Shown: positions 1 to 36,011 of the stretch, piece by piece
Numbering within the stretch: position 1 is the stretch's first letter
Layout: each line of letters begins with the position of its first letter
Origin: Candidatus Levyibacteriota bacterium
Lineage (GTDB): Bacteria; Patescibacteriota; Microgenomatia; Levybacterales; UBA12049
DNA length: 36,011 nt
Direction: 5' to 3'
Assembly: GCA_016204535.1 (NCBI GenBank)
Contig: JACQKL010000007.1
Location: forward strand, 1-36,011
Position numbers and translations under genes: made by a program
Notes under the pieces: model-generated
Database searches by the model: none
Told to the model about the DNA's origin: nothing
The model's input: the letters and a program-made list of their open reading frames with translations, nothing else

Positions 1-147
1 CACGGGAATTCACTGCGAGCACTTGTTAAATATCTAGAAAATATTTCCGACGAAGATATAGAAAAGCTCGAAATCGCAACAGGAGAAATTTACGTTTATT
101 CCATAAATGAACAAGGCGATGTAGCTTCAAAAGAAATTAAACAATGA
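1..147 (+). CDS. gpmA: 2,3-bisphosphoglycerate-dependent phosphoglycerate mutase, C-terminal part (truncated by window edge)
   Basis: Manual frame-1 translation [28 protein letters not shown]...KQ*; HGNSLRAL is the histidine-phosphatase/dPGM motif. Confidence 0.85.
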
Positions 148-183
148 GGCGACACCTTTGAGGCGACACCTCCCAGGTGCAAT
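145..183. repeat. Tandem TGAGGCGACACCT x2 followed by CACCT-CCC-AGGTG hairpin (REP-like family)
   Basis: 13-bp direct repeat at 145-157 and 159-171; related copies at 17720-17744 and 18928-18978; lies between convergent gpmA and rsmI. Confidence 0.7.
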
Positions 184-193
184 AGCCAGACAC

Positions 194-919
194 CTAAATA
201 TTAGTATTAAGTAAGATTACAAATTCGCCTTTTGGGGTTGTTTTTGAAAAGTGTTTTAGTGATTCTGAAATTTTTTCGCGGTATATTTCTTCATGAACTT
301 TTGTTAATTCTCGAGCTATAACAATATTTATATCTCCAAAAATTTCCATAAGGTTATTTAAAGTTTTAATCAATCTGTATGGAGATTCAAATATAATTAA
401 CGTAAGTTTAATAGTTTGAACTATTGAACTAAGATCAGTAAGTAATTTTTTTCTTTTTCCTTCTTTTTTCGGCAGATATCCGACAAAGAAAAATTTATCA
501 GTTGGAAGGCCTGAAGAAACAAGAGCTGATATTGCAGCGGACGGACCGGGAATCGACTCGACTTTAATTCCTTCTTTTATGCACTCTCTAACCAATTTAA
601 ACCCTGGATCTGAAATCGTAGGCGTACCGGCATCAGATACTAAGGCAACATTTAATCCATTTTTCAAGGCATTAATTATTTCAGGCATTTTCTGGCTTTC
701 GTTTTGTTCGTAATAAGAAATTAATCGAGCTTTCATTGAATTATTGACAGTATTTATAGTATTGATATTTATTGGTAATATTCTTGAGAGAAGAAATCCC
801 GTCTTTCTCGTATCTTCGCAGGCAATTACTTCAACGGTTTGTAAAACATCAATCGCTCTTAGTGTAATATCCTCAAGATTACCTATTGGAGTAGCTACAA
901 TGTATAACTTTCCTGCCAT
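194..919 (-). CDS. rsmI: 16S rRNA (cytidine1402-2'-O)-methyltransferase
   Basis: LYIVATPIGNLEDITLRA, ACEDTR, LVSDAGTPTISDPG, ARELTKVHEE motifs. Confidence 0.95.
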   Translation of the reverse strand: MAGKLYIVATPIGNLEDITLRAIDVLQTVEVIACEDTRKTGFLLSRILPININTINTVNNSMKARLISYYEQNESQKMPEIINALKNGLNVALVSDAGTPTISDPGFKLVRECIKEGIKVESIPGPSAAISALVSSGLPTDKFFFVGYLPKKEGKRKKLLTDLSSIVQTIKLTLIIFESPYRLIKTLNNLMEIFGDINIVIARELTKVHEEIYREKISESLKHFSKTTPKGEFVILLNTNI

Positions 920-924
920 AAATG

Positions 925-1563
925 TTAACTTAAAAACTTAATAATCAAAAAGCCGCCAATTAAAAAAGCCATAAAGATTAATGATGCGATGTCGAAATAT
1001 TTTTCGATGGCATTAGATATTCTTCTTCCAAATATACGAATTGCTCCTGCAACTGCAAAAAATCTAGCTGCTCTTCCAAATAAAGATGCGATTATTAATT
1101 GTTCAAGAGGAATTTGGAAGAATCCTCCACCTATAGTAAAAACTTTGTAGGGTATTGGTGTAAAAGCAGCTGTAAAGACAGCTAAAAAGGCATTTTCTTT
1201 ATATAAAACACCAACTTGATCAAAGGCAGTTTGAAGATGGTAAAAATCAACGATGGGCTGGCCTATTGCCTGAAAGAAGAAAAGTCCTATAAAGTAACCC
1301 GCAATCCCTCCCAAAACCGATCCTAGCGTTGAAATTAAGGCAAAAAACCACCATTTAAAACGATGTGCAACAGTCATCGCCAGAAGTAAAACGTCAGGAG
1401 GAATCGGGAAAAAAGAGCTTTCAGCAAAAGCCAGTAGGAATAATGAATACGAAGCATATTTAGTTTTAGACCAGTGGATGGTCCAATCATAAAGCTTTCG
1501 CATTATTTTGCTTGGAATAAGAATAATCCGAAGGAAAGGAGATAAATTCTGAGATAGACGCAT
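925..1563 (-). CDS. YqaA/DedA (VTT domain) membrane protein; start may be 1503
   Basis: AESSFFPIPPDVLL and FTPIPYKVF motifs, hydrophobic helices. Confidence 0.85.
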   Translation of the reverse strand: MRLSQNLSPFLRIILIPSKIMRKLYDWTIHWSKTKYASYSLFLLAFAESSFFPIPPDVLLLAMTVAHRFKWWFFALISTLGSVLGGIAGYFIGLFFFQAIGQPIVDFYHLQTAFDQVGVLYKENAFLAVFTAAFTPIPYKVFTIGGGFFQIPLEQLIIASLFGRAARFFAVAGAIRIFGRRISNAIEKYFDIASLIFMAFLIGGFLIIKFLS

Positions 1564-1586
1564 GATCTTTTTATCTTATCATAAAA

Positions 1587-2216
1587 TTAAGAGAATTTGC
1601 GGACGATTCCAACTGCTTTTCCTTGAATAGTTAGAGAGTTAGGGTAAATTGGATCCATTTCTGAGTTAGCAGGCTTTAGCACAATCCTTCCGTTTTCGTT
1701 ATAGAATCTTTTAAGAGTCGCCAAATTGTTATCAACTAAAGCGACAACTATATCTCCGCTTGTAGCAGTGTTTGTTTTTTCGATAACAACGAAGTCTCCC
1801 TCAAAGATACCGTCTTCGATCATCGAATTACCCTTCACCTGCAATACATAGGCAGTTCTTTTACCCGTTATCATCGAAGCAGAAACATGAAAAGTTGCAT
1901 TTGGATCGCTATGCGGCTCCAAAGGTTTACCTGCGGCAATATATCCCATCAAAGGAAGTTCTATCGAAGCGCTACTTCCCAACAGAGAAAATGTTACTTT
2001 TTGATCTATAATTTTAAGCACCCTATTGTTTCCATCCACTTTTTGAAGGAATCCCTTTTCAACCAAACCTTTGATAATAGCATGTACTGTGGAATTGCTT
2101 TTATGCCCTGTCGCTTCCGCTATTTCCGCAAGTGTTGGAGAATAGCCAAATTGTCTTTGAAATTGGGCAAGAAACTCTAATAGTTCTCTTTCTTTTTGAT
2201 AAATTACTCCTGGCAT
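1587..2216 (-). CDS. lexA: SOS repressor LexA
   Basis: GYSPTLAEIA wHTH, Ala-Gly cleavage site (IAAGKP), catalytic Ser (GNSMI) and Lys (TLKRF). Confidence 0.95.
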   Translation of the reverse strand: MPGVIYQKERELLEFLAQFQRQFGYSPTLAEIAEATGHKSNSTVHAIIKGLVEKGFLQKVDGNNRVLKIIDQKVTFSLLGSSASIELPLMGYIAAGKPLEPHSDPNATFHVSASMITGKRTAYVLQVKGNSMIEDGIFEGDFVVIEKTNTATSGDIVVALVDNNLATLKRFYNENGRIVLKPANSEMDPIYPNSLTIQGKAVGIVRKFS

Positions 2217-2235
2217 ATATTTTCTTATACCAGTA

Positions 2236-2318
2236 TTTTATACGAATATTTCTGTGCTCTGTCAAGATGACGAAAATATACAAACCAGATCAATATTTAT
2301 TGATGTTTGTGCTAGAAT
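2236..2318. promoter_or_regulatory. Divergent lexA/uvrB promoter region with palindrome
   Basis: Extended -10 TGcTAGAAT at 2310-2318 (uvrB); TTGACA on minus strand at 2260-2265 (lexA); palindrome ACAAAC..ATCAATA-TT-TATTGAT-GTTTGT at 2280-2310. Confidence 0.55.
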
Positions 2319-2327
2319 ATAAGTTCC

Positions 2328-4337
2328 ATGAAGTTTAAATTAGTCTCGAATTTTAAGCCTACTGGTGACCAACCGCAGGCAATCCAAAAATTGACTCAAA
2401 ACCTTGAGAAAAATGTAAGGAATCAAGTGCTTTTGGGCGTAACAGGTAGTGGAAAGACCTTTACCATGGCTAATGTGATCGAAAAAATTCAAAAGCCTAC
2501 TCTTATAATTTCTCATAATAAAACTCTCGCAGCTCAACTTTATCAGGAATTTAGGGATTTTTTCCCCCACAATGCAGTTTCTTACTTTGTTTCTTATTAT
2601 GATTATTACCAACCCGAAGCTTATATCCCTCAAAGCGATACTTATATAGAAAAAGAGGCGGAAATAAATGATGAGATTGATAAATTAAGACTTTCTGCAA
2701 CAACCAGTCTTCTAACTCGTAAAGACGTAATTGTTGTTGCTTCTGTGTCCTGTATTTACAATTTAGGCTCTCCTGTGGAATATGGAAAATTTGTGCTTGA
2801 AATAAAGCCTGGTGTAAAAACTGATTTAAAGTCAATTATCTTAAGACTTACTGACTTACAATACGATCGAAATGAATACGCGTTTGAAAGAGGTAGTTTT
2901 AGAGTGAGAGGTGATGCTATTGATTTATTTCCGGCATACAAAGACATTGGCATCAGAATCGAGCTTAAAAATGACAAAATAAAGGAAATTTCGGAATTTG
3001 ACTCTCTTACAGGGACCACAATTGAAGTTTTAGAAAGTATTGTGATTTATCCTGCCAAACATTATATGACCGATCCTTTATCATATAGTAACGTCTTTCC
3101 AAGGATTCTGAAAGATTTAAAAATTCAAGTTGCAAAATTAAAACAAGAAAACAAACTCTTGGAGGCACAAAGACTTGAGCAGCGGACAAATTTTGATCTG
3201 GAAATGATCAAAGAAATTGGCTACGTAAATGGAATAGAGAATTATTCAAGATATTTTGACGGAAGAAACCCCGGAGAACCTCCCTATACGCTTTTGGATT
3301 ATTTTAACTATCAATCAAAAGACTTTTTATGCATTATAGATGAATCACATATGACTATTCCCCAGTTAAGAGGCATGTATAATGGGGATCATTCAAGGAA
3401 AGAAACCTTAATTGAATATGGTTTTCGCCTCCCATCGGCTTTGGATAATCGACCGCTTAAATTTCCAGAATTAATGCAACGACTCAATCAAATAATTTAT
3501 GTGAGTGCTACACCTGATGATTATGAACTATCCTTAGCAAAAGACAGCTTAAAATCTAATGACGCTATTATTGAACAATTAATCCGTCCAACAAATCTGG
3601 TTGATCCCAAAATAACTGTAAAACGATCAGAGGGGCAAATTATTGACTTAATTGAGGAAATTAACAAAAGAGTGTCTGTTGGGCAAAGAGTTCTAGTAAC
3701 AACTTTGACAAAAAGAATGGCTGAAGAGCTGTCTTCTTATTTGGAAGAAAGAAATGTTAAAGTTTCCTATCTTCATTCTGACATCCAAACCTTGGAAAGA
3801 CAGGATGTATTAGATCAACTTAGGGAGGGTACATATGATGTAATTGTTGGCATAAATCTTCTTCGCGAGGGACTGGATTTGCCTGAAGTTTCTCTAGTTG
3901 CAATACTAGATGCTGATAAAGAAGGATTTTTACGCAGCAAAACCTCGCTTGTCCAAACTATGGGAAGGGCTGCTCGTCACATTGATTCGCAAGTTATTAT
4001 GTATGCGGATATTTTTACTAAATCAATGAGGAATGCAATTGATGAAGTTGAAAGAAGAAGAAAAATTCAGATTAAATACAATAAGAAACACAATATAACC
4101 CCAAAAGGAATCGAGAAAAAAATCAAAGCAAAATTAGTTGAAGAAGATCTTTCCAAACCAGCAAATGAAGATTTAAAATATTTATTAACTCTTTCCCAAA
4201 AAGAAGTAATCTTACCCGATGAAAAAGAAAATCTAATTAAAAAACTTAGAAAAGAAATGAAGGAAGCAGCGCAAAACTTAAATTTCGAAAAAGCAGCTAT
4301 GATCCGCGACCAAATTAAACTCCTTAGAATCCGCTGA
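2328..4337 (+). CDS. uvrB: Excinuclease ABC subunit B
   Basis: PTGDQPQAI, GVTGSGKT, YYDYYQPEAY, DESH, C-terminal UVR domain. Confidence 0.98.
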   Translation: MKFKLVSNFKPTGDQPQAIQKLTQNLEKNVRNQVLLGVTGSGKTFTMANVIEKIQKPTLIISHNKTLAAQLYQEFRDFFPHNAVSYFVSYYDYYQPEAYIPQSDTYIEKEAEINDEIDKLRLSATTSLLTRKDVIVVASVSCIYNLGSPVEYGKFVLEIKPGVKTDLKSIILRLTDLQYDRNEYAFERGSFRVRGDAIDLFPAYKDIGIRIELKNDKIKEISEFDSLTGTTIEVLESIVIYPAKHYMTDPLSYSNVFPRILKDLKIQVAKLKQENKLLEAQRLEQRTNFDLEMIKEIGYVNGIENYSRYFDGRNPGEPPYTLLDYFNYQSKDFLCIIDESHMTIPQLRGMYNGDHSRKETLIEYGFRLPSALDNRPLKFPELMQRLNQIIYVSATPDDYELSLAKDSLKSNDAIIEQLIRPTNLVDPKITVKRSEGQIIDLIEEINKRVSVGQRVLVTTLTKRMAEELSSYLEERNVKVSYLHSDIQTLERQDVLDQLREGTYDVIVGINLLREGLDLPEVSLVAILDADKEGFLRSKTSLVQTMGRAARHIDSQVIMYADIFTKSMRNAIDEVERRRKIQIKYNKKHNITPKGIEKKIKAKLVEEDLSKPANEDLKYLLTLSQKEVILPDEKENLIKKLRKEMKEAAQNLNFEKAAMIRDQIKLLRIR

Positions 4338-4704
4338 TGTTTTTGGTAAGTTCTATATTCTGAACGTTCTGACCGTTTAATAATATTGATACGGCATCTA
4401 TCCGAAGGCTTTCGGGAAGATTGGGATGAATTAATTTATAAAATTGTGCTGTTTTAATTATTTCTCTTAGTTTCCAATAGGTGATTGATTCAAGCGGAGT
4501 ACCGAAATAGTTTGAAGTTCTCGTCTTTACCTCAATGAAAACTAATATTTCTTTTCCTTTACCTTCAGATGGGTCGATTGCAACAATATCAATTTCTCCA
4601 TATCCTTTTCTGAAATTCCGCTCGATAATTTTAAAACCTAATTTTTTGAGGTATTCACAGGCTTTATCTTCTCCTAATTTTGCAATAGGGTTGACAACTT
4701 TCAC
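4324..4704 (-). CDS. yraN: YraN family (UPF0102) nuclease-fold protein
   Basis: GEDKACEYL, ERNFR, GEIDIVA, LVFIEVKTR, RIDAV. Confidence 0.9.
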   Translation of the reverse strand: MKVVNPIAKLGEDKACEYLKKLGFKIIERNFRKGYGEIDIVAIDPSEGKGKEILVFIEVKTRTSNYFGTPLESITYWKLREIIKTAQFYKLIHPNLPESLRIDAVSILLNGQNVQNIELTKNISGF

Positions 4705-4709
4705 TTAAA

Positions 4710-5000
4710 TTAAGGATTTACTCGAGGTAAACGTTTATAATAAAGTTTTGCACGTCTGACTCTTCCTTTTGAATGCTCCTTAACTACGACTTTTTCGACA
4801 TTTGGAGATTTGATCGGAAAGATTTTCTCAACTCCCACATCTCCGACTATTTTCATGACAGTAAAACTTTTATTTTCGCCTCGTCCTTTTAATGCCAAAA
4901 CAGTCCCTTCAAAAACTTGAATTCTTGATTTATCTCCTTCTTTAACTCTTTCATGAACTCGAATAATATCCCCAGGAACAAAATTAATTTGACTGATCAT
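4710..5000 (-). CDS. rplS: 50S ribosomal protein L19 (start 5000 preferred over 5009, which overlaps the -10 box)
   Basis: PGDIIRVH..EGDKSRIQVFEG, GVEKIFP, VRRAKLYY. Confidence 0.95.
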   Translation of the reverse strand: MISQINFVPGDIIRVHERVKEGDKSRIQVFEGTVLALKGRGENKSFTVMKIVGDVGVEKIFPIKSPNVEKVVVKEHSKGRVRRAKLYYKRLPRVNP

Positions 5001-5052
5001 AAAACTCATTATAGCAAAAAATCCTTGTACTTCTCAACTGCATTGAAGAAGA

Positions 5053-6714
5053 TCAATTCTCTTCGCATGCTTTAATAAATCCTAAGAATATTGGGTGAGG
5101 TTTTAGAGGGCGGCTTTTGTATTCGGGATGGCCTTGGGTACCAAGATAAAAAGGATGGTTTTCTTTTGGCAATTCTATTATTTCTGCCAAATTTTCAACG
5201 ATTGATCTTGCGCTAATAATTAAGCCGTTTTTTTCAAAATCTTTTGAATACTTATCATGAAATTCATATCTATGCCTATGCCGTTCGCTAGTTAATCCCT
5301 TACTTTTGTTTGTAAACCCCCCATATTTATCATAAAGCTCAAAAGCTCTGGTATTTGGTTTTACTTTTGCCTCCCAAGCACCAAGTCGCATGGTTCCTCC
5401 ATATGCCCTTCTTTTCACTATACTTTCTTGTTTTGGCATCAGATGAATTACCGGACGAAAGGTCTTTGGACTATTTTCTGTAGTGTCTGCATCCTTCCAA
5501 CCTAAAATATCTCGAGCGAATGCAATGACAGCAAGTTGCATGCCATAGCAAAGCCCAAGGTACGGTATATTGTTTATTCTCGCATAAGAGGCTGTTGTTA
5601 TCATTCCTTCCGCACCTCTTTCTCCCCATCCAATCGGCACAATAATCCCATTTGGCTTGCCGATAATATTTTCAAGATGTTTCTCCTCAGCCTGCACTTT
5701 TTCAGCGTCTATCCATTTTGTTTTTACCTCAACTCCAATCTTCCAGCTCGCATGATCAATTGCATCCAAGAGTGCTGCGTAAGAATCTCTTAGTTGGTAA
5801 TCTCCGGTTCCAAAATATTTTCCAATAATTGCAATTTCTATTTTTTTATCCTTTTTGCTTTTTATTTTTTCATTTAGTTTTTCCCATTCTAAAAGCTTTG
5901 GTAATTTTATTGGCAATTTAAGTTTTTTGAGAATCTTTTTTTCCAGATTTTGTTTGTGAAGGAGAAGCGGTATTTCGTAAATATAGGGAAGATCTGGATT
6001 AGAAATAATGTCCGAAGGATGCATGTTGCAGAAAAGTGCAAATCTGTCTTTTCTTCGTTGGTCTAAATATTTCTCAGATCTAGCAATTACAAAATCTGGT
6101 TGGATCCCCATAGAATTAAGTGTTCGAACTGAAAGTTGGGCAGGTTTTGTTTTGGGTTCTCCGATATGACGGGGAGTGGGAACATAGGTAACATGAATAT
6201 GAATAACGTCTTCAGGGTTTTTTAAAGTCATTATTCTTGCCGCTTCATAGTAAAATATATTTTGGTATTCCCCTGCCGTGCCTCCCAGCTCAATTAAAAC
6301 AATATCTGCATTTTTTTTACGAGCAAGGTAATTTATTCTTCTTGCTATCTCATCAGTTATGTAGGGAATAGCCTCAACATCTTCACCGTTATATTCAAAT
6401 CTTCTTTCTTTATCGATAACTGTTTTATAAATTCTTCCCATCGTGATGAAATTATCTTTTCCCATATCCTCGTCTAGAAACTTTTCATAGCTACCAATGT
6501 CCATATCTGCTTCCGTCCCATCTTCACATAAAAAGGGGTCCCCGTGTTCAATTGGATTTATTGTACCTGCGTCTAAATTTAAATAATTTTCAAATTTTAT
6601 TATTGTTACTTTGTAGCCGGATGCTTTAAGAAGAAATGCGATAGAGGCCGCTGTAGTACCCTTTCCAATTCCGGATATTACACCTCCTGAAACAAAAATA
6701 TACTTAGTGTGCAC
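5053..6714 (-). CDS. pyrG: CTP synthase
   Basis: KYIFVSGGVISGIGKG, GLCYGMQ nucleophile, ERHRHRYE, QGHPE. Confidence 0.97.
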   Translation of the reverse strand: MHTKYIFVSGGVISGIGKGTTAASIAFLLKASGYKVTIIKFENYLNLDAGTINPIEHGDPFLCEDGTEADMDIGSYEKFLDEDMGKDNFITMGRIYKTVIDKERRFEYNGEDVEAIPYITDEIARRINYLARKKNADIVLIELGGTAGEYQNIFYYEAARIMTLKNPEDVIHIHVTYVPTPRHIGEPKTKPAQLSVRTLNSMGIQPDFVIARSEKYLDQRRKDRFALFCNMHPSDIISNPDLPYIYEIPLLLHKQNLEKKILKKLKLPIKLPKLLEWEKLNEKIKSKKDKKIEIAIIGKYFGTGDYQLRDSYAALLDAIDHASWKIGVEVKTKWIDAEKVQAEEKHLENIIGKPNGIIVPIGWGERGAEGMITTASYARINNIPYLGLCYGMQLAVIAFARDILGWKDADTTENSPKTFRPVIHLMPKQESIVKRRAYGGTMRLGAWEAKVKPNTRAFELYDKYGGFTNKSKGLTSERHRHRYEFHDKYSKDFEKNGLIISARSIVENLAEIIELPKENHPFYLGTQGHPEYKSRPLKPHPIFLGFIKACEEN

Positions 6715-6767
6715 GACTCATATTATCAAGAATTCAGATCTTTCGTCAACAACTAGATTTATCAATG

Positions 6768-6868
6768 GAGCTCCTTTACGAAAAAGTTCGGACCGCTTTC
6801 GTATTATCATTGTAGTCGCTCACTTCGTTCGCTCCTATTATTTATATTGCTCGGCCTTCGGCCTCGCT
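6768..6868 (+). repeat. Left end arm; inverted repeat of 11266-11366
   Basis: 101 bp, 3 mismatches by manual alignment. Confidence 0.95.
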
Positions 6869-6924
6869 TTAGTATTTTTTGCACGGACCGAAAGTGCGCG
6901 ATTTTTTTCGGAACTCTTGGGAAT

Positions 6925-6933
6925 ATTATATCA
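6925..6933 (-). promoter_or_regulatory. Extended -10 promoter pointing outward across the left end
   Basis: TGaTATAAT on minus strand. Confidence 0.45.
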
Positions 6934-6954
6934 GGTTTTTCCTAATTCCGTTTC

Positions 6955-7390
6955 AACCCACCCACCCGTTTATGGTGGCGGCGACCCCGCCTTTGGGCGC
7001 TAGACCCGCCTTGGGGCGGGTTTGCCCACAGTTTTCGTTTTTTAAATTCCGCTACAGTATCTTCCCCACCCGCCGCGGGCGGGTTTTCTTTTAGCGTTAC
7101 TTAGTTTCGTTGCGCCGTCGGCGGGATGTGTCCGCTATTCGCCCCCGCCTTAATTATTTTACCCCTTCCCGTTCATGTTGCCGCAACGAAGTTCGGTTGG
7201 CGAACCCGCCGTCTTCTAATACAAAAATATTCTTCGGCGTGTTCGCTTGGTCGGGCTTCCTATCCGAATGAAATTCTTAAGTCGAGTTTTCCCTGACGGG
7301 CGCCCTCCTTTTAGCAACGACTCCATCGGGAGCGGGGGCGGCGGACCGCCAGAAAGAATCGGCCAGATTGGTGGAAATTGGCCGATTCCC
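6955..7390 (+). other. GC-rich highly structured non-coding region (ncRNA or single-strand origin/promoter candidate)
   Basis: Stems 7002-7023, 7068-7084, 7106-7114/7182-7190, 7200-7211/7235-7246, 7130-7148/7332-7346, 7356-7365/7379-7388; no credible ORF. Confidence 0.6.
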
Positions 7391-7406
7391 GTGCTAGACT
7401 AAATTT

Positions 7407-8099
7407 ATGCCAGACGATCCGATTCAAGACAACCAAGACCAGACGACGAGCCAACCGGAACCGCAACCGGAAGAATCAAAACCAGTTGAAGACCTGTCCT
7501 CCGAAGTCTCGACGAAGGAGGAAAATCCGAAGCCCGAAGATATTCCAACTCCTGAACCGCCGAAAGAAGGGGCTCCAGCCGACCTGTCCTCCGAAACCTC
7601 GGTGAAGGAGGAAAATCCTGCGCCATCCGAACCAGAACCGGAGAAAAGGCCCGATGAACCGAAGCCGGAAGAACCAAAGCAAAGCGAAGAAAAGAAATCC
7701 GAAGATTCCAAGCCTTCCTTGCCCGCCGAAGCTTCAACGAAGGTGGGAGAGCCTGAAATAAAGATTGTCGAGAAAGAAGTCATCAAAGAAATTCCGGTTG
7801 AGGTTATAAAAGAAGTGAAAGTTGTCGACGAAACAGAACTTGGCAAGCAACTCGATGAGAAATTCAAAGCAAAGCTTCTGGAAAATAAAAAGAAAGCCAA
7901 CGAGGCGAGATCTCAGAAGAAGAAAGATCATCTGGATAGAATTGTTGAGCTGGCAAAGAAAAAAGAGATTAATAATCAGGATGTCAGAGATTTATTGCAG
8001 GTTTCACAAAGCACGGCGACAAATTACTTAACAGAATTGACTAAATCTGGTAGACTAAAGTCGGAAAAGAAGGCTAAGGCAAAAGTATATAAAAGTTAA
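7407..8099 (+). CDS. Pro/Glu-rich low-complexity protein with C-terminal winged HTH
   Basis: C-terminal INNQDVRDLLQVSQSTATNYLTELTKSGRL wHTH; extended -10 TGcTAGACT at 7392-7400, 6 nt before ATG. Confidence 0.8.
   Translation: MPDDPIQDNQDQTTSQPEPQPEESKPVEDLSSEVSTKEENPKPEDIPTPEPPKEGAPADLSSETSVKEENPAPSEPEPEKRPDEPKPEEPKQSEEKKSEDSKPSLPAEASTKVGEPEIKIVEKEVIKEIPVEVIKEVKVVDETELGKQLDEKFKAKLLENKKKANEARSQKKKDHLDRIVELAKKKEINNQDVRDLLQVSQSTATNYLTELTKSGRLKSEKKAKAKVYKS
7491..7747 (+). repeat. Three in-frame palindromic REP-like units (7491-7528, 7581-7618, 7718-7747)
   Basis: TCCTCC-GAA-GTC-TC-GAC-GAA-GGAGGA, TCCTCC-GAA-ACC-TC-GGT-GAA-GGAGGA, CCCGCC-GAA-GCT-TC-AAC-GAA-GGTGGG. Confidence 0.8.
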
Positions 8100-8107
8100 A
8101 GTTATGA

Positions 8108-8140
8108 CGTTGTACTATGCTACAACGCTACAATAGTACT
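8108..8140 (+). promoter_or_regulatory. Candidate operator/promoter of TrpR-like gene
   Basis: GTACTAT(8112-8118)/ATAGTAC(8133-8139) and CGTTGTA/TACAACG inverted repeats overlapping -10 TACAAT (8129-8134). Confidence 0.5.
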
Positions 8141-8428
8141 ATGGCAACACTTAATTTAGAGAAAGATAAAAAGTTATTGGTAGCAACCCTACGAAAATTA
8201 AAATCCTCAAAAGATTTATCAGCTTTTCTTGATGATCTTTTAACCGAAGAGGAAATTCTTGATTTAGCTCAAAGAATTAAAATCGCAAAATTAATTCTTG
8301 ATGGAAAAACCTATGATGAGATTGCAGTAAAAGTTGAAACTTCCACATCCACAGTTTCAAAGATTGGTCAGATAATTAAATACGGCAAAGGCGGGTTACA
8401 GAAAGTTTTGGAAAAAATAAAATTATGA
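8141..8428 (+). CDS. TrpR-like YerC/YecD family repressor
   Basis: FLDDLLTEEEILDLAQRIKIAKLILDGKTYDEIA..STSTVSKI..YGKGG. Confidence 0.88.
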   Translation: MATLNLEKDKKLLVATLRKLKSSKDLSAFLDDLLTEEEILDLAQRIKIAKLILDGKTYDEIAVKVETSTSTVSKIGQIIKYGKGGLQKVLEKIKL

Positions 8429-8739
8429 ATCTATATTTCATTATTCTAGTTGTTTTTATCTCTGTGATGTTAATTATTTATTTTTGCCTAAGTAAGCATA
8501 ATCTTGAAAAATTTTTCCCAAAACCAGAACTTGATATGGCTAGCATAGCAGGAGTAATATCTCAAATTATCAAAACTCATGCACAGATAATTATTGGATC
8601 ATTTGTAATCTTGGTTTTAACGGCTTTATTAATAGAAAATAAAATATCTTCAGAGGCTGCGATGCCGATTATCTCACTGATTACCGGTTACATTCTCGGT
8701 TCAGAGATAAATACATATAAAAATAAAGATAAGGGTTAA
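8425..8739 (+). CDS. Small membrane protein, hypothetical
   Basis: ATGA coupling with upstream gene; about three hydrophobic segments. Confidence 0.7.
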   Translation: MNLYFIILVVFISVMLIIYFCLSKHNLEKFFPKPELDMASIAGVISQIIKTHAQIIIGSFVILVLTALLIENKISSEAAMPIISLITGYILGSEINTYKNKDKG

Positions 8740-8862
8740 TCAATATGGGAAAATGCTAGGCAAGGGCGGGAGACGCTGATTTGATGTTTTTAACAAGCAT
8801 TTTCTACTTGATAATTTTTAAACGAAACATTATGATTAGCTTGGGATGGAAAGGCATATCTC

Positions 8863-10053
8863 ATGTTGAAGAAAATAATTAAATTTATTTCAAGTTTACT
8901 CATCTGGTATTTCATTGGTTCCTTGTTCTATTTAACAGCAATAGGAGTCAAGGTTTTAAATAGTTCTCTTCCTACATTTTTATTATTCATAACAATTTTT
9001 CTTGTTGTGTGGAGACTATTACGAAAGACCTTGCAAAAAATAAATATTGGCAACGATATTCGCATCAGAAGATTTTATAGCCGTTCTCGAACACTTCTTA
9101 CTGTAGGAGCAATACTTCTATTGATTTATCAACTTATAGTTTCCCCATTTATACTAAAACCGCAGAAGGTAACCGTTTCCTATGGTAGTTTAAAAAGCGG
9201 TACTTTATTGACTTTTGTATACCATAATGGATTCTCACGTATAAACAGAGCTGATATTATTATCTACTTTTCACCTAAAAACTCAGGAGACACAATTACT
9301 AGGGTTATTGGCATTCCGGGAGATAAGATTATATTAAAAGGTGGATTTGTATATCTAAACGGTAAATTTTTAAAGGAACCATATACGATTCAACCGAGAA
9401 AAACATGGACAGATTATTCAGGGGTTATAATAGGCAAAAATTGCGAGGAGATAATTGTACCCCAACGCAAATACTTTGTATTAAGTGACGATAGGGAATA
9501 TGGATTTAATTCTTTGGTTGAAGGATTCATTTCGGAAGACAAAATAACAGATTATTTGCCAGCTAAGCTCCTAAAAAATTTTATATTTAACCCTAACGAT
9601 TTGTTTAACAATAATAGAGATACATCCAAAGACATGGAGCTAGTAAAGGAGCCCATATTGGATACTCAAGATTATGTAAGGCTTATAAATATAAAACGGC
9701 AGGAAAATGGAGCTGAACCATTAAGGTACGACAAGAAGCTAGAGCGATCGGCAGATTTAAGGTTGCAGAATATGCTAAAGCTCGATGATCTTTCTTATGA
9801 AGCAACGAAGAGCGGATACGTAGCGTGGAAAGCTCTCGCTGATGTCGGATATAACGATAAAGCCTATTTATATTTAGAGCGAACTCTTGAGGCAAATTTT
9901 AACTCCAATTCATTATCCAATTTTTATTGGGAATTCGGAGATAGGGAAAACTTTCTTAGTAAAGAGTTGAAATATATAGGGGTAGTTTCTAAAATTGTTG
10001 ATATAGATAGTTGCCCAAAACAGGTTATTGTTCAGCATCTTCTCGGTCAGTAG
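8863..10053 (+). CDS. Membrane protein with degenerate signal peptidase I (S26) domain and C-terminal CAP domain
   Basis: RVIGIPGDKI..VYLNGKFLKEPY, VPQRKYFVLSDDR (S26-like); INIKRQENGAEPLRYDKKLERSA..YIGV (CAP-like); promoter TTGATA-17-TATGAT at 8808-8836. Confidence 0.8.
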   Translation: MLKKIIKFISSLLIWYFIGSLFYLTAIGVKVLNSSLPTFLLFITIFLVVWRLLRKTLQKINIGNDIRIRRFYSRSRTLLTVGAILLLIYQLIVSPFILKPQKVTVSYGSLKSGTLLTFVYHNGFSRINRADIIIYFSPKNSGDTITRVIGIPGDKIILKGGFVYLNGKFLKEPYTIQPRKTWTDYSGVIIGKNCEEIIVPQRKYFVLSDDREYGFNSLVEGFISEDKITDYLPAKLLKNFIFNPNDLFNNNRDTSKDMELVKEPILDTQDYVRLINIKRQENGAEPLRYDKKLERSADLRLQNMLKLDDLSYEATKSGYVAWKALADVGYNDKAYLYLERTLEANFNSNSLSNFYWEFGDRENFLSKELKYIGVVSKIVDIDSCPKQVIVQHLLGQ

Positions 10054-10151
10054 CTTATTCAAAGAGAGCATGTTCGATTACTTTGCTCTTTACCTCAAGA
10101 ATATATTCTCAAAGAGCCATTAGGAGATGCAGCTCTTAACTAGGGGTGGGG

Positions 10152-10180
10152 TTGACAAGAATTAGTTTCCAAAGTATGCT
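10152..10180 (+). promoter_or_regulatory. Sigma70-type promoter
   Basis: TTGACA-17bp-TATGCT. Confidence 0.6.
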
Positions 10181-10218
10181 ACTGTTGACAAAAGAATTTT
10201 ATGGAGGAAGGACGAAGC

Positions 10219-10368
10219 ATGAATTGCAGACATCAATATCTTGTTGAGAAAATTAAGGACATGCCAAATGTTGACTTTCATCATGCATGTGATGGAGATC
10301 TTTCAAAAAGGTGGAAAACTTCTATGTGTAAATTGTGTGGACATATAAAAACCGAACCAATTTTTTAG
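10219..10368 (+). CDS. 49-aa putative zinc-binding protein (not in ORF track)
   Basis: MNCRHQY...SMCKLCGHIKTEPIF*, CxH...CxxC; upstream promoter and GGAGG at 10203-10207. Confidence 0.55.
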   Translation: MNCRHQYLVEKIKDMPNVDFHHACDGDLSKRWKTSMCKLCGHIKTEPIF

Positions 10369-10465
10369 ATATTATCATCTTTTTTTTTGAAGAAATAATA
10401 CTATGAATATTTTTGTGGAGAGGAAAAATTGTGTTTATCCTGAAGACTTGAAGTAAAATACGCTT

Positions 10466-11089
10466 ATGGAAACAACCGCCTCTGCTTTACTCGATCAAAT
10501 TAACCTAAGTTTAAAGCCTCTTGGGAATTTAAATAAACCATTCTATTTTGACCCCAATTTTCTTGGAGCAATGCTCGCGTCAGTTGCCGCTTTGGGTATA
10601 GCTATATTTAGCGAACAACTTAGAGGCCTATGGAGAAAAACAAATCTTACAGTGCAGAGAATACTTCCAAATGAACAAGGAAATGGGAATTCTATCCACT
10701 ACAGACTTTTAATAGTAAATAAAGGTAGCTATCCAGCAAAAGATGTAGAGGTGTATGTAGATAAGATCTACGAAAATAATAGAGAAAGGAGGAATTTCCT
10801 GCCAGTTCCTTTAAGATGGGCTCACGCCCGAGCCTATATGACTGCCGGAGTCTATAGAAATATACATCCTAATCAATCTGTCTTACTTGATTTTTGTGAA
10901 CTTATTAAGAGCAATAATCTGCTTAAATTAAGTCTAGCTGCGGGAGATGAAGTTCCAGATTATTGCATACTGCATGGTGGAGACACAAAGGTAGCAATAA
11001 AGATATATCAGGAAGATGGAAAGACAATTACGACAAAATTCAAAATCTCGTGGCAAACTAATTTTAATATACAGATTTCCGTGATTTGA
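10466..11089 (+). CDS. Hypothetical protein with N-terminal TM helix and beta-rich domain
   Basis: 207-aa ORF; -10 TAAAAT 6 nt before ATG. Confidence 0.7.
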   Translation: METTASALLDQINLSLKPLGNLNKPFYFDPNFLGAMLASVAALGIAIFSEQLRGLWRKTNLTVQRILPNEQGNGNSIHYRLLIVNKGSYPAKDVEVYVDKIYENNRERRNFLPVPLRWAHARAYMTAGVYRNIHPNQSVLLDFCELIKSNNLLKLSLAAGDEVPDYCILHGGDTKVAIKIYQEDGKTITTKFKISWQTNFNIQISVI

Positions 11090-11138
11090 TATAGAAAAAC
11101 TCAGTTGAAATCTTCCATAAAGCTGCTACACTAAAAAC

Positions 11139-11327
11139 GTGATCAAACTTTCCTTTCGGCTTTTTAATGGCCGTTTTGAACAGATCCGAATGGATTTGAG
11201 CACACCAGAACGGCCATTTGAATTTTTGGAAAAATTTTTGCGTTTTTTCTCGCCGACAGTTTTTGAGCGAGGCTCAAGGCCGAGCAATATAAGTAATAGG
11301 AGCGAACGAAGTGAGCGACTACAATGA
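11139..11327 (+). CDS. Small leaderless ORF upstream of recombinase, running into the inverted attP copy
   Basis: TTGAAA(11105-11110)..TGcTACACT(11124-11132), GTG 6 nt later; 62 aa. Confidence 0.45.
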   Translation: MIKLSFRLFNGRFEQIRMDLSTPERPFEFLEKFLRFFSPTVFERGSRPSNISNRSERSERLQ

Positions 11328-11465
11328 TAATACGAAAGCGGTCCGAACTTTTTCGTAAAGGAGCTCAGAATGGGACTTTCCCAAAGCCAAGGTTTTGAGG
11401 CTGGGGGAAGAAAACCCCGAATAAAGCTCCGCAAAGCCTAAATTGTAGGCGGGGAAAAGTTGCCG
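11266..11465 (-). repeat. Internal inverted copy of the reconstituted attP junction
   Basis: Reverse complement reads [12908-13010] joined through the shared GAGC to [6768-6868]: ...GTCCCATTCT-GAGC-TCCTTTACG... Confidence 0.95.
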
Positions 11466-11510
11466 GTTAAAAGAGAAAAAAAACGCAAAAATTGGGGAAA
11501 TAAGACTGCC

Positions 11511-13072
11511 ATGAAATATATAGCGTACTGTAGGAAATCAACAGACGAAAAGGACAGGCAAATTCTCTCGATAGAAGCTCAAATAGCAGAGCTAACTGAA
11601 TTTGCCAAACGAGAGGGCTTGGAAATCTCGGAATTTATCACGGAAGCCAAGACAGCCAAGATTCCCGGCCGTGAACAATTTGACAGGCTTTTAATGCTGC
11701 TTGAGAAAGGAAAAGCTCAAGGAATTATCTCCTGGCACCCGGATCGTCTGGCAAGAAATTCCATAGATGGCGGAAAGATCATTTATTTACTTGATACAGG
11801 CAAACTTTTTGACCTGAAATTCCCCTCCCATTGGTTTGAAAATACCCCGCAGGGGAAATTTATGCTTAGCATTGCCTTTAGTCAATCCAAATACTACATA
11901 GACAATTTAAGCGAGAATGTTAAAAGAGGTTTAAGAAGAAATTAAGAAATGGCGTATTACCTTCTAAGGCTCCATGGGGATACAAAAATAATGAGGAGTT
12001 TGGGACTATTGAAATTGACGAAGTAAAATCAAAAATCCTTAAGAAAGCCTTTGAATTGTTTGCTAACGGAAATAAATCATTTACCGACATCTCAATCTAT
12101 CTTTTTAAAAATGGTTTTACTGACAAGTATGGAAGACAACTAAAGATAGACAGGCTTAAAAATGCTTTAAGCAACAAATTCTATATCGGGATCATCTATT
12201 ACGGGGGAGAATATTATGAGGGAAAGCATAAATTATTTATTTCGAAAACATTATTTGATCAGGTACAAAAACAGTTCAAGCTTAGGGAAAGAGCCAGGCC
12301 CAATAACAAACACCATTTATCCTTCTTGGGGCTCATGAAATGCGGAGAATGTAAGGCTTCAATTACGGGAGAGATGAAAACTAAATTTTACAAAGGAACG
12401 CAAAGAAAAGCTGAATATATTTACTATGGTTGTACTAAAAAATTGAAAAACTGTTTGCAGAAACCAATTCCCGAACCGGAATTGGAATTGCAGATAACAA
12501 AAGCCATTAGCGATGTGGCTTTGCCCGAAGAATGGGCTGATGATTGGCATAAATGGCTCAAAGGAGACGAATTACAGGAAAAGCAGTTAAAAGAAGAAAA
12601 TTTACAAAACCTAGATGAGGAAATTAAAGCACTGGACCAAAAATTAAATTTTCTTCTAGACAGCTACTTGGACAACGTGATTGACGCCGATATTTACAAG
12701 AAAAAGAAGAATGAATTATTCGAAGAAAAGTTAAGAAAACAGGAAGAAATTACCAAATTTCAGGCAAACGGTTCCGGTTGGCTCGGACCTTTCAGGGAAT
12801 TCATAGATAGCGCCATGCGGTGCGAAAAAATCGCGCGTGCAAAAAATACTAATGAAGAATTGGCATTCTTCGCAAAAACTGTCGGCTCGGACTTCTTTTT
12901 AACTGATCGGCAACTTTTCCCCGCCTACAATTTAGGCTTTGCGGAGCTTTATTCGGGGTTTTCTTCCCCCAGCCTCAAAACCTTGGCTTTGGGAAAGTCC
13001 CATTCTGAGCGGGATACGAGAATCGAACTCGCTTCTCTACCTTGGGAAGGTAGCATACTACCAGTGTACTAA
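11511..13072 (+). pseudogene. Large serine recombinase (catalytic, recombinase, zinc-ribbon and coiled-coil domains) split by a 1-nt frameshift near 11935-11945
   Basis: MKYIAYCRKS (catalytic Ser), DRLARN, LSENVKRG; second frame continues KLRNGVLPSKAPWGYKN..., CGEC...YYGC...C. Confidence 0.88.
12908..13010 (+). repeat. Right end arm; perfect inverted repeat of 11363-11465
   Basis: 103/103 identity by manual alignment; lies inside recombinase coding sequence. Confidence 0.95.
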
Positions 13073-13078
13073 TCCCGC
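13008..13078 (-). tRNA. tRNA-Gly(CCC)
   Basis: GCGGGAT acceptor stem, CTACC-TTCCCAA-GGTAG anticodon arm, GTTCGATT T-loop, U discriminator. Confidence 0.95.
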
Positions 13079-13100
13079 AATAATATTATTTTATCATAAC

Positions 13101-13685
13101 TTACCGCGGGAGTTTGAGGACGTTTCCTGAGAAAATAAGGTCGGGATTTGAGAGATTATTTACTTTTGCAAGCTCAACCCATTTATAACCATCACCATAT
13201 GCTCTAACCGAGATATCCCATAAATTATCACCACTTTTGACCGTATATGAACTTCCTGTAATTGAACTCTTTTCAGTTACTTGTGTCGGTACTGTAGGAG
13301 TCGGTTCCGATTTTTGCGTAATGGTTGGAATTGTTAATTTATTTCCGGAATGGATTATATCGGGATTTTGCAACTTATTTGCTCTTGCTAATTCTGTCCA
13401 TTTATATCCATCTTTATAAACGTTCTCAGAAATAGTCCACAGATCGTCACCAGGTTTTACTGTATAAGTTGATGAAGTCTTTGATTCATTAGATTCTTGT
13501 TTTTCAAGATTTGATTCTTCTTTGGTAGAACTCGTTTGTGTGTTTTTAGCATTTCTTACAAAAGAAATAAATAAAATCCCTGCAACCAAGACAACTATCG
13601 CTCCTAAAATAAGACTTGTATAAGATTCTGTAAGTTTAAAATAGCTAAAAATTCCGCTTCTTGCTTTTCTATTTTGTTTTGCCAT
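13101..13685 (-). CDS. Membrane-anchored protein with two LysM domains
   Basis: TM helix; YTVKPGDDLWTISE..IHSGNKLTIP and YTVKSGDNLWDIS..IFSGNVLKLP. Confidence 0.92.
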   Translation of the reverse strand: MAKQNRKARSGIFSYFKLTESYTSLILGAIVVLVAGILFISFVRNAKNTQTSSTKEESNLEKQESNESKTSSTYTVKPGDDLWTISENVYKDGYKWTELARANKLQNPDIIHSGNKLTIPTITQKSEPTPTVPTQVTEKSSITGSSYTVKSGDNLWDISVRAYGDGYKWVELAKVNNLSNPDLIFSGNVLKLPR

Positions 13686-13749
13686 ACATTTTAAGATATA
13701 AATTTGTGGGCAGAATTTTCTATGGGGCAGAAGTAAATCGACTTACTAG

Positions 13750-13823
13750 CGGGGTGAACGGGACTCGAACCCGCGGCCTCTTCCGTGACAGGGAAGCGCT
13801 CTAGCCAACTGAGCTACCACCCC
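13750..13823 (-). tRNA. tRNA-Asp(GTC)
   Basis: GGGGTGG TAGCTCAGTTGGCTAGAGC, CT-GTC-AC anticodon loop, GGTTCGAGTCC. Confidence 0.95.
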
Positions 13824-13896
13824 TCCCGTTTTTTAAGTTACTGATAGCCTAGCACATAATTGAAGTCTAGTCAATACTTTGATATTATCACATAAA

Positions 13897-15666
13897 ATGA
13901 GCAATCAGCAAATAGCAAAACTATTTAGAAATGTAGTAGCAGCATATTCCATTAAAGATGAGAAAAAATTTCATTTTCAAATTTTGGCTTACCAAACTGC
14001 TGCGGAGACAATATTAAATACGACAGAGGAAATAAAAGATTTATACAAAGAGGGGAAATTAATTTCTCTTCCAGGCATTGGAGAGACAATTAAAGGTAGA
14101 ATCGAAGAGTTGTTTAAAAAAGACCATGTAGCTCATTTTGACTGGGTTTTAAAAGGAATACCAAAATCCGTTTTTGTCCTGATTGAGATACCAACTATTG
14201 GGCCCAAAAAAGCTTACAAATTAGTTAAAGAATTTTCCCTAGAAAATCCAGATGAGGTAATAGAAAAGTTAATTTTCAAAGCTAAAAACGGAGAAATAGC
14301 TAAAATCCCGTCTTTCGGAGAAAAGTCTGAACAAGACATTTTAAGAGCACTTTTGGAATACAAAACTGGTAAAAACAAGACTGCAAGAATGGTTCTTCCT
14401 TATGCGGCTGAAATAGCGGAAAGAATAATTGCCTATCTTAAAAAGAGTTCTGTCATAGCTGAAGCCGTGGTACTTGGTAGTCTCAGACGTATGATGCCAA
14501 CAGTTGGAGACATCGATGTTGCAGTGGCTACTAATGAGCCTGAAAAGGCAATCCAATATTTTGTTTCTTACCCTTATAAAGATAGAATTGTCGAAAAAGG
14601 CCCCCGGACAGCTTCTATACTTACTTCCGGGGGTAAGCAAATAGATTTAATGGTTCAACCGACCGAAGGTTTTGGTGCTCTATTACAACATTTTACTGGA
14701 AGTAAAGCGCATAACGTACACCTAAGAGAATTTGCTCTCAAAAAAGGCCTTTCTTTATCAGAAAAAGGCATTAAAAACCTAAAGGGAAAAGGCCAAAAAC
14801 TCAAAACTTATGATAGTGAAGAAAAATTTTACAGTGCGCTTGGATTAAGCTGGATTCCTCCAGAAATAAGAGAAGATACTGGCGAGATTGAGCTCGCAGA
14901 GCAACAAAACCTTCCTCAATTAGTTGAGCTTTCAGATATAAAAGGCGATTTGCATCTTCATTCCGACTTTCCGATTGAGCCAAGCCACGATCTTGGACAT
15001 AATTCTTTAAATGAAATGGCTGAATACGCTAAAAAATTAAACTATGAGTATGTTGGTTTTTCAGAACATAACCCTAGTATTTCAAAACATTCAAAAAATG
15101 ATATTTATTTTTTAATTGCAAGAAGAAATAATCTAATTGAACAAATTATTTCGAGTAATAAAGGTATACGAATACTTAAGCTACTCGAAATAGACATCTT
15201 AACCGATGGATCCCTTGCTATCAATAATAATTCTTTAGATTTACTCGATGGCGCGATTGTTTCAATTCATAGTTCTTTTAATACAGACAAAAACGAAATG
15301 ACTAAAAGGGTAATCGAAGGACTCTCCCATCCAAAAGCTAAAATACTCGCTCACCCAACTGGTAGACTTCTTAATAAACGACCAGGTTACAATCTTGATT
15401 TCGAAAAATTATTTGATTTTTGCAAAAAAAATAACAAAGCACTTGAAATTAACAGTTGGCCTCTGAGACTTGATTTGCCTGATTCATTAATCAGACAAGC
15501 TGTAAAATATAAGATCAAGATGGTAATTAATACCGACAGTCATTCATTATCGGAAATGAACTTAATGAAATATGGGGTAGCAATGGCTAGAAGAGGCTGG
15601 GCGGAAAAATGTGATATAATAAATACGTTGCCATACGAAAAACTCTTGGATTGGTTTAAAAAGTAA
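13897..15666 (+). CDS. polX: DNA polymerase X family / PHP domain protein
   Basis: HhH LPGIGE, GSLRR..GDIDV, HFTGSKAHN, GDLHLHS, AHPTGRL, NTDSH; promoter TTGAAG-17-TATTAT supports ATG at 13897. Confidence 0.93.
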   Translation: MSNQQIAKLFRNVVAAYSIKDEKKFHFQILAYQTAAETILNTTEEIKDLYKEGKLISLPGIGETIKGRIEELFKKDHVAHFDWVLKGIPKSVFVLIEIPTIGPKKAYKLVKEFSLENPDEVIEKLIFKAKNGEIAKIPSFGEKSEQDILRALLEYKTGKNKTARMVLPYAAEIAERIIAYLKKSSVIAEAVVLGSLRRMMPTVGDIDVAVATNEPEKAIQYFVSYPYKDRIVEKGPRTASILTSGGKQIDLMVQPTEGFGALLQHFTGSKAHNVHLREFALKKGLSLSEKGIKNLKGKGQKLKTYDSEEKFYSALGLSWIPPEIREDTGEIELAEQQNLPQLVELSDIKGDLHLHSDFPIEPSHDLGHNSLNEMAEYAKKLNYEYVGFSEHNPSISKHSKNDIYFLIARRNNLIEQIISSNKGIRILKLLEIDILTDGSLAINNNSLDLLDGAIVSIHSSFNTDKNEMTKRVIEGLSHPKAKILAHPTGRLLNKRPGYNLDFEKLFDFCKKNNKALEINSWPLRLDLPDSLIRQAVKYKIKMVINTDSHSLSEMNLMKYGVAMARRGWAEKCDIINTLPYEKLLDWFKK

Positions 15667-15691
15667 CGAAATAAAGGAGGTGAAATAAGTT

Positions 15692-16246
15692 ATGTCTACG
15701 GAAATAATTATAATACTTATAATTTTAGGAATTATAACCTTCTATGTGCTATCCGTATATAACTCTTTGGCTACTGGAAAAGTACGCATCAAAGAGTCGT
15801 TTAGCGGAATAGACGTGCAATTAAAAAGAAGGGTAGACTTAGTTCCTAATCTAATAGAGGCTGTTAAAGGATACGCCAAGCATGAAAAGGAGCTGTTGGA
15901 AAATGTTACTAAAGCAAGATCTTCCCTAATGCATGCAAGTACTACTCAACAAAAAGCAGAATCTGATAATATGCTTTCTCAGGCATTAAAAAGTTTGATA
16001 GCGATTTCCGAAAGCTATCCCGATCTTAAAGCAAGTAAAAATTTTCTAGAACTGCAAGCGGAACTTTCTGATATTGAGGCAAAAATTGCCTATGCCAGAC
16101 AATTTTACAATTCAAATGTAAGAGGATTTAACACAACACTTGCGAATTTTCCAAGCGGAACGTTGGGTAAAATGTTTGGTTTTAAAGAAGAAGAATTTTT
16201 TGAAACTAAGGGAAGCGAAAGGGAACCTGTTAAGGTATCCTTTTAA
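15692..16246 (+). CDS. lemA: LemA family protein
   Basis: IDVQLKRRVDLVPNL, ESYPDLKASKNF, ARQFYN; AAGGAGGTG SD. Confidence 0.95.
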   Translation: MSTEIIIILIILGIITFYVLSVYNSLATGKVRIKESFSGIDVQLKRRVDLVPNLIEAVKGYAKHEKELLENVTKARSSLMHASTTQQKAESDNMLSQALKSLIAISESYPDLKASKNFLELQAELSDIEAKIAYARQFYNSNVRGFNTTLANFPSGTLGKMFGFKEEEFFETKGSEREPVKVSF

Positions 16247-16252
16247 AAATAT

Positions 16253-17152
16253 ATGAACATTTACTCTCAAATCTCAGCCAACAAAACAAAAACTTGGCTG
16301 ATAGTTATTTTGTTTGTGATATTTATTACTACTATCGTATTTATATACGGTAAGGCATCAGGGTATGGACTATCTTATGCTGGAATAGGACTGATAATAT
16401 CAGGAATAATGGGTTTTACTAGCTATTATTATTCAGACAAGATGATCTTGGGAATGTCTCAAGCCAAACAGATCCAGAAATCGGATAATCCTCTGCTTTT
16501 TAGAACAGTTGAAAATTTGTGTATCGGAGCAGGAATTCCAATGCCTAAGATTTATATCATTGAAGATTCCGCTCCTAATGCATTTGCAACCGGTCGTGAC
16601 CCAAAGCATTCAGTCGTCTGTGCCACCACAGGAATTTTAGAAAAGCTGAATAAAGTCGAACTGGAAGGAGTTATTGCCCATGAGCTTTCCCACGTTCGAA
16701 ATTACGATATAAGATTAATGTCCATAGTCGTAATTTTGGTAGGTTTAGTTGCTCTTCTTGCAGATTTTTTCATGAGAAGCCTTTGGTATGGAGGAGGCCG
16801 AAGAGATAGAAATGACAGAAATAATACTCAAGGAATATTTTTATTGATTGGAATTGTTTTGGCTATACTTTCTCCACTTATTGCAACATTAATTCAGTTA
16901 GCGGTTTCCAGAAAAAGAGAGTTTTTGGCAGATGCATCCGGAGCATTGTTAACAAGATATCCTGAAGGTTTAGCCTCAGCTTTGGAAAAAATTGCTAAAG
17001 ATAAAGAACCTTTGGAGGTTGCCAACAATGCAACCGCACATCTATATATCGCTAACCCATTTAAAAATAAAATTTCAGGAAGTTGGTTTGCAAACCTTTT
17101 CAATACTCATCCCCCAATTGATGAGCGAATTAAAATCCTTAGATCAATGTAG
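16253..17152 (+). CDS. htpX: M48 zinc metalloprotease HtpX
   Basis: PNAFATG, AHELSH, SRKREFLAD, THPP. Confidence 0.95.
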   Translation: MNIYSQISANKTKTWLIVILFVIFITTIVFIYGKASGYGLSYAGIGLIISGIMGFTSYYYSDKMILGMSQAKQIQKSDNPLLFRTVENLCIGAGIPMPKIYIIEDSAPNAFATGRDPKHSVVCATTGILEKLNKVELEGVIAHELSHVRNYDIRLMSIVVILVGLVALLADFFMRSLWYGGGRRDRNDRNNTQGIFLLIGIVLAILSPLIATLIQLAVSRKREFLADASGALLTRYPEGLASALEKIAKDKEPLEVANNATAHLYIANPFKNKISGSWFANLFNTHPPIDERIKILRSM

Positions 17153-17182
17153 TCCTCACTACCAATACTATATAATGTATTC

Positions 17183-18502
17183 ATGAATATTCTTTTGGTC
17201 TTGTTTGGAAAACTACTTTCAACAATTAGTCGGTTTTTTAACCTAGGCTCTGGGTCAACGTGGCCCGGACATCTTGCGCTACTTATAAATAAAAATTTTA
17301 TTAAAGACTTGCTAAAAAATTCAAAAATTAAAGTAATTCTAGTGACAGGAACAAATGGAAAAACAACAACGGGAAAACTAATCCAAACTGTTCTTGAAAA
17401 AAGCGGTAAAAAGGTTTTTCAAAATGCATCCGGAGCAAATCTTCTGAATGGTATTGCGTCAAGTCTGTTACTACATAGTAGCATACTTGATAAGATAAAT
17501 TATGATTATGCGATTTTTGAAATTGACGAGAATATTTTACCCTTCATTCTTAAAGAGATAACGCCAGATTACCTTATTCTTTTGAATTTATTTAGGGATC
17601 AACTTGACAGGTATGGTGAAGTGAATACAATCACGAAAAAATGGCAGAAAGCATTGTCAAAACTTTCAAAAAATACGACCCTAATTTTAAACGCTGATGA
17701 TCCCCAAATTGCGTCTTTAAGGCGACACCTGGAAGGTGTCAATATAAAGTTTTTTGGAATTGATTCTAAAAACAATACCGAAAAAACCCAACATGCTTCC
17801 GACTCAATATATTGCCCAAATTGCGGTGAGAAATTGACATACATCTCTACATATTTTTCTCACTTAGGAGATTGGATTTGTAAGAAATGTCATAACAAAC
17901 ATCCGCAAGAAACGTTTACCTCTTCACCGTTTTACCCATTGTCAGGCGTTTACAATCAATATAATACCAATGCCGCAGTTCTTTTGGCGCAAGCTTTAGG
18001 ATTTGACAAAGAAAAGATAACGGCTTCTTTGAAGGGTTTTAAACCGGCTTTCGGAAGACAAGAGATTTTAGATATTGAAGGAAAAAAAGCGCAAATATTT
18101 CTCTCGAAAAACCCAACCAGTTTTAACGAATCTTTAAGGACGATCGCGTCTTTAAACGCAAAAACAATATTGATTGTTTTAAATGACCGAATTCCGGACG
18201 GAAGAGATGTTTCATGGATTTGGGATGTTGAGTTTGAAAATTATGTTGATAGTTTTGAACACATAATAATCTCTGGAGAAAGGTGTTATGACATGGCATT
18301 GCGCATTAAGTACGCAAATTCTTTGAAAAATCAAAAAATAGCAATAGGGCAATTTAACAATTTAACAATTGAAGATGACCTGCGAAAAACAATAAAAATA
18401 AGTTTGAGCAAAATAGATACTAAGCAAACTTTATATATTCTTCCTACTTATTCAGCAATGCTTGAGGTAAGAAAAATATTAACAAACAAAAAAATATTAT
18501 GA
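17183..18502 (+). CDS. murT: Lipid II isoglutaminyl synthase subunit MurT (Mur ligase + DUF1727)
   Basis: TGTNGKTTT, NLFRDQLDRYGE, CPNC..CKKC, KNPTSF, DGRDVSWIWD, TYSAML. Confidence 0.9.
   Translation: MNILLVLFGKLLSTISRFFNLGSGSTWPGHLALLINKNFIKDLLKNSKIKVILVTGTNGKTTTGKLIQTVLEKSGKKVFQNASGANLLNGIASSLLLHSSILDKINYDYAIFEIDENILPFILKEITPDYLILLNLFRDQLDRYGEVNTITKKWQKALSKLSKNTTLILNADDPQIASLRRHLEGVNIKFFGIDSKNNTEKTQHASDSIYCPNCGEKLTYISTYFSHLGDWICKKCHNKHPQETFTSSPFYPLSGVYNQYNTNAAVLLAQALGFDKEKITASLKGFKPAFGRQEILDIEGKKAQIFLSKNPTSFNESLRTIASLNAKTILIVLNDRIPDGRDVSWIWDVEFENYVDSFEHIIISGERCYDMALRIKYANSLKNQKIAIGQFNNLTIEDDLRKTIKISLSKIDTKQTLYILPTYSAMLEVRKILTNKKIL
17720..17744. repeat. REP-like palindrome in-frame within murT
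   Basis: AGGC-GACACCT-GGA-AGGTGTC-AATA. Confidence 0.7.
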
Positions 18503-19305
18503 ATTATAAATTAACTATTGGTTGGTTATATCCAGAGCTAATGAGTACCTATGGCGATAGAGGAAATATTGTTGTCCTTCAAAAAAGATGTGAATGGCGA
18601 GGAATTAAAACAAAGATTAAAAGACTTGATTTGGGTTTTAACCTTAATGATTTAAAAAGTTGCGATTTATTGTTTATGGGAGGGGCACAAGATCGGCAAC
18701 AAAAAATAGTAGCGAATGATTTTGCTAAAGAAAAAATTAAAGCCTTGAAAGACATGGTCGAAAGTGAAACGCCCGGGCTTTATATTTGCGGAGCATATCA
18801 ATTCCTGGGAAAATATTATAAAGAAGCAGACGGAACAATAATTCCCTGCCTTGATATTTTAGATTTATATACAGTAAACCCTGGAGCAAATCATCCTCGG
18901 TTAATCGGCAATATTGCAGTAGAACTCCAAGGTGTCAATACTTGTTCACCTTCCAGGTGCAATTGTAGCTACACCTTGATAGGATTTGAGAATCATGGAG
19001 GAAGAACTTATCTTGGGAAAAATATTAAACCACTAGGGAAAACCTTGGTGGGATTTGGCAATAATGGTAACGACAAAACGGAAGGCGCTTTTTATAAAAA
19101 CAGTTTTGGAACATATCTGCATGGACCAATTCTTCCCAAAAATCCTCTGTTTGCGGACAGCTTAATAAGGCTGTCTCTGGAAAAAAAGTACTTGCCTCAC
19201 CAAAAGGCGGGTGGCTCCCCTACTATTAACCTCTCCCCTATTGATGAAACTTTGGAAAACAAAGCCCGCAGCGCAATTGCTAAAAGATTGAATGTTAAGC
19301 TATAA
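18499..19305 (+). CDS. gatD: Glutamine amidotransferase subunit GatD (CobB/CobQ-like)
   Basis: YGDRGN, GGAQD, ICGAYQ, GFENHGG, YLHGPILPKNP; coupled to murT. Confidence 0.9.
   Translation: MNYKLTIGWLYPELMSTYGDRGNIVVLQKRCEWRGIKTKIKRLDLGFNLNDLKSCDLLFMGGAQDRQQKIVANDFAKEKIKALKDMVESETPGLYICGAYQFLGKYYKEADGTIIPCLDILDLYTVNPGANHPRLIGNIAVELQGVNTCSPSRCNCSYTLIGFENHGGRTYLGKNIKPLGKTLVGFGNNGNDKTEGAFYKNSFGTYLHGPILPKNPLFADSLIRLSLEKKYLPHQKAGGSPTINLSPIDETLENKARSAIAKRLNVKL
18928..18978. repeat. Nested REP-like palindrome in-frame within gatD
   Basis: CAAGGTGT...CACCT-TCC-AGGTG...ACACCTTG. Confidence 0.7.
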
Positions 19306-19323
19306 TAATATCTAGTTGAATAT

Positions 19324-19605
19324 ATGAAAATTAACGTACTTCATGTGGCAAAATTAGCCAATCTGCCTCTGAAAAATGAAGAAATAAAAAAGCTTGAAGA
19401 ACAATTGTCAGAAACTTTGACTTATATTGAAAAACTTAATTCAATAAATACAGAAAACATTGAACCAACCTCTCAAGTAACCGGTCTTGAAAATGTGGCC
19501 AGAGAAGATGAACCCAAACCCTCTCTTTCCCAAGAAGAAGCTTTATCCAACACAAAATCTCAGCACAATGGATTATTTAAGATTAAAGCAGTTTTTGATG
19601 TTTAA
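19324..19605 (+). CDS. gatC: Asp/Glu-tRNA amidotransferase subunit C
   Basis: HVAKLANL, NVARED; operon with gatA/gatB. Confidence 0.92.
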   Translation: MKINVLHVAKLANLPLKNEEIKKLEEQLSETLTYIEKLNSINTENIEPTSQVTGLENVAREDEPKPSLSQEEALSNTKSQHNGLFKIKAVFDV

Positions 19606-19607
19606 CG

Positions 19608-19636
19608 AGGTTGATCCTTGCAGCAAGGATTAACCT
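19608..19636. repeat. 13-bp-stem intergenic hairpin
   Basis: AGGTTGATCCTTG-CAG-CAAGGATTAACCT, no U-tract. Confidence 0.6.
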
Positions 19637-19647
19637 TAAAAAGATAT

Positions 19648-21057
19648 ATGAATTTGAATCAATTAACAATTAAAGAAGCAAAGGAAGGATTAAAAAATAA
19701 AAAATTTTCTTCTGTTGATTTGACTCAAGATTGTCTGAAAAGGATAAAGGAAATAGAACCAAAATTAAATGCCTTTGTTACGATTACAGAAAAAGAGGCG
19801 TTAAGCCAAGCGAAGAAAGCTGATGATATGATTGCAAATGGAGATGATTTGCCTCTTTTAGGTATACCCATCTCTATCAAGGATAATTTTTGCACTCTAG
19901 GAGTTAAGACTACTGCCTCTAGTAAAGTTTTAGAGAATTTTATTCCTCCCTATAATGCAACAGTCGTTGAGAAGTTAAATAATGCTGGTGCAGTTACTTT
20001 AGGAAAAACCAATATGGATGCGTGGGCTCATGGATCATCAACCGAAACCTCAGATTTTGGTTCAACAAAAAATCCTTGGAATTTAAAGAGGCTCCCGGGT
20101 GGATCATCGGGAGGAGCTGCGGCAAGCGTTTCCTCAGATGAAGTTTTAGCTGGAATTGGCTCGGAAACTGCCGGATCCATTCGTCAACCTGCATCCTGGT
20201 GCGGAGCTGTTGGCTTAAAACCTACATATGGACGCGTCAGCCGCTACGGAGTAATTGCAATGGCATCCTCACTTGATAGTCCAGGGCCAATAACAAAAAC
20301 TGTTGAAGACAGTGCGTTAATATTAAACGTTTTGGCAGGACAGGATGATAAAGATGCAACGACTTCACCCAGAAAAACTGAAGATCATACAAAAGACTTA
20401 TCCAAAAGCATAAAAGGGTTAAGAATTGGAATTTCAGAAGATTACTTCAAGGGAATCTATAGGGAAATAACTGAAGATGTCCAAAATGCTTTAAAAGTAT
20501 TGGAAAAACAAGGGGCGATCATCAAAAATATTAAATTATTTGACCCGCAATACGCGATTGCCGTATATACAATTCTCCAAAGAGCAGAGGTTTCTTCTAA
20601 CCTTGCTCGTTATGACGGAATAAGATACGGAAATGATAGATCATATTTTGGTGAAGAAGCAAAAAGAAGAATCATGCTTGGAACTTATACCTTATCTGCC
20701 GGATACTATGATGCATATTACAAAAAAGCACAACAAGTTAGAACTCTGATCGTTAAAGATTTTAATCAAGCATTTAAAGACGTTGATGTTGTTATTGCAC
20801 CAACAAGCCCCTCAACAGCATTATTCGCAGGGTCTTCTGAGGATAATCCAATGTTCGGAGAGCTTGCTGATGTTCTAGTTGAACCATCGTCTATCGCTGG
20901 CCTGCCAGGAATTAATATTACCTGCGGATTTTCAAAAGAAGATCTTCCTATTGGGATGCAGATTATCGGTCCGCAACTTGCAGAAAGCCTAATATTGAAC
21001 GTTGCCTACAAATATGAGCAGGAAACACAATTTTATAAACAGCGACCAAAACTATAA
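19648..21057 (+). CDS. gatA: Asp/Glu-tRNA amidotransferase subunit A
   Basis: Amidase signature PGGSSGG, GSIRQPASWCG, SSNLARYDG. Confidence 0.97.
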   Translation: MNLNQLTIKEAKEGLKNKKFSSVDLTQDCLKRIKEIEPKLNAFVTITEKEALSQAKKADDMIANGDDLPLLGIPISIKDNFCTLGVKTTASSKVLENFIPPYNATVVEKLNNAGAVTLGKTNMDAWAHGSSTETSDFGSTKNPWNLKRLPGGSSGGAAASVSSDEVLAGIGSETAGSIRQPASWCGAVGLKPTYGRVSRYGVIAMASSLDSPGPITKTVEDSALILNVLAGQDDKDATTSPRKTEDHTKDLSKSIKGLRIGISEDYFKGIYREITEDVQNALKVLEKQGAIIKNIKLFDPQYAIAVYTILQRAEVSSNLARYDGIRYGNDRSYFGEEAKRRIMLGTYTLSAGYYDAYYKKAQQVRTLIVKDFNQAFKDVDVVIAPTSPSTALFAGSSEDNPMFGELADVLVEPSSIAGLPGINITCGFSKEDLPIGMQIIGPQLAESLILNVAYKYEQETQFYKQRPKL

Positions 21058-21104
21058 GTTTACTATAATAATATATATCATTATAGTAATTGAGAGTAAA
21101 GTTT

Positions 21105-22436
21105 ATGAATAGCAATAAGTATCAACCAGTTATAGGATTAGAAGTGCATGTTGAGTTAAAAACAAAATCAAAAATGTTTTGCTCATGCAAAGCAGAATAT
21201 TTTGGGCAAAAACCAAATATTAACACCTGCCCAGTTTGCCTTGGGCTTCCAGGTGCATTACCTGTTCCCAATAAAAAAGCAATTGAATGGTGCATCATGA
21301 TAGGTTTTGCTTTAAACTGTCAAGTTTCCAATTTTTCAAAATTTGACCGAAAAAATTATTTTTACCCAGATCTTCCAAAAGGCTATCAAATAAGCCAATA
21401 CGATGAGCCTTTTTGCATAAACGGCAGCATCAAACTTTCCAATAACAAGAGTGTTGGAATAAGACGGGTCCACATGGAAGAGGACACCGGAAAACTAATC
21501 CATCAGGAAAATTCTACCCTTATTGATTTTAATCGAAGTGGCGTACCGTTGGTTGAAATTGTAACCGAACCGGATTTTGAAAGCGTGGAAGAAGTTGTTG
21601 AATATCTAAAAAAACTTCAGCAGATTGTCCGCTATCTTGGCGTATCAGATGCGGATATGGAAAAAGGCAATATGCGTCTTGAGCCGAATATATCGCTACG
21701 TGAGAATACTACCAATACTACAAATAAACAAATACTACCAATATATAAAGTGGAAGTAAAGAATATTAATTCATTCCGTTTTGTTGAAAAAGCAATAGAA
21801 TATGAGATTAAACGCCAATCGGGAATCTTAAATCAAGGAAAAAATCCTATTCAAGAAACACGCGGATGGGATGAGAATAAGCAAAAAACCGTTTCCCAAA
21901 GAATTAAAGAAGAAGCGCAGGATTATCGTTATTTTCCAGAACCCGATATTCCACCATTACGTTTTATCAATTCTCAGATTTCAAATCTTAAATCCCAAAT
22001 GCCGGAATTACCGACCGACAAGTTAATAAGATTTCAGAAAGAATATCAATTATCAAAATACGATGCGGAAATTTTAACGCGAGAAAAAGAGACAGCAGAT
22101 TATTTTGAGGAATCTGTAAGAATAGGAAAACTTCAAAAAGTCAGTCCGAAACAAATTGCCAACATTCTTATCAACAAAAAAGTGGATTTTAAAAACATTC
22201 TGCCTGCAAAGTTAATTAAAGGTATTGTTTTCTCGATAAAAATAGACTTTGTTGATAAAAGCAAGTTGAGGAAAATTATTCAAAATGTTCTTTTGAAAAA
22301 CCAAAAAGCAGTAAATGACTACAAAAACGGTAAAATTCAAGCTATTGGCTTCTTAATAGGAAAAGTGAAACAACATTTCCCTAAAGGTGACACTAATCAA
22401 ATAAAATCGACTCTGGAAAAACATTTAAAAACCTAA
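21105..22436 (+). CDS. gatB: Asp/Glu-tRNA amidotransferase subunit B
   Basis: [35 protein letters not shown]. Confidence 0.97.
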
Positions 22437-22480
22437 AAAACCCTTTATACTTACTACATAATACATTATACTTAATACAT

Positions 22481-25400
22481 ATGTCAGACTTCGTACACCT
22501 TCATAACCATAGCGATTACTCGTTGCTAGACGGTCTTTCTAAAGTTGAAGAAATGGTTCGTCGAGCAAAAGAACTCAACATGAAGGCTCTGGCAATAACA
22601 GATCATGGAAACATGTATGGCGCAATAAAATTTTATAAAACTTGCATTAATTATGGAATAAAACCAATTATAGGATGTGAAATATATATATCAAGAAGAA
22701 CAAGACATGACAAAGAAGCCGGAATGGACAGTGACTCAAACCATCTAATTCTTTTGGCAAAAAATAATAAAGGCTACAAAAACTTGATGAAGATAATCTC
22801 GATTGCAAACCTTGAAGGTTACTATTACAGACCAAGAACAGATATCGAGCTTTTGAGAGAATATCGTGAGGGTTTGATTTGTTTAAGCGCATGTGTTAAT
22901 GGCTACGTTGCCGAACCTCTCTTGCAAAACCAAGAAGAAACGGCCATAAAGAGAGCGCATGCACTTTCTGAAATATTCGGAAAGGACAATTTCTATCTGG
23001 AAATACAAAAACATCTTGATGTTAAAGATCAAGATCAACTTAACGAAAAATTAATTAAACTTTCAGAAAAACTGGGAATTCCTCTGGTTGCAACCAATGA
23101 CAACCATTACATCCGTGCCTCGGATGCTCAGGCGCAGGAGATTCTTCTATGTATACAGACCCAAACAACGATTAATGACAAAAATAGAAAACTCTCAATG
23201 ATTGCCTCACCTGATTTTTATATAAAGTCTCAGGATGAAATGAGAGGCCTTTTTATACAAACTCCTTCTGCCATAGAAAATACTGTAAAAATTGCCGACA
23301 TGTGCAATGTGGAGATAGTGCTTGGTAAATGGATTATGCCAGTTTTTGATGTGCCAAACAACAAGAAACCTTCCGAATATATTAAAGAAAAAGTCGCAGA
23401 AGGACTTGCGAAAAGATACAAAAAGATTTCGCAAAAGATTCAAGAAAGAACAGACTATGAATTATCAGTCATTCTTAAAAAAGGATATGAAACTTATATT
23501 TTAATTGTTGCCGACTTTGTCAACTGGGCAAAATTACATAATATTACTGTAGGGCCCGGAAGGGGTTCGAATGCTGGATCAATAGTGTCTTATGCCTTAG
23601 GCATCTCGGATGTTGACCCATTATTTTTTAAACTCCCTTTTGAAAGATTTCTAAACCCCATGAGACCCTCCCCTCCTGATATAGATCTGGATTTTGCAGA
23701 TAACAGACGTGATGAAGTAATTGAATATGTTACACAAAAATACGGCCGCGACAAAGTGGCCCAAATAATTACTTTTGGAACAATGGAGGCAAGAGGATCG
23801 GTGCGCGACACCGGACGAGCTCTGGGAATGCCCTACGCAGGCCCAGATAGAATCTCCAAAATGATTCCACCTGGATGGCAAGGCCATGCTATGACAATAG
23901 ACACGGCTCTAGAACAAAGCTACGAATTAAAAATGGCCTACCAATCGGAGCCTGAAACAAAAAAACTTCTAGATCTTGCTAAAAAACTTGAGGGAGTTGC
24001 CCGTCATGCATCAATGCACGCAGCCGGAGTTGTAATAGCAGACAAATCATTAACCGAATATGCACCTCTTCAAAAAGAAACTAACGGTGAAAAAATAATA
24101 ACTCAATATGACATGTATACAATCGGAGAAGATGGTGTTGGGCTTTTAAAAATTGATTTTTTGGGACTTAGAAATTTAACCATAATTCAAGAATCGCTTC
24201 GCTTTATCAAAGAAAATCAAAAAAAAAGTATAGATTTATCCTCCGTCTCATACGATGACGAAAAAACTTATGAACTTTTATCAAGCGGTGAAACAACCGG
24301 AATATTTCAACTTGAATCATCTGGAATGCGAAGGTACATTAAAGATTTAAAACCAAGCTCTATTTTTGATCTTCAAGCAATGGTCGCCTTGTACCGTCCT
24401 GGTCCAATGGCAAATATTCCGGAGTTCATTAGGCGAAAACATAACCCGAGTCTTATAAAATACCCGGACCCCCGTCTTGTAGACATCTTGAAGGAATCCT
24501 ATGGTGTGATAACTTTCCAAGACGATGTTTTGCTAACTGCAATAAAAGTCGCTGGATACTCATGGCTAGAAGCAGATAAGCTACGGAAGGCAATTGGCAA
24601 AAAAATCCCATCGGAAATGAAGAAACAACACGATAAATTTATTGAAGGCAGTGTCGCAAATGGAATGAGCCAGAGAAAAGCAGAAGAATTTTGGATCCTT
24701 TTTGAACCATTTGCCGGATACGGATTCAATAAGGCTCATGCTGCGGGTTATGCCACAATCGCTTTCAGAACAGCCTATCTCAAAGCTCACTTCCCGGTTG
24801 AATTTATGACTGCTCTTCTGACAGCCGAATCCCGCGGTACCACTGGCCCTGTTAAAAATGAAAAGATTGCTCAAGCGATTGCTGAATGTAAAAGACTTAA
24901 AATTACCGTTCTTCCTCCCGATATTAATAAATCACAAAGCGACTTTACAATCGAAGATAAAATAAAAATACGTTTTGGACTAACAGCTATCAAAAATGTG
25001 GGACATGCGGCAATAAAAAGCATCCTAGATGCACGCTCAGGCGGTGCTTTTAAAAGTTTTGAAGATTTTTGTTTTAGGATTGATCTGGGGGCTGTAAATA
25101 AAAAAACAATAGAAAGCCTCATTAAGGCCGGCGCACTAGATCGTTTTGGCAACAGAGCAAGTCTTCTAATGGTCTATCCTGAGATAGCACTTTCCGCTCA
25201 CAAAAAGAGAAAGCAAGAAGAAGAAGGGCAAATCAGCTTTTTCAACGATAGTGAAGACAGAAAACTCGAAGGCAGAGGAAACATCAATAAGGTTGAAGAT
25301 TTTTCAACCAACGAAAAACTAGGATTTGAAAAAGAGTTTCTAGGGTTTTACCTTACTTCTCATCCTCAACTCGACAACCTTCTGTATATCAAATCAGTCA

Positions 25401-25699
25401 TCTCTCACGAAATAGATATTCTGGCGGAAGAAAAAGAGGGAACACGCGTAAAGATTGGGGGAATTATTGAATCCGCTAGAAGAATATTCACCAAAAAAAA
25501 TAATAATGAAATGGCTTTTTTACTTATCGGCAACGAAAACGGAGTTTCCGTTGAATGCGTTGTTTTTCCAAAAATCTTTGAACAGCATAAGAAACTATTG
25601 ATAAAAGATTCTGTAATCGTTGTTGAGGGTCATTTGGATACCAAAAATGATAAACCAACAATTATTGCGGAAAAAATATCCCAAATTAAAGAATCTTGA
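22481..25699 (+). CDS. dnaE: DNA polymerase III alpha subunit
   Basis: [32 protein letters not shown] fold. Confidence 0.98.
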
Positions 25700-25724
25700 C
25701 TTATAAACAGATTACATTTAAAAT
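25696..25724 (+). promoter_or_regulatory. atp operon promoter
   Basis: TTGACT-17bp-TAAAAT. Confidence 0.65.
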
Positions 25725-25734
25725 CTAAGTGAAG

Positions 25735-26460
25735 ATGATATCTTTTGCACCAGAGACAATTCTTTCTTTAGGATTTTTTCCAATAACCAACACTATTCTA
25801 GACATACTTCTCGTAGACTTGATCATTATTGGCGGAATTGTTTATGTCTACAAGAATATTGCTTTAATTCCAAATAATCTTTTCCAGAATGCAATAGAGT
25901 CAATAATTGAAATGTTTTATGGCTTAACTGAATCTATCGCTCAAAATGTTGCGGCAAAAATTTTCCCCTATTTTATGAGCTTTTTTTTATTTATATTACT
26001 TACTAATTGGAGTAGCCTTATACCAGGAGTTGGAACAATAGGGTTTCGCGAGCATGATGAATTTATTCCTCTTTTTAGAGGTGCAACCAGCGATTTAAAT
26101 CTTACACTAGGACTTGCTCTGGTTTCAGCTGTCGCAACGCATACATTAAGCATTAAAACAATCGGTATAAAAGAGTATCTAAGCCGTTATTTTTCCTTCA
26201 ATCCACTTAATCTTTTTATAGGTTTGTTAGAAATAATCTCCGAAATCACAAAAGTTATTTCCTTATCTTTTAGATTATTCGGAAATATTTTTGCGGGAGA
26301 GGTGGTAATCATAACCGTTTCATCCATTTTTGCTTTCATTTTTCCTCTCCCCTTCTTACTTCTGGAAATAGTAGTAGGTATGGTTCAGGCACTTGTTTTT
26401 TCAATGTTAACTATGGTTTTTATGGCAATCTTAACCACATCCCACAACCAATCTCACTGA
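25735..26460 (+). CDS. atpB: ATP synthase F0 subunit a
   Basis: SLSFRLFGNIFAGE, QALVFSML. Confidence 0.95.
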   Translation: MISFAPETILSLGFFPITNTILDILLVDLIIIGGIVYVYKNIALIPNNLFQNAIESIIEMFYGLTESIAQNVAAKIFPYFMSFFLFILLTNWSSLIPGVGTIGFREHDEFIPLFRGATSDLNLTLGLALVSAVATHTLSIKTIGIKEYLSRYFSFNPLNLFIGLLEIISEITKVISLSFRLFGNIFAGEVVIITVSSIFAFIFPLPFLLLEIVVGMVQALVFSMLTMVFMAILTTSHNQSH

Positions 26461-26529
26461 AAAAAGATTGCAAGAGGCTTAAAAAAAGTGTAAGATAAAT
26501 TTAACAAGCTTAAGGAGGTGAAATTATAT

Positions 26530-26736
26530 ATGGACATTAGTATTTCAGGAGGTTTAATAATTGCAATTGGAGGTATGTTTCCAGCCCTTGCAATTGGTTT
26601 TATCGGCTCAAAAGCGATGGAGGCACTTGGTAGAAATCCAGAAGCATCAGGGAGAATTCTACCCGCAATGCTACTTGCTATGGCATTTGCTGAAGCAATT
26701 GCGATATACTCACTGATTTTGGCTTTTACAAAATAA
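26530..26736 (+). CDS. atpE: ATP synthase F0 subunit c
   Basis: GRNPEA loop, FAEAIAIY; AAGGAGGTG SD at 26512-26520 places ATG at 26530; internal promoter TTGCAA-17-TAAGAT. Confidence 0.95.
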   Translation: MDISISGGLIIAIGGMFPALAIGFIGSKAMEALGRNPEASGRILPAMLLAMAFAEAIAIYSLILAFTK

Positions 26737-26767
26737 TCTTAATAAAGAGGTAAGTAATTCGCAAGCT

Positions 26768-27271
26768 ATGGATATAATAAAAAATTTTGGAGTAAATCCA
26801 GTACTTTTGGGTGCTCAAATAGTTAACTTTTTAATTATATTTTTCATATTAAAAAAGTTTTTATATAAACCCATACTCGAGTTGTTAAGAAAAAGACAAA
26901 CAACAATTAAGGAGGGTTTAAAACAAGCAGAGGAAGCAAAGGTTCGTCTCGAAAAGGTTATCGTTGAGGAAAAAAATATTTTAAGACAAGCTCAAATCCA
27001 GGCAAAAAAAATCATCGAAGACACTAAGCAAGAATCAATAGAAATAACTAAAAACATGACCAATGACGCTAAAAAATTAACTGAAAAGATGTTGGGAGAG
27101 GCTAAAAATCAAATCATAAGAGAGTCTATGGAAACTGAAAAAAGATTAGCTCTAAAGGTAAGTAAACTAGCTGTGTCATTTCTAGAAAAATCGCTTAAGA
27201 ATTTTTTTTCAGGTAGTCAGCAAGAAGAAGTTTTAAAAAATGTTCTAAAAAAAATTAAGAAAACAGCTTAA
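26768..27271 (+). CDS. atpF: ATP synthase F0 subunit b
   Basis: QIVNFLII..KFLYKPI, coiled coil, operon position. Confidence 0.93.
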   Translation: MDIIKNFGVNPVLLGAQIVNFLIIFFILKKFLYKPILELLRKRQTTIKEGLKQAEEAKVRLEKVIVEEKNILRQAQIQAKKIIEDTKQESIEITKNMTNDAKKLTEKMLGEAKNQIIRESMETEKRLALKVSKLAVSFLEKSLKNFFSGSQQEEVLKNVLKKIKKTA

Positions 27272-27275
27272 GGAT

Positions 27276-27626
27276 ATGAATAGAAAAAAAATGAATCAAC
27301 TTGTCTTTGAAAGTTATTCAAACCAATTCTTGAATCAAGCAAAAGTAAACAAAATAGTAAAATTTCTCAGCAAATCGGATTTAAAACAGTACATAAATGC
27401 ATTGAAATTGGAGGAAAAGAAAAAAAGCCTAATTGTTTCAGCCCCGGTTAAGAATCAAAATTTAGCAAGATTTACAGAACTATTCCCGAATAAAAAAATT
27501 ATCTTTAAAATAGATCCGTCCCTCATGCTTGGAATAAAAATTGTTGATAATGATCTTGTTTACGAATTCACATTAAAAAGCTCGCTTGATAAAATTGTCT
27601 CATATATGGAACAAAATTATGATTGA
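27276..27626 (+). CDS. atpH: ATP synthase F1 subunit delta (short form)
   Basis: IDPSLMLGIKI C-terminal motif; between atpF and atpA. Confidence 0.85.
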   Translation: MNRKKMNQLVFESYSNQFLNQAKVNKIVKFLSKSDLKQYINALKLEEKKKSLIVSAPVKNQNLARFTELFPNKKIIFKIDPSLMLGIKIVDNDLVYEFTLKSSLDKIVSYMEQNYD

Positions 27627-29127
27627 TAATGACAAAATCATTCAAGCTCTTGAAAAAAAGCTGATGACATTTGGTGAAGATGTCAAAACTCAAAATGTAG
27701 GAAGTGTTATAAAAAATACCGATGGTGTTGTTATCGTTTCAGGGCTGTCTAAAGCCAGAATGGGAGAAAAAGTAGTTTTTAAAAACGGACAGACGGGGAC
27801 AGTATTGAACCTAGATGAAGATATGGCCTCAATCATACTTCTTGGAGAAGGAAGCGATATAAGGGAAGGGGAAAGTTTGGTAACTACAGGACAGATGCTG
27901 GGAATTGACGTATCGGAAGAATTATTGGGAAGGGTGATTAATCCCCTAGGCGAGCCCTTGGACGGAAAACCTAAAATAAAAAAAGGTAAGGCTATGTCTC
28001 TTGAGAAGATAGCAGCAGGAGTAGTTGACCGTGAGCCGGTTAATACACCTCTTAAAACTGGTATTAAGGCGATTGATTCTATGATCCCGATCGGCCGTGG
28101 GCAAAGAGAGCTTATAATCGGAGATAGGCAAACTGGAAAAACAGCCATTGCCATTGACACAATAATTAACCAGAAGTTGAACAAAAAACCAGTTATTTGC
28201 ATATATGTGGCAATCGGGCAAAAAAGAAGCACGATCGCTCAGGTCGTAGACAGATTAAACATGGAAGGCGCCCTCTCATACACAGTAATAGTCTCAGCGA
28301 GCGCAGCGGATCCAGCAGCATTACAATATTTTGCCCCTTATGCGGGGTGTGCTATAGCAGAATATTTCTTAGAGAAAGGAAAAGATGTTTTAGTGGTATA
28401 CGATGACTTAACCAAACACGCCTGGGCATATAGACAAATTTCGCTTGTTTTGAGAAGACCAGCGGGAAGAGAAGCTTATCCAGGAGATGTTTTTTACCTT
28501 CATAGCAGACTTTTAGAAAGATCTGTTAAATTAAATAAGGAGAATGGTGGAGGATCAATCACCGCTCTTCCCCTTATAGAAACACAAGCTAATGATATAT
28601 CGGCGTACATCCCGACAAATGTAATTTCCATTACAGACGGACAAATATATTTACAAGCCGATCTGTTTAACGCTGGAATAAGACCGGCTATAAACATCGG
28701 ACAATCGGTTTCAAGAGTTGGGGGAGCAGCTCAAACTCCGGCAATTAAATCGGTATCTGGAAGACTGCGTCTTGAACTTGCGCAATATAATTCACTTGCC
28801 GCATTTGCTCAATTTGGAAGCGAACTTGATCCATCTACACAGAAACAGCTCGATCGTGGCAATAGATTAACGGAAATCCTTAAGCAACCCCAATTCTCTC
28901 CCCTTCCAGAAGAATTAGAAATAATAAGCATTTATTCCGTTATAAGCGAACTAATGGACGATATCCCAATTGACTCCTTCTTAAGATTTGAAAAAGAATT
29001 GCATAATTTCGTTAAAAGATATCATCCAAACATTTTAAAAGCACTTGTTCAAGGCGAAAAACCAACCGAAGCAACTTTAAATCAAATTAAAAAAGCAGTG
29101 GAAGAATTTAAAAAAAGATTCGAGTAA
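27619..29127 (+). CDS. atpA: ATP synthase F1 subunit alpha
   Basis: GDRQTGKT, GREAYPGDVFYLHSRLLER. Confidence 0.98.
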   Translation: MIDNDKIIQALEKKLMTFGEDVKTQNVGSVIKNTDGVVIVSGLSKARMGEKVVFKNGQTGTVLNLDEDMASIILLGEGSDIREGESLVTTGQMLGIDVSEELLGRVINPLGEPLDGKPKIKKGKAMSLEKIAAGVVDREPVNTPLKTGIKAIDSMIPIGRGQRELIIGDRQTGKTAIAIDTIINQKLNKKPVICIYVAIGQKRSTIAQVVDRLNMEGALSYTVIVSASAADPAALQYFAPYAGCAIAEYFLEKGKDVLVVYDDLTKHAWAYRQISLVLRRPAGREAYPGDVFYLHSRLLERSVKLNKENGGGSITALPLIETQANDISAYIPTNVISITDGQIYLQADLFNAGIRPAINIGQSVSRVGGAAQTPAIKSVSGRLRLELAQYNSLAAFAQFGSELDPSTQKQLDRGNRLTEILKQPQFSPLPEELEIISIYSVISELMDDIPIDSFLRFEKELHNFVKRYHPNILKALVQGEKPTEATLNQIKKAVEEFKKRFE

Positions 29128-29142
29128 AACAAACTATAAAGT

Positions 29143-31400
<2,258 letters not shown>

Positions 31401-31402
31401 CA

Positions 31403-31813
31403 ATGAATCTTCTTTTAGAGATAATTACACCGGAAAAAGTAATCTACAAAGATGAGGTTGATGAGATAGTTACGCCAACCGTGAATGGAGAAATCGCAAT
31501 TCTTCCCAATCACATTAATCTCTTAACCCAAATTACACCGGGCGAATTAATTGTCAAAAAAGGCTCTTCTACAGAGTCATTGGCTATTACAGGCGGTTTT
31601 TTAGAAGTTAGCAATAACAAAATTAGTATTCTTGCGGAATATGCGATAAAAGCAGAAGATATTCAAGTTGCACATGCTGAAGAGGCCAAAAAACGCGCCG
31701 AAAAAATTATGAGCGAAAAAACAAGCGAAAATGATTTCAAGATTGCAGAAGGAGAATTGTTGAAATCGCTTTTACAACTCAAAATCGCCAGCAAGCGCAG
31801 AAGAAGAATCTAG
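31403..31813 (+). CDS. atpC: ATP synthase F1 subunit epsilon
   Basis: LEIITPE, GEIAILPNH, GGFLEV. Confidence 0.95.
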   Translation: MNLLLEIITPEKVIYKDEVDEIVTPTVNGEIAILPNHINLLTQITPGELIVKKGSSTESLAITGGFLEVSNNKISILAEYAIKAEDIQVAHAEEAKKRAEKIMSEKTSENDFKIAEGELLKSLLQLKIASKRRRRI

Positions 31814-31816
31814 CCT

Positions 31817-31932
31817 TTACGTATTTCTAGTTCCAACTAGTTCGCCTATACTCTTTATTCCTTCTTTTCGCATAAAATCAACTAATCCTCTATTAATTTT
31901 CCTAGCAACCCATGTTCTTGTTCTATGTCTTG
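31817..31932 (-). pseudogene. C-terminal remnant of dihydroorotate dehydrogenase (pyrD-like)
   Basis: Manual translation ...WVARKINRGLVDFMRKEGIKSIGELVGTRNT* resembles class 1 DHOD C-terminus; no start. Confidence 0.6.
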
Positions 31933-31989
31933 AAAATGATCGTGGATATCTACCGGTGCCGGATGAAGTCTAATTAGTTCCTTACTCAT
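31933..31989 (-). pseudogene. N-terminal remnant of dihydroorotase (pyrC-like)
   Basis: MSKELIRLHPAPVDIHDHF (P..DxHxH amidohydrolase motif), ATGA-coupled to pyrE stop; frame ends at 31882. Confidence 0.6.
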
Positions 31990-32744
31990 CTCTTACCGGA
32001 GGCAAGGTATGCTTTCGATTCATCATATTTTACTTTATTAATTTTGTCTTTTCTACGATAATTATCTAATAATTGTGTAACGGTAAACGCAGCGCGAAGT
32101 TTATGACCTCTTCTTTCTAACTCTTCCTTTCCTCCTTGCTCTCTATCTATTACTACTAATATATCTACAACTTTAAATCCCGCTCTTTCAGCTGCGTCAA
32201 TTGCTTCAACCTTTGTACCCGCCTCTGTTATAACATCGTCTCCTATTCGAAGCTTTTTACCTTCACCTCTTACTCCCGGTTTAATCACTATTCTTCTTTT
32301 TCCATCTGGTGTTTGTTCTTTGACAAAAATATCAACTAGAGGCACTCCTGAAGCATCAGCGTATGCTGTTATAAGGGGTGTTCCGGCATCAGGAATTCCA
32401 GCACAACAATCAGGCGTCACATCAGTTGGAATTTCTGATAACACTACTCCTATTTGCCTATTTAATTCCGGAGGTAAACTACGTAAATTAATATAATAAG
32501 GAGATAACGGCGCTTCAGGATGATTTTCATGGAGCTTTAAAGCGAACTCGCCCTCTTGAGCAAAATCAAATGGGCTTGTTGGTCTCGTTACATCTTCAAA
32601 CCCAAATTTTCCATTTAGTAAAGTTTTTCTTCTTTTGACCTTAGCAGATATTTTAGTTTCAATCAAGATATCAGCTAGTGTTTCTTGAGCTGGCGTTAAT
32701 CCTTCGGGATGGAATGATGTTTCTTTACCTGCTTCAGTTGTCAT
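31986..32744 (-). CDS. pyrE: Orotate phosphoribosyltransferase-like protein
   Basis: LSPYYINLR, PRPP motif IGDDVITEAGTK, VIDREQGG. Confidence 0.85.
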   Translation of the reverse strand: MTTEAGKETSFHPEGLTPAQETLADILIETKISAKVKRRKTLLNGKFGFEDVTRPTSPFDFAQEGEFALKLHENHPEAPLSPYYINLRSLPPELNRQIGVVLSEIPTDVTPDCCAGIPDAGTPLITAYADASGVPLVDIFVKEQTPDGKRRIVIKPGVRGEGKKLRIGDDVITEAGTKVEAIDAAERAGFKVVDILVVIDREQGGKEELERRGHKLRAAFTVTQLLDNYRRKDKINKVKYDESKAYLASGKR

Positions 32745-32747
32745 AGG

Positions 32748-33557
32748 TTATTTTCCTTTAAGTATCTGAGCTGTCAATTGCAGTGCTACGGCTTTCATAT
32801 CCTGCGCTTTATATATAGCATCTCCTACTATTGCATGCCAATTGTCTCCCGCTACTTGTCCAGTTTCAGCGATGTCTCCACCTTGTTTTATGAAGCCAGG
32901 CGCGTAAAGTGTAAAATTCCCTAGTCCTAAAACTCTTTCCAATAGTTGACGATAAGCATTAACAAACTCTACTTTATTTCCTGGTACAACGAAATCTCTC
33001 ACGCCATTTTCTGCAGCTATTGTATATATCCTGGTAGGCGCTAAATTTGCAATGAACCCACCCTCGCTTTCTAAAAACTTCTTATGGGTCATGTGTCCAC
33101 CAACAAGCACAGTTAATCCTTCTCCTTGGCAGGCCTTAATCCATTCTTCTTCCGTTACTGGACTTGAAAATGGAAAAAGAATTGCCGCTTTTACTCCTGA
33201 TTTCCTTATGCCTCTTGCAAATTCTGGCCCCATCTCGGGTTTGTCGTTACCAGCCTTTTGATGATCGTAAATTATCGGCAGGTTGGTATGTGCCGTAACT
33301 CGTTTTGCTACTTCGATAAGTCCGTATGGGTTAGCAAGAGATAATCCTACTTTATATGCTCCAATGCCTGGAACACCACAGGTCTCCTTCACTATTTTTT
33401 CTAAGGAATCTAGGTCGGATACATCACAAGCCGGAATTACACTACGAGACAAGTCAATTAAACGTTTTCTTTCTTGCAGTTTCCCCTCTTCATTTGGTTT
33501 TGGTGGTCCTTCGTGACTTTGCATATTATAAAAATTGCCTTTGGGCGAGTATTGCAA
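32748..33557 (-). CDS. pyrF: Orotidine-5'-phosphate decarboxylase family protein (start uncertain, possibly 33524)
   Basis: IPACD, YKVG, IIYDHQKAGND.P, APGFIKQGG, IVGDAIY; upstream of pyrE. Confidence 0.8.
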   Translation of the reverse strand: MQYSPKGNFYNMQSHEGPPKPNEEGKLQERKRLIDLSRSVIPACDVSDLDSLEKIVKETCGVPGIGAYKVGLSLANPYGLIEVAKRVTAHTNLPIIYDHQKAGNDKPEMGPEFARGIRKSGVKAAILFPFSSPVTEEEWIKACQGEGLTVLVGGHMTHKKFLESEGGFIANLAPTRIYTIAAENGVRDFVVPGNKVEFVNAYRQLLERVLGLGNFTLYAPGFIKQGGDIAETGQVAGDNWHAIVGDAIYKAQDMKAVALQLTAQILKGK

Positions 33558-33661
33558 TCAATCTGTAATTAATTTAATCTTTTGTCAAGATACCAAAGGT
33601 TATCAAAATAACAAGGAGAAATTGCTCTTTGGAAGTAAATTTAATACAATAGATAGGATTT

Positions 33662-33734
33662 GCCGAAGTAACTCAGTTGGTAGAGTAGCTCTTTCGTAAA
33701 GAGCAAGTCGAGGGTCCGAATCCCTCCTTCGGCT
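33662..33734 (+). tRNA. tRNA-Thr(CGT)
   Basis: GCCGAAG/CTTCGGC acceptor, GCTCT-TT-CGT-AA-AGAGC anticodon arm; promoter TTGCTC-17-TACAAT upstream. Confidence 0.92.
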
Positions 33735-33758
33735 CAAAAACAAAATCTTGAATTCATT

Positions 33759-34466
33759 ATGAATCGATCAAGGCTTACCAGAAAATTTGAGCAAAGAACA
33801 AAGAAAAATCTTTTTTTTAGTTTACTCGGAATCGTCGTTGTAATTTTTCTTGTTTTCAAATTTGGCATTCCTCTCTTGGTAAATTTTAGCCTGTTTTTAA
33901 CCAATTTTAAGGGAAACCAAGCGGAATCTCAAAATAATAAACCGCTCTTTATCGCTCCGCCCATACTTGACTCATTTCCTCAGGCAACCAGCAGTGCAGA
34001 TATAGTAATTTCCGGAATAGCATCAAAAAATCAAATTATAAATTTATACATAAACGGAGACATGGTTAACACAACCAAAACCAAAGACGACGGAACTTTT
34101 TCTTTCAAAGAAACTATTCCAACCGGCGAAAACACAATAAAAGCTAAAGCAGTCGTTCAAGATAAAGAAAGCGATTTTTCCAATTCAATTGTAACGGCTT
34201 TCAAAACGGCTCCTCCTTCTCTTAATATTACCTCGCCGGTAAACGATACAACATACGGAAAAGATCAAAACTTTGCAGATATTAAAGGAGCTACCGATGC
34301 AGATGTAAAAGTGACCGTTAATGGTTTTTGGGCAATTACAGATAGTAATGGTAACTTCTCCTATAGACTTCCGCTTCAGAATGGTGAAAATAAAATTAGA
34401 ATTACAGCAACAGATACTGCAGGCAATAAAACCGAGAAAGAAATAAAACTCAATTATTCTCAATAA
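33759..34466 (+). CDS. Membrane-anchored protein with two Ig-like domains
   Basis: TM helix; DGTFSF..GENTIKAKA and LQNGENKIRITATDTAGN. Confidence 0.8.
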   Translation: MNRSRLTRKFEQRTKKNLFFSLLGIVVVIFLVFKFGIPLLVNFSLFLTNFKGNQAESQNNKPLFIAPPILDSFPQATSSADIVISGIASKNQIINLYINGDMVNTTKTKDDGTFSFKETIPTGENTIKAKAVVQDKESDFSNSIVTAFKTAPPSLNITSPVNDTTYGKDQNFADIKGATDADVKVTVNGFWAITDSNGNFSYRLPLQNGENKIRITATDTAGNKTEKEIKLNYSQ

Positions 34467-35673
34467 GTCCAAGCAAAATCCATATCCAAATCACTATAAA
34501 AGAATAAAAAAGACTGTTGATAAAAAATGAGTCAACAATAATTCCTCCAACGGAAGAAAGAACAACTATTGAAATATATTTTTGAAAACTATTTGCTTTT
34601 TGTTTTTTGAAATTTGCGTAAGCTTTTTTTAAAATATTCCAAATTAAATTAAGATAAATAATTAACCCAACAATACCCATGGTTGCAAAAACAAAAAGAA
34701 AGCTGTTGTCTGTTCCTGCGTCCGCATGACTGGTACTTGAACTTGAAGCACTCCTAAATCCGTATTTTATTTGCGCATATCTATAAGTATTAAATCCAAC
34801 ACCAAAAAACATATTTTTCTTAATGATCTGTATAGCTGTTTTTGCCGATTCGATACGAGCCTCTGCTGAAGCAATCCGGAATAAGTTAATATTCTCAATA
34901 TTGAAACTCCTTGAAGAGATTAAAACAAAAACTGCCAAAACTAATAAAACCGCTAAAAACAAATATATTTTTTTTGATAAGATAGAAAAAATTGCAATAC
35001 TGGTTAAAAACATAATTAAACCGCTTCTTGAGTAAGTCAAAAAGATAGAAACAATGCTTAAGGCAAAAATTGGCATTATTAACCAAATATTTTTGCTATT
35101 TTTTTCTCTGAAATATAAAAGGATACCCAATAAAAAAATTGAATATAGGACAAAAAATGCACCGGCAAAGTTTGGATCAAGAAAAGTTGAAAAAAGCCTA
35201 TACATATGCTCATCCCAGCCTAAATAATAAAGATTTCGAAGATTTGAGTAAAAAAAGTATTGCACAAATCCTAAGGCAACAAATATCGTTCCCAGAGCCA
35301 GAAGCAAATACATTATTTTTTCTTTAAATTTTGAAGAAAAGCTTTTTACGACAAAAAATAATGTTACGTATAATATCCATCTTAGGAAATAAGAAAATGC
35401 AACTAACATTTCATAGAAAGAAAAATTTTTAAAATTTATAACAAGCGAGATAAAAGCTATAGCAATAAACAAGATGATGGGAATAAATAATTTGTCATTG
35501 AGGATAATTTTTTTCCAAGATTTAAAGACCTTTGATATCCAAATTAAAACCAAAACAATGGAAGCGATATCAACCGGTTTTATGAAGAAATTATTTCCCA
35601 AGCTTAATCTTATTAATTCTCCAAAACTAAAAGTGCCTAAAAATATTACAAAAAACCACTGAATCATGTCCAT
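34450..35673 (-). CDS. O-antigen ligase family (Wzy_C) membrane protein (start 35673 or 35667)
   Basis: RLFSTFLDPNFAG, LTYSRSG, FGVGFNTY, DNSFLFV..MGIVG. Confidence 0.88.
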   Translation of the reverse strand: MDMIQWFFVIFLGTFSFGELIRLSLGNNFFIKPVDIASIVLVLIWISKVFKSWKKIILNDKLFIPIILFIAIAFISLVINFKNFSFYEMLVAFSYFLRWILYVTLFFVVKSFSSKFKEKIMYLLLALGTIFVALGFVQYFFYSNLRNLYYLGWDEHMYRLFSTFLDPNFAGAFFVLYSIFLLGILLYFREKNSKNIWLIMPIFALSIVSIFLTYSRSGLIMFLTSIAIFSILSKKIYLFLAVLLVLAVFVLISSRSFNIENINLFRIASAEARIESAKTAIQIIKKNMFFGVGFNTYRYAQIKYGFRSASSSSTSHADAGTDNSFLFVFATMGIVGLIIYLNLIWNILKKAYANFKKQKANSFQKYISIVVLSSVGGIIVDSFFINSLFYSFIVIWIWILLGLIENN

Positions 35674-36011
35674 TTTTCTTCTTTTTTCAACCATAATTTT
35701 CCCCGAATTAAGAATGAATGAAATGACATAATTAAAGCAAAAACCAAACCTGCTGTTCCATCCATAAACCCTCTTTTCAAAATATAGTTTACTAAAAATT
35801 TTCCCAAAGGATAAAGAAAAATAGACCAAAAATATACTTTGATATGATTGGATACAAGCTCGCTCGCTCTAATATCGGTATAAAAATTAATCTCTTCTAA
35901 AAAATTCTCTATAGTCTGATGGGGAAAATGCAGCAAATGATTATTTAAGATCCCTAAATGACCTTCCACGACCCATCGTTCATGCGCCTTGCCCTTCCAT
36001 AAACCGGAATC
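35664..36011 (-). CDS. Glycosyltransferase family 2, C-terminal part (truncated by window edge)
   Basis: Open to window edge: WKGKAHE, LLHFP, INFYT, YILKRGFMDG..G. Confidence 0.8.
   Translation of the reverse strand, partial: DSGLWKGKAHERWVVEGHLGILNNHLLHFPHQTIENFLEEINFYTDIRASELVSNHIKVYFWSIFLYPLGKFLVNYILKRGFMDGTAGLVFALIMSFHSFLIRGKLWLKKEEKWT

Follow-up and report, generated by a model that had tools for sequence, protein, structure and literature searches.

Large serine recombinase (LSR) systems include phage integrases, such as those of phiC31 and Bxb1, and the elements Tn4451 and Tn5397 with their recombinases TnpX and TndX. Serine recombinases use double-stranded sites and make double-strand cuts. 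The large ones are major genome-engineering tools, and their one-way action is normally reversed by a separate protein. Here we discuss an LSR element in a 36,011-nt stretch of DNA from a Candidatus Levyibacteriota bacterium (GCA_016204535.1, JACQKL010000007.1:1-36011; hereafter the window). Like the described LSR elements, it has a three-domain recombinase, a discrete insertion with an empty site, a crossover identity of 2-6 nt, and an attP adjoining the recombinase gene. Unlike them, it and its relatives contain an internal inverted attP copy of ~200 nt, near-perfect inverted repeats of 70-220 nt round both arcs, and reciprocal short complements of the arc ends. They insert at the 3' ends of many different tRNAs or into recombinase genes of relatives. 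Furthermore, no conserved directionality factor or second conserved gene was found in the family, such factors being too diverse for exclusion by sequence.

Tycheposons, the tRNA-targeted cargo elements of Prochlorococcus, carry tyrosine recombinases in 474 of 501 cases, and partial tRNA copies form direct repeats on their flanks (10.1101/2020.12.28.424599). They resemble our element as small cargo carriers that adjoin tRNA genes and pile up there, but differ from it in that ours has a recombinase of the large serine type, duplicates no part of the tRNA, and has inverted and internal repeats. We do not class it as a tycheposon, as full or partial tRNA direct repeats are absent from its flanks: no tRNA fragment was found at its left end, and GAGC is all that its ends share.

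Folded single-strand sites are known from integron attC and the attP of CTX phage, both used by tyrosine recombinases that exchange one strand. As in these systems, intrastrand pairing of inverted segments would build a double-stranded site here, and the integrated form keeps both segments. The present element differs in its 100+100-nt stems and in its enzyme, which has serine recombinase domains only and is thus not the tyrosine recombinase of these systems. The yeast 2-micron plasmid and similar circles have two inverted repeats, each holding a recombinase site. Our element, as a circle, would likewise have two inverted repeats separating the recombinase arc from a second arc, but no flip isomers were found (the other repeat order occurs in 0 of 122 loci and 0 of 55 elements). 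Finally, the IS110-family bridge RNA and the fold-back inhibition of IS10 belong to different enzyme classes. In both, as here, sequences upstream of the recombinase gene complement the element's own ends or its own translation start, yet here the end complementarity is 100+100 nt long instead of a short guide.

The element and its internal attP copy

Positions 6768-13006 form a discrete mobile element of 6,239 bp, inserted at the 3' end of a tRNA-Gly(CCC) gene (13007-13078, minus strand). Its empty site was observed: in three of four runs, from two studies, contigs fuse 6767 directly to 13007, with only 26 nt on the shorter side of the joint. In run X2, sequencing depth is ~24 inside the element vs ~62-74 in the flanks. 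Both boundaries carry GAGC (6768-6771 and 13007-13010), the crossover region, whose four letters fit either side of the joint.

The element consists of two arcs, for cargo (6869-11265) and recombinase (11466-12907), each bracketed by an inverted repeat of ~100 nt. The left terminal arm A (6768-6868, outer end at 6768) and A' (11266-11366) are reverse complements over 101 nt at 97% identity. The right terminal arm B' (12908-13010) and B (11363-11465) are so over 103 nt at 100%; the tRNA 3' end overlaps the outer end of B' by 3-4 nt, and B' itself extends over the end of the recombinase reading frame. A' and B overlap by GCTC and together form the segment M1 (11266-11465). Since the repeats of the cargo and recombinase arcs meet here, M1 is, as judged by repeat comparison, an internal, reverse-complement copy of attP, the joined ends of the element.

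The recombinase gene (11511-13006, plus strand) encodes Resolvase, Recombinase, and Zn_ribbon_recom domains (PF00239, 6e-22; PF07508, 1.2e-08; PF13408, 8.9e-08), so that all three LSR domains are present. A 1-base frameshift near 11936 interrupts it, and one contig of run X4 has a frame-restoring +C variant. The cargo arc proper (6908-11232, plus strand) holds a GC-rich conserved non-coding stretch (~6950-7400) and five plus-strand ORFs. Three of these have Pfam matches (Trp-repressor-like; small membrane protein, a weak match; signal peptidase S26 with CAP), and two have none.

Short clamps at the repeat ends

A first-pass annotation of this DNA had proposed that short complementary segments, or clamps, start exactly where the long repeats stop. 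Direct comparison bore this out, as the clamps sit flush against the inner repeat ends and all five pairings are present. Positions 6869-6885 are the exact reverse complement of 12836-12852 (17 nt), and 6896-6907 pairs with 12825-12836 (12 nt), 11252-11265 with 12873-12886 (14 nt), and 11466-11472 with 12897-12903 (7 nt). The fifth pairing, of 11233-11251 with 11473-11493, has a 2-nt bulge and is exact over 16 nt (11233-11248 with 11478-11493).

In 2000 dinucleotide shuffles of the four 40-92-nt regions adjoining the repeat ends, the 17-, 16-, and 14-nt values were reached 0, 0, and 3 times, and three pairs of at least 12 nt never occurred together. These pairings thus stand as non-random, whereas the 7-nt pair is not significant alone because 373 of the 2000 shuffles reached that length. 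Over 6000-14000, eight inverted exact matches of at least 14 nt occur, against a mean of 1.15 and a maximum of 5 in 200 second-order Markov simulations. The annotation had lacked two inverted pairs: 7447-7463 with 12769-12785 (17 nt) and 7408-7421 with 11740-11753 (14 nt). When 11220-11505 is folded as single-stranded DNA, the stem of 11233-11251 with 11473-11493 is closed in both the minimum-energy and centroid structures (z = -2.71; 0 of 200 shuffles as good).

The pairings could be put down to chance, to an assembly artefact, or to A/T runs of low complexity, considering that the segments are A/T-rich, that one pair is of a length expected by chance, and that many contigs break at the long repeats. 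For the network as a whole this explanation is refuted and has next to no probability left: the shuffle tests exclude chance, the layout occurs in 108 of 122 loci from many assemblies, and independent contigs from another sample (X4 records 18 and 22) span 6868/6869 and 11265/11266 with at least 58 nt per side. The earlier argument that a simple duplication or assembly error would not yield such a network gains weight from its recurrence in more than 100 contigs from many studies. Together, the shuffle results and this recurrence leave the network as neither chance, nor artefact, nor a decaying relic, and all three were set aside.

What the annotation had missed is where the clamps come from. 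By sequence comparison, they repeat, in inverted form, the leader of the recombinase gene and the two parts of its 3' tail on either side of a small hairpin. The 'Larm' copy (6869-6907), flush with the inner end of A and split by ~10 extra nt (6886-6895), has its master at 12825-12852 (codons ..EKIARAKNTN). The 'Rarm' copy (11252-11265), flush with the inner end of A', has its master at 12873-12886 (codons ..AKTVGS). The leader copy (11233-11251), recognised by both sequence comparison and single-strand folding, derives from 11473-11493, which follows the GTTAAAA that pairs with 12897-12903 (together 11466-11493). Exactly between the two copied tail stretches lies the hairpin (12853-12872; 7-bp stem GAAGAAT/ATTCTTC, 4-nt loop); masters, hairpin, and copies are all given on the plus strand. 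The network had also been said to constrain recombinase codons in part, and indeed the hairpin is kept in the coding sequence while its sequence and the encoded residues vary among elements.

The copies are reciprocal. Adjoining A', the cargo arc carries at 11233-11265 a reverse complement of the recombinase arc's joined ends (leader and tail stretch), and the recombinase gene, around its small hairpin (12825-12886), carries that of the joined ends of the cargo arc. Whole element, recombinase arc, and cargo arc thus each have a same-strand complement of their own joined ends. As read from the sequence, the clamps repeat, one level down, the long-repeat rule of complementing joined ends. A literature search for a comparable layout found nothing similar, and an element with inverted copies of its own joined ends inside it appears not to have been described before; its purpose is inferred.

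Recurrence of the layout in related elements

This widespread family belongs to ultra-small groundwater bacteria, the Patescibacteria, with 88 relatives found in species genomes and 309 in metagenome contigs. Of 122 related loci, 108 have the recombinase gene enclosed by an inverted repeat of at least 40 nt, none has it enclosed by a direct one, and 14 have no flanking repeat at all. The A' partner lies upstream in 55 of 55 elements, and in 40 of 51, A' and B meet with an overlap of 0-9 nt. The 3' end of a minus-strand tRNA lies at most 6 nt from the outer B' end in 53 of 98 loci (12 tRNA species), and 21 of 32 further loci checked sit within the recombinase gene of another family member. The crossover overlap is 2 nt (TC, plus strand) in nine elements inserted in recombinase genes and 3-7 nt at tRNA ends (4 nt in the window). 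The LSR is the sole family-wide gene, and the small elements carry one variable cargo gene. Orientation is fixed, the recombinase gene always converging on the tRNA. With only one orientation of repeats, A' partner, and tRNA, a serine-invertase invertible switch was rejected.

Among 52 distinct elements, copies of at least 14 nt were found for the leader in 38, for the tail-distal stretch in 31, and for the tail-proximal stretch in 23, vs 0, 0, and 0 in same-strand controls. As for covariation across homologues, which the first-pass annotation had named as a check, the matched sequences come in 29, 20, and 19 distinct forms, respectively. In 36 of 51 elements copies occupy both inner edges, and 34 of these have their two masters in collinear order, separated by 16-37 nt. 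A perfect stem of at least 6 bp lies in the gap between the masters in 29 of the 34, compared with 52 of 1020 random windows (null 5%). A second subfamily has the same geometry elsewhere in the gene, where nt 86-120 and 137-156 surround a hairpin, and a third (L049, L051, L073, and L075) has 0 matches of this kind between cargo arc and recombinase module.

Both the stem sequences and the loop sizes (3-11 nt) of the hairpin vary among elements, which suits a structure more than a fixed protein site. This bears on the idea that the clamps are protein-binding sites, that is, extra half-sites for the recombinase or a host factor that define a synaptic complex or mark the active attP copy. On visual inspection, GGCTCGAAC or GGCTCGGAC closes the tail-distal stretch, and words like TCGAAC are found again in outer A and in the target tRNA's T-loop, spaced from the crossover by 16 nt (A) and 12 nt (tRNA) in the window and by 17 and 12 nt in L076. 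The codons concerned are GC-rich within an AT-rich gene, and use is confined to one attP copy of the two, going by the constant upstream position of the A' partner. Nevertheless, we consider this explanation quite improbable. Binding does not require perfect reverse complementarity over 14-34 nt, nor would binding sites need to follow the synonymous changes of a master copy, as the copies do, or to sit flush with helix ends opposite a hairpin with a variable loop.

The copies may also be footprints of one element inside another. The cargo arc would then descend from a second, inverted recombinase module, into whose small hairpin a repeat-bounded recombinase unit inserted and whose ORF was later replaced by cargo, the remaining flanks being kept alike by conversion or by expression signals common to both genes. 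Several features agree with such a history. On its opposite strand, the cargo arc runs from tail-distal copy through leader copy and ORF to tail-proximal copy, so that its order is that of the recombinase module circularly permuted. The single cargo gene of small elements is divergent from the recombinase gene and directly follows the leader copy, the cargo ORF of L153 terminates in frame within the tail copy (..EKIARAKN..), and, as noted, recombinase genes of family members are insertion targets for other members. We nonetheless regard this history as doubtful, though it deserves serious consideration. The hairpin is wholly missing from the copies, without the half-site remnant expected of conservative recombination. 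The copies are sharply bounded, perfect islands of just 14-34 nt, too short for RecA-type conversion, and are perfect while the adjoining backbone diverges by 13-17%. For instance, a 28-nt non-coding copy is identical in L057, L061, and L069, and 26 nt of it recur in L067, with backbones 83-87% identical in the pairs compared (L069 with L061 and L067; L061 with L057). Moreover, of the exact matches of at least 14 nt that link cargo arc and recombinase module in 51 elements, 114 are inverted and 1 is direct, and cargo is exchanged between related elements inside the clamps, which marks the clamps as part of the backbone.

Proposed folding of the single strand

Control at the RNA level offers another explanation. 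Outside transcripts, from the promoter of the minus-strand tRNA or from a disrupted host gene, would fold via the repeats into long stems that are cut or cause silencing; the leader copy would mask the ribosome-binding region of the recombinase, for which IS10 fold-back inhibition is a model, and other patches would be antisense to the recombinase mRNA. The element is indeed always found in a gene or immediately downstream of a transcribed tRNA. Of the 17 elements listed, 8 have a leader master whose end is 0-20 nt from the ATG; further patches complement internal recombinase codons (7408-7421 and 7447-7463), and the leader of the third subfamily contains an 18-nt complement of its own start-codon region. 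Still, we think RNA control unlikely. An RNA function gives no reason to copy an exact DNA crossover junction, functional RNA rarely has perfect stems as long as 100-220 bp, and the two sense transcripts of small elements carry same-sense copies, which are not complementary. In addition, G-U-compatible mismatches are not in excess on either strand. In the long repeats, B/B' mismatches comprise 30 G-T, 44 A-C, and 50 others in 5913 aligned positions, and A/A' mismatches 17 G-T, 18 A-C, and 19 others. This neutral-looking spectrum argues against RNA-type selection, a DNA role not being proven thereby.

The clamps most likely serve the folding of single-stranded DNA, going by their arrangement. 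Our preferred reading, to which we lean only tentatively, is that repeats and clamps serve for pairing within the element in its single-stranded state, with the internal attP copy as a splint. In such a state, e.g., on a template for replication or following DNA uptake, A would pair with A' and B with B', and the internal copy would act as a built-in splint that draws the two element ends together and restores a double-stranded attP. Clamps and small hairpin would tie both stem tops into a multi-helix junction, and the resulting fold would permit circularisation or precise loss without a separate directionality factor.

The multi-way junction proposed earlier is matched in its geometry, the copies abutting the helix ends with 0 nt between them in 18 of 36 elements on each side, but no single strand was seen. 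As to the clamps joining both duplex ends, they do link opposite ends of the 200-bp duplex, yet are incompatible with a straight one and could form only if it is bent at its centre, a kink that we assume. Such a bend is plausible in the integrated single strand because one strand of the duplex is interrupted there. A single-stranded circle, or any circle, found no counterpart in the contigs, of which none is circular; the joined-end order occurs in 0 of 55 elements. Nor does any contig have the ends joined next to the tail, although short contigs cannot separate joined ends from the internal inverted copy.

Recombination on the folded single strand itself would, by reasoning, cap chromosome ends with hairpins, so the second strand must be made first. 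The 14 loci lacking a flanking repeat and the third subfamily, with its 0 matches between cargo arc and recombinase module, also count against the preferred reading. Alternatively, the element may be self-splinting, one strand complementing the joined ends of all three topological units: the single-stranded DNA would fold and its ends would be trimmed and sealed on the internal attP copy, giving a circle with a double-stranded attP. We rate this version as speculative and unlikely. If true, the element would need neither a directionality factor nor homology to a new host, opening a new route of horizontal transfer, e.g., by natural transformation, suited to organisms that depend on DNA uptake. 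More generally, the inverted attP copy and the small co-varying complements of the arc ends point to an undescribed nucleic-acid-based layer of control.

Mobile elements of Patescibacteria are poorly known, and the present family is a common small vehicle for cargo genes in this group. Because of these elements, many Patescibacteria contigs break next to tRNA genes.

The insertion and its ends

The window represents one entire contig from a 605-kb genome assembled in 47 contigs and belonging to a Patescibacteria-type organism. In three of the four groundwater sequencing runs compared (two studies), contigs join position 6767 directly to 13007; four letters (GAGC) fit either side of this joint, whose shorter side spans just 26 nt. 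In run X2, the depth is about 24 in the element interior and about 62-74 in the flanks. From the joint and the lower interior depth, we conclude that, with the 26-nt caveat, 6768-13006 is a discrete insertion of 6,239 bp, carried by only part of the population. At its right end lies the gene of a large serine recombinase (11511-13006; Resolvase, Recombinase, and zinc-ribbon domains), followed by tRNA-Gly(CCC) on the minus strand (13007-13078). The recombinase reading frame contains a 1-base frameshift near 11936; the site is polymorphic, with an extra C in one X4 contig (depth 5.9 of 28.3) that by our reading would restore the frame.

The left and right ends of the element, namely A (6768-6868) and B' (12908-13010), recur internally as the reverse complements A' and B. 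Since these abut (with a 4-nt overlap), the segment they form, M1 (11266-11465), is by sequence the reverse complement of the joined ends (attP). It separates the cargo arc (6869-11265) from the recombinase arc (11466-12907). A promoter scan placed the pyrG promoter directly outside the left end (outside A); it gave no convincing promoter within A or at the M1 centre, only a weak minus-strand match at 11470-11442. One X2 contig (depth 4.7) runs from 6834 to 11300, linking the outer two-thirds of A with the corresponding portion of A' via a 22-nt palindromic filler, and looks like a cargo-less hairpin form from a related strain or element.

Large serine integrases have one binding motif that is shifted by 4-5 bp between attP and attB half-sites. 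By eye, TCGGAC/TCGAAC words are found at 6786-6791, 12887-12892, and 13023-13028; measured from the crossover, their spacing is 16 nt in arm A and 12 nt in the tRNA T-loop region (17 and 12 nt in the related locus L076, also by eye).

Among the products encoded by the cargo are a Trp-repressor-like protein and a signal peptidase S26 with a fused CAP domain. Directly after the tail copy described below, 6950-7400 is a GC-rich non-coding stretch within an AT-rich contig. It is kept in both elements of one relative's genome (G012) at 76-78% identity, with one stretch at 88.7%, and may represent a region that serves replication or regulation, or else a structured RNA. Rfam searches of 6700-7450 and 11050-11560 gave nothing above chance-level matches.

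Distribution and layout of the family

Relatives of the recombinase are encoded in species genomes (88) and metagenome contigs (309), with none in the viral contigs searched; we kept 80 and 79 loci, respectively. A relative from another genus has the layout twice. We examined 122 loci that extend at least 60 nt beyond the recombinase gene: in 108, that gene is flanked by an inverted repeat of 40 nt or longer, and in none by a direct one; a flipped M1 (a direct-repeat or tandem state) was seen in 0 of 122. The A' partner could be located in 55 elements and lies upstream in every one; of 51 elements, 40 have A' directly adjoining B or overlapping it by 0-9 nt. Contigs often start or stop at these long repeats. 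Among the cargo arcs of 54 elements, those below about 1.2 kb mostly hold a single gene, which as a rule runs divergently from the recombinase gene and, in L069 and L153 (the two read), encodes a small secreted or membrane-type protein; larger arcs carry genes on mixed strands.

Two kinds of target recur. At 53 of 98 loci, the 3' end of a convergent tRNA lies no more than 6 nt from the outer end of B', mostly with an overlap of 3-6 nt; 12 tRNA species are represented. At 21 of the 32 other loci checked, the element lies within another family member's recombinase gene, around codon 120. Nine of these have an overlap of 2 nt only (TC, plus strand), which fits a serine-recombinase crossover. At L076 (5663-10266), L034, and 19 other loci, elements of one subfamily split the resident member's recombinase gene, and at some (e.g., L076 and L034) a tRNA follows the outer element. 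In L015, a G012 locus, the left copy (6352-6585) reaches through B' and a leader copy (209 nt, 82%), and a third, partial unit of A plus tail copy stands 3.6 kb further left (2798-2940), which suggests stacked or older insertions.

Inverted copies beside the long repeats

The first-pass annotation had claimed that new pairings start exactly where the long repeats stop. All five of its pairings are present, four perfect and one with a 2-nt bulge. The "clamps" are short inverted copies of recombinase leader and tail stretches ("masters"): the tail-proximal copy at 6869-6907 corresponds to tail codons 12825-12852, the tail-distal copy at 11252-11265 to tail codons 12873-12886, and the leader copy at 11233-11251 to the leader at 11473-11493. 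Between the two tail stretches, the gene contains a hairpin of 20 nt, made up of a 7-bp stem and a 4-nt loop. When four short windows adjoining the long-repeat ends were shuffled, complements of 17, 16, and 14 nt were reached in 0, 0, and 3 of 2000 trials, and at least three pairs of at least 12 nt in none of 2000; the 7-nt pair, on the other hand, is unremarkable alone (373 of 2000). Over 6000-14000, we counted eight inverted exact matches of at least 14 nt against 1.15 expected. Two further perfect complements, 7408-7421/11740-11753 (14 nt) and 7447-7463/12769-12785 (17 nt), set the opening codons of the first cargo gene against internal recombinase codons; in this window, the 17-nt one is unlikely to be of chance origin.

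Across 52 distinct elements, the leader copy reaches at least 14 nt in 38, compared with 31 for the distal and 23 for the proximal tail copy, with 0 of 52 in the same-strand control of each type and likewise none for a control region pair. The sequences vary from element to element, with 29, 20, and 19 distinct forms, respectively, each matching its own gene; only 10-15% of pairs of different elements share a match of at least 14 nt. Exact matches of at least 14 nt between cargo arc and recombinase module are almost exclusively inverted (114 versus 1 direct in 51 elements) and stereotyped in place. Both inner edges carry copies in 36 of the 51 elements; on each side, 18 of these 36 have the copy directly against the long repeat (0 nt). 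In 34 of the 36, the masters are collinear and separated by 16-37 nt; 29 of these 34 have a perfect stem of at least 6 bp in the intervening gap, versus 52 of 1020 random windows from the same genes. In a second subfamily, the masters lie at gene nt 86-120 and 137-156, around a different hairpin, and the tail end and leader are copied contiguously beside A'. A third subfamily (four elements) showed no such cargo-arc/recombinase-module matches. Its L049-type loci have, in the leader at -177 to -143 from the start codon, two adjacent segments complementary to recombinase nt 367-384 and to the start-codon region (-3 to +14), which we tentatively label another "joined-ends complement".

Because related elements with unlike cargo have A and an additional 30 nt or so in common, as well as 50-140 nt before A', the copies are, on this comparison, backbone rather than cargo. 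L057, L061, and L069 carry the same 28-nt non-coding copy (26 nt of it also in L067); where pairs of these elements were compared, their backbones show 83-87% identity. We conclude that the copies are under selection rather than decaying relics. A possible but doubtful alternative is that they are remnants of nested insertion which other forces have kept alike; the insertions into resident recombinase genes speak for it, this identity against it. Conservative crossover at the small hairpin was rejected as a simple source of the copies, since the junctions retain neither half of the hairpin. Taken together, a rule emerges, in which each unit is matched, on the same strand, by a complement of its joined ends: M1 for the whole element, 11233-11265 for the recombinase arc, and 12825-12886 (split by the small hairpin) for the cargo arc.

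Pairing and its alternatives

Three features point to clamps that act by nucleic-acid pairing rather than as protein sites: the flush four-way-junction geometry, the strictly inverted orientation, and a hairpin that persists as a structure even though its sequence, the size of its loop, and the residues it encodes differ. We regard extra recombinase-binding sites as an improbable reading. DNA rather than RNA would be the pairing molecule, as the internal segment copies the DNA crossover junction exactly. Insulation or antisense control at the RNA level seems unlikely; the long-repeat mismatches have no excess of G-U-compatible pairs, with 30 G-T, 44 A-C, and 50 others in 5913 positions for B/B', and 17, 18, and 19 for A/A'. 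An alternative recombinase C-terminus read through the tail copy was also rejected: the frame is open in the window and, by eye, closes after 21 codons in L015.

The best reading would be the folding of one single strand of the element. A would pair with A' and B with B', and both stems would stack on M1, thereby juxtaposing the two ends and restoring a duplex attP, with the clamps tying the stem tops together. Such a fold would require a bend at the M1 centre, which is plausible in an integrated strand whose opposite strand is interrupted there and not plausible in a straight duplex. The multi-way junction of the first-pass annotation is partly supported (by flush geometry, hairpin, and inverted orientation). 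Neither a circle nor a single-stranded form was observed, and none of the 79 metagenome loci gave a circular contig with terminal overlap. Also counting against the single-strand fold, serine recombinases require duplex partners, and a minority of family members are without these features.

In the literature searched, we found no description of the internal inverted attP or of the reciprocal end-complements. The nearest tRNA-linked cargo elements, tycheposons, as described, differ in enzyme and repeats. The enzyme and insertion chemistry are the same as in known large-serine-recombinase elements.

Follow-up and report, generated by a model that had tools for sequence, protein, structure and literature searches.

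Islands of ultra-small (CPR) bacteria encoding a large serine recombinase carry a putative second, inverted attP in front of a recombinase gene in which the predicted crossover lies

INTRODUCTION

Why should an integrative element that encodes its own large serine recombinase (LSR) keep, directly in front of the recombinase gene, an inverted copy of the junction between its own two ends? The question is raised by a 200-bp segment of the window, by which we mean the whole stretch of 36,011 nucleotides analysed here, taken from a contig of a Candidatus Levyibacteriota bacterium. Serine integrases, with phiC31, Bxb1 and A118/LI as phage-type examples, are the standard tools for inserting large cargo into genomes; the model that accounts for their working in one direction has a single attP, a single attB and a separate directionality factor. 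Two inverted attP sites, an in-frame crossover and an exchange of the protein's tail, as proposed below for the island in the window and its relatives, do not fit this standard one-attP model. A first-pass annotation of this DNA knew of no serine-recombinase system built in this way, and our search of the full-text literature, with subscription journals and supplements outside its scope, likewise returned no LSR element with two inverted attP sites and no such islands in CPR bacteria.

RESULTS

Anatomy of the island

The repeat search over positions 5500-14500 returned two inverted matches, which reproduced those reported in the first-pass annotation: 11363-11465 with 12908-13010 over 103 nt (100% complementary), and 11266-11366 with 6768-6868 over 101 nt (98/101, 97%, three mismatches). 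The two internal arms share four nucleotides, GCTC at 11363-11366, the reverse complement of the GAGC found at both outer ends of the island (6768-6771 and 13007-13010). Read as its reverse complement, 11266-11465 is the right end fused to the left end via this common core, and the earlier reading that the copy spells the excised-circle junction holds. In the whole assembly of 605,339 bases in 47 contigs the arm sequences were found at these three places only, so the inverted matches are far above chance.

The left end of the integrated element, the L arm (6768-6868, plus strand), is the element side of attL. It begins with the GAGC core and bears a TTCGGAC/TTCGAAC-type motif; once fused to R, its first ~45 nt would encode the native C-terminal tail of the recombinase. 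It is followed by a post-L module (6869-7100, plus strand), which is G+C-rich, conserved and non-coding, always adjoins the outer L arm in relatives and contains a terminator-like hairpin at 7068-7084, then a T run. The variable cargo (7101-11100, plus strand) comprises ORFs at 7407-8099, 8117-8428, 8425-8739, 8863-10053 and 10466-11089, of which 8117-8428 encodes a Trp-repressor-like HTH protein and 8863-10053 a signal peptidase S26 with a CAP domain; the remaining three had no family assignment. None of the five matched a replication, phage or transfer family in Pfam or PHROGs, which bears out the earlier statement that phage, conjugation and Rep genes are absent. The cargo as an inovirus was considered and rejected because no Zot or Rep was found. 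No directionality factor was recognised among the five window ORFs and ten cargo ORFs of relatives; such factors share no common family.

To the right of the cargo lies the pre-L' module (11105-11265, plus strand), with a promoter-like site at 11105-11132, a pseudoknotted RNA-like motif at about 11139-11217 and short inverted pieces at 11233-11248 and 11252-11265. The internal copy consists of L' (11266-11366, minus strand), the L arm inverted with three mismatches, and R' (11363-11465, minus strand), the R arm inverted and identical at 103/103 positions, whose minus strand carries the ~34 recombinase codons that immediately precede the core. The GCTC shared by L' and R' would be the crossover region of the candidate second site, attP2. 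The recombinase gene (11513-13072, plus strand) encodes Resolvase, Recombinase and zinc-ribbon domains, with a 1-nt frameshift near 11936-11941, and the 3' end of its ORF forms the R arm (12908-13010, plus strand), the right end of the island, which closes with GAGC. The attB-bearing gene, tRNA-Gly(CCC) (13007-13078, minus strand; found by both ARAGORN and Rfam), overlaps the core by 4 nt with its 3' end and is transcribed toward the recombinase gene, antisense to it. An independent small gene on the minus strand of the copy was also considered and was rejected, as it had no conserved start.

Some shorter repeats were noted in the same region. An exact 16-mer inverted repeat (11233-11248 / 11478-11493) brackets the L'R' copy. 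A 14-mer directly left of L' (11252-11265) is the reverse complement of 12873-12886, the AKTVGS codons 21 nt before R, and co-varies with each relative's own gene although it is too short for gene conversion. By eye, the post-L module of many elements starts with TTATTTTTTGCGCGCGCGATTTT, the reverse complement of the element's own ..IARAKN.. codons ~60 nt before R (window 6873-6912; L049, L050, L057, L067, L072, L081, L086, L088 and others). At 7405-8100 the window has a G+C-rich (0.50) ORF with 38-nt and 20-nt direct repeats; contig depth there reached 827-934 in two runs, so this stretch is a repeat common to other DNA of the samples.

The island is a polymorphic insertion at tRNA-Gly

The left neighbour of the island is the CTP synthase gene pyrG (5053-6714, minus strand). 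In four genomes of the same genus (L040-L043) CTP synthase and tRNA-Gly are only 30-90 nt apart, which represents the empty site. The corresponding joint 6767->13007 was present in contigs of 4/4 runs from two studies, with 4 ambiguous nt and a short side of only 26 letters. The depths of these joint contigs were 54.9, 67.6, 6.7 and 20.8 vs 23.8, 24, about 4.5 and 11.1 for element-only contigs, and in run X2 the element-specific contigs had a depth of 23.8 vs 62-74 for the flanks. From the empty sites, the joint contigs and the depths it follows that 6768-13010 is a 6.2-kb insertion, polymorphic within its population; the element ends given in the first-pass annotation are thus real and abut a tRNA-Gly 3' end. 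By its domains, its core and its site-specific insertion (GAGC at the ends and in the copy, empty sites), the island is an LSR integrative element. Two separate transposons with terminal inverted repeats, a cargo unit L..L' and a recombinase unit R'..R, were rejected because the R->L frame is conserved and the empty sites miss the whole island only.

Logan contigs of the four runs matched 11224-11323 (pre-L'/L'), 11337-11465 (the L'R' joint) and 11436-12889 (R'/gene) without differences. Unitigs are unable to order repeats of 100 nt, and recurrence of the layout in other assemblies is the stronger argument against misassembly. The data for the window population are contigs, in which a circle junction would read like the internal copy and an inversion would alter no junction; circles and flips are thus invisible in them. 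No circular contig was found among the 80 metagenome loci of the survey described below.

The predicted crossover lies within the recombinase reading frame

The window enzyme matched PF00239 (Resolvase) on 11460-11945 with an E-value of 8.8e-22, as well as PF07508 (Recombinase) and PF13408 (zinc ribbon). It has the LSR domains at a size of about 520 aa, and S10 of the YCRKS motif, the serine nucleophile, was invariant in 29 aligned relatives. In the AF2 model of L195, the one relative with a contiguous native ORF and intact arms, helices 331-434 follow the zinc ribbon with pLDDT mostly >85, in keeping with the long coiled-coil insert of LSRs, and the model is confident to residue about 473; the last 40 residues have pLDDT of 26-50, only 2/29 alignment rows carry the native tail, and the docking place of the tail is unreadable from the model. 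The window recombinase stands in two frames, with one base missing near 11936-11941. In run X4 a minor contig (depth 5.9 of 28.3) contains an extra C after 11936 that restores the family sequence GLRQKLRNG, so intact and broken recombinase alleles coexist.

In 115 of 123 loci no stop codon interrupts the frame between its start and the outer end of R. In the integrated form the ORF runs through R and the core into the tRNA gene and ends 8-30 codons later, in the window with the tail RDTRIELASLPWEGSILPVY and a stop codon. When R is read into L, as in a circle or on the minus strand of the internal copy, the ORF extends by 10-17 codons into a conserved tail that stops ~30-50 nt beyond the core; this native tail is ELLYEKVRTAFVLSL plus stop in the window and follows the pattern ..[YF]xx[IVA]RTxF.. 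in the family. The R->L tail and stop were conserved in 9/9 loci and also in most of 102 internal copies; a narrow tail pattern scored 24 of these 102, though most show ..RTxF.., and indels between the arms put ~20 rows out of frame. Even distant family members share the codons (..NRQL) at which the repeat has its inner boundary. The predicted crossover is therefore inside the recombinase ORF, ~15 codons before the native stop, a point absent from the first-pass annotation, and integration at this site (attP1) is predicted to swap the last ~15 codons for tRNA-derived ones. Judged by its reading frame, the internal copy is an inverted duplicate of the last ~52 codons and ~50 nt of 3' flank placed ahead of the gene, in other words a putative spare native 3' end.

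A structured leader adjoins the copy

The conserved module left of L' combines the promoter-like site with the structured motif. Over 19 loci (the window, L045, L048, L050, L052, L055, L059, L061, L066, L071, L080, L081, L088, L097, L102, L111, L115, L118 and L120) its two crossing helices were 98.2% and 97.1% paired, with changes on both sides in 6/9 and 9/13 pairs; the covariation score was reached by 0/500 shuffles, and slid controls gave 33-44% pairing. The pseudoknotted motif had no Rfam family, and neither had the copy and its surroundings, for which the best match, RefA9, scored 28 bits vs 49 needed. This motif is possibly a leader that controls the recombinase. In Microgenomates-type members the leader lies left of the copy, so the copy would fall in the 5' UTR. 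In six Parcubacteria-type loci (L097, L102, L111, L115, L118 and L120) promoter and leader lie between R' and the start codon, which would place the copy outside the recombinase mRNA there. A promoter/terminator scan returned no convincing promoter in 11240-11513 of the window, and the arms folded as RNA had no unusual stability (z -0.9 to 0.0). A general role of the copy as RNA appears unlikely.

The copy is a recurring trait that follows its own element

The C-terminal frame had close homologues in ten of 61 related genomes. All of the first eight loci with long flanks (8/8) contained both inverted-repeat pairs, the first of ~105 nt around the recombinase gene with arms 1416-1993 nt apart, and the second from the abutting position to the far end of the element. 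Three of four further close homologues had the first pair, and the fourth was cut by a contig end. At greater distance, two relatives at 35-36% identity carried the repeat, and it was present in 0/9 LSRs at 26-32% identity and in 0/2 others at 26-27%.

An alignment of the eight enzymes was then used as a query and returned more than 560 relatives in each of two collections, from which we took 80 loci of species-representative genomes and 80 of metagenomes. We called a locus evaluable if it had at least 450 nt upstream and at least 120 nt downstream. The inverted repeat surrounded the gene in 47/51 and 42/44 evaluable loci of the two collections, with arms of 96.6% and 98.0% median identity and a length of 110 and 104 nt, respectively; one attP per element is thus not the rule in this family, in which 89 of the 95 loci have two inverted copies. 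The six exceptions were three loci with weak remnants, the flipped L096 (see below), L160 and L172. The far pair L/L' was found in 30/45 and 18/20 loci with at least 3 kb upstream, and the cargo between the arms measured 557-9345 nt. Taken together, well over a hundred related islands of ultra-small (CPR) bacteria share this layout.

Within an element, the median identity of arm and copy was 98.9% for R (n=102) and 100% for L (n=60); between elements, identity was 58.9% for R and 61.7% for L (1500 random pairs each). The first-pass annotation had proposed that homologues be searched for a copy co-varying with their own ends, and such copies exist. This match within the element, together with the recurrence, disposes of misassembly. 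Mismatches between arms were evenly spread (3-5% per 10-nt bin over the first 100 nt), and the core-proximal 25 nt were not spared; the distribution fits homogenisation by gene conversion and gives no sign of constraint on the protein-binding part alone. Decayed arms (72%) occur beside intact genes in L030/L047. A more distant tRNA-targeting LSR, L126, whose ORF also runs into the tRNA gene, has no copy. Cargo of the relatives is mostly of defence or surface type, such as type III restriction-modification (L028), a C5 methylase, and a reverse transcriptase with a PD-(D/E)XK nuclease (L025).

The family targets tRNA 3' ends through an asymmetric site

Among the 114 loci with at least 90 nt beyond R, 83 had a tRNA 3' end on the opposite strand within 25 nt of the outer R end, and across the family the targets amounted to 30 tRNA species. 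The first 25 nt of L are conserved (TTTACGAAAAAATTCGAAC and variants) and hold TCGAAC, as does the T-arm of the tRNA across attR. In 31 of 45 elements the distance from the last shared base to this motif is 4-5 nt greater on L than on the tRNA side; of the other 14 offsets, 13 were mis-scored on an earlier CGAA and one was +7. The R side has no TCGAAC-type motif, so the attachment site is strongly asymmetric. In phage LSRs, attP and attB half-sites differ by a ~5 bp outward shift of one recognition motif. We read the L arm as a P-type half-site that mimics the tRNA T-arm (TCGAAC) 4-5 bp further from the crossover.

The copy appears to have served as a crossover site in relatives

In the common form the gene reads into the tRNA 3' end, and a tRNA(+) facing the 5' side of the gene was found in only 6/160 loci. 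In L195 a tRNA-Leu(+) overlaps R' by 5 nt and is followed by the leader, an intact 513-aa ORF with the native tail, a contiguous R.L and the cargo, with the start of L' at the contig end; its arms are 99% identical. This order suggests an island joined via the upstream copy, or a gene segment that flipped, the difference being hidden by L arms of 342 nt. In L096 a tRNA-Trp(+) precedes the gene and R.L. The next 45 nt match the reverse-complemented pre-L' module of its relative L123 at 44 positions, as would result from inversion of only the gene segment onto the copy; the L' partner was not found in this locus and the arms have since decayed. L076 (9796-11582, Glu-ttc/Glu-ctc) and L205 (33-1940, Ser-gct/Ser-tga) have the arrangement tRNA(+)|R'-gene-R|tRNA(-) with two facing isoacceptor genes, and are likely chromosomal inversions between the internal attP2 of an integrated island and a second attB. 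In the last two loci, L099 and L182, the tRNA(+) is present and the contigs end within the gene. At the level of contigs, the 160 loci include L096 with its apparently flipped gene segment and at least one island that seems to be reversed. From the arrangements in L195, L096, L076 and L205 we infer that the copy very probably is a functional second attP that acts as double-stranded DNA.

The orientation of the cargo was judged by homology of the flanking stretches. Post-L modules matched only post-L modules (71 pairs) and pre-L' modules only pre-L' modules (138 pairs), with two short cross matches (209/211). On the evolutionary scale, this fixed orientation points to few crossovers between the 100-nt arms and tells against flipping by RecA as a frequent event.

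DISCUSSION

We propose a circular form in which two identical attP sites flank the recombinase gene in inverted orientation, attP1 inside the 3' end of its ORF and attP2 just upstream of it. Integration could use attP1, as is usual, or attP2, and the gene would then lie antisense to the tRNA in the usual form and sense in the other. Crossover at attP1 would give the form of the window and of most relatives: codons from the tRNA gene take the place of the native tail (..YEK[I/V]RTxF..), tRNA transcription runs antisense into the recombinase gene, and the island keeps an undivided attP2 together with the spare native 3' end. The duplicate may be retained as a toggle between this re-tailed, antisense-transcribed state of stable residence and an intact state fed by the tRNA promoter. 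The routes between the two would be the choice of orientation at integration, or inversion of the gene segment, catalysed at the cores by the recombinase or mediated by RecA through the 100-bp arms, which gene conversion would keep alike. Such a toggle would need no separate directionality factor. The usual form would be stable because its enzyme is re-tailed and opposed by tRNA transcription; forms with an intact gene behind the tRNA promoter may be short-lived or harmful (they could drive events like those in L076/L205), which would explain the 20:1 bias. The copy may have been kept because it offers the only route back to an intact gene within the integrated island. We hold this whole reading, a second, whole, inverted attP plus an on/off toggle of the recombinase, tentatively and at slightly less than even chances.

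Several observations tell against the toggle. The alternative forms amount to only 6/160 loci, two of them cut by contig ends, and cargo orientation is fixed. The tRNA-tailed ORF is intact in 115/123 loci, and islands already integrated appear to have used the copy to recombine with a second tRNA gene; the re-tailed enzyme may therefore be active and not disabled. L126 has the same ORF-into-tRNA layout and no copy, some intact genes have decayed arms (L030/L047), and the window's own gene is frameshifted. To our knowledge, canonical LSRs alone recombine only attP with attB, and we know of no attP x attR or attP x attL reaction by them without a directionality factor. The stricter proposal of a directionality switch by layout alone, in which integration would re-tail and silence the enzyme and inversion or the other orientation would rebuild an intact gene behind a tRNA promoter, seems doubtful to us. 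If it held, the choice between residence and mobility would be reversible with no directionality factor involved, and would be made in this way by a family whose targets have come to include 30 tRNA species across CPR bacteria.

The copy could instead serve mainly as an operator or decoy, i.e. as a binding site through which the recombinase represses itself or is insulated in both the free and the integrated element, its use in crossovers being accidental; resolvase represses its own expression at res. In every case about 50-630 nt separate the copy from the start codon downstream of it, the copy adjoins the conserved promoter and structured leader, and integration at attP1 would split that site, so that only a separate copy could keep the regulation afterwards. 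A binding site, however, needs ~50 bp and not 200 bp of near identity that include 34 codons, and subclades differ in the side of the promoter on which the copy lies. We regard the operator as an improbable main role.

Alternatively, one ancestral inverted duplication of the gene 3' end with attP, now functionless, may have been homogenised by non-crossover conversion. Such a relic would agree with the common inner boundary at ..NRQL, the uniform mismatches, the relative that lacks the copy (L126) and the decayed arms beside intact genes. Its persistence in 89/95 evaluable loci across 35-100% protein identity is hard to reconcile with absence of function, given the cost in inversions between tRNA genes and the ease with which inverted repeats are lost; moreover, a third piece of 14-20 nt, too short for conversion, co-varies with its own gene. 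We consider a mere relic unlikely as well.

The first-pass annotation had suggested that a single strand of the island, or a transcript, splints the two ends together, or that a single-stranded circle folds to give a duplex attP in the manner of CTXphi; L would then pair with L', and R' with R, on a strand either taken up or produced as ssDNA. CPR bacteria are generally assumed to rely on the uptake of DNA, the cargo has no transfer, phage or replication genes, and the arms of ~100 nt each are four times what an LSR half-site needs, with mismatches spread evenly along them, as expected if long pairing matters. The same spread is equally expected from gene conversion, though, and in relatives the copy seems to have crossed over with tRNA genes as an ordinary duplex site. 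The six Parcubacteria-type loci, with the copy predicted outside the recombinase mRNA, and the unremarkable RNA folds of the arms speak against a transcript as the splint; no family of a CTXphi-type ssDNA replicon (rolling-circle Rep, Zot-type) was found in the five window and ten relatives' cargo ORFs. Recombination of a folded stem with a duplex attB by a serine recombinase would also be expected to cap the chromosome with hairpins and not to yield the observed arrangement. The splint thus appears unsupported, and we think it quite improbable.

Amplification as in the yeast 2-micron circle, with the recombinase flipping a replicating free circle between inverted sites to multiply copies per initiation, would suit the geometry of two unique segments and inverted repeats that each hold a recombinase target. 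The 2-micron circle replicates autonomously at a copy number above the chromosome; here no replication gene or origin was recognised, element contigs were less deep than the flanks (run X2), and circular contigs were absent from the 80 metagenome loci, which makes this explanation very improbable. An assembly artefact, a fold-back or chimeric path through the repeat, has in its favour that unitigs cannot order 100-nt repeats and that one metagenome contig (L201, 1-2532), in which the gene lies between 476-nt perfect terminal inverted repeats, is probably such a fold-back path, but it can practically be dismissed, as the layout occurs with element-specific sequences in >100 assemblies from different groups and assemblers and the arms, being 75-100% identical, are not collapsed copies.

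The reading as two inverted attP sites around an LSR gene combines features of several known systems. With phage LSRs the island shares an enzyme of Resolvase, Recombinase and zinc-ribbon domains, an attP x attB reaction with a short common core (4-8 nt in this family) and an element-side half-site motif that is the host-side motif moved 4-5 bp outward. It differs from them in its two inverted attP copies, a predicted crossover inside the integrase ORF, targets at the extreme 3' end of tRNA genes (30 species), dissimilar R and L halves, and cargo in which no directionality factor was recognised. In archaeal tyrosine integrases of the SSV1 type attP also lies inside the int gene and integration also cuts the integrase's own reading frame; there the gene is split in two, whereas the island has a serine enzyme that would exchange only ~15 C-terminal codons and carries a spare. 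As in Hin/Gin and 2-micron FLP, the recombinase gene is within or beside a segment bounded by target-bearing inverted repeats. Those systems use a small serine invertase with enhancer/Fis or a tyrosine recombinase, and their repeats serve inversion only, whereas each island repeat would be a full attachment site for chromosomal integration; with ~520 aa and repeats of ~100 + 100 nt, the island also lacks the small recombinase, C-terminal HTH, ~26-bp sites and enhancer of Hin/Gin. CTXphi likewise has two inverted att-bearing stretches in one element, but it is an ssDNA phage that relies on host XerCD and a ~150-nt forked hairpin, while the island encodes its own serine recombinase and its arms are 1.4-9 kb apart. 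The tycheposons of Prochlorococcus are small cargo islands at tRNA genes in streamlined genomes without classical transfer (10.1101/2020.12.28.424599). According to the accessible part of that report, 910/937 use tyrosine recombinases and a minority an LSR; they resemble the present islands in carrying cargo at tRNA genes without recognisable transfer functions, and differ in being flanked by partial tRNA direct repeats, with neither an internal inverted attP nor serine-specific features mentioned in that part (10.1101/2020.12.28.424599).

With this family it could be tested directly whether the direction of recombination can be set by the identity of the tail or by the layout of the sites. 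It provides more than 100 natural enzyme/attP/attB triplets aimed at 30 tRNA 3' ends, and the half-site rule (a T-arm mimic shifted by 4-5 bp) can be read from sequence, which would be useful to predict and re-aim specificity. The islands show how defence and secretion genes move between CPR genomes in which phage and conjugation functions are not recognisable; a cost inherent in the copy would be inversion between isoacceptor tRNA genes.

A few loci hold what seem to be traces of earlier events. L125 has inverted fragments of the recombinase N-terminus next to its L arm (3449-3483 / 4640-4674, 35 nt, 100%), and in L096 (4300-4347) and in L123 (left of L') an N-terminal piece is fused to ..NIGSN.. 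codons; these fragments may derive from past rearrangements between the gene and the copy. Remnants of recombinase 3' ends lie beside tRNA-Gly(CCC) in L034 (G012:C12, 5320-5705), from another genus. In L024 housekeeping genes stand between the arms because the left 'arm' is an 82% R.L remnant 7 kb away; this junction (5377-5585) is in direct orientation, upstream of the L024 island. The remnants in L034 and L024 are probably decayed or tandem insertions at the same kind of site.
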